Part shown: positions 1 through 64,000 of the stretch, piece by piece
How the letters are laid out: each line of letters starts with the position of its first letter
Position numbering within the stretch: the first letter of the stretch is position 1
NCBI RefSeq assembly: GCF_964213995.1
Contig: NW_027590932.1
Coordinates: forward strand, 62,001-126,000
DNA: 64,000 nucleotides
Direction of reading: 5' to 3'
Source of the DNA: Mustelus asterias
Taxonomy: Eukaryota
Position numbers and translations under genes: made by a program
Notes under the pieces: model-generated
Told to the model about the DNA's origin: nothing
Databases searched by the model: none
The model's input: only the letters and a program-made list of their open reading frames with translations

Positions 1-278
1 TCCCACCCAGGCCCTACCCCCATATCCCTACATATTTTACCCACTAATTTCTCTAACCTACGCATCTCAGGACACTAAGGGGCAATTTTAGCGTGGGCAA
101 TCACCCTAACCCACACATCTTTGGACTGTAGGAGGAAACCGGAGCACCCGGAGGAAACCCACGCAGACACGAGGAGAATGTGCAAACTCCACACAGACAG
201 TGACCCAAGCTGGGAATCGAACCCAGGTCCCTGGAGCTGTGAAGCAGCAGTGCTAACCACTGTGCTACCGTGCCGCCC
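1..278 (-). mobile_element. HE1-like tRNA-derived V-SINE (3' end runs off window)
   Basis: Reverse complement begins GGGCGGCACGGTAGCACAGTGGTTAGCACTGCTGC...GGTTCGATTCCCAGC (A/B boxes), then the conserved core GGGTTTCCTCCGGGTGCTCCGGTTTCCTCC. Confidence 0.9.
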
Positions 279-980
279 GTGTCATTGAACATTAAGGGAA
301 GGTGGCTGTGCTGCTTCGAAATGAGAATAATCAATGTCTTCATCGATACATTTTAGTGAATTGTTGATTAATGTAATGAGTCGATGGGTCAGGCAAACTA
401 ATATTTTATCCAGGACAACAGTTCTGCACATTAATACTGAGTTCCAGTATGTGCAGCCGATTTTCTCTGATAAATTCGCACTAGAATTATGTTATTTATT
501 GGTCTGGATAATCTCTTTGACATTATTACTTTGAACCATGATCATATTTTAAAAGACTACTTATTACTGCATTTGACCACTTGAACCCATTAAACGTTAT
601 TTCATGTTGCAGTCATCACTGTGTTTGAATATCCGACGATGTTTCTAAGACTAGACTCTTTTTCCATCCAAATAATATCTGCAGCCTCTCTCTGTTTCAT
701 TTTTCTTTCCAATAATCCCATAACTGGTGTACAATTTACAGTTTTGGTCTTCCCCATGGAAGGGAGCCGATAGAGGATTCAATGAAGACTGAATAAATGC
801 GTCGTGGATAAGTGTGTAGTGATTGTAATCCAGCTTGTGGTTTTTCTATTTATTAATAGCTGGCACACCATTTGCCAATCTCACAGCACCACGTGTGACA
901 CCAGGTAGTGAGTTAAGAGCTGGATTTAGAACGGGTGTTTTCAAATATCAAACTGCACTTTTAAAGAGCGGACAGTGGCA

Positions 981-1427
981 ATGTGGTTACTCAGCTTCCG
1001 GGTTATGTGGGGAGCATTTCTGGCAGGTGACTGTTCGAAGGAACAATTTCATCTTTTCTTTAGCTTTGTTGTTTACATATTTGCACACTTTTAGTCTCAT
1101 CTGTTGCTGTGTGATTTTTTTTAGACCTGACACATGGAAATTCTGTCGCGCAGCGGCTCTCCACAGAAATGGGGACAGAAGGAGAATCAGTGACATTCAC
1201 CTTTACATATGATTCTACAGAGAGCAGCTATCATTTGTACTGTTACCGACAGCACCCAGCTACACAACCTGAGTTTATACGGTGGAAAGAATCCTGGGGT
1301 TCTGAAGATAAAACAAATGTTGCAAAAATGCGTTTCTCTACAGAGCTCGAGGGAATAACGTCAGCAGATTAACTATGTCGAGTCTGCAGCTGACTGACGC
1401 TACCGTCAATTTCTGCGCTTTTAGTCT
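981..1427 (+). pseudogene. TCR alpha/delta-type V segment pseudogene (V1)
   Basis: 46-nt leader 981-1026 (MWLLSFRVMWGAFLA G|gt), intron to AG at 1124, V exon GNSVAQ..EGESVTFTFTY..YCYRQ..TDATVNFCAF; conserved Cys23 and Trp41 lost, FR3 frameshift. Confidence 0.9.
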
Positions 1428-1466
1428 CACAATGATAGAAAGCAGTGTTACCGCCATACAGAAACT
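1428..1466 (+). promoter_or_regulatory. 23-RSS of V1
   Basis: CACAATG + 23 nt + ACAGAAACT. Confidence 0.9.
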
Positions 1467-1989
1467 CTATATAGGAGCTCCTGTCTGTGCGTGCCTGTGT
1501 ATACTCGCTGGAGAATGCAACAATGAACAGTGCGGAGTCAGACACTCAAATACACATCAAGAAATCAAATTAACCTCGGACCAAACCGCCACTCAAACGC
1601 TACCAGGAGCGACAGCGAAAATAAGTTGCTATTTTATTAGAGACAGGAGCTCCGGATGAAAATCCGGTCTGTTAATTACCACTAGCAATCTGATATTCTG
1701 GAAAAATTAAACATTCAAGCATTGGGAAGACGTGCTGAAGCACAGTACACATGTGGAGAGGGGCACTTTTTCTGTTTGCTTCAATGATCATTTCTTTTGA
1801 AATCTGTCGATTATCTTTGAACTGCCTCTTACCCAGCAGCACACTCTGGCCAAACACATATTCTGTAAACATAGATCGGGAAGGTGACGGGGGAGATGGC
1901 TAAAGGACAGGTCATTACTGCAGCCAAGCTTAATTGCAAAATATCCCTCACTCTCTCTTAAAAAAAGACCAAAAAGACTCCAAGATAAG

Positions 1990-2270
1990 GAGTAAACATT
2001 TTACAACTGTGGTGTGGAGAAATTCCTTCACCCAGAGAGTGAAGAATGTGTGGAATTCACGACCACAGAAAGTAGTTGAAACCAAAACGTTGTATTATTT
2101 CAAGAAGAAATTATATGTAGCTCTTGGGGCTAAAGGGATCAAGGCATATGGGAGGTGGGAGGGGGAGGCAGCATCAAGATATTGAATTCGATTTTCAGCC
2201 ATGATCATAATAAACGGCAGATCAGGCTTGAAGGGCCAAATGGCCTACTTCTGTTTCTTTGTTTCTGTGA
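1990..2270 (+). mobile_element. Old CR1 LINE 3' remnant
   Basis: Encodes RNSFTQRVKNVWNS, the CR1 ORF2 C-terminal motif; 3'UTR GGCTTGAAGGGCCAAATGGCCTACT. Confidence 0.75.
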
Positions 2271-2438
2271 TAATTGTGCTACATACTTGAATTTATGAGG
2301 TTCAGTATTATCAATGCACTGAAATCCGGAGTTGATTCTCATTTTCTTTTATTTTTCTTTTTCTTTTTAAGGATATTTTTGGAATGTCGCTTTGACGCTC
2401 GAGGTGTCATTTCAATTATCGCTGCCGTTTAGCACTCT

Positions 2439-2455
2439 TAGCGCCCTCTGGTGAG
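2439..2455 (-). promoter_or_regulatory. CTCF-like motif just downstream of relic RSS
   Basis: CTCACCAGAGGGCGCTA closely matches the CTCF core consensus. Confidence 0.55.
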
Positions 2456-2478
2456 AACTAACTGGGTATCTCTATCTA

Positions 2479-2720
2479 GGATTTTCTATGGATTTTCTTT
2501 TTTCCCTATATTTGTGGCAGCGAAATACGCAGCGGTGTCGGACAGAAGCACAAAAGTGACGTTTAAATGAATAATTTCCTTTAATCGTTTACTCAATTAC
2601 TAAAGCTGTGCACTGTTCTCCAGCTGAGATATCGCCAACAATCAGTGCAATTGCAACAGTATTTAACTTAATTTCTCTTGAACATCGTCAGCTTTGGAAT
2701 AAAGGGCAACATCCAAATCA
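2479..2720 (-). pseudogene. Highly decayed V relic, same family as V4
   Basis: Minus strand reads HLNVTFVLLSDTAAYF (FR3-like), then CACAAAT+22+AGAAAATCC; downstream flank aligns with that of V4 (ccagttagttctcaccagagggcgc vs ccagttattgatcagcggagggcgc). Confidence 0.5.
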
Positions 2721-3354
2721 CCCTTCCCAATTGATGGCTCCATCTTTAGATTAAATGTCTGTGTTTTGCGTGCAAGAACATACAAATCGCTCTGCACACC
2801 AGAAAGAAATAATTTCTCACTAATTACAATGTTTTATATTTCCTTTCTCTTCCCTGCAAATTGAATAGCATATTTTTCTATTCATGTCCCCAGTTGACGC
2901 GTCACATAAACTCCACATAACCCTTGGCAGGACTTTCTATCTCTCTCTACAGCTGACTATGTAACGTCACTTTGTATTATCCGAAAACTTCGATAAATTA
3001 CACCTGCCCTCTCTGCATGTTAATAAAGTCCAGGTGAATAGCAGTGCTTCAGGGAGGCGGCTCACCAACACCTTTCCCGAGGATATCAAAGATGAAGAAA
3101 TAAGCACTGGTCTTACCAGTGACGCTGGAATTAAGTGAAAAAATTAAATGCTTAACTGAACGTAATTCAATTGGATTCACGGTTACCACTGTTCCAATGG
3201 TAAAGCTATCAGAATTATTGAGAAAATGTGGTCAAACTCATTAATTTGTGCTAGTTTCCGCTCATTATAAGGCAACACTGGCAAATTACTGGGGGCGGGG
3301 TTTAGAATAGATTCTGTCAAATACCCAACTCCTTTAACAGCGCGGAAAGAGGCA

Positions 3355-3813
3355 GCACGGCTGCTCAGCATCTGGGGAGCATTCTTGGCTGGTAAATGGG
3401 AATAAATACATTTCATCTTTTCTCTGACTTATCAAGCATGGTTCAAATATTTCCATATTTCTGGCCTGACCAGTTTTTGTTTGATTATGTTTCTTTGTTT
3501 TTTCAGATGTGACTAATGGAGATTCTGTCACTCAGCGGTTCCCCTCAGATTATAAAACAGAAGGAGAAGCGGTGACATTGACCTGTACCTATGATGCCAC
3601 AGCCACCAATTATTACTTACATTGGTATCGACAGCGCCCAGAGAAACAACCGGAATTTATAGTGATGAAAAGCTCTTTGGACACTGAGGATACAGCAAGT
3701 TTTGCTCCAATCCGATTCTCTGCTGAGCTCCAGATCGAGAATAAAGTCACCAGTTTAACCATCTCGGGCCTGCAGGTGACTGACGCTGGCGGCTATTACT
3801 GAGCTTTCAGTCA
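3355..3813 (+). pseudogene. TCR alpha/delta-type V segment pseudogene (V2)
   Basis: Leader homologous to V1 but ATG replaced by GCA and 9 nt shorter, donor at 3392; V exon from 3507 GDSVTQ..LTCTYD..LHWYRQ..DAGGYY* with Cys104 mutated to TGA (3800-3802). Confidence 0.93.
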
Positions 3814-3852
3814 CTCAGTGATAGAAAACATTATCGCCGCCGTACAAAAGCT
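3814..3852 (+). promoter_or_regulatory. Defective 23-RSS of V2
   Basis: CTCAGTG (CAC broken) + 23 nt + ACAAAAGCT. Confidence 0.85.
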
Positions 3853-4511
3853 CTAGACAGGAGCTGCTGTCTGCTGCGGATTGTTTACAATCGCGGGCAG
3901 ATTCAGTCACAATGAACATCGGCGCTGTCAGCTGCTCAAACACAGCGAAGCGAAACCAGAATAACCTCGGATTAAACATTCACCCAATAGTTTCCAGGAC
4001 CAACAGAGAGCCGACAGTTCAGTTCAACCCGTTCCCTTTCCCGAAACCGCACTCGCTCAGGGTGGGAACTCTGATCCTCACACTGAACGGCTGTGAACAC
4101 AAATGTCAATTAACCAAAGCACATTATTAATAAATTACTAAAACGTGGCATTTGATTAGAAAAATACAATCACACAGTATCAGCAGGATCAGAGCCTCAG
4201 CTGCAAACGGGGGGTGGGGGGGGGGGGGGGGGGGAGCTGGTGGATGGACAGTGGAGCCTCCCTTTCTCCTCATTCTGTGGGACACTGGTGGATGACATTC
4301 TGACTAATCAGATTATTCTTGGATGTTGTCAGTCGCCGTCATTCAGAGTCCCATTTGGGAATACGCTCTGTTTAAACAAATAAGTTCAGGACACTCATTA
4401 GGATTTTGTGCGTGTGTGCAACAATTGATTAAATGTTTCAGGAATATTTGATCTCTTTATTACTTTTAGCTCCAATAGTCACCTTCGGTTTAGAATCATG
4501 CAATGATGATA

Positions 4512-4825
4512 GGGGCAGCACGGTGGCGCAGTGGTTAGCGCTGCTACTTCACAGCGCCAGGGACCTGGGTTCAATTGCCGGCTTGGGTCATTGTTTGCGT
4601 GGAGTCTGCACGCTCTCCCCGTGTCTGCGTGGCTTTCCTTCGGGTGCTCCGGTTTCTTCCCACAGTCCAAAGACGTGCTGCGTAGGTTCACTGCCCGTGC
4701 TAAATTCTCCCTCAGTGTACCCGAACAGGCGCCGAAGTGTGGCGACAAGGGGATTTTCACATTAAATTCATTGCAGTGTTAATGTAAGCCTATTTGTGAC
4801 TAATAAAGTAACTTTACTTTTACTT
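4512..4825 (+). mobile_element. HE1-like SINE, variant 3' tail
   Basis: GGGGCAGCACGGTGGCGCAGTGGTTAGC..GGTTCAATTGCC head, V-core, tail GTAAGCCTATTTGTGACTAATAAA. Confidence 0.88.
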
Positions 4826-6387
4826 ACTGGTCAGGGTAATGTGTTTATTCCTCATTCTCTGTACTGCAACCTACAAATCCTCTTGCTCCTTCACCTTTAA
4901 ACGCTTATTCAGTTCCTATTTCTAATACCTTACTCGTCAATTTATATGTGCCGTGCCATCTTCATGGTCTCCGGTCACCATGGTTTTATTGAATGAAACA
5001 GAAAGGATATTTACTGATTGTCGGGCGTCAATGTCAAAACACCGCAATAATGGTCACGTCGTCTGGTGGCGGTTTCGAGTGACGGCATGTTTTTTGAATT
5101 GGTAAAAATGTATTCACTGCCTTGAACTATTTGTATTCACTTCGAGCCATTTTAAAGCGGTGAGGAAATTTCCTAAATGAATGGATGTCTGGTCATAGAG
5201 ACAGAGTACGTGACAAAGAGAACGAGAGATCAGAAAAGTGACCAAGAGAAAGATAACTAATCAGAAAAAAATTTCTGTAGCTCTCATTTATTGGTGGGTA
5301 ATAATCAGCAGTTCTGGCAGAAAAGCCAATCCTGTTCCTGGAAAAACGACAGTTTCTCAATAAGTGAAGCCAGATTCCAAAGTGGGTCGGACTTTATGTC
5401 AGGCTGCAACATTCAACATAATTGGAGCATTTTGTTACTTTCTGTCGAATTCTAAAGCAGACAGCATTGTCTCTCTGCGAGGTCAGTATATTTTTAAATG
5501 GTCAGCGTGACATCCAGGTGTTACATTTAGTCCCTGAAGCATTCCGTATTTGTGTTACAGGAATGAATGACTATGAATCAGTGTCCAATAGAAACATAGA
5601 AAATAGGAGCATGAGAAGGCCTTTCAGCCCTTCGAGCCGACTCCATCCTCCTTATGTTCATGGTTGATCATCGAACTCAGTAATCTATTCCTTCTTGTCA
5701 CCATTTAGCCACGAGAACTGCATTTATCTACTTCTTGATAAAATGCAATATTCTGCCCAGATTTGCTTTCTATAGTAGTGAATTCTATCGGCTTATCACT
5801 CTGTGAGTATATAAATTTCCCTCTAAAAGGGAAATAAAGAGATGTTCAGTGCTTATGTAGTGTTTTGAATATCTATAACGAATCAGTTGGACGAAATATC
5901 TCGTGTAAAAGTTTCTCTCGGGGCCTCGTCAGTGGATACCCTAGTCTGAGTGACAACAGAGTGTTGTTCAACATTACAGGCAGACCCGCAGAAGGCAGCA
6001 AAGGACAAATGGGGACTTCAGTTTGAGTAACGTCACGCAAACATGGTGGATGCCGATCTGCTGTCTGTGCGATTCTTGCCGGTCATTATTGTGTAATATT
6101 TGGTTTATAACATGCCGGATGTTAAAAGAATGCACAATTCACCAGTAGCAGAAAGGACTGTTTTGCTGAAATATTGATTTTATAATGGATCTGTCGGCTT
6201 AATTCGATTCTGTTGTTTTTCCGTTCTTGGCCCCTCCTGGGAACATCTGCGTGACAGTTTGATCCGAGGTTAATGCGGTTTCCTATCAGTTTGTGTTTGA
6301 GTGCCTGACGGCGACGCTGCTCATTGCGGCTGCATCTGTCCACGATTCAACACAGCAGAGAGGAGATCTCACTTATATTGCTGAGAC

Positions 6388-6426
6388 AGTTTTTGTGCAG
6401 GAGGCAGATTGCTTTCTATCACTGTG
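6388..6426 (-). promoter_or_regulatory. 23-RSS of V3
   Basis: CACAGTG + 23 nt + ACAAAAACT. Confidence 0.93.
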
Positions 6427-6883
6427 CGTCCCAGAAAGCGCAGTAATACACGGCAGCGTCAGCAGCTGCAGATCCGAGATAGTCAAACTGGTGTTAATTC
6501 GAGTTCTGGAAATCAGTCGAGAAACGGATTTTAGCAAAATCTGCTTTAACTCCACCACCTCCTGCGTAGACCCTCAGTATATACTCGGGATGGGAGTCTG
6601 GATGTTTTCGGTACCAGAGTAAATAATAGTCACTCCATGCAGTATCTCAAAAACAGTACAAAATCACCGCTTCACCTTCCGTCTCAACATCTGAGGACAG
6701 CGGCTGTGACAGAATCTTCATGACTCAGATCTGGAAAAGATGTTCAAATAGATAAATATTGGACTGACGTGTGCTCAAATTTCAGATTCAACATAAGTTT
6801 TCTTTAATGAGAAAACAAACGAGATGTCCACAAATGCCTGTCAGAAATGCTTCCCACACAACCCAGATGTTGAGTATCCGCAT
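6427..6883 (-). pseudogene. TCR alpha/delta-type V segment pseudogene (V3), inverted relative to V1/V2
   Basis: 46-nt leader 6883-6838 (MRILNIWVVWEAFLT G) with GC donor; V exon from 6730 with frameshifts and stops, retaining LLWYRK and DAAVYYCAF. Confidence 0.9.
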
Positions 6884-7429
6884 TGTCTCTGTCCCCTCTG
6901 TAAAAGGGAGATCGGATATTTGAAGGCACCCGTTCTGGTCCCGACATTCAATACTCTGATGACTTGCCTCCGAATGCTCACACCGTCAGTTCCGTGTCTC
7001 GCCAGTGATACCGTGAAATTGGTTATTGCTTAGCTGACTGTCACTGAATGGAAGCTCCAAAATCTGTACTCCAGTCGGTGTCTTTATAGGACACATTTTT
7101 CTGCCATAGAAATGGGATGTGACTGAAACTTTCATTTGGTTATTATTCGGTGTGGCTTCTCGTTCTTAGTCGCAGTTTTCATGCAGCGATGATTTCAGAA
7201 GGAAGTTAAGGATTAAACATATTGATGTGGGTCTGGAGCGAGGCTGGATAAGGATGGCAGATTCCCTTCTTTCCACAACATTGTTAATTCAATTGGGAAT
7301 TTATCCTAATCCCACGGTGCCAATGTCACCACTTATTCCAGCTTTAATTTCAGATGTTGATTTGATTAATTAAATTCAATTGCCCCTGCGACAGTGAACG
7401 GAGTCCAAATCATGTAGGCGGATTATTAA

Positions 7430-7795
7430 TCATTTTCTCCTGGATTCCTGTTCCGTAAAATGTCAAAATTAATCCAGCAATTAATCCAGTTTTTTCTGGA
7501 TTACTGCTCTGTAACATATCACTGTGTAATCCAACAAATAATCCAGTTCTCCTGGATTCCTGATCTGTAACATATCACTGTATAATCCAACAATTAATTC
7601 AGTTCTCCTGGATTCCTGATCTGTAACATATCCCAGTGTAATCCAACGATTAATCCAGTTCTCCTGGATCACTGTTCTGTGACATATCACTGTATAATTC
7701 AACACTGAATCCAGTTCTCCTCGAATTCTGCTCTGTAACATTTCACTGTGTAATCCAACAATGAATCCAGTCCTCCTCGAATTCTGCTCTGTAAC
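7430..7795. repeat. Minisatellite, ~56-bp unit, ~6.5 copies
   Basis: Unit AATCCAGTTCTCCTGGATTCCTGATCTGTAACATATCACTGTATAATCCAACAATT; period 56 between 7541 and 7597. Confidence 0.9.
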
Positions 7796-8613
7796 GTCTA
7801 TTCATTTATTTGATTTTACTATCCTAGAACAGCCCGTTAAATTATGCCTGTGTTACACAATTTGGCACTAGAAGAATACTTACAGAATGAGGAGTCTTAA
7901 ATGTTCACGCAAACAAAGGATGCAAATATAACTCTATTTTCACGTTGATCTGATATACTGCGGGGGTTCAATGTACGTGCTCCATTTTTTTAAAATCTCA
8001 GATTTGTGTCTGTGTATATTGTGCGCGATAACTGCTCCCAATAATGGGACGCTTTGTTTGGGGAGCTTGTTGAAATGGGAGACTGGGAAAATGTGCATGT
8101 TCCATATCCTGCACTTTCCTGGAACACAGCTGAAGGAGGGACAGGTTCAGAGACACACAGAAAGGTGGCTGACACAGAGGGAGAGAGAGAGACCAAACGA
8201 TCGAAGGAGACAAACAGACACAGAGAAGGTCAGAAGATCCGTGGATGCAGAAAAAGACAGACAGAGGGAGATAGAGAAACAGTCAGGTAAAGTAAGTGGG
8301 CTACAGCCAATACTGATTGGTGCCCAATTGCTGACAGCACTGAGAGACCAGCCAATTCTGTCCTTGGTGAGCGCCCATCAATTTCTCAATAAATGAAACT
8401 TATCTATGATATGAAATTACTTCTTCATGTCAGATTGGAAGTGTTGATATACTTTAAAAATTCTGCTCTTTTGTACAATTCTATAGTAGCAAGCAAGTTG
8501 TCCCGATGTTTCTTTACTAATCTTGTTGTCCAGTGATTCTGTGTTCAAATCGTCACTGTCTGTTCCCAACGTTCACTACCAGATATTTAATCAATCCTAT
8601 ATTTTGTTGCAAG

Positions 8614-8893
8614 AAACAATGGCAAAGATAAACTGTCCCAGGATCTTTCTGAATTTAGGGTTCAGCAAGGACACACAATAAGACTGGATTGCAGTTACTC
8701 GACAGCTGGTCGAATTCTGTTATGCCGGGGAAGGCTCAATGTATCTGTTGACGTTATACAGCACGGAAACGTACTTTTCAAGTTTTCTATAGAGATTTCC
8801 TGCTGGTGTGAGCAAGAAACACAAAATAGTTTCTTTTACTATCGTTGGGATGCTCTTCTCCGACAGCGCAGTGTACTTATGTGCCGTGCAGCC
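8614..8893 (+). pseudogene. TCR V segment pseudogene (V4), absent from ORF track
   Basis: NGKDKLSQDLSEFRVQQGHTIRLDCSYS / frameshift / ..YLLTLYS..FL*RFPAGVSKKHKIVSFTIVGMLFSDSAVYLCAVQ. Confidence 0.8.
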
Positions 8894-8933
8894 CACACTG
8901 CTGCAGAGATCGAGAGGATTCCGGACAATAACT
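8894..8933 (+). promoter_or_regulatory. RSS of V4 (24-nt spacer)
   Basis: CACACTG + 24 nt + ACAATAACT. Confidence 0.7.
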
Positions 8934-9097
8934 GCAGACTGGAAGTTCCAGTTATTGATCAGCGGAGGGCGCGCTTCCTGAGGGTGGTCACAGAGCCATT
9001 AATAAAATATCAACACAGAACACAACACCGAACAAGAGGAGGAACAACAACTGAGGAATTATGTTAGTTGTTTCTAACTAACCTAACTAACACGTGA

Positions 9098-9168
9098 GTG
9101 GCATGTTGGCACAGCTGCCTCACAGTGCCAGGGACGCTGTTTCGATTCCCGGCTTGGGTCACTGTCTG
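9098..9168 (+). mobile_element. HE1-like SINE 5' part, split by LINE
   Basis: tRNA-like head ending GGCTTGGGTCACTGTCTG; continues at 11145. Confidence 0.8.
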
Positions 9169-11144
9169 AACATGGAACATAGAACATAGAACATTACAGC
9201 GCAGTGCAGGCCCTTCGGCCCTCGATGATGTGCCGACCAGTGAAACCAATCTAAAGCTCATCTCCCTACACCATTCCAACATCATCCATATGTTTATCCA
9301 ATGACCATTTAAATGCCTTAATGTTGGCGAGTCCATTACTGCTGCAGGCAGGGCATTCCAAGCCCTTACCACTCTCTGAGTGAAGAACCTACCTCTGACA
9401 TCTGCTCTATATCTATCACACCTCAATTTAAAGATATGTCGCCTCGTGCTAGCTATCACCATCCGAGGAAAAATGGTCTCACTATCCACCCTACCTAATC
9501 CTCTGATCACCTTGTATGCCTCTATTAAGTCACCACTTAACCTTCTTCTCTCTACCAAAAAAACCTCAAGTCCCTCAGCCTTTCCTCATAAGACCTTCCC
9601 ACCATACCAGGCAACATCCTAGTAAATCTCCTCTGCACCCTTTCCAATGCATCCACATCATTCCTATAATGCGGTGACCAGAACTGGACACAATGCTCCA
9701 ATGCGGCCGCACCAAAGTTTTGTACAGCTGCAACATGACCTCCTGGCTCTGAAACTCAATCCCTCGACCAATAAAAGCTAACACTCCGTACGCCTTCTTA
9801 ACAACCCTATCAACATGGATGACAACTTTCAGGGATCTGCTCAGATGGACACCGAGATCTCTCTGTTCATCCATACTACCAAGTATCTTACCATTAGCGA
9901 CGTACTCTGTAATCATGTTACTCCTTCCAAAGTGAATCACCGCACACTTTTCCGCATTGAACTCCATTTGCCACCTCTCAGCCCAGCACTGAAGCTTATC
10001 TATGTCCCTCTGTAACCTGCAACAAACTTTCGCACTGTCCACAACTCCACCGACTTTATTGTCATCCACAAATGTACTAACCCATCCTTCTACGCCCTCA
10101 TCCAGGTCATTTATAAAAATGACAAACAGCAGTAGCCCCAAAACAGATCCTTGCGGTACACCACTAGTAACTCAACTCCATGATGAACATTTCCCATGAA
10201 CCACCACCCTCTGTCTTCTTACAGCTAGCCAATTCCTGGTCCAAACCGCTAAATCACTCTCAATCCCATGCCTCCATATCTTCCGCAATAGCTTACCGTG
10301 GGGTACCTTACCAAACGCTTTACTGAAATCCATAGACACCACATCAAGTGCTTTACCCTCATCCACCTCTTTGGTCACCTTCTCAAAGAACTCAATAACG
10401 TTTGTGAGGCACGACCTACCCTTCACAAAACCGTGTTGACTATCGCTATTCAAATTATTCCTCTCTAGATGATTATAAATCCTATCTCTTATAATCCTTT
10501 CCAAAACTTTGCCCACAACAGAAGTAAGGCTCACTGGTCTATAATAACCAGGGTTGTCTCTACTTCCCTTCTTGAACAACGGGACAACATTTGCTATCCT
10601 CCAGTCTTCTGGCACTATTCCTGTAGAAAATGATGACCGAAAGATCAAAGCCAAAGGCTCTGCAATCTCCTCCCTAGCCTCCCAGAGAATCCTGAGATAA
10701 ATCCCATCCGGCCCAGGGGACTTATCTATTTTCACACTTTCCAGAACTGCTAACACCTCCTCCTTATTAATGTCAATCCCGTCTAGTCCAATAGCCTGTA
10801 TCTCAGTATTCTCCTCGACAACATTGTCTTTTTCCTGCGTGAATACTGTCGAAAAATATTTATTTAGCGCCTCTCCGACCTCTTCAGGCTCCACGCACAA
10901 GGTCCCACTACTGTCCTTGACTAGCCCTAATCTTACCCCAGTCATTCTTTTATTCCTGACATACCGATAGCAAGCTTTAGGGGTTTCCTTGACCCTACCT
11001 GCCAAAGACTTCTCATGTCCCCTCCTGGCTCTTCTTAACTCTCTCTTTAGGTCCTTCCTGGCTAACTTGTCACTCTCAAGCGCCCTAAATGAGGCACCAC
11101 GTCTCATCTTTGCAGAAGTCTCCTTCTTCCTCTTCACAAGAGGA
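9169..11144 (-). mobile_element. 5'-truncated CR1 (HER1-like) LINE with frameshifted reverse transcriptase
   Basis: ORFs 10172-11137, 9575-10141 and 9064-9558 give KSPGPDG, YRPVSLTS, QHGF, DFSKAF, FVDD; (TTCTATG)n tail at 9169-9195. Confidence 0.95.
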
Positions 11145-11340
11145 CTGTGTGGAGTTTACACATTCTTCCCGTGTCTGCGTCGGTTTCTTCATTTGCTCGG
11201 TTTCCTCCTGCATTCTGAAAGATGTGCTGGATAGGTGCATTGACCCAAGCAGGCGCCGGAATATCGCGATGAAGGGAATTTCACAGTAACTTCACTGCAG
11301 TGCTAATATAAGCCTTACTTGTGACTGATAAATAATAATA
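11145..11340 (+). mobile_element. HE1-like SINE 3' part
   Basis: Resumes CTGTGTGGAGTTTACAC...; ends GTGACTGATAAATAATAATA. Confidence 0.8.
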
Positions 11341-12160
11341 AAAAATTACATCTGTACTCAAAACTAATTTCACAAATCAATGTGTGATGGTCTCACACCC
11401 ATTTTATCTTTTCATGATATATCCACGTCTGTATTAATTAAAAGTTTAAGTGCAAGTTTATTTATGAGTTTCACAAGTAGGTTTACATTAACACTGCAAT
11501 GATGTAACTGTGATAAACCTGAATTAATGTATAATCCTCCTTTCAACTCCACTCTCCGTTTTTGGGCATCAGTTGATATGGTCACAGTATGTTACTGGTT
11601 TAGACATAGTTTGCAGAAAATGAGCACATTTCCCAAGTAGCAGGGAAGGACATTCCAGCATCTAGAAATTTTAAATAATTTTGCAGCATCAGAACGTTGG
11701 AAAAATTGTTAATTTTTCAATGCGGCAATATCCAACAGCCAGTTATCAGGAAACTGTATCAGAAAATTTAACTGTCTAACTCTAAACAAAGTACGAATTT
11801 TGATAAAGCATTTAAATGCAACTTTTTTGGGGATTATTTTCATTTATAACTTGACCTATTTTTTAACTTCTCTGTCTGACGCTGGTCATTTTAGACATTA
11901 TTCCATTTATTTTTCCATAGTTCACGAATGTTTTGTCCTTTGCTCGTCATGATTACTGCATTTTTCCGCTGTTCCTTTTTCTGTTTGCTTTTTATTTCTC
12001 TGTGTTTATGTTTCCAAAGTTCTTCATTTCTGATCCGCTTTAGTTCTTTCTCTGTTAGATGCACTTGCTTTCTTGCACAATCCTCCAGCCCTTATTATTA
12101 CCACGCCACTTGCAACGCCGATCCCCCAAACACAGTAGAGCTCAGTTGCCACTCGGTGTC

Positions 12161-12199
12161 GGTTTCTGTACGAGCTCTCGATATATTTGTTACACTGTG
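12161..12199 (-). promoter_or_regulatory. 23-RSS of V5
   Basis: CACAGTG + 23 nt + ACAGAAACC. Confidence 0.95.
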
Positions 12200-12538
12200 C
12201 CTCACGGCGCAGAGATAGGCGGCAGTGTCTGTTAGCTGGGTCTCTCTCACAGTCAGGACACTGAGTTTGTTGTCTCCCCCGACTGTGGCAGTCATCCTCC
12301 CGTGTTGATTGGTTTCTCTTATGACCATCACCAGATGTTGAGGTGGTTGATTTGGGAACTGTCTGTACCAATGCACCATGTTCATCACCCTGGCGCTGGT
12401 ACAATTCATGGTTACGATTCCCTCTTCACTAACTTCCATCCACTGAGGGAGCTGCAGCAACTCATGTTCAACAGTCACCGCGGTGCAGATCAGAGTGAAA
12501 AACAGCAAAAAGAATTTATAAACCCAAAGGACTATCAT
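12200..12538 (-). CDS. TRAV: TCR alpha-type V segment (V5), open frame with contiguous signal-peptide-like N-terminus
   Basis: MIVLWVYKFFLLFFTLICTAVTV-EHELLQ..TMNC..HWYRQFPNQPPQHLV..LTDTAAYLCAVR; Cys23, Trp41 and Cys104 intact; good RSS; no AG acceptor at the usual L/V junction. Confidence 0.85.
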
Positions 12539-12544
12539 ATCACT

Positions 12545-12864
12545 TGATTAAATTTTAATTAATCGTCAGCGATCCTGCTTCAATCTTTGTTGCAACAACC
12601 GACTCATGAGAGATAGAAACTGCACCACTGATACCTGCAAAAATAGAAATAAGAGCTTTAGCGTTGTCATTTTCACTTTACTAGAAACAATGTGATCAGG
12701 GTAATTCAATAATTGCAAATAAAGGAAACAATGTTAAAGGGAAGATCGCTGTGTCAGTATCGTCCGCGAACTGTGCAACTTGGGAACTTACCAGTTGAGA
12801 GACCTGCAGCTGTAAGAATAAGTAAAGAACCAAAGCCACAAAGTTCACAGAGCTGGTGTTGGAT
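12545..12864 (-). pseudogene. Truncated V gene (leader + intron + FR1 only) directly upstream of V5
   Basis: Leader-like exon ending ..FGSLLILTAAGLST G|gtaagt at 12792 (no ATG), acceptor TTTTTGCAG| at 12634, GISGAVSISHESVVATKIEAGSLTIN* with the stop at the Cys23 position. Confidence 0.65.
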
Positions 12865-12939
12865 CTGAACTCAGTGAGTTAAAGTTCAATTGTTTTAGTT
12901 CAGAGTTCAGAAGATTTTGTGTATTATCCGTCCTCACGG

Positions 12940-13060
12940 CGATTGGTTCATTCCTGACAGAGCCAGCAGGAGACACCCAATCAGCTCACAGCTCCATTGT
13001 CCTATATTTAATCCAATCAGCTCGGAGTGACTTTGTTCTCCAATCCATGACGTCAGAGAG
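12940..13060 (-). promoter_or_regulatory. V promoter region: CRE palindrome plus CCAAT boxes
   Basis: TGACGTCA at 13048-13055 and four CCAAT/ATTGG boxes; CRE-like elements are known in TCR V promoters. Confidence 0.55.
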
Positions 13061-13449
13061 AGGAGCAGGAACCATTTAAATCTTTTTTTCAGAACAATGA
13101 ACTGGGCAGAAGATCTTCAGAGAATAGGGAACCGGAGCTGGAATGGACCAAATTTGATCCTTCATTGGTGCCAGCTACCGCCGTTTAGTAAGATCATTGT
13201 TGATTTAGCTCACAACCAGATTCCTGCATAATCTCATATCCCTTATTTCCCTGAATATCCATGCATCTATCAACTGCCCCGAATAAATTAAACGACCGAA
13301 TAACTATCGTTCTCCATGGCGCAGAGAGTGCGTTAAAACGAATGTTGGTGCTCTTAAGGAGTTAATCTTTGAGATAGAACAATGATGGATATTGGTCAAA
13401 ACTTTGATACCAAACCCAGAGTTTTCCATTGAGGGAGTCGTGTGTAAAT

Positions 13450-13768
13450 GGCGCGGCGTCGTGGCATAGTAGTTAGCACTGATACAAAACAGCGCCAGGG
13501 GCAAGGGTTTGATTCCCGGCTTGGGTCACTGTCTGTGTGGAGTTTGCACATATTTTCCATGTCTTCATGGGTTTACTCCGGGTGCTCCCGTTTCCTCCCA
13601 CAGTCCAAAGATGTGCGGGTTAGGTGGATTGGCCATGCTAAATTGCCTCTTATTGTCAGGTGGTGGGGTAAATGCATGCAAATATGGGGATAGGGCCTGG
13701 ATGTGGTTGTAGTTTGTGCAAACTCGATGGGCCGAATGGTCTCTTTCTGCACTGTGAAAACTTCTATG
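13450..13768 (+). mobile_element. HE1-like SINE, full length
   Basis: tRNA-like head, V-core, CR1-type tail CTCGATGGGCCGAATGG..TTCTATG. Confidence 0.88.
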
Positions 13769-13922
13769 AAGAGGAATTTCTCATCAATTAACACACGCTC
13801 AGCACCACAGAAAGAGAGCGTTCGCCACAACTGTTCCTTATAATGTTGCTTTGTTCATATTAAGAGTTCACAATCCAGGTCACAGACCTGATTCAATGAT
13901 AGGAGGTGAGAGTGCCTTTGCT

Positions 13923-13961
13923 GATTTTTGTACGGGCTGACTGTGCCTCTGTAACAGTGTG
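13923..13961 (-). promoter_or_regulatory. 23-RSS of V6
   Basis: CACACTG + 23 nt + ACAAAAATC. Confidence 0.88.
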
Positions 13962-14399
13962 GGGTTCAGCGCACAGTGATACCGACACAGTCAGAGATAG
14001 GGACACCGGTGATTTAAAGGAAATGCTTTCTTGCCTTGGTCTAAATCAGCAGAGAATCTGTCAGGGAAACCTGCAGACTTTTCTCGCTGCCATGTGCTGT
14101 ATTTCTTCAGTAAATATCTCAGAGCTCCCCTGGATATTGAGTGTACCAGAAGAGAGTCCCGCCAGTGTATCTTGTTGTGTAATTGCAATTCAATATTACT
14201 GTATTTCCTTCCTGGACCGTTAATTCGGGCATTTCCTTCCTGGAAAACTGAATCTTGGCCATTAGTTCCTGTAACAACATATATAACGTGTGAGAAATCT
14301 GTGCGTGAATATAACCCATGAAGCACACACTTGAGATTTGAGCTCAGACTCACCGGGCAGCATGACCATTATTATCAGTAAAGCACACAGGGAACACAT
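13962..14399 (-). pseudogene. TCR alpha/delta-type V segment pseudogene (V6)
   Basis: 46-nt leader 14399-14354 (MCSLCALLIIMVMLP G|gtgagt), V exon from 14268 GQDSVFQ / +GGAA frameshift / EGNTVILNCNY..LFWYTQYP / frameshift / ..FPDRFSADLD.. Confidence 0.92.
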
Positions 14400-14862
14400 G
14401 GTTCCTGATTGGACAGTAAACAGCGACACTGTTTAAACTATGTTGTTGTTTCCAGTCTTATGTCACAGAGTCAACTCAGATCAGAGGCAACTGCAATTGT
14501 TGGGCGTTTCTTAGTTTTGTGATTGGCTAACCTCCCTGAGGTGACGTTAGCTTTGGACCAATCACTGTTTGCTGACGACGAAGGGCAGTTGGCTTTCTCC
14601 AATCAAATTGTAGCCCAGGCTGTGTGCGTCTTTCTCACCCTCTTGCTCTCAGTCATTCTGTCTCTTTCTCGGTTTAACTCGCTTTCTTTCGAACTCAATG
14701 TCGGTATATTTCTTGAGGCAAATCTTTTCAATCAAGGTGAAAAATGAAACAGATAATTTGAAATCTGTCTGATGCACAGTTATTTAGTGTCCAGTGTATG
14801 AGGATAATTAATAGATACCGTTCTAAGTACACCGGGATAAAGTAATCACCCAACTCCGCATG

Positions 14863-15570
14863 AAGAACATAAGAACATAAGAAATAGGAGCAGGAGTAGG
14901 CCATCTGGCCCTTCGAGCCTGCCCCGCCATTCAACAAGATCATGGCTGATCTGAAGCGAATCAGTTCCACTTACCCGCCTGCTCCCCATATTCCCTAATT
15001 CCCTTATCGATCAGAAAACTATCTACCCGTGATTTAAACATATTCAACGAGGAAGCCTCCACCACTTCAATGGGCAGAGAATTCCAGAGATTCACTACCC
15101 TCTGAGAGAAGAAGTTCCCCCTCAACTCTGTTCTGAACCGGCCCCCCTTATTTTGAGGCTGTGCCCTCTAGTTCTGGTTTCCCTTCTAAGTGGAAAGAAT
15201 CTCTCCACCTCTACCCTATCCAGCCCCTTCATTATCTTATATGTCTCTATAAGATCACCCCTCATCCTTCTAAACTCCAACGAGTACAGACACAATCTGT
15301 TTAATCTCTCCTCATAAGCTACACCCCTCATCTCCGGTATCAACCTGGTGAACCTTCTCTGCACTCCCTCCAAGGCCAATATATCCTTTCGCAAATAAGG
15401 GGACCAAAACTGCACACAATACTCCAGTTGCGGCCTCACCAGTGCCTTGTACAGTTGCAGCAAGACCTCCCTGCTTATATATTCTATACCCCTCGCGATA
15501 AAGGCCAACATTCCATTCGCCTTCTTGATCACCTGCTGCACCTGCAGACTGAGTTTTTGCGATTCGTTGC
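14863..15570 (-). mobile_element. CR1 LINE 3' fragment
   Basis: LYKALVRPQLEYCVQFWSP..LEFRRMRGDLIETYKI; (TTCTTATG)n tail. Confidence 0.93.
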
Positions 15571-16038
15571 AGACTGAGCTTTTGCGATTCGTTGAGATGC
15601 GGTTCCACTGGGGAAGCATTGATTTCAGTCAGTCATTATTTTGAACCCAGCAACTTCAACATGTGACAACTCTAAGTCTGCCTTTGGATATTTGATCGCT
15701 TTTGAAAGGTGTGGTCTGCCTGACAGTTAACTGATCTGGAACATTTAAAGTATAGATTGACGACGTTGTTCACCTGGAAGATCGGCAGACTTGTGTGAAT
15801 GGGATCGGGCAACGATTGGAATTGATCTGGTATAATATGAGTAAATATATGTCAAATTTCCCAACAGTGACAATCATTTACCTCAGTGAGCGAAAACACT
15901 CAGATGGGGCTGTATTGTCAGGTTCTGTGGGCACATTTTCTCTGATTTTTAATCCCATGTGTTCTCCTGACAATGAACCATTGATTTTCGACCTGCACCA
16001 GTTTTTGCATGAGGCCGGCGGGAACCTCATTCACTCCA

Positions 16039-16520
16039 GGTCTCAGTGCACAGTAATACACGGTGCTGTCTGTCGTCTTCAAATCGTCAATTGACAAGTG
16101 AAGAGTGTTTTGTTTCAGATTGAGATTCCCGCTGAAATGTTCAAATCGAGGAGCCGTCTCGATAAATGCATAACTAGCAGCTCTGAGCAGATACTGAGGA
16201 GCTCGGAGTGTATACCGGCGATACCAGAACAGGTAATGTTGTGCAGCTGAACTCGATACCGAGTAACTGCAGGGTATTGCTGAATCTTCACCCTCTTCTG
16301 CTTCAACTCCTGGTTCTGACTGGGACACTGAGTCACCGTTACTCATCTCTGAAAATCGGCAACAGAAACGCAGTGGGTTAGAAGGAGTAACAACAACGGA
16401 ATAAACGCCTCGAGGTGGAAATGGGGAATGAATATGGTGATTGAGGATTTCACGCAGAAGTTCAAAATGACAGACCTGCAATCAGGACAACAATCGGAGT
16501 CAGACAGAGTTTCACCCCAT
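16039..16520 (-). pseudogene. TCR alpha/delta-type V segment (V7): open V exon, broken leader and heptamer
   Basis: V exon from 16348 GDSVSQ..IPCSYS..LFWYRR..DSTVYYCALR is intact; leader 16520-16476 is 45 nt (1-nt deletion gives ATG GGG TGA); RSS is TGGAGTG+23+GCAAAAACT (16000-16038). Confidence 0.9.
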
Positions 16521-16789
16521 GCTTCGAGTCTGAACACCAGAAAAAGAGAGAGTGACCGCTGTCTGCATCAGACCTGCAATTGGAGGAGTTAAAACAGTCA
16601 AGGGGATGTGAGGAGGTCGAAGGTGACTCCCTCTCTCCGTCCATTTTTGCATCTTCAAACAGACGCTTCCTTAAGAGGATCGTGATCTTTTATAAGTGAT
16701 CAGAGAGCGCCCTCCCGTGGACAGCACAGCCGCATATCGGAAGCAGGTTCACACAAGGCCAACTGCAAAGACACATATAGAGATCAGAG

Positions 16790-17010
16790 AATCATAGAAT
16801 CATAGAACCGCTACAGAAGGAAGCCATTCGGCCCAGCGAGTCTGTACCGGCTACAATTCCACCGAGGCCCTATTCCCGTAACCGCACAAATTTACCCTGC
16901 TAATCTCCGACGCTCGGGGTCAATTTAGCATGGCCAATCCACCTAATCCGCACATCTTTGGACAGTCGGAGGAAAGCACAGCACCCGAGGAAACACAGCA
17001 GACATGGGCA
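16790..17010 (-). mobile_element. HE1-like SINE, 5'-truncated
   Basis: CATAGAATCATAGAA tail and TTAGCATGGCCAATCCACCTAA core. Confidence 0.8.
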
Positions 17011-17662
17011 GAACAAATACACACACGGCCACGTGCAAAGACAAACACGAATAAAGATATATAACCATATAGATATATGCCCAGTGACATCAATTCTAAC
17101 GTCCCTCATTATAAATCCAGAATTATTCTGCAGATTTCTGACACCTATTAGTTTGCGTTGCTAACCATGGAATTCATAAATAACTCCTCCTCTGTGTTCA
17201 CTGGAAGCCTCGTATACTACACAGAATCAACACCAGCATAAACACATAGGCAAGTAAATGCAGTGATAGATTCCCAAACCAATCGACTCAAACATAGGCG
17301 CACAGAGAATCACGAAGGAAGGTAAAGAATCATTAGCACAGCCATTGACACACAAAAGAGGAATGAACCCATTGACAACCTCAAAAGCCCACTGGCTCCA
17401 GAGTAAACTTCCTGAGCTGGAATTCCCTGGTGTCGTGTCAGTGAGGCAATATCGTTTCAGATATTCTTTGCGATGGAACACGACATTTTAACACCAGGAG
17501 CAGCCGGAAATCTATTTCTCATCAATGGTGATTATTGATTGACGACTCGATAGATTTTTCTCTCTGCTGTTGAAACTGGCACCAGTATCACTCATGTTTT
17601 TGATCAGGAAGTAATTCCATCTCCACCTAAACCATGTGCTACAAGAAGGCAATAAATCTTCA

Positions 17663-17728
17663 TCCCCTGAGCCGGAATCGAACCGCTGCGATAAAAGCAC
17701 CGAATCCTAACCACTACAACATCAGGGA
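17663..17728 (-). pseudogene. tRNA-Glu pseudogene (first copy of the tRNA cluster)
   Basis: TCCCTGATGTTGTAGTGGTTAGGATTCGGTGC..GGTTCGATTCCGGCTCAGGGGA, internal deletion. Confidence 0.8.
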
Positions 17729-17880
17729 GATTGCCTGCAAGGATTTTAATCTAACCTACCCATGATAACTTGGCGCTTTGTTTCTATTTCAGCATTTCTT
17801 TTGTATATCAGGGACAAGTCTGTCTGACAAGTGCCTCTTCAAATATACAAATTTACTGCTGGAATGCTGGAATCTGAACA

Positions 17881-18207
17881 AGAACCATAGAAACCCTACA
17901 GTGCAGAAGGAGGCCATTCGGCCCATCGAGTCTGCACCGACCACAATCCCAACCAGGCCCTACCCCCACATATTTACCCGCTAATCCCTCTAACCTACGC
18001 ATTTTAGGATTCTAAGGGGCAATTTTTAACCTGGCCAATCAACCTAACCCGCACATCTTTGGGAGGAAACCGGAGCACCCGGAGGAAACCCACGCAGACA
18101 CGAGAAGAACGTGCAAACTCCACACAGACAGTGACCCGAGCCGGGAATCGAAACCGGCACCCTGGAGCTGTGAAGCAGCAGTGCTAACCACTGCGCTACC
18201 GTGCCGC
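17881..18207 (-). mobile_element. HE1-like SINE inserted in a Penelope-type repeat
   Basis: Full SINE; host repeat GCTGGAATCTGAACA..AGAACAGAAAACGCTGG resumes on both sides. Confidence 0.9.
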
Positions 18208-18772
18208 AGAACAGAAAACGCTGGAAAATCTCAACAGGTCTGAAAGCACCTGTGAAGAGAGAATAGAGCGAATGCTCAAAGTCTGGATGACCCTTCGTCA
18301 GAGCTGAAGACAAATAAGTTTGTACGAGGTTTATCCTGAAATGGCGAGGGATATGGTTGTGGTATGGGTGACAGTGGTGTCACATATAAAAAACAAACAA
18401 ACAAAGGGAATGTAATTGGTTGTGATCATGGCTAAGAAGGCATTAAGAGATCAGAATGTGTAAATGGCAGGAAAAAGGAAATGTAAGAGATGGCCCGAGT
18501 GGGGTGGAGGGAGAGGGGGCAACAAGATGGAAAGTGAGATTTTAAATAAAAAATGCAAAACATGGAAATTAAACAGTAAGTATACATATAAAAGAAGATA
18601 GAAAATAATAAAAATAATTAAATAAGATAAAATGAAATAAAACAAAATAAATGGAAATGGGGTGAAGATGGAGGAGAGGAGGTGCTCACAAGTTGTTGAA
18701 CTCAATGTTAAGTCTGGTTTGCACTAAGCGCCGAATCGGGAGATAGGGCAATGTTCCTCCAGTTTGCATTGG
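18208..18772 (-). mobile_element. Penelope-like element 3' remnant
   Basis: 18690-18770 minus reads roughly CKLEEHCPISRFG..LNIEFNN (GIY-YIG C-terminal motif, recalled); degenerate hammerhead core CTGACGAAGGGTC at 18285-18301. Confidence 0.6.
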
Positions 18773-18774
18773 AA

Positions 18775-19040
18775 TGCCTCCTTATACCATCGTTTATTGC
18801 TACTTCCATCACATTACTGATGATCAAGAATAGACTGGTGGTAATTGGAGGTGTTGGATTTGACCTGATTTTTGTTAGCGGGACAATCTTGGACAAATGG
18901 TCGCATTGGCGGTTGATGCCAGTGTTGTAGTTTAGGAACAGCTTAGCTCAGGCTATGGCAAATTCTGAAGATCAATTCTTCAGCACCATTACCAGAATAT
19001 TTTTCAGGGGCAGAGCATTTTCTCTTTCCAATGTCTTCAA
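18775..19040 (-). mobile_element. Decayed non-LTR RT fragment
   Basis: PPITTSLFLIISNVMEVAIN resembles the YRPISLLSIISKVME RT motif. Confidence 0.5.
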
Positions 19041-19332
19041 GTTTTTGTTTCTTGAAATCACATGGAACAGTGAAGTGTATCTGTTCCGTTCAGCGTCTAC
19101 CCCCACTCTGGCTCTTTCTTTTTTTCTCTCTGTAGATCTGCCTCAGTCCCTCCCTCTCTCAGTCCGACTATCCATTCCCCTCTTTTGATTTTGTTCCTTC
19201 TATTCTCTCTCTGTCTGGGTGGGACCAAATTTAATTGAATTGATTCCTGAAATGAGGCAGTTGTTGACCTGGGGTTTGATTGAAAATGGGGGAGGAGACT
19301 CAATGGGACATGGGATCTAATCCAACTCCATT

Positions 19333-20515
19333 GTGCCTCTCTCTGTGTGCGTGTGTCTGTGTGTGTGTGTCTCCCTCTCTCTCTCTCTCTCTGTGCGTGT
19401 GTGTCTCCTTCTCTGTGCGTGTGTGTCTCTCTCTCTCTGTGCGTCTGTGTCTCTCTCTCTGTGCGTGTGTGTGTGTCTCTCTCTGAGCGTGTGCGTCTCT
19501 CTCTCTCTCTGTGCGTCTGTGTNNNNNNNNNNNNNNNNNNNNNNNNNNNNNNNNNNNNNNNNNNNNNNNNNNNNNNNNNNNNNNNNNNNNNNNNNNNNNN
19601 NNNNNNNNNNNNNNNNNNNNNNNNNNNNNNNNNNNNNNNNNNNNNNNNNNNNNNNCGTCTGTGTCACTCTCTCTGTGCGTGTGTGTGTCTCTCTGTGCGC
19701 GTGTGTGTGTGTCTCTCTCTGTGCGTGTGTGTCTGTGTGTGTGTCTCTCTCTCTGTCTCTCTGTTCGTGGGTGTCTCTCTCTCTCTCTCTGCGTGTGTGT
19801 CGCTCTGTGTGTGTGTCTCCCTCTCTCTCTGCTGTGTGTGTCTCTCTCTGTGCGTGTGTGTCTGTGTGTGTGTCTCTCTCTCTGTCTCTCTGTTCGTGGG
19901 TGTCTCTCTCTCTCTCTGCGTGTGTGTCGCTCTGTGTGTGTGTCTCCCTCTCTCTCTGCTGTGTGTGTCTCTCTCTCTGTGCGTGTGTCTCTCTCTCTCT
20001 CTGTGCGTGTGTGTCTCTCTCTCTCTGTGCGTGTGTGTCGCTCTCTCTCTCTCTGTGCGTGTGTGTCACTCTCTCTGTGCGTGTGTGTCACTCTCTCTGT
20101 GCGTGTGTGTCTGAGTGTGTGTCTCTCTCTCTCTCTCTCTGTTCGTGGGTGTCTCTCTCTCTGTGCGTGTGTGTCGCNNNNNNNNNNNNNNNNNNNNNNN
20201 NNNNNNNNNNNNNNNNNNNNNNNNNNNNNNNNNNNNNNNNNNNNNNNNNNNNNNNNNNNNNNNNNNNNNNNNNNNNNNNNNNNNNNNNNNNNNNNNNNNN
20301 NNNNNNNNNNNNNNCTTTGNNNNNNNNNNNNNNNNNNNNNNNNNNNNNNNNNNNNNNNNNNNNNNNNNNNNNNNNNNNNNNNNNNNNNNNNNNNNNNNNN
20401 NNNNNNNNNNNNNNNNNNNNNNNNNNNNNNNNNNNNNNNNNNNNNNNNNNNNNNNNNNNNNNNNNNNNNNNNNNNNNNNNNNTTCTCTCTGTGCGTATGC
20501 GTCTCTCTCTCNNNN
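19333..20515. repeat. Compound (CT)n/(GT)n microsatellite with assembly gaps
   Basis: Directly visible; N runs between 19523 and 20644. Confidence 0.97.
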
Positions 20516-20893
20516 NNNNNNNNNNNNNNNNNNNNNNNNNNNNNNNNNNNNNNNNNNNNNNNNNNNNNNNNNNNNNNNNNNNNNNNNNNNNNNNNNNNNN
20601 NNNNNNNNNNNNNNNNNNNNNNNNNNNNNNNNNNNNNNNNNNNNTACCCGCTCTCACAGCAATGACTTCTGCTGGTGTCGTTGATGGGAAGTCGAAGACA
20701 CTAAATTTAGGATAACCATATTTATGAAGGAGAGGGATCAAATTCTCCCACTGTCCGATTTTCACTTAAATGAGTATAAACGTTATGAACAGCTTTGGTC
20801 AATCACGTGATTACTAAAATTGAATGCAGTAGAATGTATCATCATTCATTTTGATTCGAGGAACCAGCAGCGAGAATGTAAAGTGAGCAACTG

Positions 20894-21048
20894 GATAAAA
20901 GCAAATTACAGCGGATGCTGGAATCTGAAACTAAATGTGTCACACAAAACTTTGACAAAGGGTCATCTGGACCCGAAACGTCAGCCCTTTTCTCTCCGAC
21001 GGATGCTGCCAGACCCAATGTGATTTTCCAGCATTTTCTCTTTTGTTC
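20894..21048. mobile_element. Short Penelope-derived palindromic insertion with 14-bp TSD
   Basis: AAAGTGAGCAACTG (20880-20893) / AAAGTGAGTAACTG (21049-21062); core TTGACAAAGGGTCATCTGGACCCGAAACGTC. Confidence 0.7.
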
Positions 21049-21132
21049 AAAGTGAGTAACTGACGGGCTTGTCGGGCGAGATTAGTTGCTCTACCAGTAA
21101 ATCGCAACTGCTTCAAATACGCACATCGGTAT

Positions 21133-21205
21133 GTTTCTGTAGTGAAGTGGTTATTACGCTCGCCTTGCACGCGGGAAGTCCACGTTTCGAAACAAGATCG
21201 AAACA
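21133..21205 (+). pseudogene. tRNA-Val pseudogene
   Basis: GTTTCTGTAGTGAAGTGGTTATTACGCTCGCC..TTCGAAAC..GAAACA. Confidence 0.75.
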
Positions 21206-22363
21206 TTTCCAAATGGCTTTATTTCAAAATGATTCAGATTTCAGAATTATTCATGTTTATCGTGAAACATTAATTGAGCTATTGTAGTTGTTTGCGGCAT
21301 TTAAGGCGGGAATAACTCCGTAAAGAATGTAGGAATATAGAAAGTCTGTGATTGTGACTCAGGTAGGATGTATTCACTGACAAAAGGAATAAGGCCAAGG
21401 GCAATATGGGTTGGTTCCCGTTGTTTGAAAACTTTGCTGCTTTTCTGGGCGAACTCCAGCTCTCCATTCCTCCATTTCACCGCTCAAACTGAGACTTTCT
21501 CCATTCCGCTTTGTTAATCTCACAGTTACGGATTTCTGAATGAAAACTGCTTGCAATCAGTCGAAGTCAAAGAGTTTAGTATTCCATTCATGGAGACGTT
21601 TTCTTGTCATTTAGCCCGAGAATGTTATCCAGAAATGAGTGATATTTCTGTCAATGCAAATGGTTAAATCTGACCCATTACCACCCAGATTTTACCTTGT
21701 ATCTCTATCGGCAACGTTTTGCATCATGTCACTGTCTTTCACTATCTGTATTTGTTCTTGACCTGTTGCACATGTGACATTTCCAAAACGAAGCAAAAGT
21801 GCAAATCTCACACCACCGATTCTGGCAGTGCTGCTTTGGACCAGGACGTATTGCTGGTTTGTTTATAAAAAAAATCATTAAATCTTAATATATCGAAGGC
21901 AGCCTGCGACCCTGAAAGTGCCGAATCATAACCACGAGATCACCAAGATCCCATCTGCCTGATTCTCCCAGAGTCTGATTACAGGAATGTGCACAGTGCC
22001 AATTGTCCACAGTCATAGACTCCTTACTGTCTCTTAAGATTTGAAATTGTTTATATTTTCACATTAGCTTCCAGTGTGATGAAAGCAGAGCTGTGATAAG
22101 CTGATGTTGTTCAGTACATTTACCGCAGTAAGGTTCATATCAGTTCGATGATAACATTGCTCTTTGAATGTGGTGAGCTACACTGAAATTTAATGTAGTT
22201 GAAGATAGCCTTAGGACTTTTTTCAGGAGGAACAGCAAGGACACTGTAAATATGAATTGCTGTGGGTAATTGACGGGATTGTGCAATGAGACTGATATTT
22301 CTCCCTGCTGTTCAAATTGGCGCAAGTATTGAGCGAGGATTTTCAAGCGGTTGCCATGTGTTG

Positions 22364-22435
22364 GGTTCCGTGGTGTAATGGTGAGCACTCTGGATTCTGA
22401 ATCCAGCGATCCGAGTTCAAATCTCGGCGGAACCT
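22364..22435 (+). tRNA. tRNA-Gln-CTG: tRNA-Gln(CTG)
   Basis: Full cloverleaf; acceptor GGTTCCG/CGGAACC, anticodon arm CTGGA-TTCTGAA-TCCAG, A and B boxes intact. Confidence 0.9.
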
Positions 22436-23792
22436 TGCTTTAGTTTGCAAATGCAGATAATTGATTTGCAGAAGGGCGTTTCTTTTAAATTTCTCACAAA
22501 GTACTAATCGGAAGGACAATTTGTCAGCCAGTTTAACTGCTATTACAATGCACATTGCTGAGCCTCTGGTGCCAGGTGCCTGCAACATCAGTGTTTTTCA
22601 TCTTTTCGCCGCTCTTTAACTCCTCTGTTGAAAAAAATGAAGTAGCTGGTGTCACACAATAACAATTCCTGTAATGTATGCTTCCCATCATTCTGACCAG
22701 ATATTTACAGAATTAACCTGGCTCATGTGATAACCACCGCACTATAGAAACACGGAGATGGCCTGAGGGCAAGCAGATCCGGTTTGCTGGAGAACAACTA
22801 GAGTGGCTCCAGAAGCCCATCTTTTGCCCACAGCAATTGATATTACATTGCCTCTGCTGGTTCCTCCTGTCAAAATGAATAATGATACTTCCCACTGTAT
22901 TAAAGTTTCGTAATAACATGTTCGAGAAAAAGTATTCATGACGTTTAAAGCAGATCAACTGAACAACTGAAATTTGTGGCATTTGATCACTTTCCCCCAC
23001 AAATGCTATTGCCTCGGATTCAATGCCTCAGAACACTCACCAACGGTTCTGGCGGAAGTGATCGCTGTCAGATATGGTGCTGCAGGGAATGGAATTAATG
23101 GAGTAGGATAGGCTCACATGTCCCACGGAGTCTCCTCCACAATTTAAGGAGATTATGACGAATCCCAGGACTCAACATCAATTTCCAACCCTATCATGAT
23201 GGCCCTTCATTCCCTTAGGTTCCAGAAATATCTCTATCTGAAACTTCAATATCCTAATTTACTGAGGACCCAGAGACCTCTGGCGAGGCGTCATCCGCAC
23301 TCGAAACTTTGGCTCTTTTCTCTCTCCATAGATACTGCCAGACTTACTGAGATGTTCCAGCATTTTCTGTTTTTGTTCCAGATTCCAGCATTCGCAGTAT
23401 TTTGCTTTTCCCGCCGCGATTTACATTCCGTTTGTTTCTTTTTCTATCACAACTTCGTCAACTCTGACCCACGGCTCCCACCCTCACACCCCGCATCTCC
23501 CACACTTAAAGTATCAATCTCGCCATCTTTTCCTGTCTTCAGCTTTGATGACTGACCATACAGATTTGAAATGTTGGCTCTATTCTCTCTCCAGAGATGC
23601 CGTCAAGCCTGTTGAGGTTTTCCAGCATTTTAAGTTTTTCTTTCAAGTTCCAGCATCTGCAGTAATTTGCTGCTGGCTGAAGGAGTCATTCGTGTTCGAT
23701 CGAAACATGAGGTTTTTTTCCCCCCAAACGTTTTTCGAGTATTTGAAAAACGCTGAAATGTATCGGTCAGATTAAAATGCTTGCCCGCATCT

Positions 23793-23864
23793 TCCTTGGT
23801 GGTCTAGTGGTTAGGATTTGGCGCTTTCACCGCCGCGGCCTGGGTTCGATTCCCGGTCAGGGAA
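23793..23864 (+). tRNA. tRNA-Glu-TTC: tRNA-Glu(TTC), near-intact
   Basis: TCCTTGGTGGTCTAGTGGTTAGGATTTGGCGCTTTCACCGCC..GGTTCGATTCCCGGTCAGGGAA; TTTT 7 nt downstream. Confidence 0.85.
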
Positions 23865-24894
23865 TGTCGATTTTATTGCTGCCGACCAGCACATGATTGA
23901 GGAGGGGCTGAAATTACTTCCTGATCGATAACAGGAATGATCATTCTGTCAGTTTGAACTACCTGGAGAAACAAAATAAACCCACTTGCACAATCCCGTC
24001 AATTGTCCCCGGCAATTTTTCATTACATTCTCCTTGCTGCTTCCTCCTGTCTAAATGAATAATATTGCATTCTACCCCACTAAATTTCACTATAGCTCAC
24101 CACATTCAAAGATCATTCGTAACCTCTGCCTCTTCGATAGCTTCTTGTGGGAAATCTGCTGAACAATATTAGCTGATCACAGCTCTGCTGTGATTTCAGA
24201 GATTTGTATCTCATTGTTCATCATTACTGTCTCCATTGCTTCATTCCAGGTCACTGTCGCTACAGACATAGTCACACAGTCATTCAACCTTCTGCAGCAA
24301 ATGATATTCTCTTCCTTTGCTTTCAGATTCTTTCACCTCCAGAAACTGATTACACGCTCAGTAAAATGTTCTGTTTAGTTGACAGTTTATCATCAATTCT
24401 GGGCCTTGGCGGTGAATGGATTGACTCTGAACGACTTGACCACCTGGCCTCCACGATCGCCAGCTAAATGTTGCCTTATCCATCACTCCTTGTTTCATTT
24501 AAACATCCTCCCTTGCTTTCTATCACAGACCATTCCTTCTGTTCTTTTCACAGGCTGATTCATGGCGTTACCATCAGAAAATGTTGGAAATACTCGGCAG
24601 TTAATGATTCGTGGCAAATGCGTGATTATTTCTGAAAGCTGAGTTACTCTGAAATTGAAAACATTTGGAAATGTTTCTGTAAAGGTGAAATACTGCTGAT
24701 GCTGGAACCTGAAACACACAAAAAGAATACTGGAAAATCTCAGCAGGTCTGGCAGCATCTGTGAAGAGAGAACAGAGCCAGTGTGTCGAATCAGGAAATT
24801 TGATGAAGGGTCATCCAGATTTGAAACGTTGGTTTCCCCACAGATGCCGTCAGTTCTGCTGAGATTTTCCAACATTTTCTATTCCTGTTTAATA

Positions 24895-24960
24895 CATTTC
24901 TGCCCAGGATTGAACCAGGAAACTTGCGTGTGAACGGCGAACGTGAAAATTACCAGAAAC
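24895..24960 (-). pseudogene. tRNA-Val pseudogene
   Basis: Decayed Val sequence; paralog of 52373-52444 with a shared palindromic insertion at its 3' end. Confidence 0.55.
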
Positions 24961-25931
24961 GCTGCGGTGCAACGATGTAAGGAAACTGGCTCCACAAACA
25001 CGTCAATTGCCCACAGCAATTTATATTTGCATTGTGTCTACTGGTACCTCCTGTTGACATGTTTCACGATACATTCTACTGCATGGAATTCACGTGTTAA
25101 AATGCACGACCTACCTTGTATTAAGTTGATCTTCCTCTACACCCGAGCTATGACTGTAACAGTGCATTCTGCAATATTTCGTTTCCTTCCCGATGAACGA
25201 TATGCTTTGTCTGTGTAGCGTGCAAGAAAAATACGTTTCACTGTATGCTAATGCATGTGACAATAAAAAATCAAATCAAAGGTACTCCATGAAGTTAATT
25301 AATTGAACGTTCAGCAGTGATGGGTTTCAATCATACGCCTTAACTAATGCTATTACCCTGAATTCAGTGCCTGAGACTTCAATGCTCTCAGCGGAAGCCA
25401 TTGGTACTGGATCTGCTATTGATAGTGAACAGAATCAATGAAGTAGAACTGGGTCACATGTCCCATTGAGCCTCCTCCACGACTGATTCAAGGCAGATCC
25501 GCAACCTCAACCCCAATTTCCCAGCTTATCCCAACAGCCCTTCATTCCCTTAGATTTCAGAAAACACTCCAACTCAACCTCCAATGTCCTCATCGACTGA
25601 GGATCCACACACCTCTGGCCGGCTGCAGAACTCTAAATATTCACAAGCCTTTGAGAGAAGAAATATCTCCATACCTTCGTCATAAATGGCTGACACATGA
25701 TCCAGAGAATGTAAGCCCAGGGTGCCTGACCGAGACTGTTGTCGCCACGTTAACCCACTTAAGCCCACACATTTACCATGGCTAATCCATCAAACCGACA
25801 TCAGCTGCGCACTGAGAGCATTTTTTCCAATAATTGCTGAAGAACAAATTAATATTTTGGCTGATCCGTATTCAGTTCACATCCAACAACGAACTACAAT
25901 CGGGCAACTTTCCAGCAGTAAATTTCGATCA

Positions 25932-26004
25932 TGTTCAACCCCGTTTCGAATCGGGGAGCCTATACTGTATGATATGAAGATGATAACCCCTACACTATAG
26001 AAAC
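25932..26004 (-). pseudogene. tRNA-Val-like pseudogene
   Basis: GTTTCTATAGTGTAGGGGTTATCA..CCCCGATTCGAAACGGGG. Confidence 0.65.
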
Positions 26005-26839
26005 TCTGCTCATGACCAATGTGACCGGCCGAGAATATCAAACCGTGCAGTCTGATTGCAATGTGGAACCTTGTTTTCTCCTATTCCAATTCGGCTGAAA
26101 ACCTTAGCAATGTGGCATATTCATTGATCTAACGTAAGATTCAGAAAATAATATTTGTCCCAATTTGTTTCCTTTCTCTATGACTGCAGTTGTACAATAT
26201 CATTCAAGACCTGGCGAAGTGTAAATGTCCTATGGCTGTGAGACAATGTAATGCCTTAATATTTAACAAAAACAATTTGAAATGAGTCAGTTGTTTTGAA
26301 AATATTTTGCCGCTTTACAAACGCAATAATCGCTATAATTCAGAAACAGCTAACGCATGGAAATATTTAGATTTTTATGTGTCCACAGATGCTGCCAAAT
26401 CAGCAGAGAATGTCTACCATCAGCTGTCTATATTATAAATACAGGTTTTATCACAATATAAAATACACAGAAAGTCGGTAATGATCAGTGGAATGACGAT
26501 AGTCTTAAACTTTTAAAGAACGGTGCTTTTAAAGCTACACAATGCTGAGGTGGAAAGCAGATAGGTTGAAGCGATGGACATCTGCTGTGTGTTACCTCAT
26601 CCGTTTCACAGGATCAGCAGTGATGAGATGGGTCGGTTTTGGAAATTGCAAGATACACATGAACATCCTGTGAGACCTCACTGTTGATTCCTTGTTCCAG
26701 ACAGCAACAATTAGTGTTTCATTGGCTGAAGGAGTCACTCGTGTTAATTCTGGATGTGATTTTTGTCCAACAAATATTTCTTGTGTATTTAAAAAAATGC
26801 TGAAGTGGAAAAGTCAGGCTAAACGTTGCGTCGTTATCT

Positions 26840-26911
26840 TCTCTGATGGTCTAATGGTTAGGATTCGGCGCTCCCACTGCCACGACCAGCATTCGATTCC
26901 CGGTCAGGAAA
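26840..26911 (+). pseudogene. tRNA-Glu pseudogene
   Basis: TCTCTGATGGTCTAATGGTTAGGATTCGGCGCTCCCACTGCC..TTCGATTCCCGGTCAGGAAA; T stem broken; flanks paralogous to 23793. Confidence 0.8.
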
Positions 26912-27244
26912 TGAAAATTTATTGAATGCGTGTAGCAGATGAATGAAGAGGAGCTGGAATTATTTCCTGATTGAAAACAGGAATAATAGTTGACCCAGTT
27001 TGAACTGCGGTGAGAAACAAAATCGCTCATTTTCACAATCTTGTCAATTACCCCCAGCAACTTATTGCCTCTGCTGGTTCCTCCTGTCAAAATGAATACC
27101 ATTCATTTTGCTGCATGAAATCTGAGCTACTTACAAACTTCTCGTCAGAAATGGAATAAAACTGCATTTCTTGTACAAACGCAACCAAATCAGTATCAAC
27201 ATTCATAAGTTTCTCGAGTCTATAAAGCCTTGTCAAAATTGTGT

Positions 27245-28586
27245 AAGTTTCTTAGAGGATTCTTAGAGACAGGATGTATGTGCATTTAGAACGGAACAAT
27301 CTCATTAGTGACAGACAGCATGGTTTTGTAAGAGGGAGGTCGTGCCTTACAAATTTGGTGGAGTTTTTTGAGGAAGTGACAAAAACGGTTGATGAAGGAA
27401 GGGCCGTGGATGTCGTCTATATGGATTTCAGTAAGGCATTTGACAAAGTCCCACATGGCAGGTTGGTTAAGAAGGTTAAGGCTCATGGGATACAAGGAGA
27501 AGTGGCTCGATGGGTGGAGAACTGGCTTGGCCATAGGAGACAGGGGGTAGTGGTCGAAGGGTCTTTTTCCGGCTGGAGGTCTGTGACCAGTGGTGTTCCG
27601 CAGGGCTCTGTACTGGGACCTCTGCTATTTGTGATATATATAAATGATTTGGAAGAAGGTGTAACTGGTGTAATCAGCAAGTTTGCGGATGACACGAAGA
27701 TGGCTGGAATTGCGGATAGCGAAGAGCATTGTCGGGCAATACAGCAGGATATAGATAGGCTGGAAAATTGGGCGGAGAGGTGGCAGATGGAATTTAATCC
27801 GGATAAATGCGAAGTGATGCATTTTGGAAGAAATAATGTAGGGAGGAGTTATGCAATAAATGGCAGAGTCATCAGGAGTATAGAAACACAGAGGGACCTA
27901 GGTGTGCAAGTCCACCAATCCTTGAAGGTGGCAACACAGGTGGAGAAGGTGGTGAAGAAGGCATATGGTATGCTTGCCTTTATAGGACGGGGTATAGAGT
28001 ATAAAAGCTGGAGTCTGATGATGCAGCTGTATAGAACGCTGGTTAGGCCACATTTGGAGTACTGCGTCCAGTTCTGGTCGCCGCACTACCAGAAGGACGT
28101 GGAGGCATTGGAGAGAGTGCAGAGAAGGTTTACCAGGATGTTGCCTGGTATGGAGGGTCTTAGCTATGAGGAGAGATTGGGTAGACTGGGGTTGTTCTCC
28201 TTGGAAAGACGGAGAATGAGGGGAGATCTAATCGAGGTATACAAGATTATGAAGGGTATAGATAGGGTGAACAGTGGGAAGCTTTTTCCCAGGTCGGAGG
28301 TGACGATCACGAGGGGTCATGGGCTCAAGCTGAGAGGGGCGAAGTATAACTCAGACATCAGAGGGACGTTTTTTACACAGAGGGTGGTGGGGGCCTGGAA
28401 TGCGCTGCCAAGTAGGGTGGTGGAGGCAGGCACGCTGACATCGTTTAAGACTTACCTGGATAGTCACATGAGCAGCCTGGGAATGGAGGGATACAAACGA
28501 TTGGTCTAGTTGGACCAAGGAGCGGCACAGGCTTGGAGGGCCGAAGGGCCTGTTTCCTGTGCTGTACTGTTCTTTGTTCTTTGTTC
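27245..28586 (+). mobile_element. Young 5'-truncated CR1 LINE, uninterrupted 411-aa RT/C-terminal ORF
   Basis: ORF 27274-28509 with QHGF, DFSKAFDKV, GVPQGSVLGP, FADD; (TTCTTTG)n tail. Confidence 0.96.
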
Positions 28587-29228
28587 AGTGACATCCCCTC
28601 TCATTCTTTAATTCATTTCTTCGTCACAAATCCAGCTTACATTAACACTGCAGTGAAGCTACCCGAGTCGTCACAGTTCATGTCAATGCACCTAATCAGC
28701 ACGTCTTTCAGAACGCGGGGGAAAACCACAGCACCCAGAAGAAACCCACACAGACATGGGGAAAACCCACACAGCCAATGGTTCCAGCCAGGAATCGAAC
28801 AGGGTCCAGCGAGCTGTGTGACAGTGGCGCTAGTCACTAACCATTCTTCTATTCTCCAGAACCACTAGCAAGAGATTTGGAATGAGACTAGCTCTTTCAC
28901 TGAACACACTTCAGGCTGGGATGGACAGATTTCTGATTGAACCGGGAATGAAGTGGAGTGGGTGGGAAAATTAAATTGAAACCCAGGATTAACCATGAGT
29001 TAAAGTTTCGCGTTCAGTTATTAAGTTTAATAGTATTTGAAATATATAAATTACTACAAATGTGTTTGGGATGAATATTCACTGAATTAGTAATGTCGAT
29101 AACACCGGTTAACAGCAGAGCTGGAAGCACATGAGAAATACTTTCATTGAGGCCCATGGACGAAATGTTAAAGAAAAACTATGTAACAATAAAAGCTGGT
29201 GGGGGAAACTGAAACACAGCGGCAGTGC

Positions 29229-29302
29229 CGTCTCCGGACGGTCGCGAATCACCACTCTTTCGGTTCATAACCATGTTCGCTGACCGATCGCGCCAGAGAG
29301 GA
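29229..29302 (-). pseudogene. tRNA-Asn pseudogene
   Basis: CTCTCTGGCGCGATCGGTCAGCG..AACCGAAAGAGTGGTGATTCG; flanks paralogous to 49660 and 54985. Confidence 0.7.
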
Positions 29303-29708
29303 TGACACGGCTGAAGCAACGCACGACATTCTTAATCAGGCTGGAAGCTTTTTCTCTGCAAATTTGACGCCAGTTCGATTTGCACCAAACCTGATACAGG
29401 AAGACCACATGATGATATAGTTTACAAATCTAAACAAGTTCCTTCGACTACTTTACCTCCACAGTGTTGTTTTGATGCAGTGGTTAAATCCTTCTGCCAA
29501 AAATGGAAAAAGGGCCGTTTGATAGAGCAGATATGGACAAACTATTCCCATTGACTTGAGTCAGTAACCAGAGGACTGGGATTGAAGATCGTTAAATACA
29601 GTCAGACTTGCATTTATATAGAGCCTCTTCCAACCAGCGGACGTCATAAAGAACTTTACAACCACTGAAGGACTGTCAGAATTACAAAAAAATCCAGTTA
29701 AATACTGA

Positions 29709-29782
29709 AGAGGACATCCCGAATTGAACAAGGAACCTCTAGATGTGCAGTCAAATTCTCGACAACTGAGCGTCAAGCCTCC
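29709..29782 (-). pseudogene. tRNA-Cys pseudogene
   Basis: TTTGACTGCACATCTAGAGGTTCC remnant; paralog of 55447-55518. Confidence 0.7.
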
Positions 29783-31278
29783 GCCTTTGTCGTTCCTCAA
29801 GCGTCTGTCACGCTCAACGTCTATGTTTACGTTTGCTCCTCTGTGTGCGTCACTGTGGTTATGTACCCGGAGGGAACATGTCGACATATTTTAGCATCAA
29901 ATCTCTGTTCAATTGCTGTATAAATCTTCACGCTAAATGGTACAAAAATAACAAAAGCTTTGAAGTTGTAAGAGGAAATGACGTTTTATTTTGAATGGAG
30001 ACTTTATTGAGTCAGTTCCGGCATGTTTTCATAACGGAAGCTGATTAAAATTTCACTCATCAACATTTAAACGGGCAGTGGATTTACTCGGTGTGATGGT
30101 GCGTTACAGTTCTATATCTACAATCAGAGCATCAATTTCTATCAGTTACTGAGAATGACAATAGGCTTGATAATATGTGCAGGACGAATATAATTTGTCT
30201 AATTTTATTTGAATTCGACATTGCTAAATCTATTCCTATCATTGTGTTCCCGCAATGCAGAATCAGGACATCAATTCTGAACCAACTCTCTGATATAGCA
30301 TCTTACACAGTTCAAAATGATCAGCCCCACATCCTGAGACTGTGTCCCGTCCTTTAGATTCTCTGACCAGCGGAAACAATCTCCTTTCTTTCGTCTGACT
30401 CCAGAGAATAAACACCCAATTTACTCAGCCTTTCATCATAGGACAACTCCCTCATCTCAGGATCCAATCTTTCGAGCATTCCCTCGACAACTTCCAATGC
30501 AAGTCTATCAGTTCTCCATCGTGGGGATCAAAACTGCACAGAGTGTTGTAGCTGTGGTCTCAGGAGAACCAGGTTACAATTGTGGCAGACTTCTTGATTC
30601 TTGCATTTCATTTCCCTGATAATGAAAACCAAAATTCCCATTCACCACTTTGAGCATCAACACATAACTTTCTCAACTTTTTCAAGTAGGTCCTGTTCCT
30701 TCTACTTCTCTCTCTCCGTAACTAAATTTTCTTGCTCATTAATCTGTCTCCTCCCCACAACTTACTTCACCATCTAACTTGTTACCGGAATCTCAAACGT
30801 AACCTCAGACTCCAGCGAGAATTTGACTCGCGACTATTGGTTTACAAAAAAAAACTGTGCTGTAATGAAGGCAGCTACTTGCGAAGATCAGAAAGTTTAC
30901 CATAAACTGTGGAGTGAGGAGCAGACTGAATTTTTGTTGGTTGATATTTGATAGGTGTGGAAATGTCTGAGAAGTAGAACAGGGAGATAAAAAAATCTGA
31001 CTTGAGAGCGGCAGATTTGGACAGGTATCAGATCCTTGGGTGAACAATGTTTGGGCCATGTGATTTATCTTCTGAGCTTGTTGTTGTTGTTACATCTCTG
31101 ACTTTTCCAAGTCTGACACAAGATATCCAGCTGGAAGGTGAGTCTTGTTTTGCCCTTCACAGACACAGACTGAAAGCAGAAAATGCTGATTACGCGCAGC
31201 AACGCAATTGATGCTTAATGACGAATGCAAATCATACTGAAATCGGAGCTATTCTGAAACTGAAGCATTGGAAGTGCT

Positions 31279-31347
31279 TGTTTCGGGTTTCGAAACAGAA
31301 ATTTTCGCGTGTGAGGCGAATTTGATAACCACTACACTGCACATACA
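31279..31347 (-). pseudogene. tRNA-Val(CAC) pseudogene
   Basis: GTGTAGTGGTTATCAAATTCGCCTCACACGCGAAAA..TTCGAAACC. Confidence 0.75.
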
Positions 31348-32117
31348 CGATGACGGGTTTTGAACTCGCGGATCTACTTTGCTGGAGGAGGAACGAAGCT
31401 GGTTCCACAAGCCTATCAATTGCGCACAGTAATTCATATTTGCATTGCCTCTGCTCGTTACTCCTGTCAAAATGAATAATGCTACATTCTACTGCATGAA
31501 TTTTTAGTGATTACATGTTCGATTAATGACGTTAAAAGTAATGACGTTTCAAGTAAATTGTAGAGTAACTGATACATTGGACCTGCGGTTGGCTTAATAT
31601 CTTAGAAACTAGTAATCATGTCCGAGTGATTAACGTGATCGAGTTAAAATCCATTGGGATTTCCCGCTTTTTATTATTCCTGCTTTCAATTGTATGTCTA
31701 CAGAGTCAATTAAATCAAATCCATGCAAAAACTCGGGCGTGTTCCCATTTCCGTTAATTCACAGAAACATTCACGGATGCTGCAGCCGGAACTGGAACAC
31801 CATCAGAACCATGTTAGTGTCAGCCTTGTTTTCATTGTGTTTGTCTCTCCTTAGGCCCCTGTCTCTCAGGTGTGTGTATTTGCTTCGTTTTCTCTGTGTC
31901 TCAGTGTGCTTCAGTTCCCGATGGAAACGAACAGCTTGTTACCGTCACAACATGATTCATACTCGTTCAAAAGTTGAATCTTGAAATGTTACAGAGAAAA
32001 GAGCAGAATGAAAGATGTAAGAGGAGTTTGTAATGTTTGAAGGAACTGCAGCTAAAAAGTAGAAGATTTGAGTGATGTTATTGATGGTTGAGAGGAACGC
32101 ATTGTAACCTTGGGGAT

Positions 32118-32354
32118 AAAAGCAAATTGCTGCGGATGCTGGAATCTGAAACCAAAAGGGGAAATGCTGGAAAATCTCAGCAGGTCTGGCAGCATCTGTA
32201 AGGAGAGAAATGAGCTGACGCTTCGAGTCCAGATGGCCCTTTTCAAAGCTGACATTTCAAATTGAGCTTTGGAAAAGTGTCACCTGGACTCGAAACTTCA
32301 GCTCCTTTCTCATTCTGGCAGACCTGCTGGGATTTTCCAGCATTTTCTCTTTTG
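32118..32354. mobile_element. Short Penelope-derived palindromic insertion with perfect 14-bp TSD
   Basis: GTAACCTTGGGGAT at 32104-32117 and 32355-32368; arms are inverted copies. Confidence 0.85.
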
Positions 32355-32473
32355 GTAACCTTGGGGATGCTGTTGGCCCGTTAATTGTAAACTTTGTAAT
32401 CAGAACAAACTGAGACACCAGATTCGAACAACATTTGGGTATTAAGAGTCGGACAAGGGTTATCACAGCAGTA

Positions 32474-32544
32474 GCCTGGCTACCTTAGTCGGTTGCATGG
32501 CAGATGTAATTGCAGAGTCTTGGGTTCAAGTTCCACGTTAGGCG
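32474..32544 (+). pseudogene. tRNA-Lys pseudogene
   Basis: GCCTGGCTACCTTAGTCGGT..GGGTTCAAGTTCCACGTTAGGCG. Confidence 0.75.
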
Positions 32545-33962
32545 CCATTGTTTTTAAACTTTGCTGATTTCCTGGTTAAATTCCAGCTCTCCATTCCTCC
32601 GGCAGTGACACCACTCAAACTGAGGCTTTCTCCATCTCGCATTGTTCATCTCACAATTACAGATTTCTGAATAAAAACTATTTGCAATCAGGAGAAGTCA
32701 AATAGTTTAGTGTTTCATTCAGGGAGAAGTTTTTTAGAAGTCATTTAGCCCGAGATTTTTATCCAGAAATTAGTGATATTTCTGTCAGTGTAAACGGTTA
32801 AATCTGACCTAATACCACCCGGATTTTAGCTTGTATCACCATCTCCATCGTCAGCGCTTTGGAGCCCATCACTGCCTTTGACTATCTGTGTTTGATCTCA
32901 GCCTGTCACCCATGTAACATTTCCAACTCGGAAACAGTGATCCTGCTGCAGATGATTTCCATTGCAATAAAAGCAGTAAATCCTGGAACTTTCAGCCAAT
33001 CTGAGTGCTTCTGTGAAGAGCGAAACATTGTTTACATTTCTAGTCTATGTTCTTCCATTGGAATTGCATTGTGTCGCTGCACAACTCGATTGGCTCTGTT
33101 TATCAATCCACTGAAGCTGTCAGTGAAAACTGCCCCCCACTTCACTGGGAGTAAATGGAACACGTTTATCATTGCAGCCGAACAAATATTCCTTCATGGG
33201 ATATTCCCTTCACACCTGATGGGGCAGAGGGAACCTCAGTTTAAAATATCCGTTAGTGCAGCAATCTCTCAGTTATTCCGGAATTTTAACCTATATTGTT
33301 GTGTTCAAGTCACAGTAATGCAATTTGGCCTAATGACATTCCAAAATCGTTACCAACAGAGTCACAGGAAATTAAACTATTTAATGTAACAGAATTAATG
33401 GCAGGATTAGTGGGAGTGGTTCAGTAATGCATTTCACCCAGACGGTGGCTTATAGAACTCACAGCCTGAACTGTGATGAGGCAGAACTCTCCATTGGTTT
33501 TGAAAATAGAATACTTGGAAAAAAACTTGTGGTCCTGTAACCGACGGAGATGCAGAGAAACAGATACGATGTGGGATTAAACTGGAAGAAATTAGAGATT
33601 TAATGGTTTACAACGAATACAGAGTCAAGGAAAACAGAGCATGAGAGGAGGAAAGATCAAACGTCCTTACGGTAAAATGTAAGGCTGAAGTGATTGAATT
33701 ACAACGGGAATGATTATTGTTTCCACTGACACAATATCCCAGATTTGGTTTCAAATTTGGCGCAAAATTGGAAGAATCCTTCTCGCTGAATAAAGCACTA
33801 AACTCGTCGACTTCCAGGGAAACAGAGACAGCTTTAAAGCAGAAAGCAATAAATGTGATGTGAACAAAGTGGGATGGAGAAAGTCTCAGTTTGAACGTTG
33901 ACACTGCCGGGGGAAAGTGGAGCTGGAGTTCACCCAGGAAAGCAGCAAAGTTTAAAAGTAAT

Positions 33963-34027
33963 GACACCTAACTGGGGCTCAAACCCTGAAATTAAAGCTT
34001 CATGTTTTACCGACTGAGCTAGACAGG
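33963..34027 (-). pseudogene. tRNA-Lys pseudogene
   Basis: CTAGCTCAGTCGGTAAAACATG..TTTAATTTCAGGGTTTGAGCCCC; paralog of 58251. Confidence 0.8.
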
Positions 34028-34644
34028 AACACGGAAGAAGCGGCACTCCATATCCTAAAATATGTGAAGACTAACCTTTTTTTTGTCCATTTGTTGTCTC
34101 AGTTTATTCTGATTGCAAAGTTTACAATTAATCGACCGACAGAATCCCCGAGGTTTCAATGTATTCCTCTCAATCATCAATAATTTCATTCACATCCTCC
34201 ACTTCTTAGTTTCATCTCCATCCTAACATAGCAAACTCCTCTTACATGTTTCGCCTTAATATTTTTGTTCCAAGTCTCCCGGCTAGGTGAAATCAACGTT
34301 TCGGTATGGACACTGTAAAACTGTCTCCCAGTTTCAGAATTTTTAATCAGATTACTTCTGGTTATTCTGAACTATAGAAAGAACAGACTCATCCCACTGA
34401 ATATCTCCTCCCTGGACAACCGCCTCATCACAGAAATCAATCCAGGGAATTTAGCTCACACAGACACAGCAGAAAAAAAGAGCAAAAAAATGAACAGTGA
34501 TAGATGCACAGACAGAGAGACTGAGGGGAGAAAAGAATGGGACAGTTATAGAGACAAAGTGAGACAGACAGTGACAGAGATTGGGATGGACACACAACCC
34601 ACGAATGAATCATAATAAACACACAGCCAGCTGTCCGAATTACA

Positions 34645-36160
34645 AGCATAGAGTCATGGAGGTTTACAGCATGGAAACAGGCCCTTCGCCCCACATTGTC
34701 CATGCCGCCACTTTTTTAAACACTAAACTTGTCCCAATTGCCTGTGTTGGGCCCATATCCCTCTATAACCATCTTACCCATTTAACTGTCGAAACACTTT
34801 TTAAAAGACAAACCTGTACCCGCCTCTCCTACTACATCTGGCAGCTTATTCCAGACACTCACCATCCTCCATGTGAAAAGATTGACCATCTGGGCACTTT
34901 GTATCTCTCCCCTCTCACCTTAAACCTATGCCCTCCAGTTTTAGACTCCCCTACCTTTGAGAAAAATATTGACTATCTAGCTGATCTATTCCCCTCATTA
35001 TTTTATAGACCTCTATAAGATCACCCTCAGTCTTCCATGCTCCAGAGAAAAAAGTCCAAGTCTATCCATCCTCTCCTTATAACTCAAAATATCAGTCCCG
35101 GCATCATCCTAGTAAATCTTTTCTGCATTCCTTCTAGTTTAATAATATCCTTTCGAGAATGTGGTGGCCAGAGCTGTACACAGTATTCCAAGTGTGGCCT
35201 TACCAATGTCTTGTACAACTTCAACAAGACATCCCAACTCCTCTATTCAATGTTCTGGCCAATGAAACCAAGCATGCTGAATGCCTTCTCCGCCACCGTC
35301 CACCTGTGACTAAACTTTGAAGGAGCGATGAACTGTACCCCAAGATATCTTTTTTTCTAAAACTCTCACCAACGCCCGACCATTAATTGAGCAAGTCCTG
35401 TCCTGGTTCGATCTACCAAAATGCATCACCTCGCATTCATCTAAACTAAACTCCATTTGCCATTCGTCAGCCCACTAGCCCAATTGATCAAGATCCCGCT
35501 GCAATTCTCGATAACCTTCTTCACTGTGCATAATGCCTCCAATCTTGGTGTCATCTGCAAACTTACTAACCATGCCTGCTAAATTCTCATCAAAATCATT
35601 AAAATAAATGACAAATAACAGTGGAACCAGGACCGACCCTGAGGCACACCGCTGGTGACAGGCCTCCAATTTGAAAGCAACTCTCTACAACCACCCTCTG
35701 TCTCCTATCATCAAGCCAATTTTACATCCATTTGGCTACCACACGCGGAATACCGTAAGATTAAACTTATGCAACAACCTGCCATGCGGTATCTTGTCAA
35801 ATGCCTCCTAATGTCCATGCAGACAACATCAATTACACTGCCCTCATCGGCCTTCTTGGTTACCCTTTCAAAAAACTCAATCAAATTTGTGAGACATGAT
35901 TTTCCACTCACAGAACCATGCTGATCAGTCCTTGCCTCTCTCAATGCCTCCAGATCCTGTTTCTCAGACTACCTTCGAACAACGTCCCCACTACAGATGT
36001 GAGGCTCAGCAGCCTGTAGCCCCAGGCTTCTCCCTGCAACCCTTTTTAAACAAAAGCACGGCATTTCCCACCCTCCAGTCTTCAGGCAGATCACCTGTGG
36101 CTTTCGATGATTCAGATATCTCTGCAAGGGGACCCGCAATTTCCCCGAGTCTCCCATAAC
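34645..36160 (-). mobile_element. Older, decayed CR1 LINE
   Basis: Fragments QHG..KSCLTNLIEFFE and SKFADDTKIGG; tail CATAGAGTCATGGAG. Confidence 0.9.
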
Positions 36161-36176
36161 GTGGGAGGTCGTCTGA

Positions 36177-38798
36177 AGCATAGAAGCATAGAAAAACAGC
36201 TCAGAAACAGGCCTTTTGGCCCTTCTTGTCTGTGCCGAACCATTTTATGCCTAGTCCCACTGACCTGCACTTGGACCATATCCCTCCACACCCATCTCAT
36301 CCATGAACCCGTCCAAGTTTTTCTTAAATGTTAAAAGTGACCCCGCATTTACCACTTTATCCGGCAGCTCATTCCACACTCCCACCATTCTCTGCGTGAA
36401 GAAGCCCCCGCTAATATTCCCTTTAAACTTTTCTCCTTTCACCCTTCAACCATGCCCTCTGGTTTTTTTCTCCCCTAGCCTCAGCGGAAAAAGCCTGCTT
36501 GCATTCACTCTATCTATACCCATCAAAATCTTATACACCTCTATGAAATCTCCCCTCAATCTTCTACGCTCCAGGGAATAAAGTCCCAACCTATTCAATC
36601 TCTCTCTGTAACTCAGCTTCTCAAGTCCCGGCAACATTCTTGTGAACCTTCCCTGCACTCTTTCAATCGTATTTACATCCTTCCTGTAACTAGGTGACCA
36701 AAACTATACACAATACTCCAAATTCGGCCTCACCAATGCCTTATATAACCTTACCATAACACTCCAACTTTTATACTCGATACTCCGATTTATAAAGGCC
36801 AATGTACCAAAGGCACTCTTTACGACCCTATCCACCTGTGACGTCGCTTTTAGGGAATTCTGTACCTGTATTCCCAGATCCCTCTGTTCAACTGCACTCT
36901 TCAGAGTCCTACCATTTACCCTGTACGTTCTTCTTTGGTTTGTCCTTCCAAAGTGCAATATCTCACACTTGTCTGCGTTAAATTCCGTTTGCCATTTTCA
37001 GCCCATTTTTCTGGTTGGTCCAAATCCCTCTGCAAGCTTTGAAAACCTTCCTCACTGTCCACTACACCTCCAATCTTTGTATCATCAGCAAACTTGCTGA
37101 TCCAATTTACCACATTATCATCCAGATCATTGATATAGATGACAAACAACAATGGACCCAACACCGATCCGTGCGGCACACCACTAGTCACAGGCCTCCA
37201 CTCAGAGAAGCAATCCTCCACAACCACTCTCTGGCTTCTTCCATTGAGCCAGTGTCTTATCCAATTTACTACCTCCCCATGTATACCCAGCGACTGAACC
37301 TTCCTAACTAACCTCCGATGAGGGACCTTGTCAAAGGTCTTGCTGAAATCCAGGTAGACAACATCCACCGCCTTCCCTTCATCCACTTTCCTGGTAACCT
37401 CCTCGACAAACTCTAATAGATTGGTCAAACATGACCTACCACGCACAAAGCCATGTTGACTCTCCCTAATAAGTCCCTGTCTATCCAAATATTTGTAGAT
37501 CCTATCCCTTATCACACCTTCCAATAACTTGCCCACCACCGACGTCAAACTTACTGGCCGATAATTTCCGGGATTTCTTTTGGAACCTTTTTTAAACAAC
37601 GGAACAACATGAGCCATCCTCCAATCATCCGGCACCTCCCCCGTGAATACTGACATTTTAAATATGTCTGCCAGGGCCCCTGCAAGTTCAACACTAGCTT
37701 CCCTCAAGGTCCGTGGGAATACCCTGTCCGGTCCTGGGGATTTATCCACTCTGATTTGCCTCAAGACAGCAAGCACCTCCTCCCCTTTAATCTGTAATGG
37801 TTCCGTGTCCTCCCTACCAGTTTGACCTATTTCCGTGGACTCCATGCCCGTTTCCTCAGTAAATACGGATGCAAAAATCCCATTTAGTATCTCCCCTATC
37901 TCTTGTGGTTCCATACACAGTCTACCACTCTGGTCTTCAAGAGGACCAATTTTATCCCTCATTATCCTTTTGCTCCTAACATACCTATAGAAGCTCTTTG
38001 GATTTTCCTTCACTCTGTCTGCCAAAGCAACCTCATGTCTTCTTTTTGCCCTCCTGATTTCCCTCTTAAGTAGCTTCTTGCACTTTTTATACTCCTCGAG
38101 CATCTGATCTGTTCCTTGCTGACTGTACATTTCATACAACTCTCTCTTCCTCTTAATCAGTGTTACAATCTCCCTCGAGAACCAAGGTTCCTTATTCCTA
38201 TTTACTTTGCCTTTAATCCTGACAGGAACATACAAACTCTGCACTCTCAAAATTTCTCCTTTGAAGGCCTCCCACTTTCCATTTACATCCTTACCAGAGA
38301 ACAGCCTGTGCCAATCCACACTTCCCAGATCCCTTCTCATTTCATCAAATTTGGCCTTTTTCCAGTTCAGAACTTCAACCCGAGGACCAGGTCTATCCTT
38401 ATCCACGATCAGGTTGAAACTAATGGCATTATGATCACTGGATCCAAAGTGTTCCCTCACACTCACATCCATCACCTGCCCTAACTCATTTCCCAATAGG
38501 AGATCCAATATCGCATCCTCTCTAGTTGGCACCTCTATATACTGATGTAGAAAATTCTCCTGAACACATTTTACAAACTCTACCCCGTCTAAACCTTTAA
38601 CAGTATGCGAGTCCCAATCTATATGTGGAAAATTAAAATCTCCTACTATCACAACTTTGTGTTTCTTGCAGTTGTCTGCTATCTCTCCGCTGATTTGCTC
38701 CTCCAATTCTCGCTGACTATTGGGTGGTCTATAATACAAGACCATTGATGTGGTCATACCTTTCCTGTTTCTCAGCTCCACCCATAGGGCCTCTGTCG
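36177..38798 (-). mobile_element. Young CR1 LINE, partial endonuclease + RT (621-aa ORF, then frameshift)
   Basis: YYRPP, GDFN, LDL, SDH (APE endonuclease); KSPGPD, QHGF, FADD; (CTATGCTT)n tail. Confidence 0.97.
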
Positions 38799-38984
38799 AA
38801 GGAATGAGGTCCTCTCAATTCGTGTCTGCAAGCAGAGTCAGCCATTGAAAATGTTTTGATTTACTTGTGAGCCTGCTATGGCGTTAGAATGTGTTCAGGT
38901 TCTCAACCCAAAGCCCATATGAAGCAATCCCGCCGTGTACACGGAAAATAAATTTACAGAACCAGTACCTTGTCCAATTCAAAA

Positions 38985-39073
38985 CAGCAGAAATGGATTT
39001 GAACCCGGGACCTCTCGCAAGCTTGCGAATTTCAACACCCAAAGCGAGAATCATACCCCTAGACCAACGAGCC
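38985..39073 (-). pseudogene. tRNA-Pro(TGG) with 18-nt insertion at the canonical intron site; 3' acceptor strand lost
   Basis: GGCTCGTTGGTCTAGGGGTATGATTCTCGCTTTGGG-[TGTTGAAATTCGCAAGCT]-TGCGAGAGGTCCCGGGTTCAAATCC. Confidence 0.85.
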
Positions 39074-39459
39074 TTCGTTGCAAATATTTGCCAAATAATT
39101 ATATTTTCATTGTCATCCAAAATTGATCATACATCTGCAGTGAAAGTTGAAAATGCTGGAATCGCTCAGAAAGTCAGAGAGTGTGTGTGCACAGAGAAAC
39201 AAAGCTGATCTTTCACCTCTATACCCTTTAACTGACACTGGGGATGCTTAAAAATGTAGAACGTTTCGAGCAAATGAGATGCAGGAGGGAGGAAACATAA
39301 CATCCTGTCGGGTGGAAGTCAGGAGAGGTGAGATGAGGGAAACAAAGAAACACAAAGCGATTAACCACAGAATTAGGCCGTTCCGAAGTTCTTTCCAGGA
39401 CACACATGTGCTGTGGATAAAGGGGAACCGGTGAATGTAATGTACATAGATTACACTGG

Positions 39460-40071
39460 ATTGCTTGCCTTTATAGGACGGGGCATAGAGTTTAAAAGTT
39501 GGGGTCTGATGTTGCAGTTGTATAGAACGTTGGTTTGGCCGCATTTGGAATACTGCACCCAGTTCTGGTTGCCACACTACCGGAAGGACATAGAGGCTTC
39601 AGAGAGAGTGCAGAGGAGGTTTACCAGGATGCTGCCTGGTATGGAAGGGCTTAGTTATTCGGAGAGATTGGGTAAACTGGAGTTGTTCTCACTGGAAAGA
39701 CGGAGGATGAGGGGTGACCGAATAGAGGTGTATAAAGTTATGAAAGGCATAGTTAGGGTGAACGGTGGGAAGCTTTTTCACAGGTCGGTGGTGACGTTCA
39801 CGAGGGGTCATAGGTTCAAGGTGAGGGTGGGAGGTTTAACACGGATATCAGAAGGACGTATTTTACACAGAGGGAGGTGGGGGCCTGGAATGCGCTGCCG
39901 GGCAAGGTGGTGGAAGCGGACAAACTGGGAACGTTTAAGACTTATCTAGATAGCCACATGAACGGAGTGGGAATGGAGGGATACAAAAGAATGGTCTAGT
40001 TTGGACCAGAGAGCGGCGCGGGCTTGGAGGGCCGAAGGGCCTGTTCCTGTGCTGCATTGTTCTTTGTTCTT
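39460..40071 (+). mobile_element. CR1 3' fragment (same subfamily as 27245)
   Basis: LAFIGRGIEFKSW..LERRRMRGD; (TTCTTTG)n tail; empty site TACATTGGAGCCAC at ~59631. Confidence 0.93.
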
Positions 40072-40734
40072 TGGAGCCACATTGAGTTTTGCAAGTTCCA
40101 CTCAGTAATATGGAAACATAGGAATCAGGAGCTCAAAGAGGCAAATTCAGCCCTTCGAGCCTGCTCCGTCATTCAATCAGATCATGGCTGATCTCTCCCT
40201 GGTCTCAAGTCCACTTCCCCATTGTTTCCTTAAAAAGAGGTCAAGTCCACTTCCCCATCTGTTCCTCATTTCCCTTTAAACATTTTTTGAAAAAATCAGA
40301 AATATATCTATCTCCTTTTGAAACCATTCAATCTTTCAGAACCCACCGCGTTCTGGGGCAACGAATTCCAGACACTCGCCACTCTGCGAGAACACTCTCT
40401 GCGAGAAGTACGTCCTCCTCATTTCAGATTTAAATCCACCGCCTCTCAATCTATACCTGCGTCTTCTTGTTCTACATTGCCCCATTGAGGAATCATTTGG
40501 TCGACGTTTATTCCATTTGTTCCCTTTAGACTTTTGTACACCTCGATAACTTCAGCAACTTATGAGACTATTTCACCTCGCTGTCGACGTCATGTCCTGG
40601 CAAATACAGTAAGTGTTGTCATTCGCTGAAAGAACCAAGTGTGTCCCTCTAAACAGGATATTCTGAAGGAAATACTTGTCGCTGATGAAAATGATCTGAG
40701 ATGAAAATAATAAGCAGAGAGATGTATTTTAAAG

Positions 40735-41025
40735 TTTATTTAGTCGTGTTACAAGTAGGCTTGCATTAACATTTCAGTGAAGTTGCTGTGAAAATCTGCT
40801 GGTCGCCACACTTGGCTGCCTGTTTAGGTAATTAGCAGAAGAATTAGCATAGCCAATCCAACTACCGTGCGCATCTTTGCACTCTGGGAAGAAACCAGAG
40901 CATTCGCAGGAAACCCACACAGAAACACGAAGAACGTGCAGACTCCACACAGACAATGATCCAAGCCAAGTATCGAACGCTTGTCTTTCGCACTGTGAGG
41001 TAACAGTACCAAACACTACACCACC
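40735..41025 (-). mobile_element. HE1-like SINE, diverged
   Basis: GAAACCCACACAGAAACACGAAGAACGTGCAGACTCCACACAGAC core; absent from paralog near 60190. Confidence 0.8.
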
Positions 41026-41517
41026 GTCCCATAGGGTACGTCAGTTTAAAAATACAGTTCACCCGTTACCCTTGGAGTTAAGTGGTTTGTGTTCAGTACC
41101 CACCCCTCCCGCTCCCTCCCTGCTGTGTTAATTGCAGGTCAGAAAATGAAGATTTATTGCTCTCGTCCTCACCGTGAAAATAAATATCGGCTATTTCTTG
41201 GAAGAACAGAGAAATCTCAGTCTCGCTTCGTGTCCGTCCTTTTTGAAGTGAAGACCGTGATCAAATTCAACAGGAAGTTTTATTTTCATTTCGCAGGAGA
41301 TTGGGAAACAGGCGAGGTTCAGGTAGTTTAAATGGTGTCGACCCTTCACTGCAGCTCATTTTGTCTCAGACTGGAGATGGATTCTATTTGTTACACAGTT
41401 CAGGATTACCAGATTCAGCGAAGGAGCAGATTCAAGCCTTCTGATGGCCTTTCCCAGCTCCGTTGCTTCTAATGTATTTCAGTAACAATAACAGTAAATA
41501 ACACGCTTACCATGTTG

Positions 41518-41600
41518 TTTAGCGTGGCCGAGTGATCTACGGCGCTGGAAATAATACTCCAGTTTCTGCAAAAAAGTTTCTTCGAATCCCACAATTGACA
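41518..41600 (+). pseudogene. tRNA-Leu pseudogene
   Basis: TAGCGTGGCCGAGTGATCTACGGCGCTGGA..TCCAG..TTCGAATCCCAC. Confidence 0.75.
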
Positions 41601-42162
41601 GAATTGTTGTTTGCTTTGGCCCTTGCAGCTGAAGATAAACAGTTCAGACTGAATGTAGCAGTGTGGGCGGTGTCGTTCCTGGTAGGAAAAAAGAGGAGGA
41701 ACAGTGCCAATGAAACAGTTGTTGGGGGAAAGGAGAATGTGTGGAAGGAGTGCAGTTGCTCCTATAGGGGGAACAAACGGAAACACCGGCTGAATGACTG
41801 GCTGCCGATATAAGCAACAGTATTGCAAACAGTGAGACTGTATTCCCGGCCCAGGGGTTAAGTTCTGGATAAAAGCAAATTACTGCGGATGCTGGAATCT
41901 CTGAAAGTGAGTCATCTGGATTCGAAGCTACAGCTCTTTTCTCTCCTTACAGATGCTACCTGACCTGCTGAGGTTTTCCAACATTTTCTCATTTGGTTCC
42001 AGGGACAAATGTGACGAATTTAGATTTTCCAAGTGAAGTTCAAATCCTGTCCTGTACGCTTCCCATCATTCCTCATTGTGACTATGTTTTTAGGGAAAGT
42101 CATTTGAATTAAAGCAATGGGTACGAAGATGATCATCTCATTACCAATGTGTCACGTCAGCT

Positions 42163-42225
42163 TCCCTGAGAGCATAATGATCAGGATTCGGCGCAGTGGC
42201 CCCACGTTCAATTCCCAGTCATGGA
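42163..42225 (+). pseudogene. tRNA-Glu pseudogene lacking anticodon arm
   Basis: TCCCTG..AGGATTCGGCGC..GTTCAATTCCCAGTCA; paralog at 61853-61915. Confidence 0.55.
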
Positions 42226-42439
42226 GTCAATCATCTTTTGTTCAATTCTTCATTTACTGAAAACACGACTCACAGCGCCTGTGAAGGGAGAAACAAGGTT
42301 AATCTTCCAGCTGGATGAGTTTATATCAGAGCTGGGAAAATCAAACGTGTAACTTTGACAATAAACTCTGAAGAAGAGTCAGATGATACACACGACGCAC
42401 ATGTCAAATCTTGCCACTTTCAAGTTGCATATTTTAACT

Positions 42440-43635
42440 TCCTTCCCCTGTGATTGAGGGAAGTGCAGTTGATCTAGTTTGTTTTGTTCGAGCAAAGCAC
42501 TGAGAAGGTCCCACAGGGGAGGCTGATTGAGAATATAGAAGCACTTGGAATTCAGGAAACTGGGCGAGATGGATCCGAAAATGTCTTCATAATAGGACAC
42601 ATAGGGCAGTGGTAGAAGTCTGTTCGAATGAATGGAGGTTAGAGCAAAGTGGCCTACTATAGGTTTCAGTGCTGAGACGCTTTTTGTTTGTTACATGCAT
42701 AAATAATATAGCTGATAATTTGAGGGGAATTATAAGCAAGTTTGCAGCTGGTGCAAAGATTGTTGGCGTGGTTAATATTGAAGACGAAAACCCTATGTTC
42801 AAGGAAGGTCTCGATAGGTTGGTCAGATGGAACCAACAGTGGCAGATGGTGTATAAACGGGATAAGTGCGAGGTAATGCACTTTGGAAGAAATAATAACA
42901 CAGGTGACTATTTAATGAATCGCAGGACATTAGGAAGCTCAGAGGAACATGTGGATTAGGAATACTTATAAACGGATCCCTGAAGGTGGCAGAGCAGTTG
43001 AATAGGATAGCTACGACGGCATAAGGGACACTTGTTTTTATCAGTCGTGGCATAGAATATAAGGGCAAGGAGTTAACGTTGGAGTTGTACAGCGCGGTGG
43101 TTAGGCCAGAGCTGGAATACTGTGCGCAGTTCTGGCCAGCTCACTGTAGGAAGGATGTGATTATACGAATAGGGGAACAGAGCAGATTCACCAAGATTTT
43201 TCCTGGGACGGAACATTTGAGCGAAAAGGGGGAAGTGGATAGGGTTGGATTATTTTCCTTTGAACAGAGAAGGCTGAGGGATTGCGGGGGCTGATTGTGG
43301 CGTATATGTTTGAGGTTCATGGACAGGGTGAAGGGAAAGCAGCTCTTCCCCTTTGTTGAGATGTTAATCACGAGGGGGCATAGTTTTAAGCTAAGGGGCT
43401 AGAGATTCAGCAAGTATTTTTTTTTCACGAAGAGGTTGGGGGAATATGCAGTACAGCGCCTGGGAAGGTATTATTGGAGGCCGGAAAAGTTATAAACTTT
43501 AAAAAGTATCTGGATGAACACTTGAAAAATCATAGCATTCAAGGATATGGGACACGTGCTAGAAAATGGGATTAGCGCGATGTTCGTGGCAGTTATTGTT
43601 GTTGTACACTCGATGGGCCAAACCGTCTCTACTGC
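42440..43635 (+). mobile_element. Old decayed CR1 LINE
   Basis: ISKFA..KI, DKCEVMHFGRNN, VRPELEYCAQFW; tail GACTCTATGACT. Confidence 0.88.
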
Positions 43636-44944
43636 GCTGTACGACTCTATGACTAAGCACAGTTCACAGTGAGGAGAAATGCAACATGTCCTCTGTCAGT
43701 GACCAACGCCTCTGCTGATAATCCGACCTATCAAGGAAACAAAAGGCACAACCAAACTGAGGAGAAACTGTGATAATGCGGGGATTGCGGGAAGGGATTC
43801 AAGCAACATAAAGTAAGAGACAAATGAATGGGGAAAGAAGTGCGAATGAAAATAAGACAGATTAATATATCAAATGTTGAACTCAATTTTGATTTCTCCT
43901 GGCTTTAACGTGTCCCCTTTTCATTTGGTAATAAAGTATTACATTTCTCTTTCAGTTCAGATGAAAGGTCACCTGATCATCTGTTTCTCTCTTCACAGAG
44001 CCAAGTCTGATCTGCTGGGGACATGAGATTCACAGTTTTACATTCCAGTCTGGTGTGGATTGATAATGAGAAGCTCCTTTAATTGAGAAAAATAAATGCA
44101 TTTAGGATTCTGACTTGAAACAAAATAAGCTGCACCCGTGAGTGAGAGAAACATTTTCAGATTTGACGATGTCCGTCAAACCGAGTTTAAAGAGTTAGGA
44201 TGTTGTATTTGCATATTTTCAATCCACCACAACTATTCCTGCATCGAGGGAATTTTACACTATTGAAACCAATATACTGGTAGCCATTCCAATTTCGGTT
44301 CAGTTGCAAACCGACCTCCTTGCACAGGTCCTGCCGTCTCCCAGAACAGTTCCAGAGCTCTGGAAGTCTGAAGGCCTCACTTCTGCACCTATTCTCCAGA
44401 CGTGCACTCGTCTGAAGTAACCACCTATTTCTACACTCACTGGCACGTGGCACCGTGATTACGAACTTCTGTTTTTTATTTTTTATTTGATCTACTTCTT
44501 GACTCCCTGAACTCTGCTTGCAGGATTTCCTCGCTTGTTCTATTATTTAGTTGAAATCAATACTTACCACGGTTTCTGTAGCCATCTCCACCCCCTCCAC
44601 CCTCCCCCACCCCCTCCACCTTCAGAAAAAGTTGCAGCCGTTTACTGACATTCTGACCCTGGCACTAGTGAGGCAGCAAACCATCCCAGAAATGTTAAGT
44701 CTTTTCTCCAGAGAATTGAATCCCTCCCTCTATAGCAATGCCATTTTCCTCCTCACCTATTGTGCAGCAGACCCATGCATGTTGCCACGACGTTGACTTT
44801 CACTGCTTTCCCCGGCACATTCAGCCCCCCTCCCGCTCCACCGCGAAAGAATCAGTAGAGCAGTCCCCCCGCCCCCCTCCCCCACCTCCCTCCCCCCCCC
44901 CCCCCCCCTCCGCCGCGAAAGAAACAGTAGCCAAAACGTTAAAG

Positions 44945-45260
44945 CTGCCAGATGACCACAGGCCAGTCCTGAACTACCTTCCTTCCTCTACTCCGCCTCG
45001 TGGTCACCCATGGGCTTTCTGCCTTTTCAACCTTCACCTGCGGTTTGGTCACTTTCGGAACGTGTTATCGACGACTTGCTCAGCTATGGGGATGCCCCAC
45101 GTTGAATCTTCTCAGCCTCAGCTTCGAAATGTGGTTAGCCAGTTGCTACGTTTGGACACACTTCCTGAACACCTGGTCACCTAGTGACACCTGAAACTTG
45201 CACTGTTGCCATATCGAACATTCGTAGGTGCAAGCTCTCCTGCCATGACTACCCTTAAGC
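44945..45260 (-). mobile_element. Decayed CR1 ORF1-like fragment
   Basis: Minus frames give MAGELAP, RKCVQ, KPQVKVEKAESPWVTTRRSRGRKVVQDWPVVI, resembling shark CR1 ORF1 (recalled, not searched). Confidence 0.5.
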
Positions 45261-45308
45261 CCATCCCTCTAGCCCCCAACCGCTCCAGGCCCGCCTCCAC
45301 CACCCGCC

Positions 45309-45354
<46 letters not shown>

Positions 45355-45582
45355 AAGCCGCAACACCGCACCAATTGGCTGCCTGAACACGTCAGAAAAG
45401 TTAGCTGGCAATCGCAGTTTGCATGTTGTGTATGGGATTCATGGTCATGTGCTGGTAAATGCGGTAATAGGACGTATCAAATTGATTGAATGTGCATCGT
45501 ACATTTCCATACAGTATAGAATTTGGACGTAATATTCAGCACAAACAAGCCTTCTGATCCTCATTGTGATTGCCGGCCCCGA

Positions 45583-46032
45583 ACACTATCCGCCAACCTA
45601 TTACATTTGCTCATGATCCTTCAAACGAGTGAGTATTTCGGGCGATTATCACCGTTTTATTTCGTTGATGTTTTTTCGATTTTCCTCTAATATTTATTCC
45701 CCTCATTGGGGAGGCCTGGCTCCTCGAGTTTTGCTCTTGGACCCATGAATGCCCCGAGTCCATTTAATGGAAAATCAAACTGAACTATCTCAGTCAGAAC
45801 GGCCGGTCTGGGGGAGGGGTTTTGCTTCCCCGAGAAGGGCAGCCTTGGCTGATGAATGTACCCAGAAGAAAATTGCAATGTTAATCGTCTGGGGCCAGTG
45901 AGCTCAGGAAATAAATCTCTGAACATTCCCCCATTTTAATTTCACTCACGGAATGCAGTCCATCGCTAAATTTCAGTAGATTAGTGAATAAGAGCCCGCG
46001 TTATTATGTGTATATCTGTCTAAGTGTGTTTT

Positions 46033-46074
<42 letters not shown>

Positions 46075-46725
46075 GTGTCTGTCTGTGCATATGTTTTTGG
46101 CTGTGTGTCTGCGCGTGCCTGACTATGTGTGCATGTCTGTGTGTCTTTGTTTGTGTCCCTGCGTTTTGTGAGTTTCTGTGCGTGTCGGTGTGTAACTGCA
46201 CCTGTTTTTGTCTGTAGGAGGGAACCTATGTGGCGAAAGAGAGAATATCTTTTTGTGATTGTATGTGACAGAAAGAGAGGGAGAGATAATGTGTGTATTT
46301 TTGACTGTAAGAGTGTATGCGTTCGAGAGAGAGAAAAATTGTGCTCAAAACGTATTTCATTTTAAATCAAAAACACATCTAAGAGTTATGTTTGTCACAT
46401 TCTGTTATTTTTTCCAGCGCAGAGCCAGCTGGATAAACTTTTCCAAAAGCCCACAGTAGTTGCAGTGAGTGAAGGGAGTCCCCTGATGTTGTCCTGTCAC
46501 TACCCCACCACATACACAGCAGCTTACCTATATTGATACGTACAGTACTCGGGACAGGGCCATCAGTACATGCTGGTCAGACATACTGCTGGTAATGAAG
46601 AGAACGCGCCTACATTTGGAAAGCGGTTTTCTGCTGTACAGGATAAAATGAACACAAACATCCTTTTGAACATCACAGACACTCAGATTTCTGACTCAGC
46701 CGTGTATTACTGCGCGGCGATGAAG
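45583..46725 (+). pseudogene. TCR alpha/delta-type V segment pseudogene (V8) inside the tRNA cluster
   Basis: Putative 46-nt leader 45583-45628 (ACA for ATG, |gtgagt); V exon from 46418 DKLFQKP..LSCHYP..YLY*YVQYSG..DSAVYYCAA with Trp41 mutated to TGA (46534-46536). Confidence 0.9.
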
Positions 46726-46764
46726 CACCACGTTACATCGAGCCTTAACACTCGTACAAAAACT
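46726..46764 (+). promoter_or_regulatory. Degenerate 23-RSS of V8
   Basis: CACCACG + 23 nt + ACAAAAACT. Confidence 0.8.
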
Positions 46765-47798
46765 AACAGTTCCAGGTGATGTGTGACATTACACGCTCTT
46801 TCGGAGAATGTGCGCAGACGCGATGGGCCAATTGGCCACCATCTGCACTGCAGGGATCGCATGCATTCCATGGATCCCTAATTGTCCTGAAAGTAAATGG
46901 ATTGCTACTGGGTTGAGAGAGTAGTGAAGAGTCAATCTGGAGTCGCATGTCGGTCAGGTTAAGGAAAGATGGCGATGTCCTCGTCTGACGCCCTGAAGGA
47001 CATTGCTGAGTAAATTAATTTTCCAAGTCAAACGATGAAAATTCACGATCACCATTATTGGTGTTAATTTTCAATCACAGACTGTGTTAATTTAACGTTT
47101 ACCAGTTTCAAATGTTAGAATTGAATCAATTGGTATGGAAGATTAACGTGGCCCTCTGACTAATGTGCGGAGTGACATTGTCACATGCCCACTGTCTCCT
47201 CGATAAGGGAAGTTATTTTCGAGACATTGCAACAGTGACTGCATTGCGAAAGTACCAGATTGGCTGTCACATGCTTTAGGATAACTCGTGGTGCTCAAAT
47301 GTATTTGTTTCCAGTTTCCAATTCTCCAAAATTGATAAACTTTTAATGATTTATCTGAGGAATTTGCTGCAGATAATGAACACTATAAAGCGCTAAAAGT
47401 TTTTCTTCGTCTCGAAAGCTGACGTCACACGAAGTGTTGGTGTTTCATATGCCCTGTTAAAACATTTCCCCTTCTCTGTTCTGATTTTGATTCGTCTACT
47501 TTATGTTTCAATTGCTTCAAATGGAATTAGATAATCTGATCATCAGAATGAACTTAGGAGCGGAAATCTGTGGTCTCAGTAGCATTTGCAGTAGCTGAAT
47601 ATTTTTCCATGAATCATCTTCAGTAGAGAATTACACATCCTTACACCTGGTCACTGTTTCTATCAGGAGTTACATGTAGATGGGAAACTTCCGTTAGGAC
47701 CGGAAGTGCACATGTATCTGACTGAGGTAACTGGGACCGCAACTGCCAATCTCAGGTTATGGCAGCAGCGAGAAGCTCCACCTCCCGACCTCGCTTTA

Positions 47799-48645
47799 GA
47801 ACCATAGAACCATAGAAAATTACAGCTCAGAAACAGGCCTTTTGGCCCTTCTTGTCTGTGCCGAACCATTTTATGCCTAGTCCCACTGACCTGCACTTGG
47901 ACTATATCCCTCCACACCCCTCTCATCCATGAACCCGTCCAAGTTTTTCTTAAATGTTAAAAGTGACCCCGCATTTACCACTTTATCTGGCAGCTCATTC
48001 CACACTCCCACCACTCTCTGCGTGAAGAAGCCCCCCCCTAATATTCCCTTTAAACTTTTCTCCTTTCACCCTTAACCCATGCCCTCGGGTTTTTTTCTCC
48101 CCTCGCCTCAGCAGAAAAAGCCTGCTTGCATTCACTCTATCTATACCCATCAAAATCTTATACACCTCTATCAAATCTCCCCTCAATCTTCTACGCTCCA
48201 GGGAATAACGTCCCAACCTATTCAATCTCTCTCTGTAACTCAGCTTCTCAAGTCCCGGCAACATCCTTGTGAACCTTCTCTGCACTCTTTCAATCTTATT
48301 TACATCCTTCCTGTAACTAGGTGACCAAAACTGTACACAATACTCCAAATTCGGCCTCACCAATGCCTTATATAACCTTACCATAACACTCCAACTTTTA
48401 TACTCGATACTCCGATTTATAAAGGCCAATGTACCAAAGGCACTCTTTACGACCCTATCCATCTGTGACGTCACTTTTAGGGAATTCTGTACCTGTATTC
48501 CCAGATCCCTCTGTTCAACTGCACTCTTCAGAGTCCTACCATCCTACGTTCTTCTTTGGTTTGTCCTTCCAAAGTGCAATATCTCACACTTGTCTGCGTT
48601 AAATTCCATTTGCCATTTTTCAGCCCATTTTTCTAGTTGGTCCAA
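47799..48645 (-). mobile_element. Young CR1 3' fragment, near-identical to the 36177 element
   Basis: Shared VKSAFGTLAFINRSIEYKSWSVMVRLYKALVRPNLEYCV and 3'UTR; (CTATGGTT)n tail. Confidence 0.95.
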
Positions 48646-49391
48646 ATAATTTATAATAACGTTAGCGGTTAAACTGACAACGGTGCACTTTTTTTTCCTC
48701 AAGGAATCTTCATTCCCGTAAAGGTGACAGAGTGAGCATTTCATTCATTGGAAGACTGATTTTGCAAGTTATGTTCACAGCGAGGACGTAAGGCAAAAAA
48801 AAAACTCTGCTGGACAATTGCTAACTGAAAGTTTAGCAGAATTGTCCATAAGTCAAACTAGAAACTTATAAATCCCTTTGAATGTGTGTAATATTAATCC
48901 CGGATTCTAAAAATCCTGCATGAACTAAACATTGATGAAAGATCCGTTATTTATAATATATTCCCTGCAAGTTATCAATGTGTGTCATATTCTGTGTTCG
49001 CTATGACGTACATACGACGTCAGTGAACTTCAATATATTGCTGTTAAACAAAAGGAATTCGAGTTTTCAGCAGTGTCAGCGATTACTGTGCGTTCACACA
49101 CACTCAGTGTGTGAATTGCGGCATTGTGCATTGATGTCATTGAATGGTAAATGTTACTTCCTTCTGAATATCATTATCCCGTTTGAAATTTCAATCTTTG
49201 CAGTTTGTGCATTTGGATCAGTTACTGTCCGATTGTCAGGAGACTGGTGGCTGTACCCTACGCCAAACACAGAATGTCATGACATATGAGCGGGAACAGG
49301 AGACACCGAGCCTCAATACTGGTAGAACCAGCGGTGACATATTGTCAGTGTCTGCAGGTTTCTAAGTAAATAGGCGTAAAGACAAACAGCA

Positions 49392-49437
49392 ATGTGGTTA
49401 TTCGGTATCTGTGCAATGTTTGAAGCGTTTATTACAG
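49392..49437 (+). pseudogene. Orphan TCR V leader exon (V1/V3 family), V exon missing
   Basis: 46 nt, MWLFGICAMFEAFIT G|gtaatt, aligns with V1 leader MWLLSFRVMWGAFLA G. Confidence 0.75.
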
Positions 49438-61307: not shown

Positions 61308-62258
61308 GAATGGGTTTGAGTTTTGGTCCCTGCAGTTGAAGTCCAGCATTTCAGATTGAATGCAAGAGTTTGTGCCGTGTCGTTTTTGGCATGAAGAAAG
61401 AGGAGCGACATACCAATGTAAACAGGTGTTGAGGTAAAGGAACGATGTGGAAGGACTGGAGCAAATTATCGTGGATTCTGGAATCGGAAACAAAAAGAGA
61501 AAATGCTGGAAAATCTCACCAGGTCTGGCAGCATCTCTAAGGAGTGAAGAAAGCTGACATTTCGAGTCCAGATGACCCTTTGTCAAAGCTGGGAGGAGTG
61601 GAGCTGCTCCGACAGAGAATACAAACGGGAACACCGGTTGAATGGCTGTCTGTCGAAATAAACAGCAGGATTGCAAACATTGAGACTGCAGTCCCGGCCC
61701 AGGGGATGGATTGGGATTTTCTTACTGAGGTTCAAATCCTGTCATGTACACTTCCCGTCATTCCTCATTGTGACTTTTTTTACTGAAATTTATTGGAAAT
61801 GAAGCAATGGCAGCAGAGATGATCAACTCACTGCAAATTTGTCACATCAGCGTCACTGAGGGTCTCGTGATCAGCGTCGGCGCCGTGACGCGGTTTCGAT
61901 TCCCAGTCACGGAGTGAATAAATTTTTGTTCATTTCTTCATTTAATAAAAACAGCGTCCGTGAAGGGAACAACAAGCTAAATCTTCCAGCTGGATGAACT
62001 TGTATCAGAGCTGGAAAAATTAGAGATGTAACATTAACGATAAACTCTGAAGAAGAACCACATGACACACACAACATATATGTCACGTACATACAAAATA
62101 CACATGTCAAATCATGTCACTTTCAACTTCTGCCTTTTAAATTCCTGCTCTCCACCTCAGACATTTCCACATTCATGAAAAATCTCCGTCCTCAAATCCC
62201 ATCCTGGTCCTCAATCCACGGATAACGCTGCATTTACTGGAAGCTCATTGCAGCATTT

Positions 62259-62331
62259 GGCTCTATAGGTCAGTGGTTAGAACACTGGTCTTGTAAACCA
62301 GGAGTCGCGAGTTCAATTCTCGCTGGAGCCT
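62259..62331 (+). tRNA. tRNA-Thr-TGT: tRNA-Thr(TGT), D-stem mismatch
   Basis: GGCTCTATAGGTCAGTGGTTAGAACACTGGTCTTGTAAACCAGGAGTCGCGAGTTCAATTCTCGCTGGAGCCT. Confidence 0.85.
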
Positions 62332-62499
62332 GTGAGCAAGGTTTAGCTAATAGAAGCTGTCGGAAAGGGGAATAGAGTCTGGGAGACGAAATAGGGAGCT
62401 TTGATGAGTGGAGGCGCAGATCGAGTGCAATTTTGGAAAGCGAATAGGTATTTACTTCTTCGTCAAAAAATAGAAAGAGCAGGGCATATTTGAAGAGCT

Positions 62500-63240
62500 G
62501 AAAAAGGTCAGTGTCGATATTCAGCATAGAATAGATGCGTTTGTACAAGGAATGCATAAAGCTAGCATGTCGGTGCAGGCAATGATTGGAAGGAAAATTG
62601 CATTTTAGTCTTTATTGACGGCAGACTGGAGTCCAAGTATAATGAGGTGTTGCTGAAGTAGCACAGGGTTTTGTTGAGACCACATGTTGAATATTCTGTG
62701 CAGATATGATATTCACATTTAATAAAAGATGTGTTTGCATTTGAAACGGTGCAGATAAGGTTCAGCAGATGATCCCTGGGATGAGGGAGTTGTCGTATGA
62801 TGAGAGGCTGAGTAAATTGGGCTGAAAGTCTCTGGAGTTTGGAAGGATGAGAGGCGATTTCGTTAAACCTACACAAGACTGATTGGGTTTGACAGGATGG
62901 ATGCTGAGAGATTTCTTCTGCTTGTCGGGAAATCTAACCCACGACAGTACAGTCTCAGGAAAATGGGCTGGTCATTTCGGCCTAAGAAAAGGCGAAATTA
63001 CTGTACTGAAATGGTTGTGAATCTTTGAAATTCTCTATGCCAGACAGTTATGGAAGCTCCATCATCGAATACATTTAAGGTTGGGATAGACAGGTTTCTG
63101 GCCTCTCGGGGAATTCAGGAATATGGGGAGCTGGTGAAAAACTGAGTTGTAGCCCAAGATCAGCCATAACGGTATTGAATTTCGGGAACACGCTCGATGG
63201 ACCGAGTGGTCTACTCCTGCTCCTATTTATTGTGTTCATG
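62500..63240 (+). mobile_element. Old decayed CR1 3' portion
   Basis: Remnant LRPHVEYSVQ motif, GTTGTGAATCTTTGAAATTCTCT, CR1-type 3'UTR. Confidence 0.75.
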
Positions 63241-64000
63241 TGTATGATCAAGCCAGTAATTCATGTTAAAATAAAAGCATAAAGTGCTGGAAGTTCTCAG
63301 CAGGTCTTGCAGCAAATGTGAAGCGGACAGAGAGTTAAGGTTCTGAGTCTAATATGGCTTTTTTAAAACTAGTAACTGAGTGTGAGTTACAACAATTAGC
63401 ACAATATCGAGACAGGGAATTGAATTGAATCCAAGCAGTGAAAGCCCTGAATTTAAACTCCTGTATTATTTCGGCAGTAAACTTGTTCTGGAAACTTACC
63501 TGCCAATTGAAAGTGTGGAGGTTTGAGAGCACCCCGAGCCAAATGGACTCCCGCTATTCCTGTTTCTGCTTATATTCCCGACATAGATTTACTTTGTGCC
63601 CTTCTGTAACAGTGAAATATTGTCCAAACTTTGCCAGTCTTGCTGTTATTCAGTAAATTACCATACTGTTATGATACAGAGGCTCATCCCCTTTATCTCA
63701 CCTCGTAATCTGGAAAAACTATTTGTGAAACTACTAACTGTTTTTAATTAACGTTCAGAGGCTTATTAATGATAAAAATGCCTGTCATTCACTTTGAGTG
63801 AATAATTAACAAGCTATTTTATTCAAATAACCAAGAACTTTAAGTAAACAAGTAAAACATGTTAAGTAAGGTACGGTTCGACTGAAATGCAGTTCGAATA
63901 AGACTGTGAACATTCATTACCAAAACTGTAATAACAGAATTTCAGTCACTCTCAAAGAAATTATACAAACAGCCTCGATGGATTCAGAAGATTTTGGAGT

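Follow-up and report, generated by a model that had tools for sequence, protein, structure and literature searches.

The leader of an antigen-receptor V gene is canonically split by an intron, an arrangement 'found in all AgR genes' in the accessible part of PMC12227049, which also describes scattered V exons in elasmobranchs, with TCR-type V exons lying between IgH clusters. One V gene on the minus strand of the window, by which we mean the whole 64,000-nucleotide stretch of Mustelus asterias DNA analyzed here (contig NW_027590932.1, positions 62,001 to 126,000), has no such intron. A first-pass annotation, made from the letters of the DNA, had offered two readings: (a) a true intronless leader-V, as in the chicken Valpha1 family, or (b) a copy whose acceptor had mutated from CAG to CCG and whose polypyrimidine tract had become a signal peptide. 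Is the missing intron a defect of one gene or the trait of a family, and from what did the single-exon leader arise?

The frame that opens at the ATG at 12538 runs uninterrupted through leader and V (MIVLWVYKFFLLFFTLICTAVTVEHELLQ...YLCAVR, 113 codons). The annotation had described a complete V running straight from this ATG into a good 23-RSS, with no AG where V genes splice, and the features collected in Table 1 confirmed both points: the phase-1 acceptor position reads ACC G|CG GTG ACT. The nonamer, ACAGAAACC, has one mismatch to the consensus. Application of the -3/-1 rule by eye makes cleavage of the predicted leader after C-T-A plausible. The CCG was also checked as a possible base-call error, and it is real. 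Contigs of run X2, which may be the source sample, reproduce it with 0 differences over 12334-12657, and a contig of X6, which belongs to a separate study, reproduces it with 0 differences over 12294-12501.

Table 1. Coordinates of the single-exon V gene and its 5' flank in the window.
Feature	Position	Strand	Details
23-RSS	12161..12199	-	CACAGTG (12199-12193), 23-nt spacer, ACAGAAACC (12169-12161)
Single-exon leader+V, TCR alpha/delta V family (family B; nurse-shark 'aV9'-bin type)	12200..12538	-	113 open codons, both Cys, Trp, D-x-A-x-Y-x-C motif
Predicted signal peptide, 20 codons	12479..12538	-	maximum 9-residue hydropathy 2.93
Canonical acceptor AG position of spliced V genes	12481..12482	-	CG here; the C is the wobble base of Thr19
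Approximate A/B fusion zone (A, aV10-like)	12540..12560	-	identity switch
Exon-2 remnant (L-part2 + FR1) of aV10-like V, about 75 nt, with stops	12560..12634	-	contains upstream ATG 12607, 13-codon uORF
aV10-like GT-AG intron, 157 nt	12635..12791	-	donor and acceptor preserved; in a transcript it would fall in the 5' UTR
Former aV10-like leader exon	12792..12848	-	ATG gone in 7/7 chimeric copies
Promoter-like region of aV10-like gene	12942..13055	-	TGACGTCA (13055), ATTGG boxes (13044, 13017, 12981), CCAAT (12946)

The encoded protein has a V-set domain with the Cys, Trp and second Cys at TCR-alpha spacing, and its best relevant matches in the PDB were TCR-alpha chains. A search for the C-alpha domain (PF09291) gave no match anywhere in the genome, a blank that says nothing on linkage, and neither a J nor a C was located; the window's own contig is 142 kb long. 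Very probably we are dealing with a germline V segment of TCR alpha/delta type from a single-exon shark family, and this copy is an old fusion whose transcription would use the promoter of a dead aV10-like V.

Eight V-like stretches were found in the window, together with one weak single match at 3993-4151. The gene at 12538 had been called the only intact V, and it is indeed the sole stretch of the eight that combines an open frame with a CAC heptamer. The other seven are disabled by frameshifts or by a stop codon in place of the conserved Trp or Cys, or, at 16.0-16.4 kb, consist of an open exon that lacks a CAC heptamer; this last stretch (15990-16400, minus strand) has an acceptor and a good nonamer. 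At 7480-7780, also on the minus strand, a tandem repeat of about 49 nt includes CACAGTG and gives a false RSS match at 7526.

The window copy belongs to a large family, which we call family B. A search of the shark's own genome with the DNA of the window copy gave at least 40 scored matches, of 94 candidates; the protein search scored 150 of 1252 candidates, and at least 74 of these rows had E <= 5.4e-18. Both haplotypes may be represented in these numbers. Sixty-three overlapping family loci were analyzed, and a sequence pattern gave 55 distinct places from 62 of them; these span four subfamilies and may include both haplotypes. The locus skipped by the pattern (L110) has the same single-exon structure. 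At the canonical acceptor site, none of the 55 paralogous places has AG (GG in 26, TG in 20, CG in 6 and GA in 3). An in-frame ATG is present in 54 of them, at the ancestral position in 48 and two codons upstream in 6, the remaining place having neither. The window copy is of the second kind: its ATG at 12538 lies two codons 5' of the ancestral start, which in this copy reads GTC. A stop falls within the leader in a single place, and over the whole gene the frame is open in 40 places and broken in 14.

The site of the missing AG varies as the third position of a codon. Among 25 open copies, the Thr codon there is ACG in 14, ACT in 8 and ACC in 3, and the CG dinucleotide of the window copy recurs in five of seven near copies (with the window copy counted or not). 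In pairs between subfamilies, dS of the leader exceeded dN in seven of seven cases, with only 16 codons in each; the same was true of one of five pairs within subfamilies. In both length and register, the family-B leader is like a spliced one: it consists of 17 codons, a G and a further 11 nt, and the first exons of seven spliced genes comprise 15-19 codons plus 1 nt.

Members of the family were also recognized in other sharks. A colinear leader was seen, at the protein level, in three Chiloscyllium punctatum proteins and in one JGI protein; the bamboo-shark homologues have an identical 21-residue leader type, and in the tree the Chiloscyllium and JGI homologues nest within the family-B clade (support 94/97). 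The available part of supplement 3 of PMC5931798, a table of 448 rows of nurse-shark TCR-alpha cDNA, contains the family-B type in 7 of the 19 rows labelled 'aV9' (rows 391-394 and 400-402, assigned by eye), and row 391 is identical to the mature window V at 50 of 87 residues (hand count). The remaining 12 rows are of different types, and the rows lack leaders and begin at the mature V, so the comparison holds at the level of the family; there, the matches indicate that family B is used in rearranged TCR-alpha cDNA of the nurse shark. The 'aV9' bin as a whole (rows 385-403) is mixed, with nine Ig-like rows, seven of family B, one of family C and two others by eye. A metagenome scan for related loci gave 85 pattern matches, of which 0 were confirmed, and a 'longer' protein search returned 0 family-B members.

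Since AG is found in 0 of 55 places and an ATG in 54, since the site is a Thr wobble base, and since the leader recurs in bamboo shark and the V in nurse-shark cDNA, reading (a) is supported, and judged by these alignments the intronless leader-V characterizes family B as a whole and is no peculiarity of the window copy. Orthology with chicken Valpha1 was not supported by the tree, nor was it rejected (AU p 0.106). Reading (b), in which the acceptor of the window copy alone changed from CAG to CCG and the polypyrimidine tract came to its rescue as a neo-signal peptide, would suit the T-rich composition of the stretch and the use of an ATG other than the ancestral one. For this copy it is nevertheless refuted by the paralogues without AG, the variation at the Thr wobble base and the matching leader in other sharks, where it is conserved in Chiloscyllium.

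An alternative acceptor, the CAG found 14 nt 5' of the conserved Gln in subfamily B2, was rejected, being missing in the window lineage and in subfamily B3 and preceded by purines. In one X1 contig, whose status as RNA is a guess, the 5' UTR of subfamily B2 runs without a gap into the leader. X1 also spans DNA past the RSS, and the contig was therefore left out as evidence of expression. None of the runs is on record as RNA, and no transcript of the window copy or of a family-B leader was seen.

Some family-B genes are arranged in tandem. At least 12 single-exon V genes of subfamily B3 lie in G000:C71:19363772-19397224 (L043, L045, L050, L051, L055, L058-L060 and L090) with a period of about 2.45 kb, and all nine copies examined are open. 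Duplicated copies with a spacing of 1.4 kb occur at L047 (G000:C232:332696 and 334115), L038 and L039; in the latter two, part of the interior of the second copy is deleted.

How did the family come by its leader? The nearest spliced family (L102-L106, family C) groups with family B in the tree (95/89). In register, and over 32 pairs that are not independent, family-B leaders showed an identity of 0.41 to the family-C leader exon (mean z 1.98) and of 0.36 to the end of the family-C intron (z 1.44). Precise loss of the leader intron, in an ancestor predating the bamboo-shark split, is the origin that we consider probable, favored solely by the length and register of the leader. A cDNA-mediated loss is plausible, and the insertion of a rearranged cDNA is excluded because the RSS was kept. 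The leader may instead be an ancient exonisation: in the ancestor of the family the original leader exon would have disappeared, and the 3'-terminal part of the intron, containing an ATG in frame, would have turned into a signal peptide. Two observations fit such an event: the intron end of three family-C loci (L103, L105 and L106) reads in frame as an ATG plus hydrophobic residues, and identities of family-B leaders to the family-C intron end (0.29-0.48) mostly exceed those to the intron ends of other families (0.13-0.37). We regard it as rather unlikely, as identity to the family-C leader exon is equal or higher, the leader has the length of a normal first exon, and no decayed leader exon could be aligned upstream. 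Independently of this question, the last 12 or so intron codons of the three family-C loci could mislead gene predictors, and they illustrate how an exonisation might start.

Single-exon leader-V genes are known from other vertebrates. In the portion of PMC10972964 available, all but three of 48 chicken TRAV1 (Valpha1) genes and most TRGV1 genes have this structure. Like chicken TRAV1, family B is a multi-member TCR V family with leader and V in one exon and a 23-RSS. Unlike TRAV1 and TRGV1, it belongs to another vertebrate class, and that portion of the paper makes no mention of a promoter-capture chimera. P0132, a sequence from Numenius arquata with the TRAV1 motif, fell outside the group formed by family B and its spliced relatives. 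The value given above, which comes from this one long-branched sequence, does not reject joint monophyly; loss of the intron in sharks was likely independent of that in birds. The marsupial (opossum) TRMVj, in the accessible part of PMC2275272, is a TCR V that lacks a leader intron and is joined to D and J in the germline, for which retrotransposition was proposed. Family B likewise lacks the leader intron, but its RSS is still there and its members rearrange. Its direct source was therefore not the processed mRNA of a rearranged gene, and only conversion of the 5' end or a genomic deletion fits. For the window gene itself, a TRMVj-like, retro-processed and germline-joined V was ruled out by the intact RSS.

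With respect to canonical V genes, family B shares the V fold, the leader length and the register, and differs in having no split leader. The literature searched, whose coverage of shark papers was incomplete, contained no report of single-exon leaders in sharks; the accessible parts of PMC12698447 and PMC5278385 contain nothing on them, and in the main text of PMC5931798, as far as available, the word 'intron' has 0 occurrences and gene structure is not described. Compared in this way, the family adds a shark example to a known architecture, and it includes an unusual promoter-capture subfamily whose function is putative. A shark family of some 75 assembly matches has the same exception as chicken TRAV1/TRGV1 and marsupial TRMVj, which suggests that V genes can do without the intron and that its loss probably happened on more than one occasion. 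The working of the receptor is unchanged by this finding. For annotation it matters, as V finders that need an acceptor AG would miss family-B genes or call them pseudogenes.

The region upstream of the window copy has a different origin from the gene itself. Between 13100 and about 12560, sliding identity to an aV10-like family (family A) was mostly 65-90%; from about 12540 onward it was family B that matched, at 60-87%. By this comparison, the window copy is a chimera, whose 5' flank consists of the promoter, an ATG-less leader exon, the intron and the first 75 or so nt of an aV10-like pseudogene (Table 1). Family A corresponds to nurse-shark aV10 (match by eye), a type with 45 rows in the accessible cDNA table of PMC5931798. 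The annotation had described a V without a split leader, which holds in that the gene has none of its own, but it overlooked that, 250 nt upstream, there are a leader-type exon and an intron from a different V family. Its idea that something upstream had been deleted was half right: the family's own promoter and 5' UTR are gone from this copy, and the 5' part of a different V gene stands in their place. The TGACGTCA motif and the ATTGG/CCAAT boxes of the promoter-like region are presumably CRE and CCAAT elements.

The fusion is common to seven places (identities of 100, 100, 99, 97, 93, 93 and 74%), and the best 40 of the 94 DNA matches contain no further members. The V-like stretch at 13961-14400, upstream of the chimeric unit, also lies ahead of L025, a family-A gene without the fusion, and ahead of L007, the distant copy; the promoter therefore stands where it originally was, and it is the B gene that came to be fused to it. 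The route would have been a deletion, an inversion or an unequal exchange.

The upstream remnant also bears on a further reading of the locus. In the NAR-TCR, the supporting V-delta has no leader of its own, and its intact acceptor takes a splice from the upstream NAR J. A superficial likeness of the remnant to NAR framework 1 might suggest that the window V is such a leaderless V-delta, fused to a truncated NAR V. The chance of this is negligible: the remnant is of family A and matches nurse-shark aV10, and, of the 55 family-B places, 54 carry a leader belonging to the gene itself and none has an acceptor. With an ATG and leader of its own, no AG and an aV10-like exon upstream, the window gene was rejected as a supporting V-delta.

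In use, the window copy would be joined by RAG at its 23-RSS to a J-alpha (or D-delta) and transcribed from the captured aV10-like promoter, and the 157-nt intron would be spliced out of the 5' UTR. Ribosomes would then bypass the single weak upstream ATG at 12607 and initiate at 12538, and the hydrophobic N-terminus would be cleaved like an ordinary signal peptide. Leaky scanning is plausible because the 13-codon frame at 12607 has a pyrimidine at -3 and the ATG at 12538 has a purine there; unspliced RNA would contain an additional ATG at 12670.

Whether the copy is in fact used was approached by comparing the chimeric copies, six of seven of which have an open frame. On the branch to the window since L007, the 5' flank (about 495 nt) accumulated 41 substitutions and 6 indels, and leader plus V (333 nt) accumulated 23 substitutions (18 nonsynonymous to 5 synonymous) and 0 indels. 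At the rate of the flank, about 4 indels would be expected in leader plus V, an estimate biased by the AT-rich flank, by the choice of the ORF as open and by the V of L007 being indel-poor as well (3 vs 10). Against close copies, the nonsynonymous to synonymous counts were 8:0 and 7:2; these counts, like the 18:5 on the branch, are at the neutral ratio, which does not decide between function and drift, since V genes here have dN near dS between subfamilies too. In the window lineage, the ancestral ATG is gone, as are the Gly where cleavage usually falls and an almost invariant Ala (A72V). The open homologue P0002 has four derived residues in common with the window lineage, compared with none for L007, which hints that the fusion predates P0002; the tree leaves this fork open.

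That the chimeric window copy is used has, on these comparisons, slightly less than an even chance. An even chance goes to the family being single-exon but this copy being a silent relic, deprived of both the promoter and the ancestral ATG of its family and still open through slow decay and recent segmental duplication. Such a relic would be in keeping with the neutral substitution ratios, the upstream ATG before the start, the one broken chimeric copy of seven, the defects in the other seven V-like stretches of the window and the fact that all 11 family-A copies read are pseudogenes. It fits less well with a leader and V free of indels and stops across 23 polarized substitutions, beside 6 indels in the flank; with P0002, which is open and has the four residues that L007 lacks; and with the six of seven copies that keep splice sites and promoter motifs. 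A silent copy is compatible with the claim made for the family and disputes function only.

A fuller account, which we hold to be less likely than not, is that sharks lost the leader intron of a whole TCR-alpha V family independently of birds and that one branch of family B later took over the promoter of a V gene in decay, whose leader exon and intron became a spliced 5' UTR. The product would be a working V that has regained an intron and was kept open for long, probably across species. Within a single V family, the chimeric subfamily lets genes that have a 5' intron be compared with genes that lack it, and one promoter with another.

Other remains of aV10-like genes were seen in the same genome. 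The 11 pseudogenes read (L008, L014-L020, L022, L025 and L030) include several in which the donor is deleted. A second type of 5' relic is represented by L009, L010 and L013, which retain the promoter and leader exon of family A; in these, the intron breaks off ahead of the acceptor and continues into sequence resembling that at 16838-15592 of the window.
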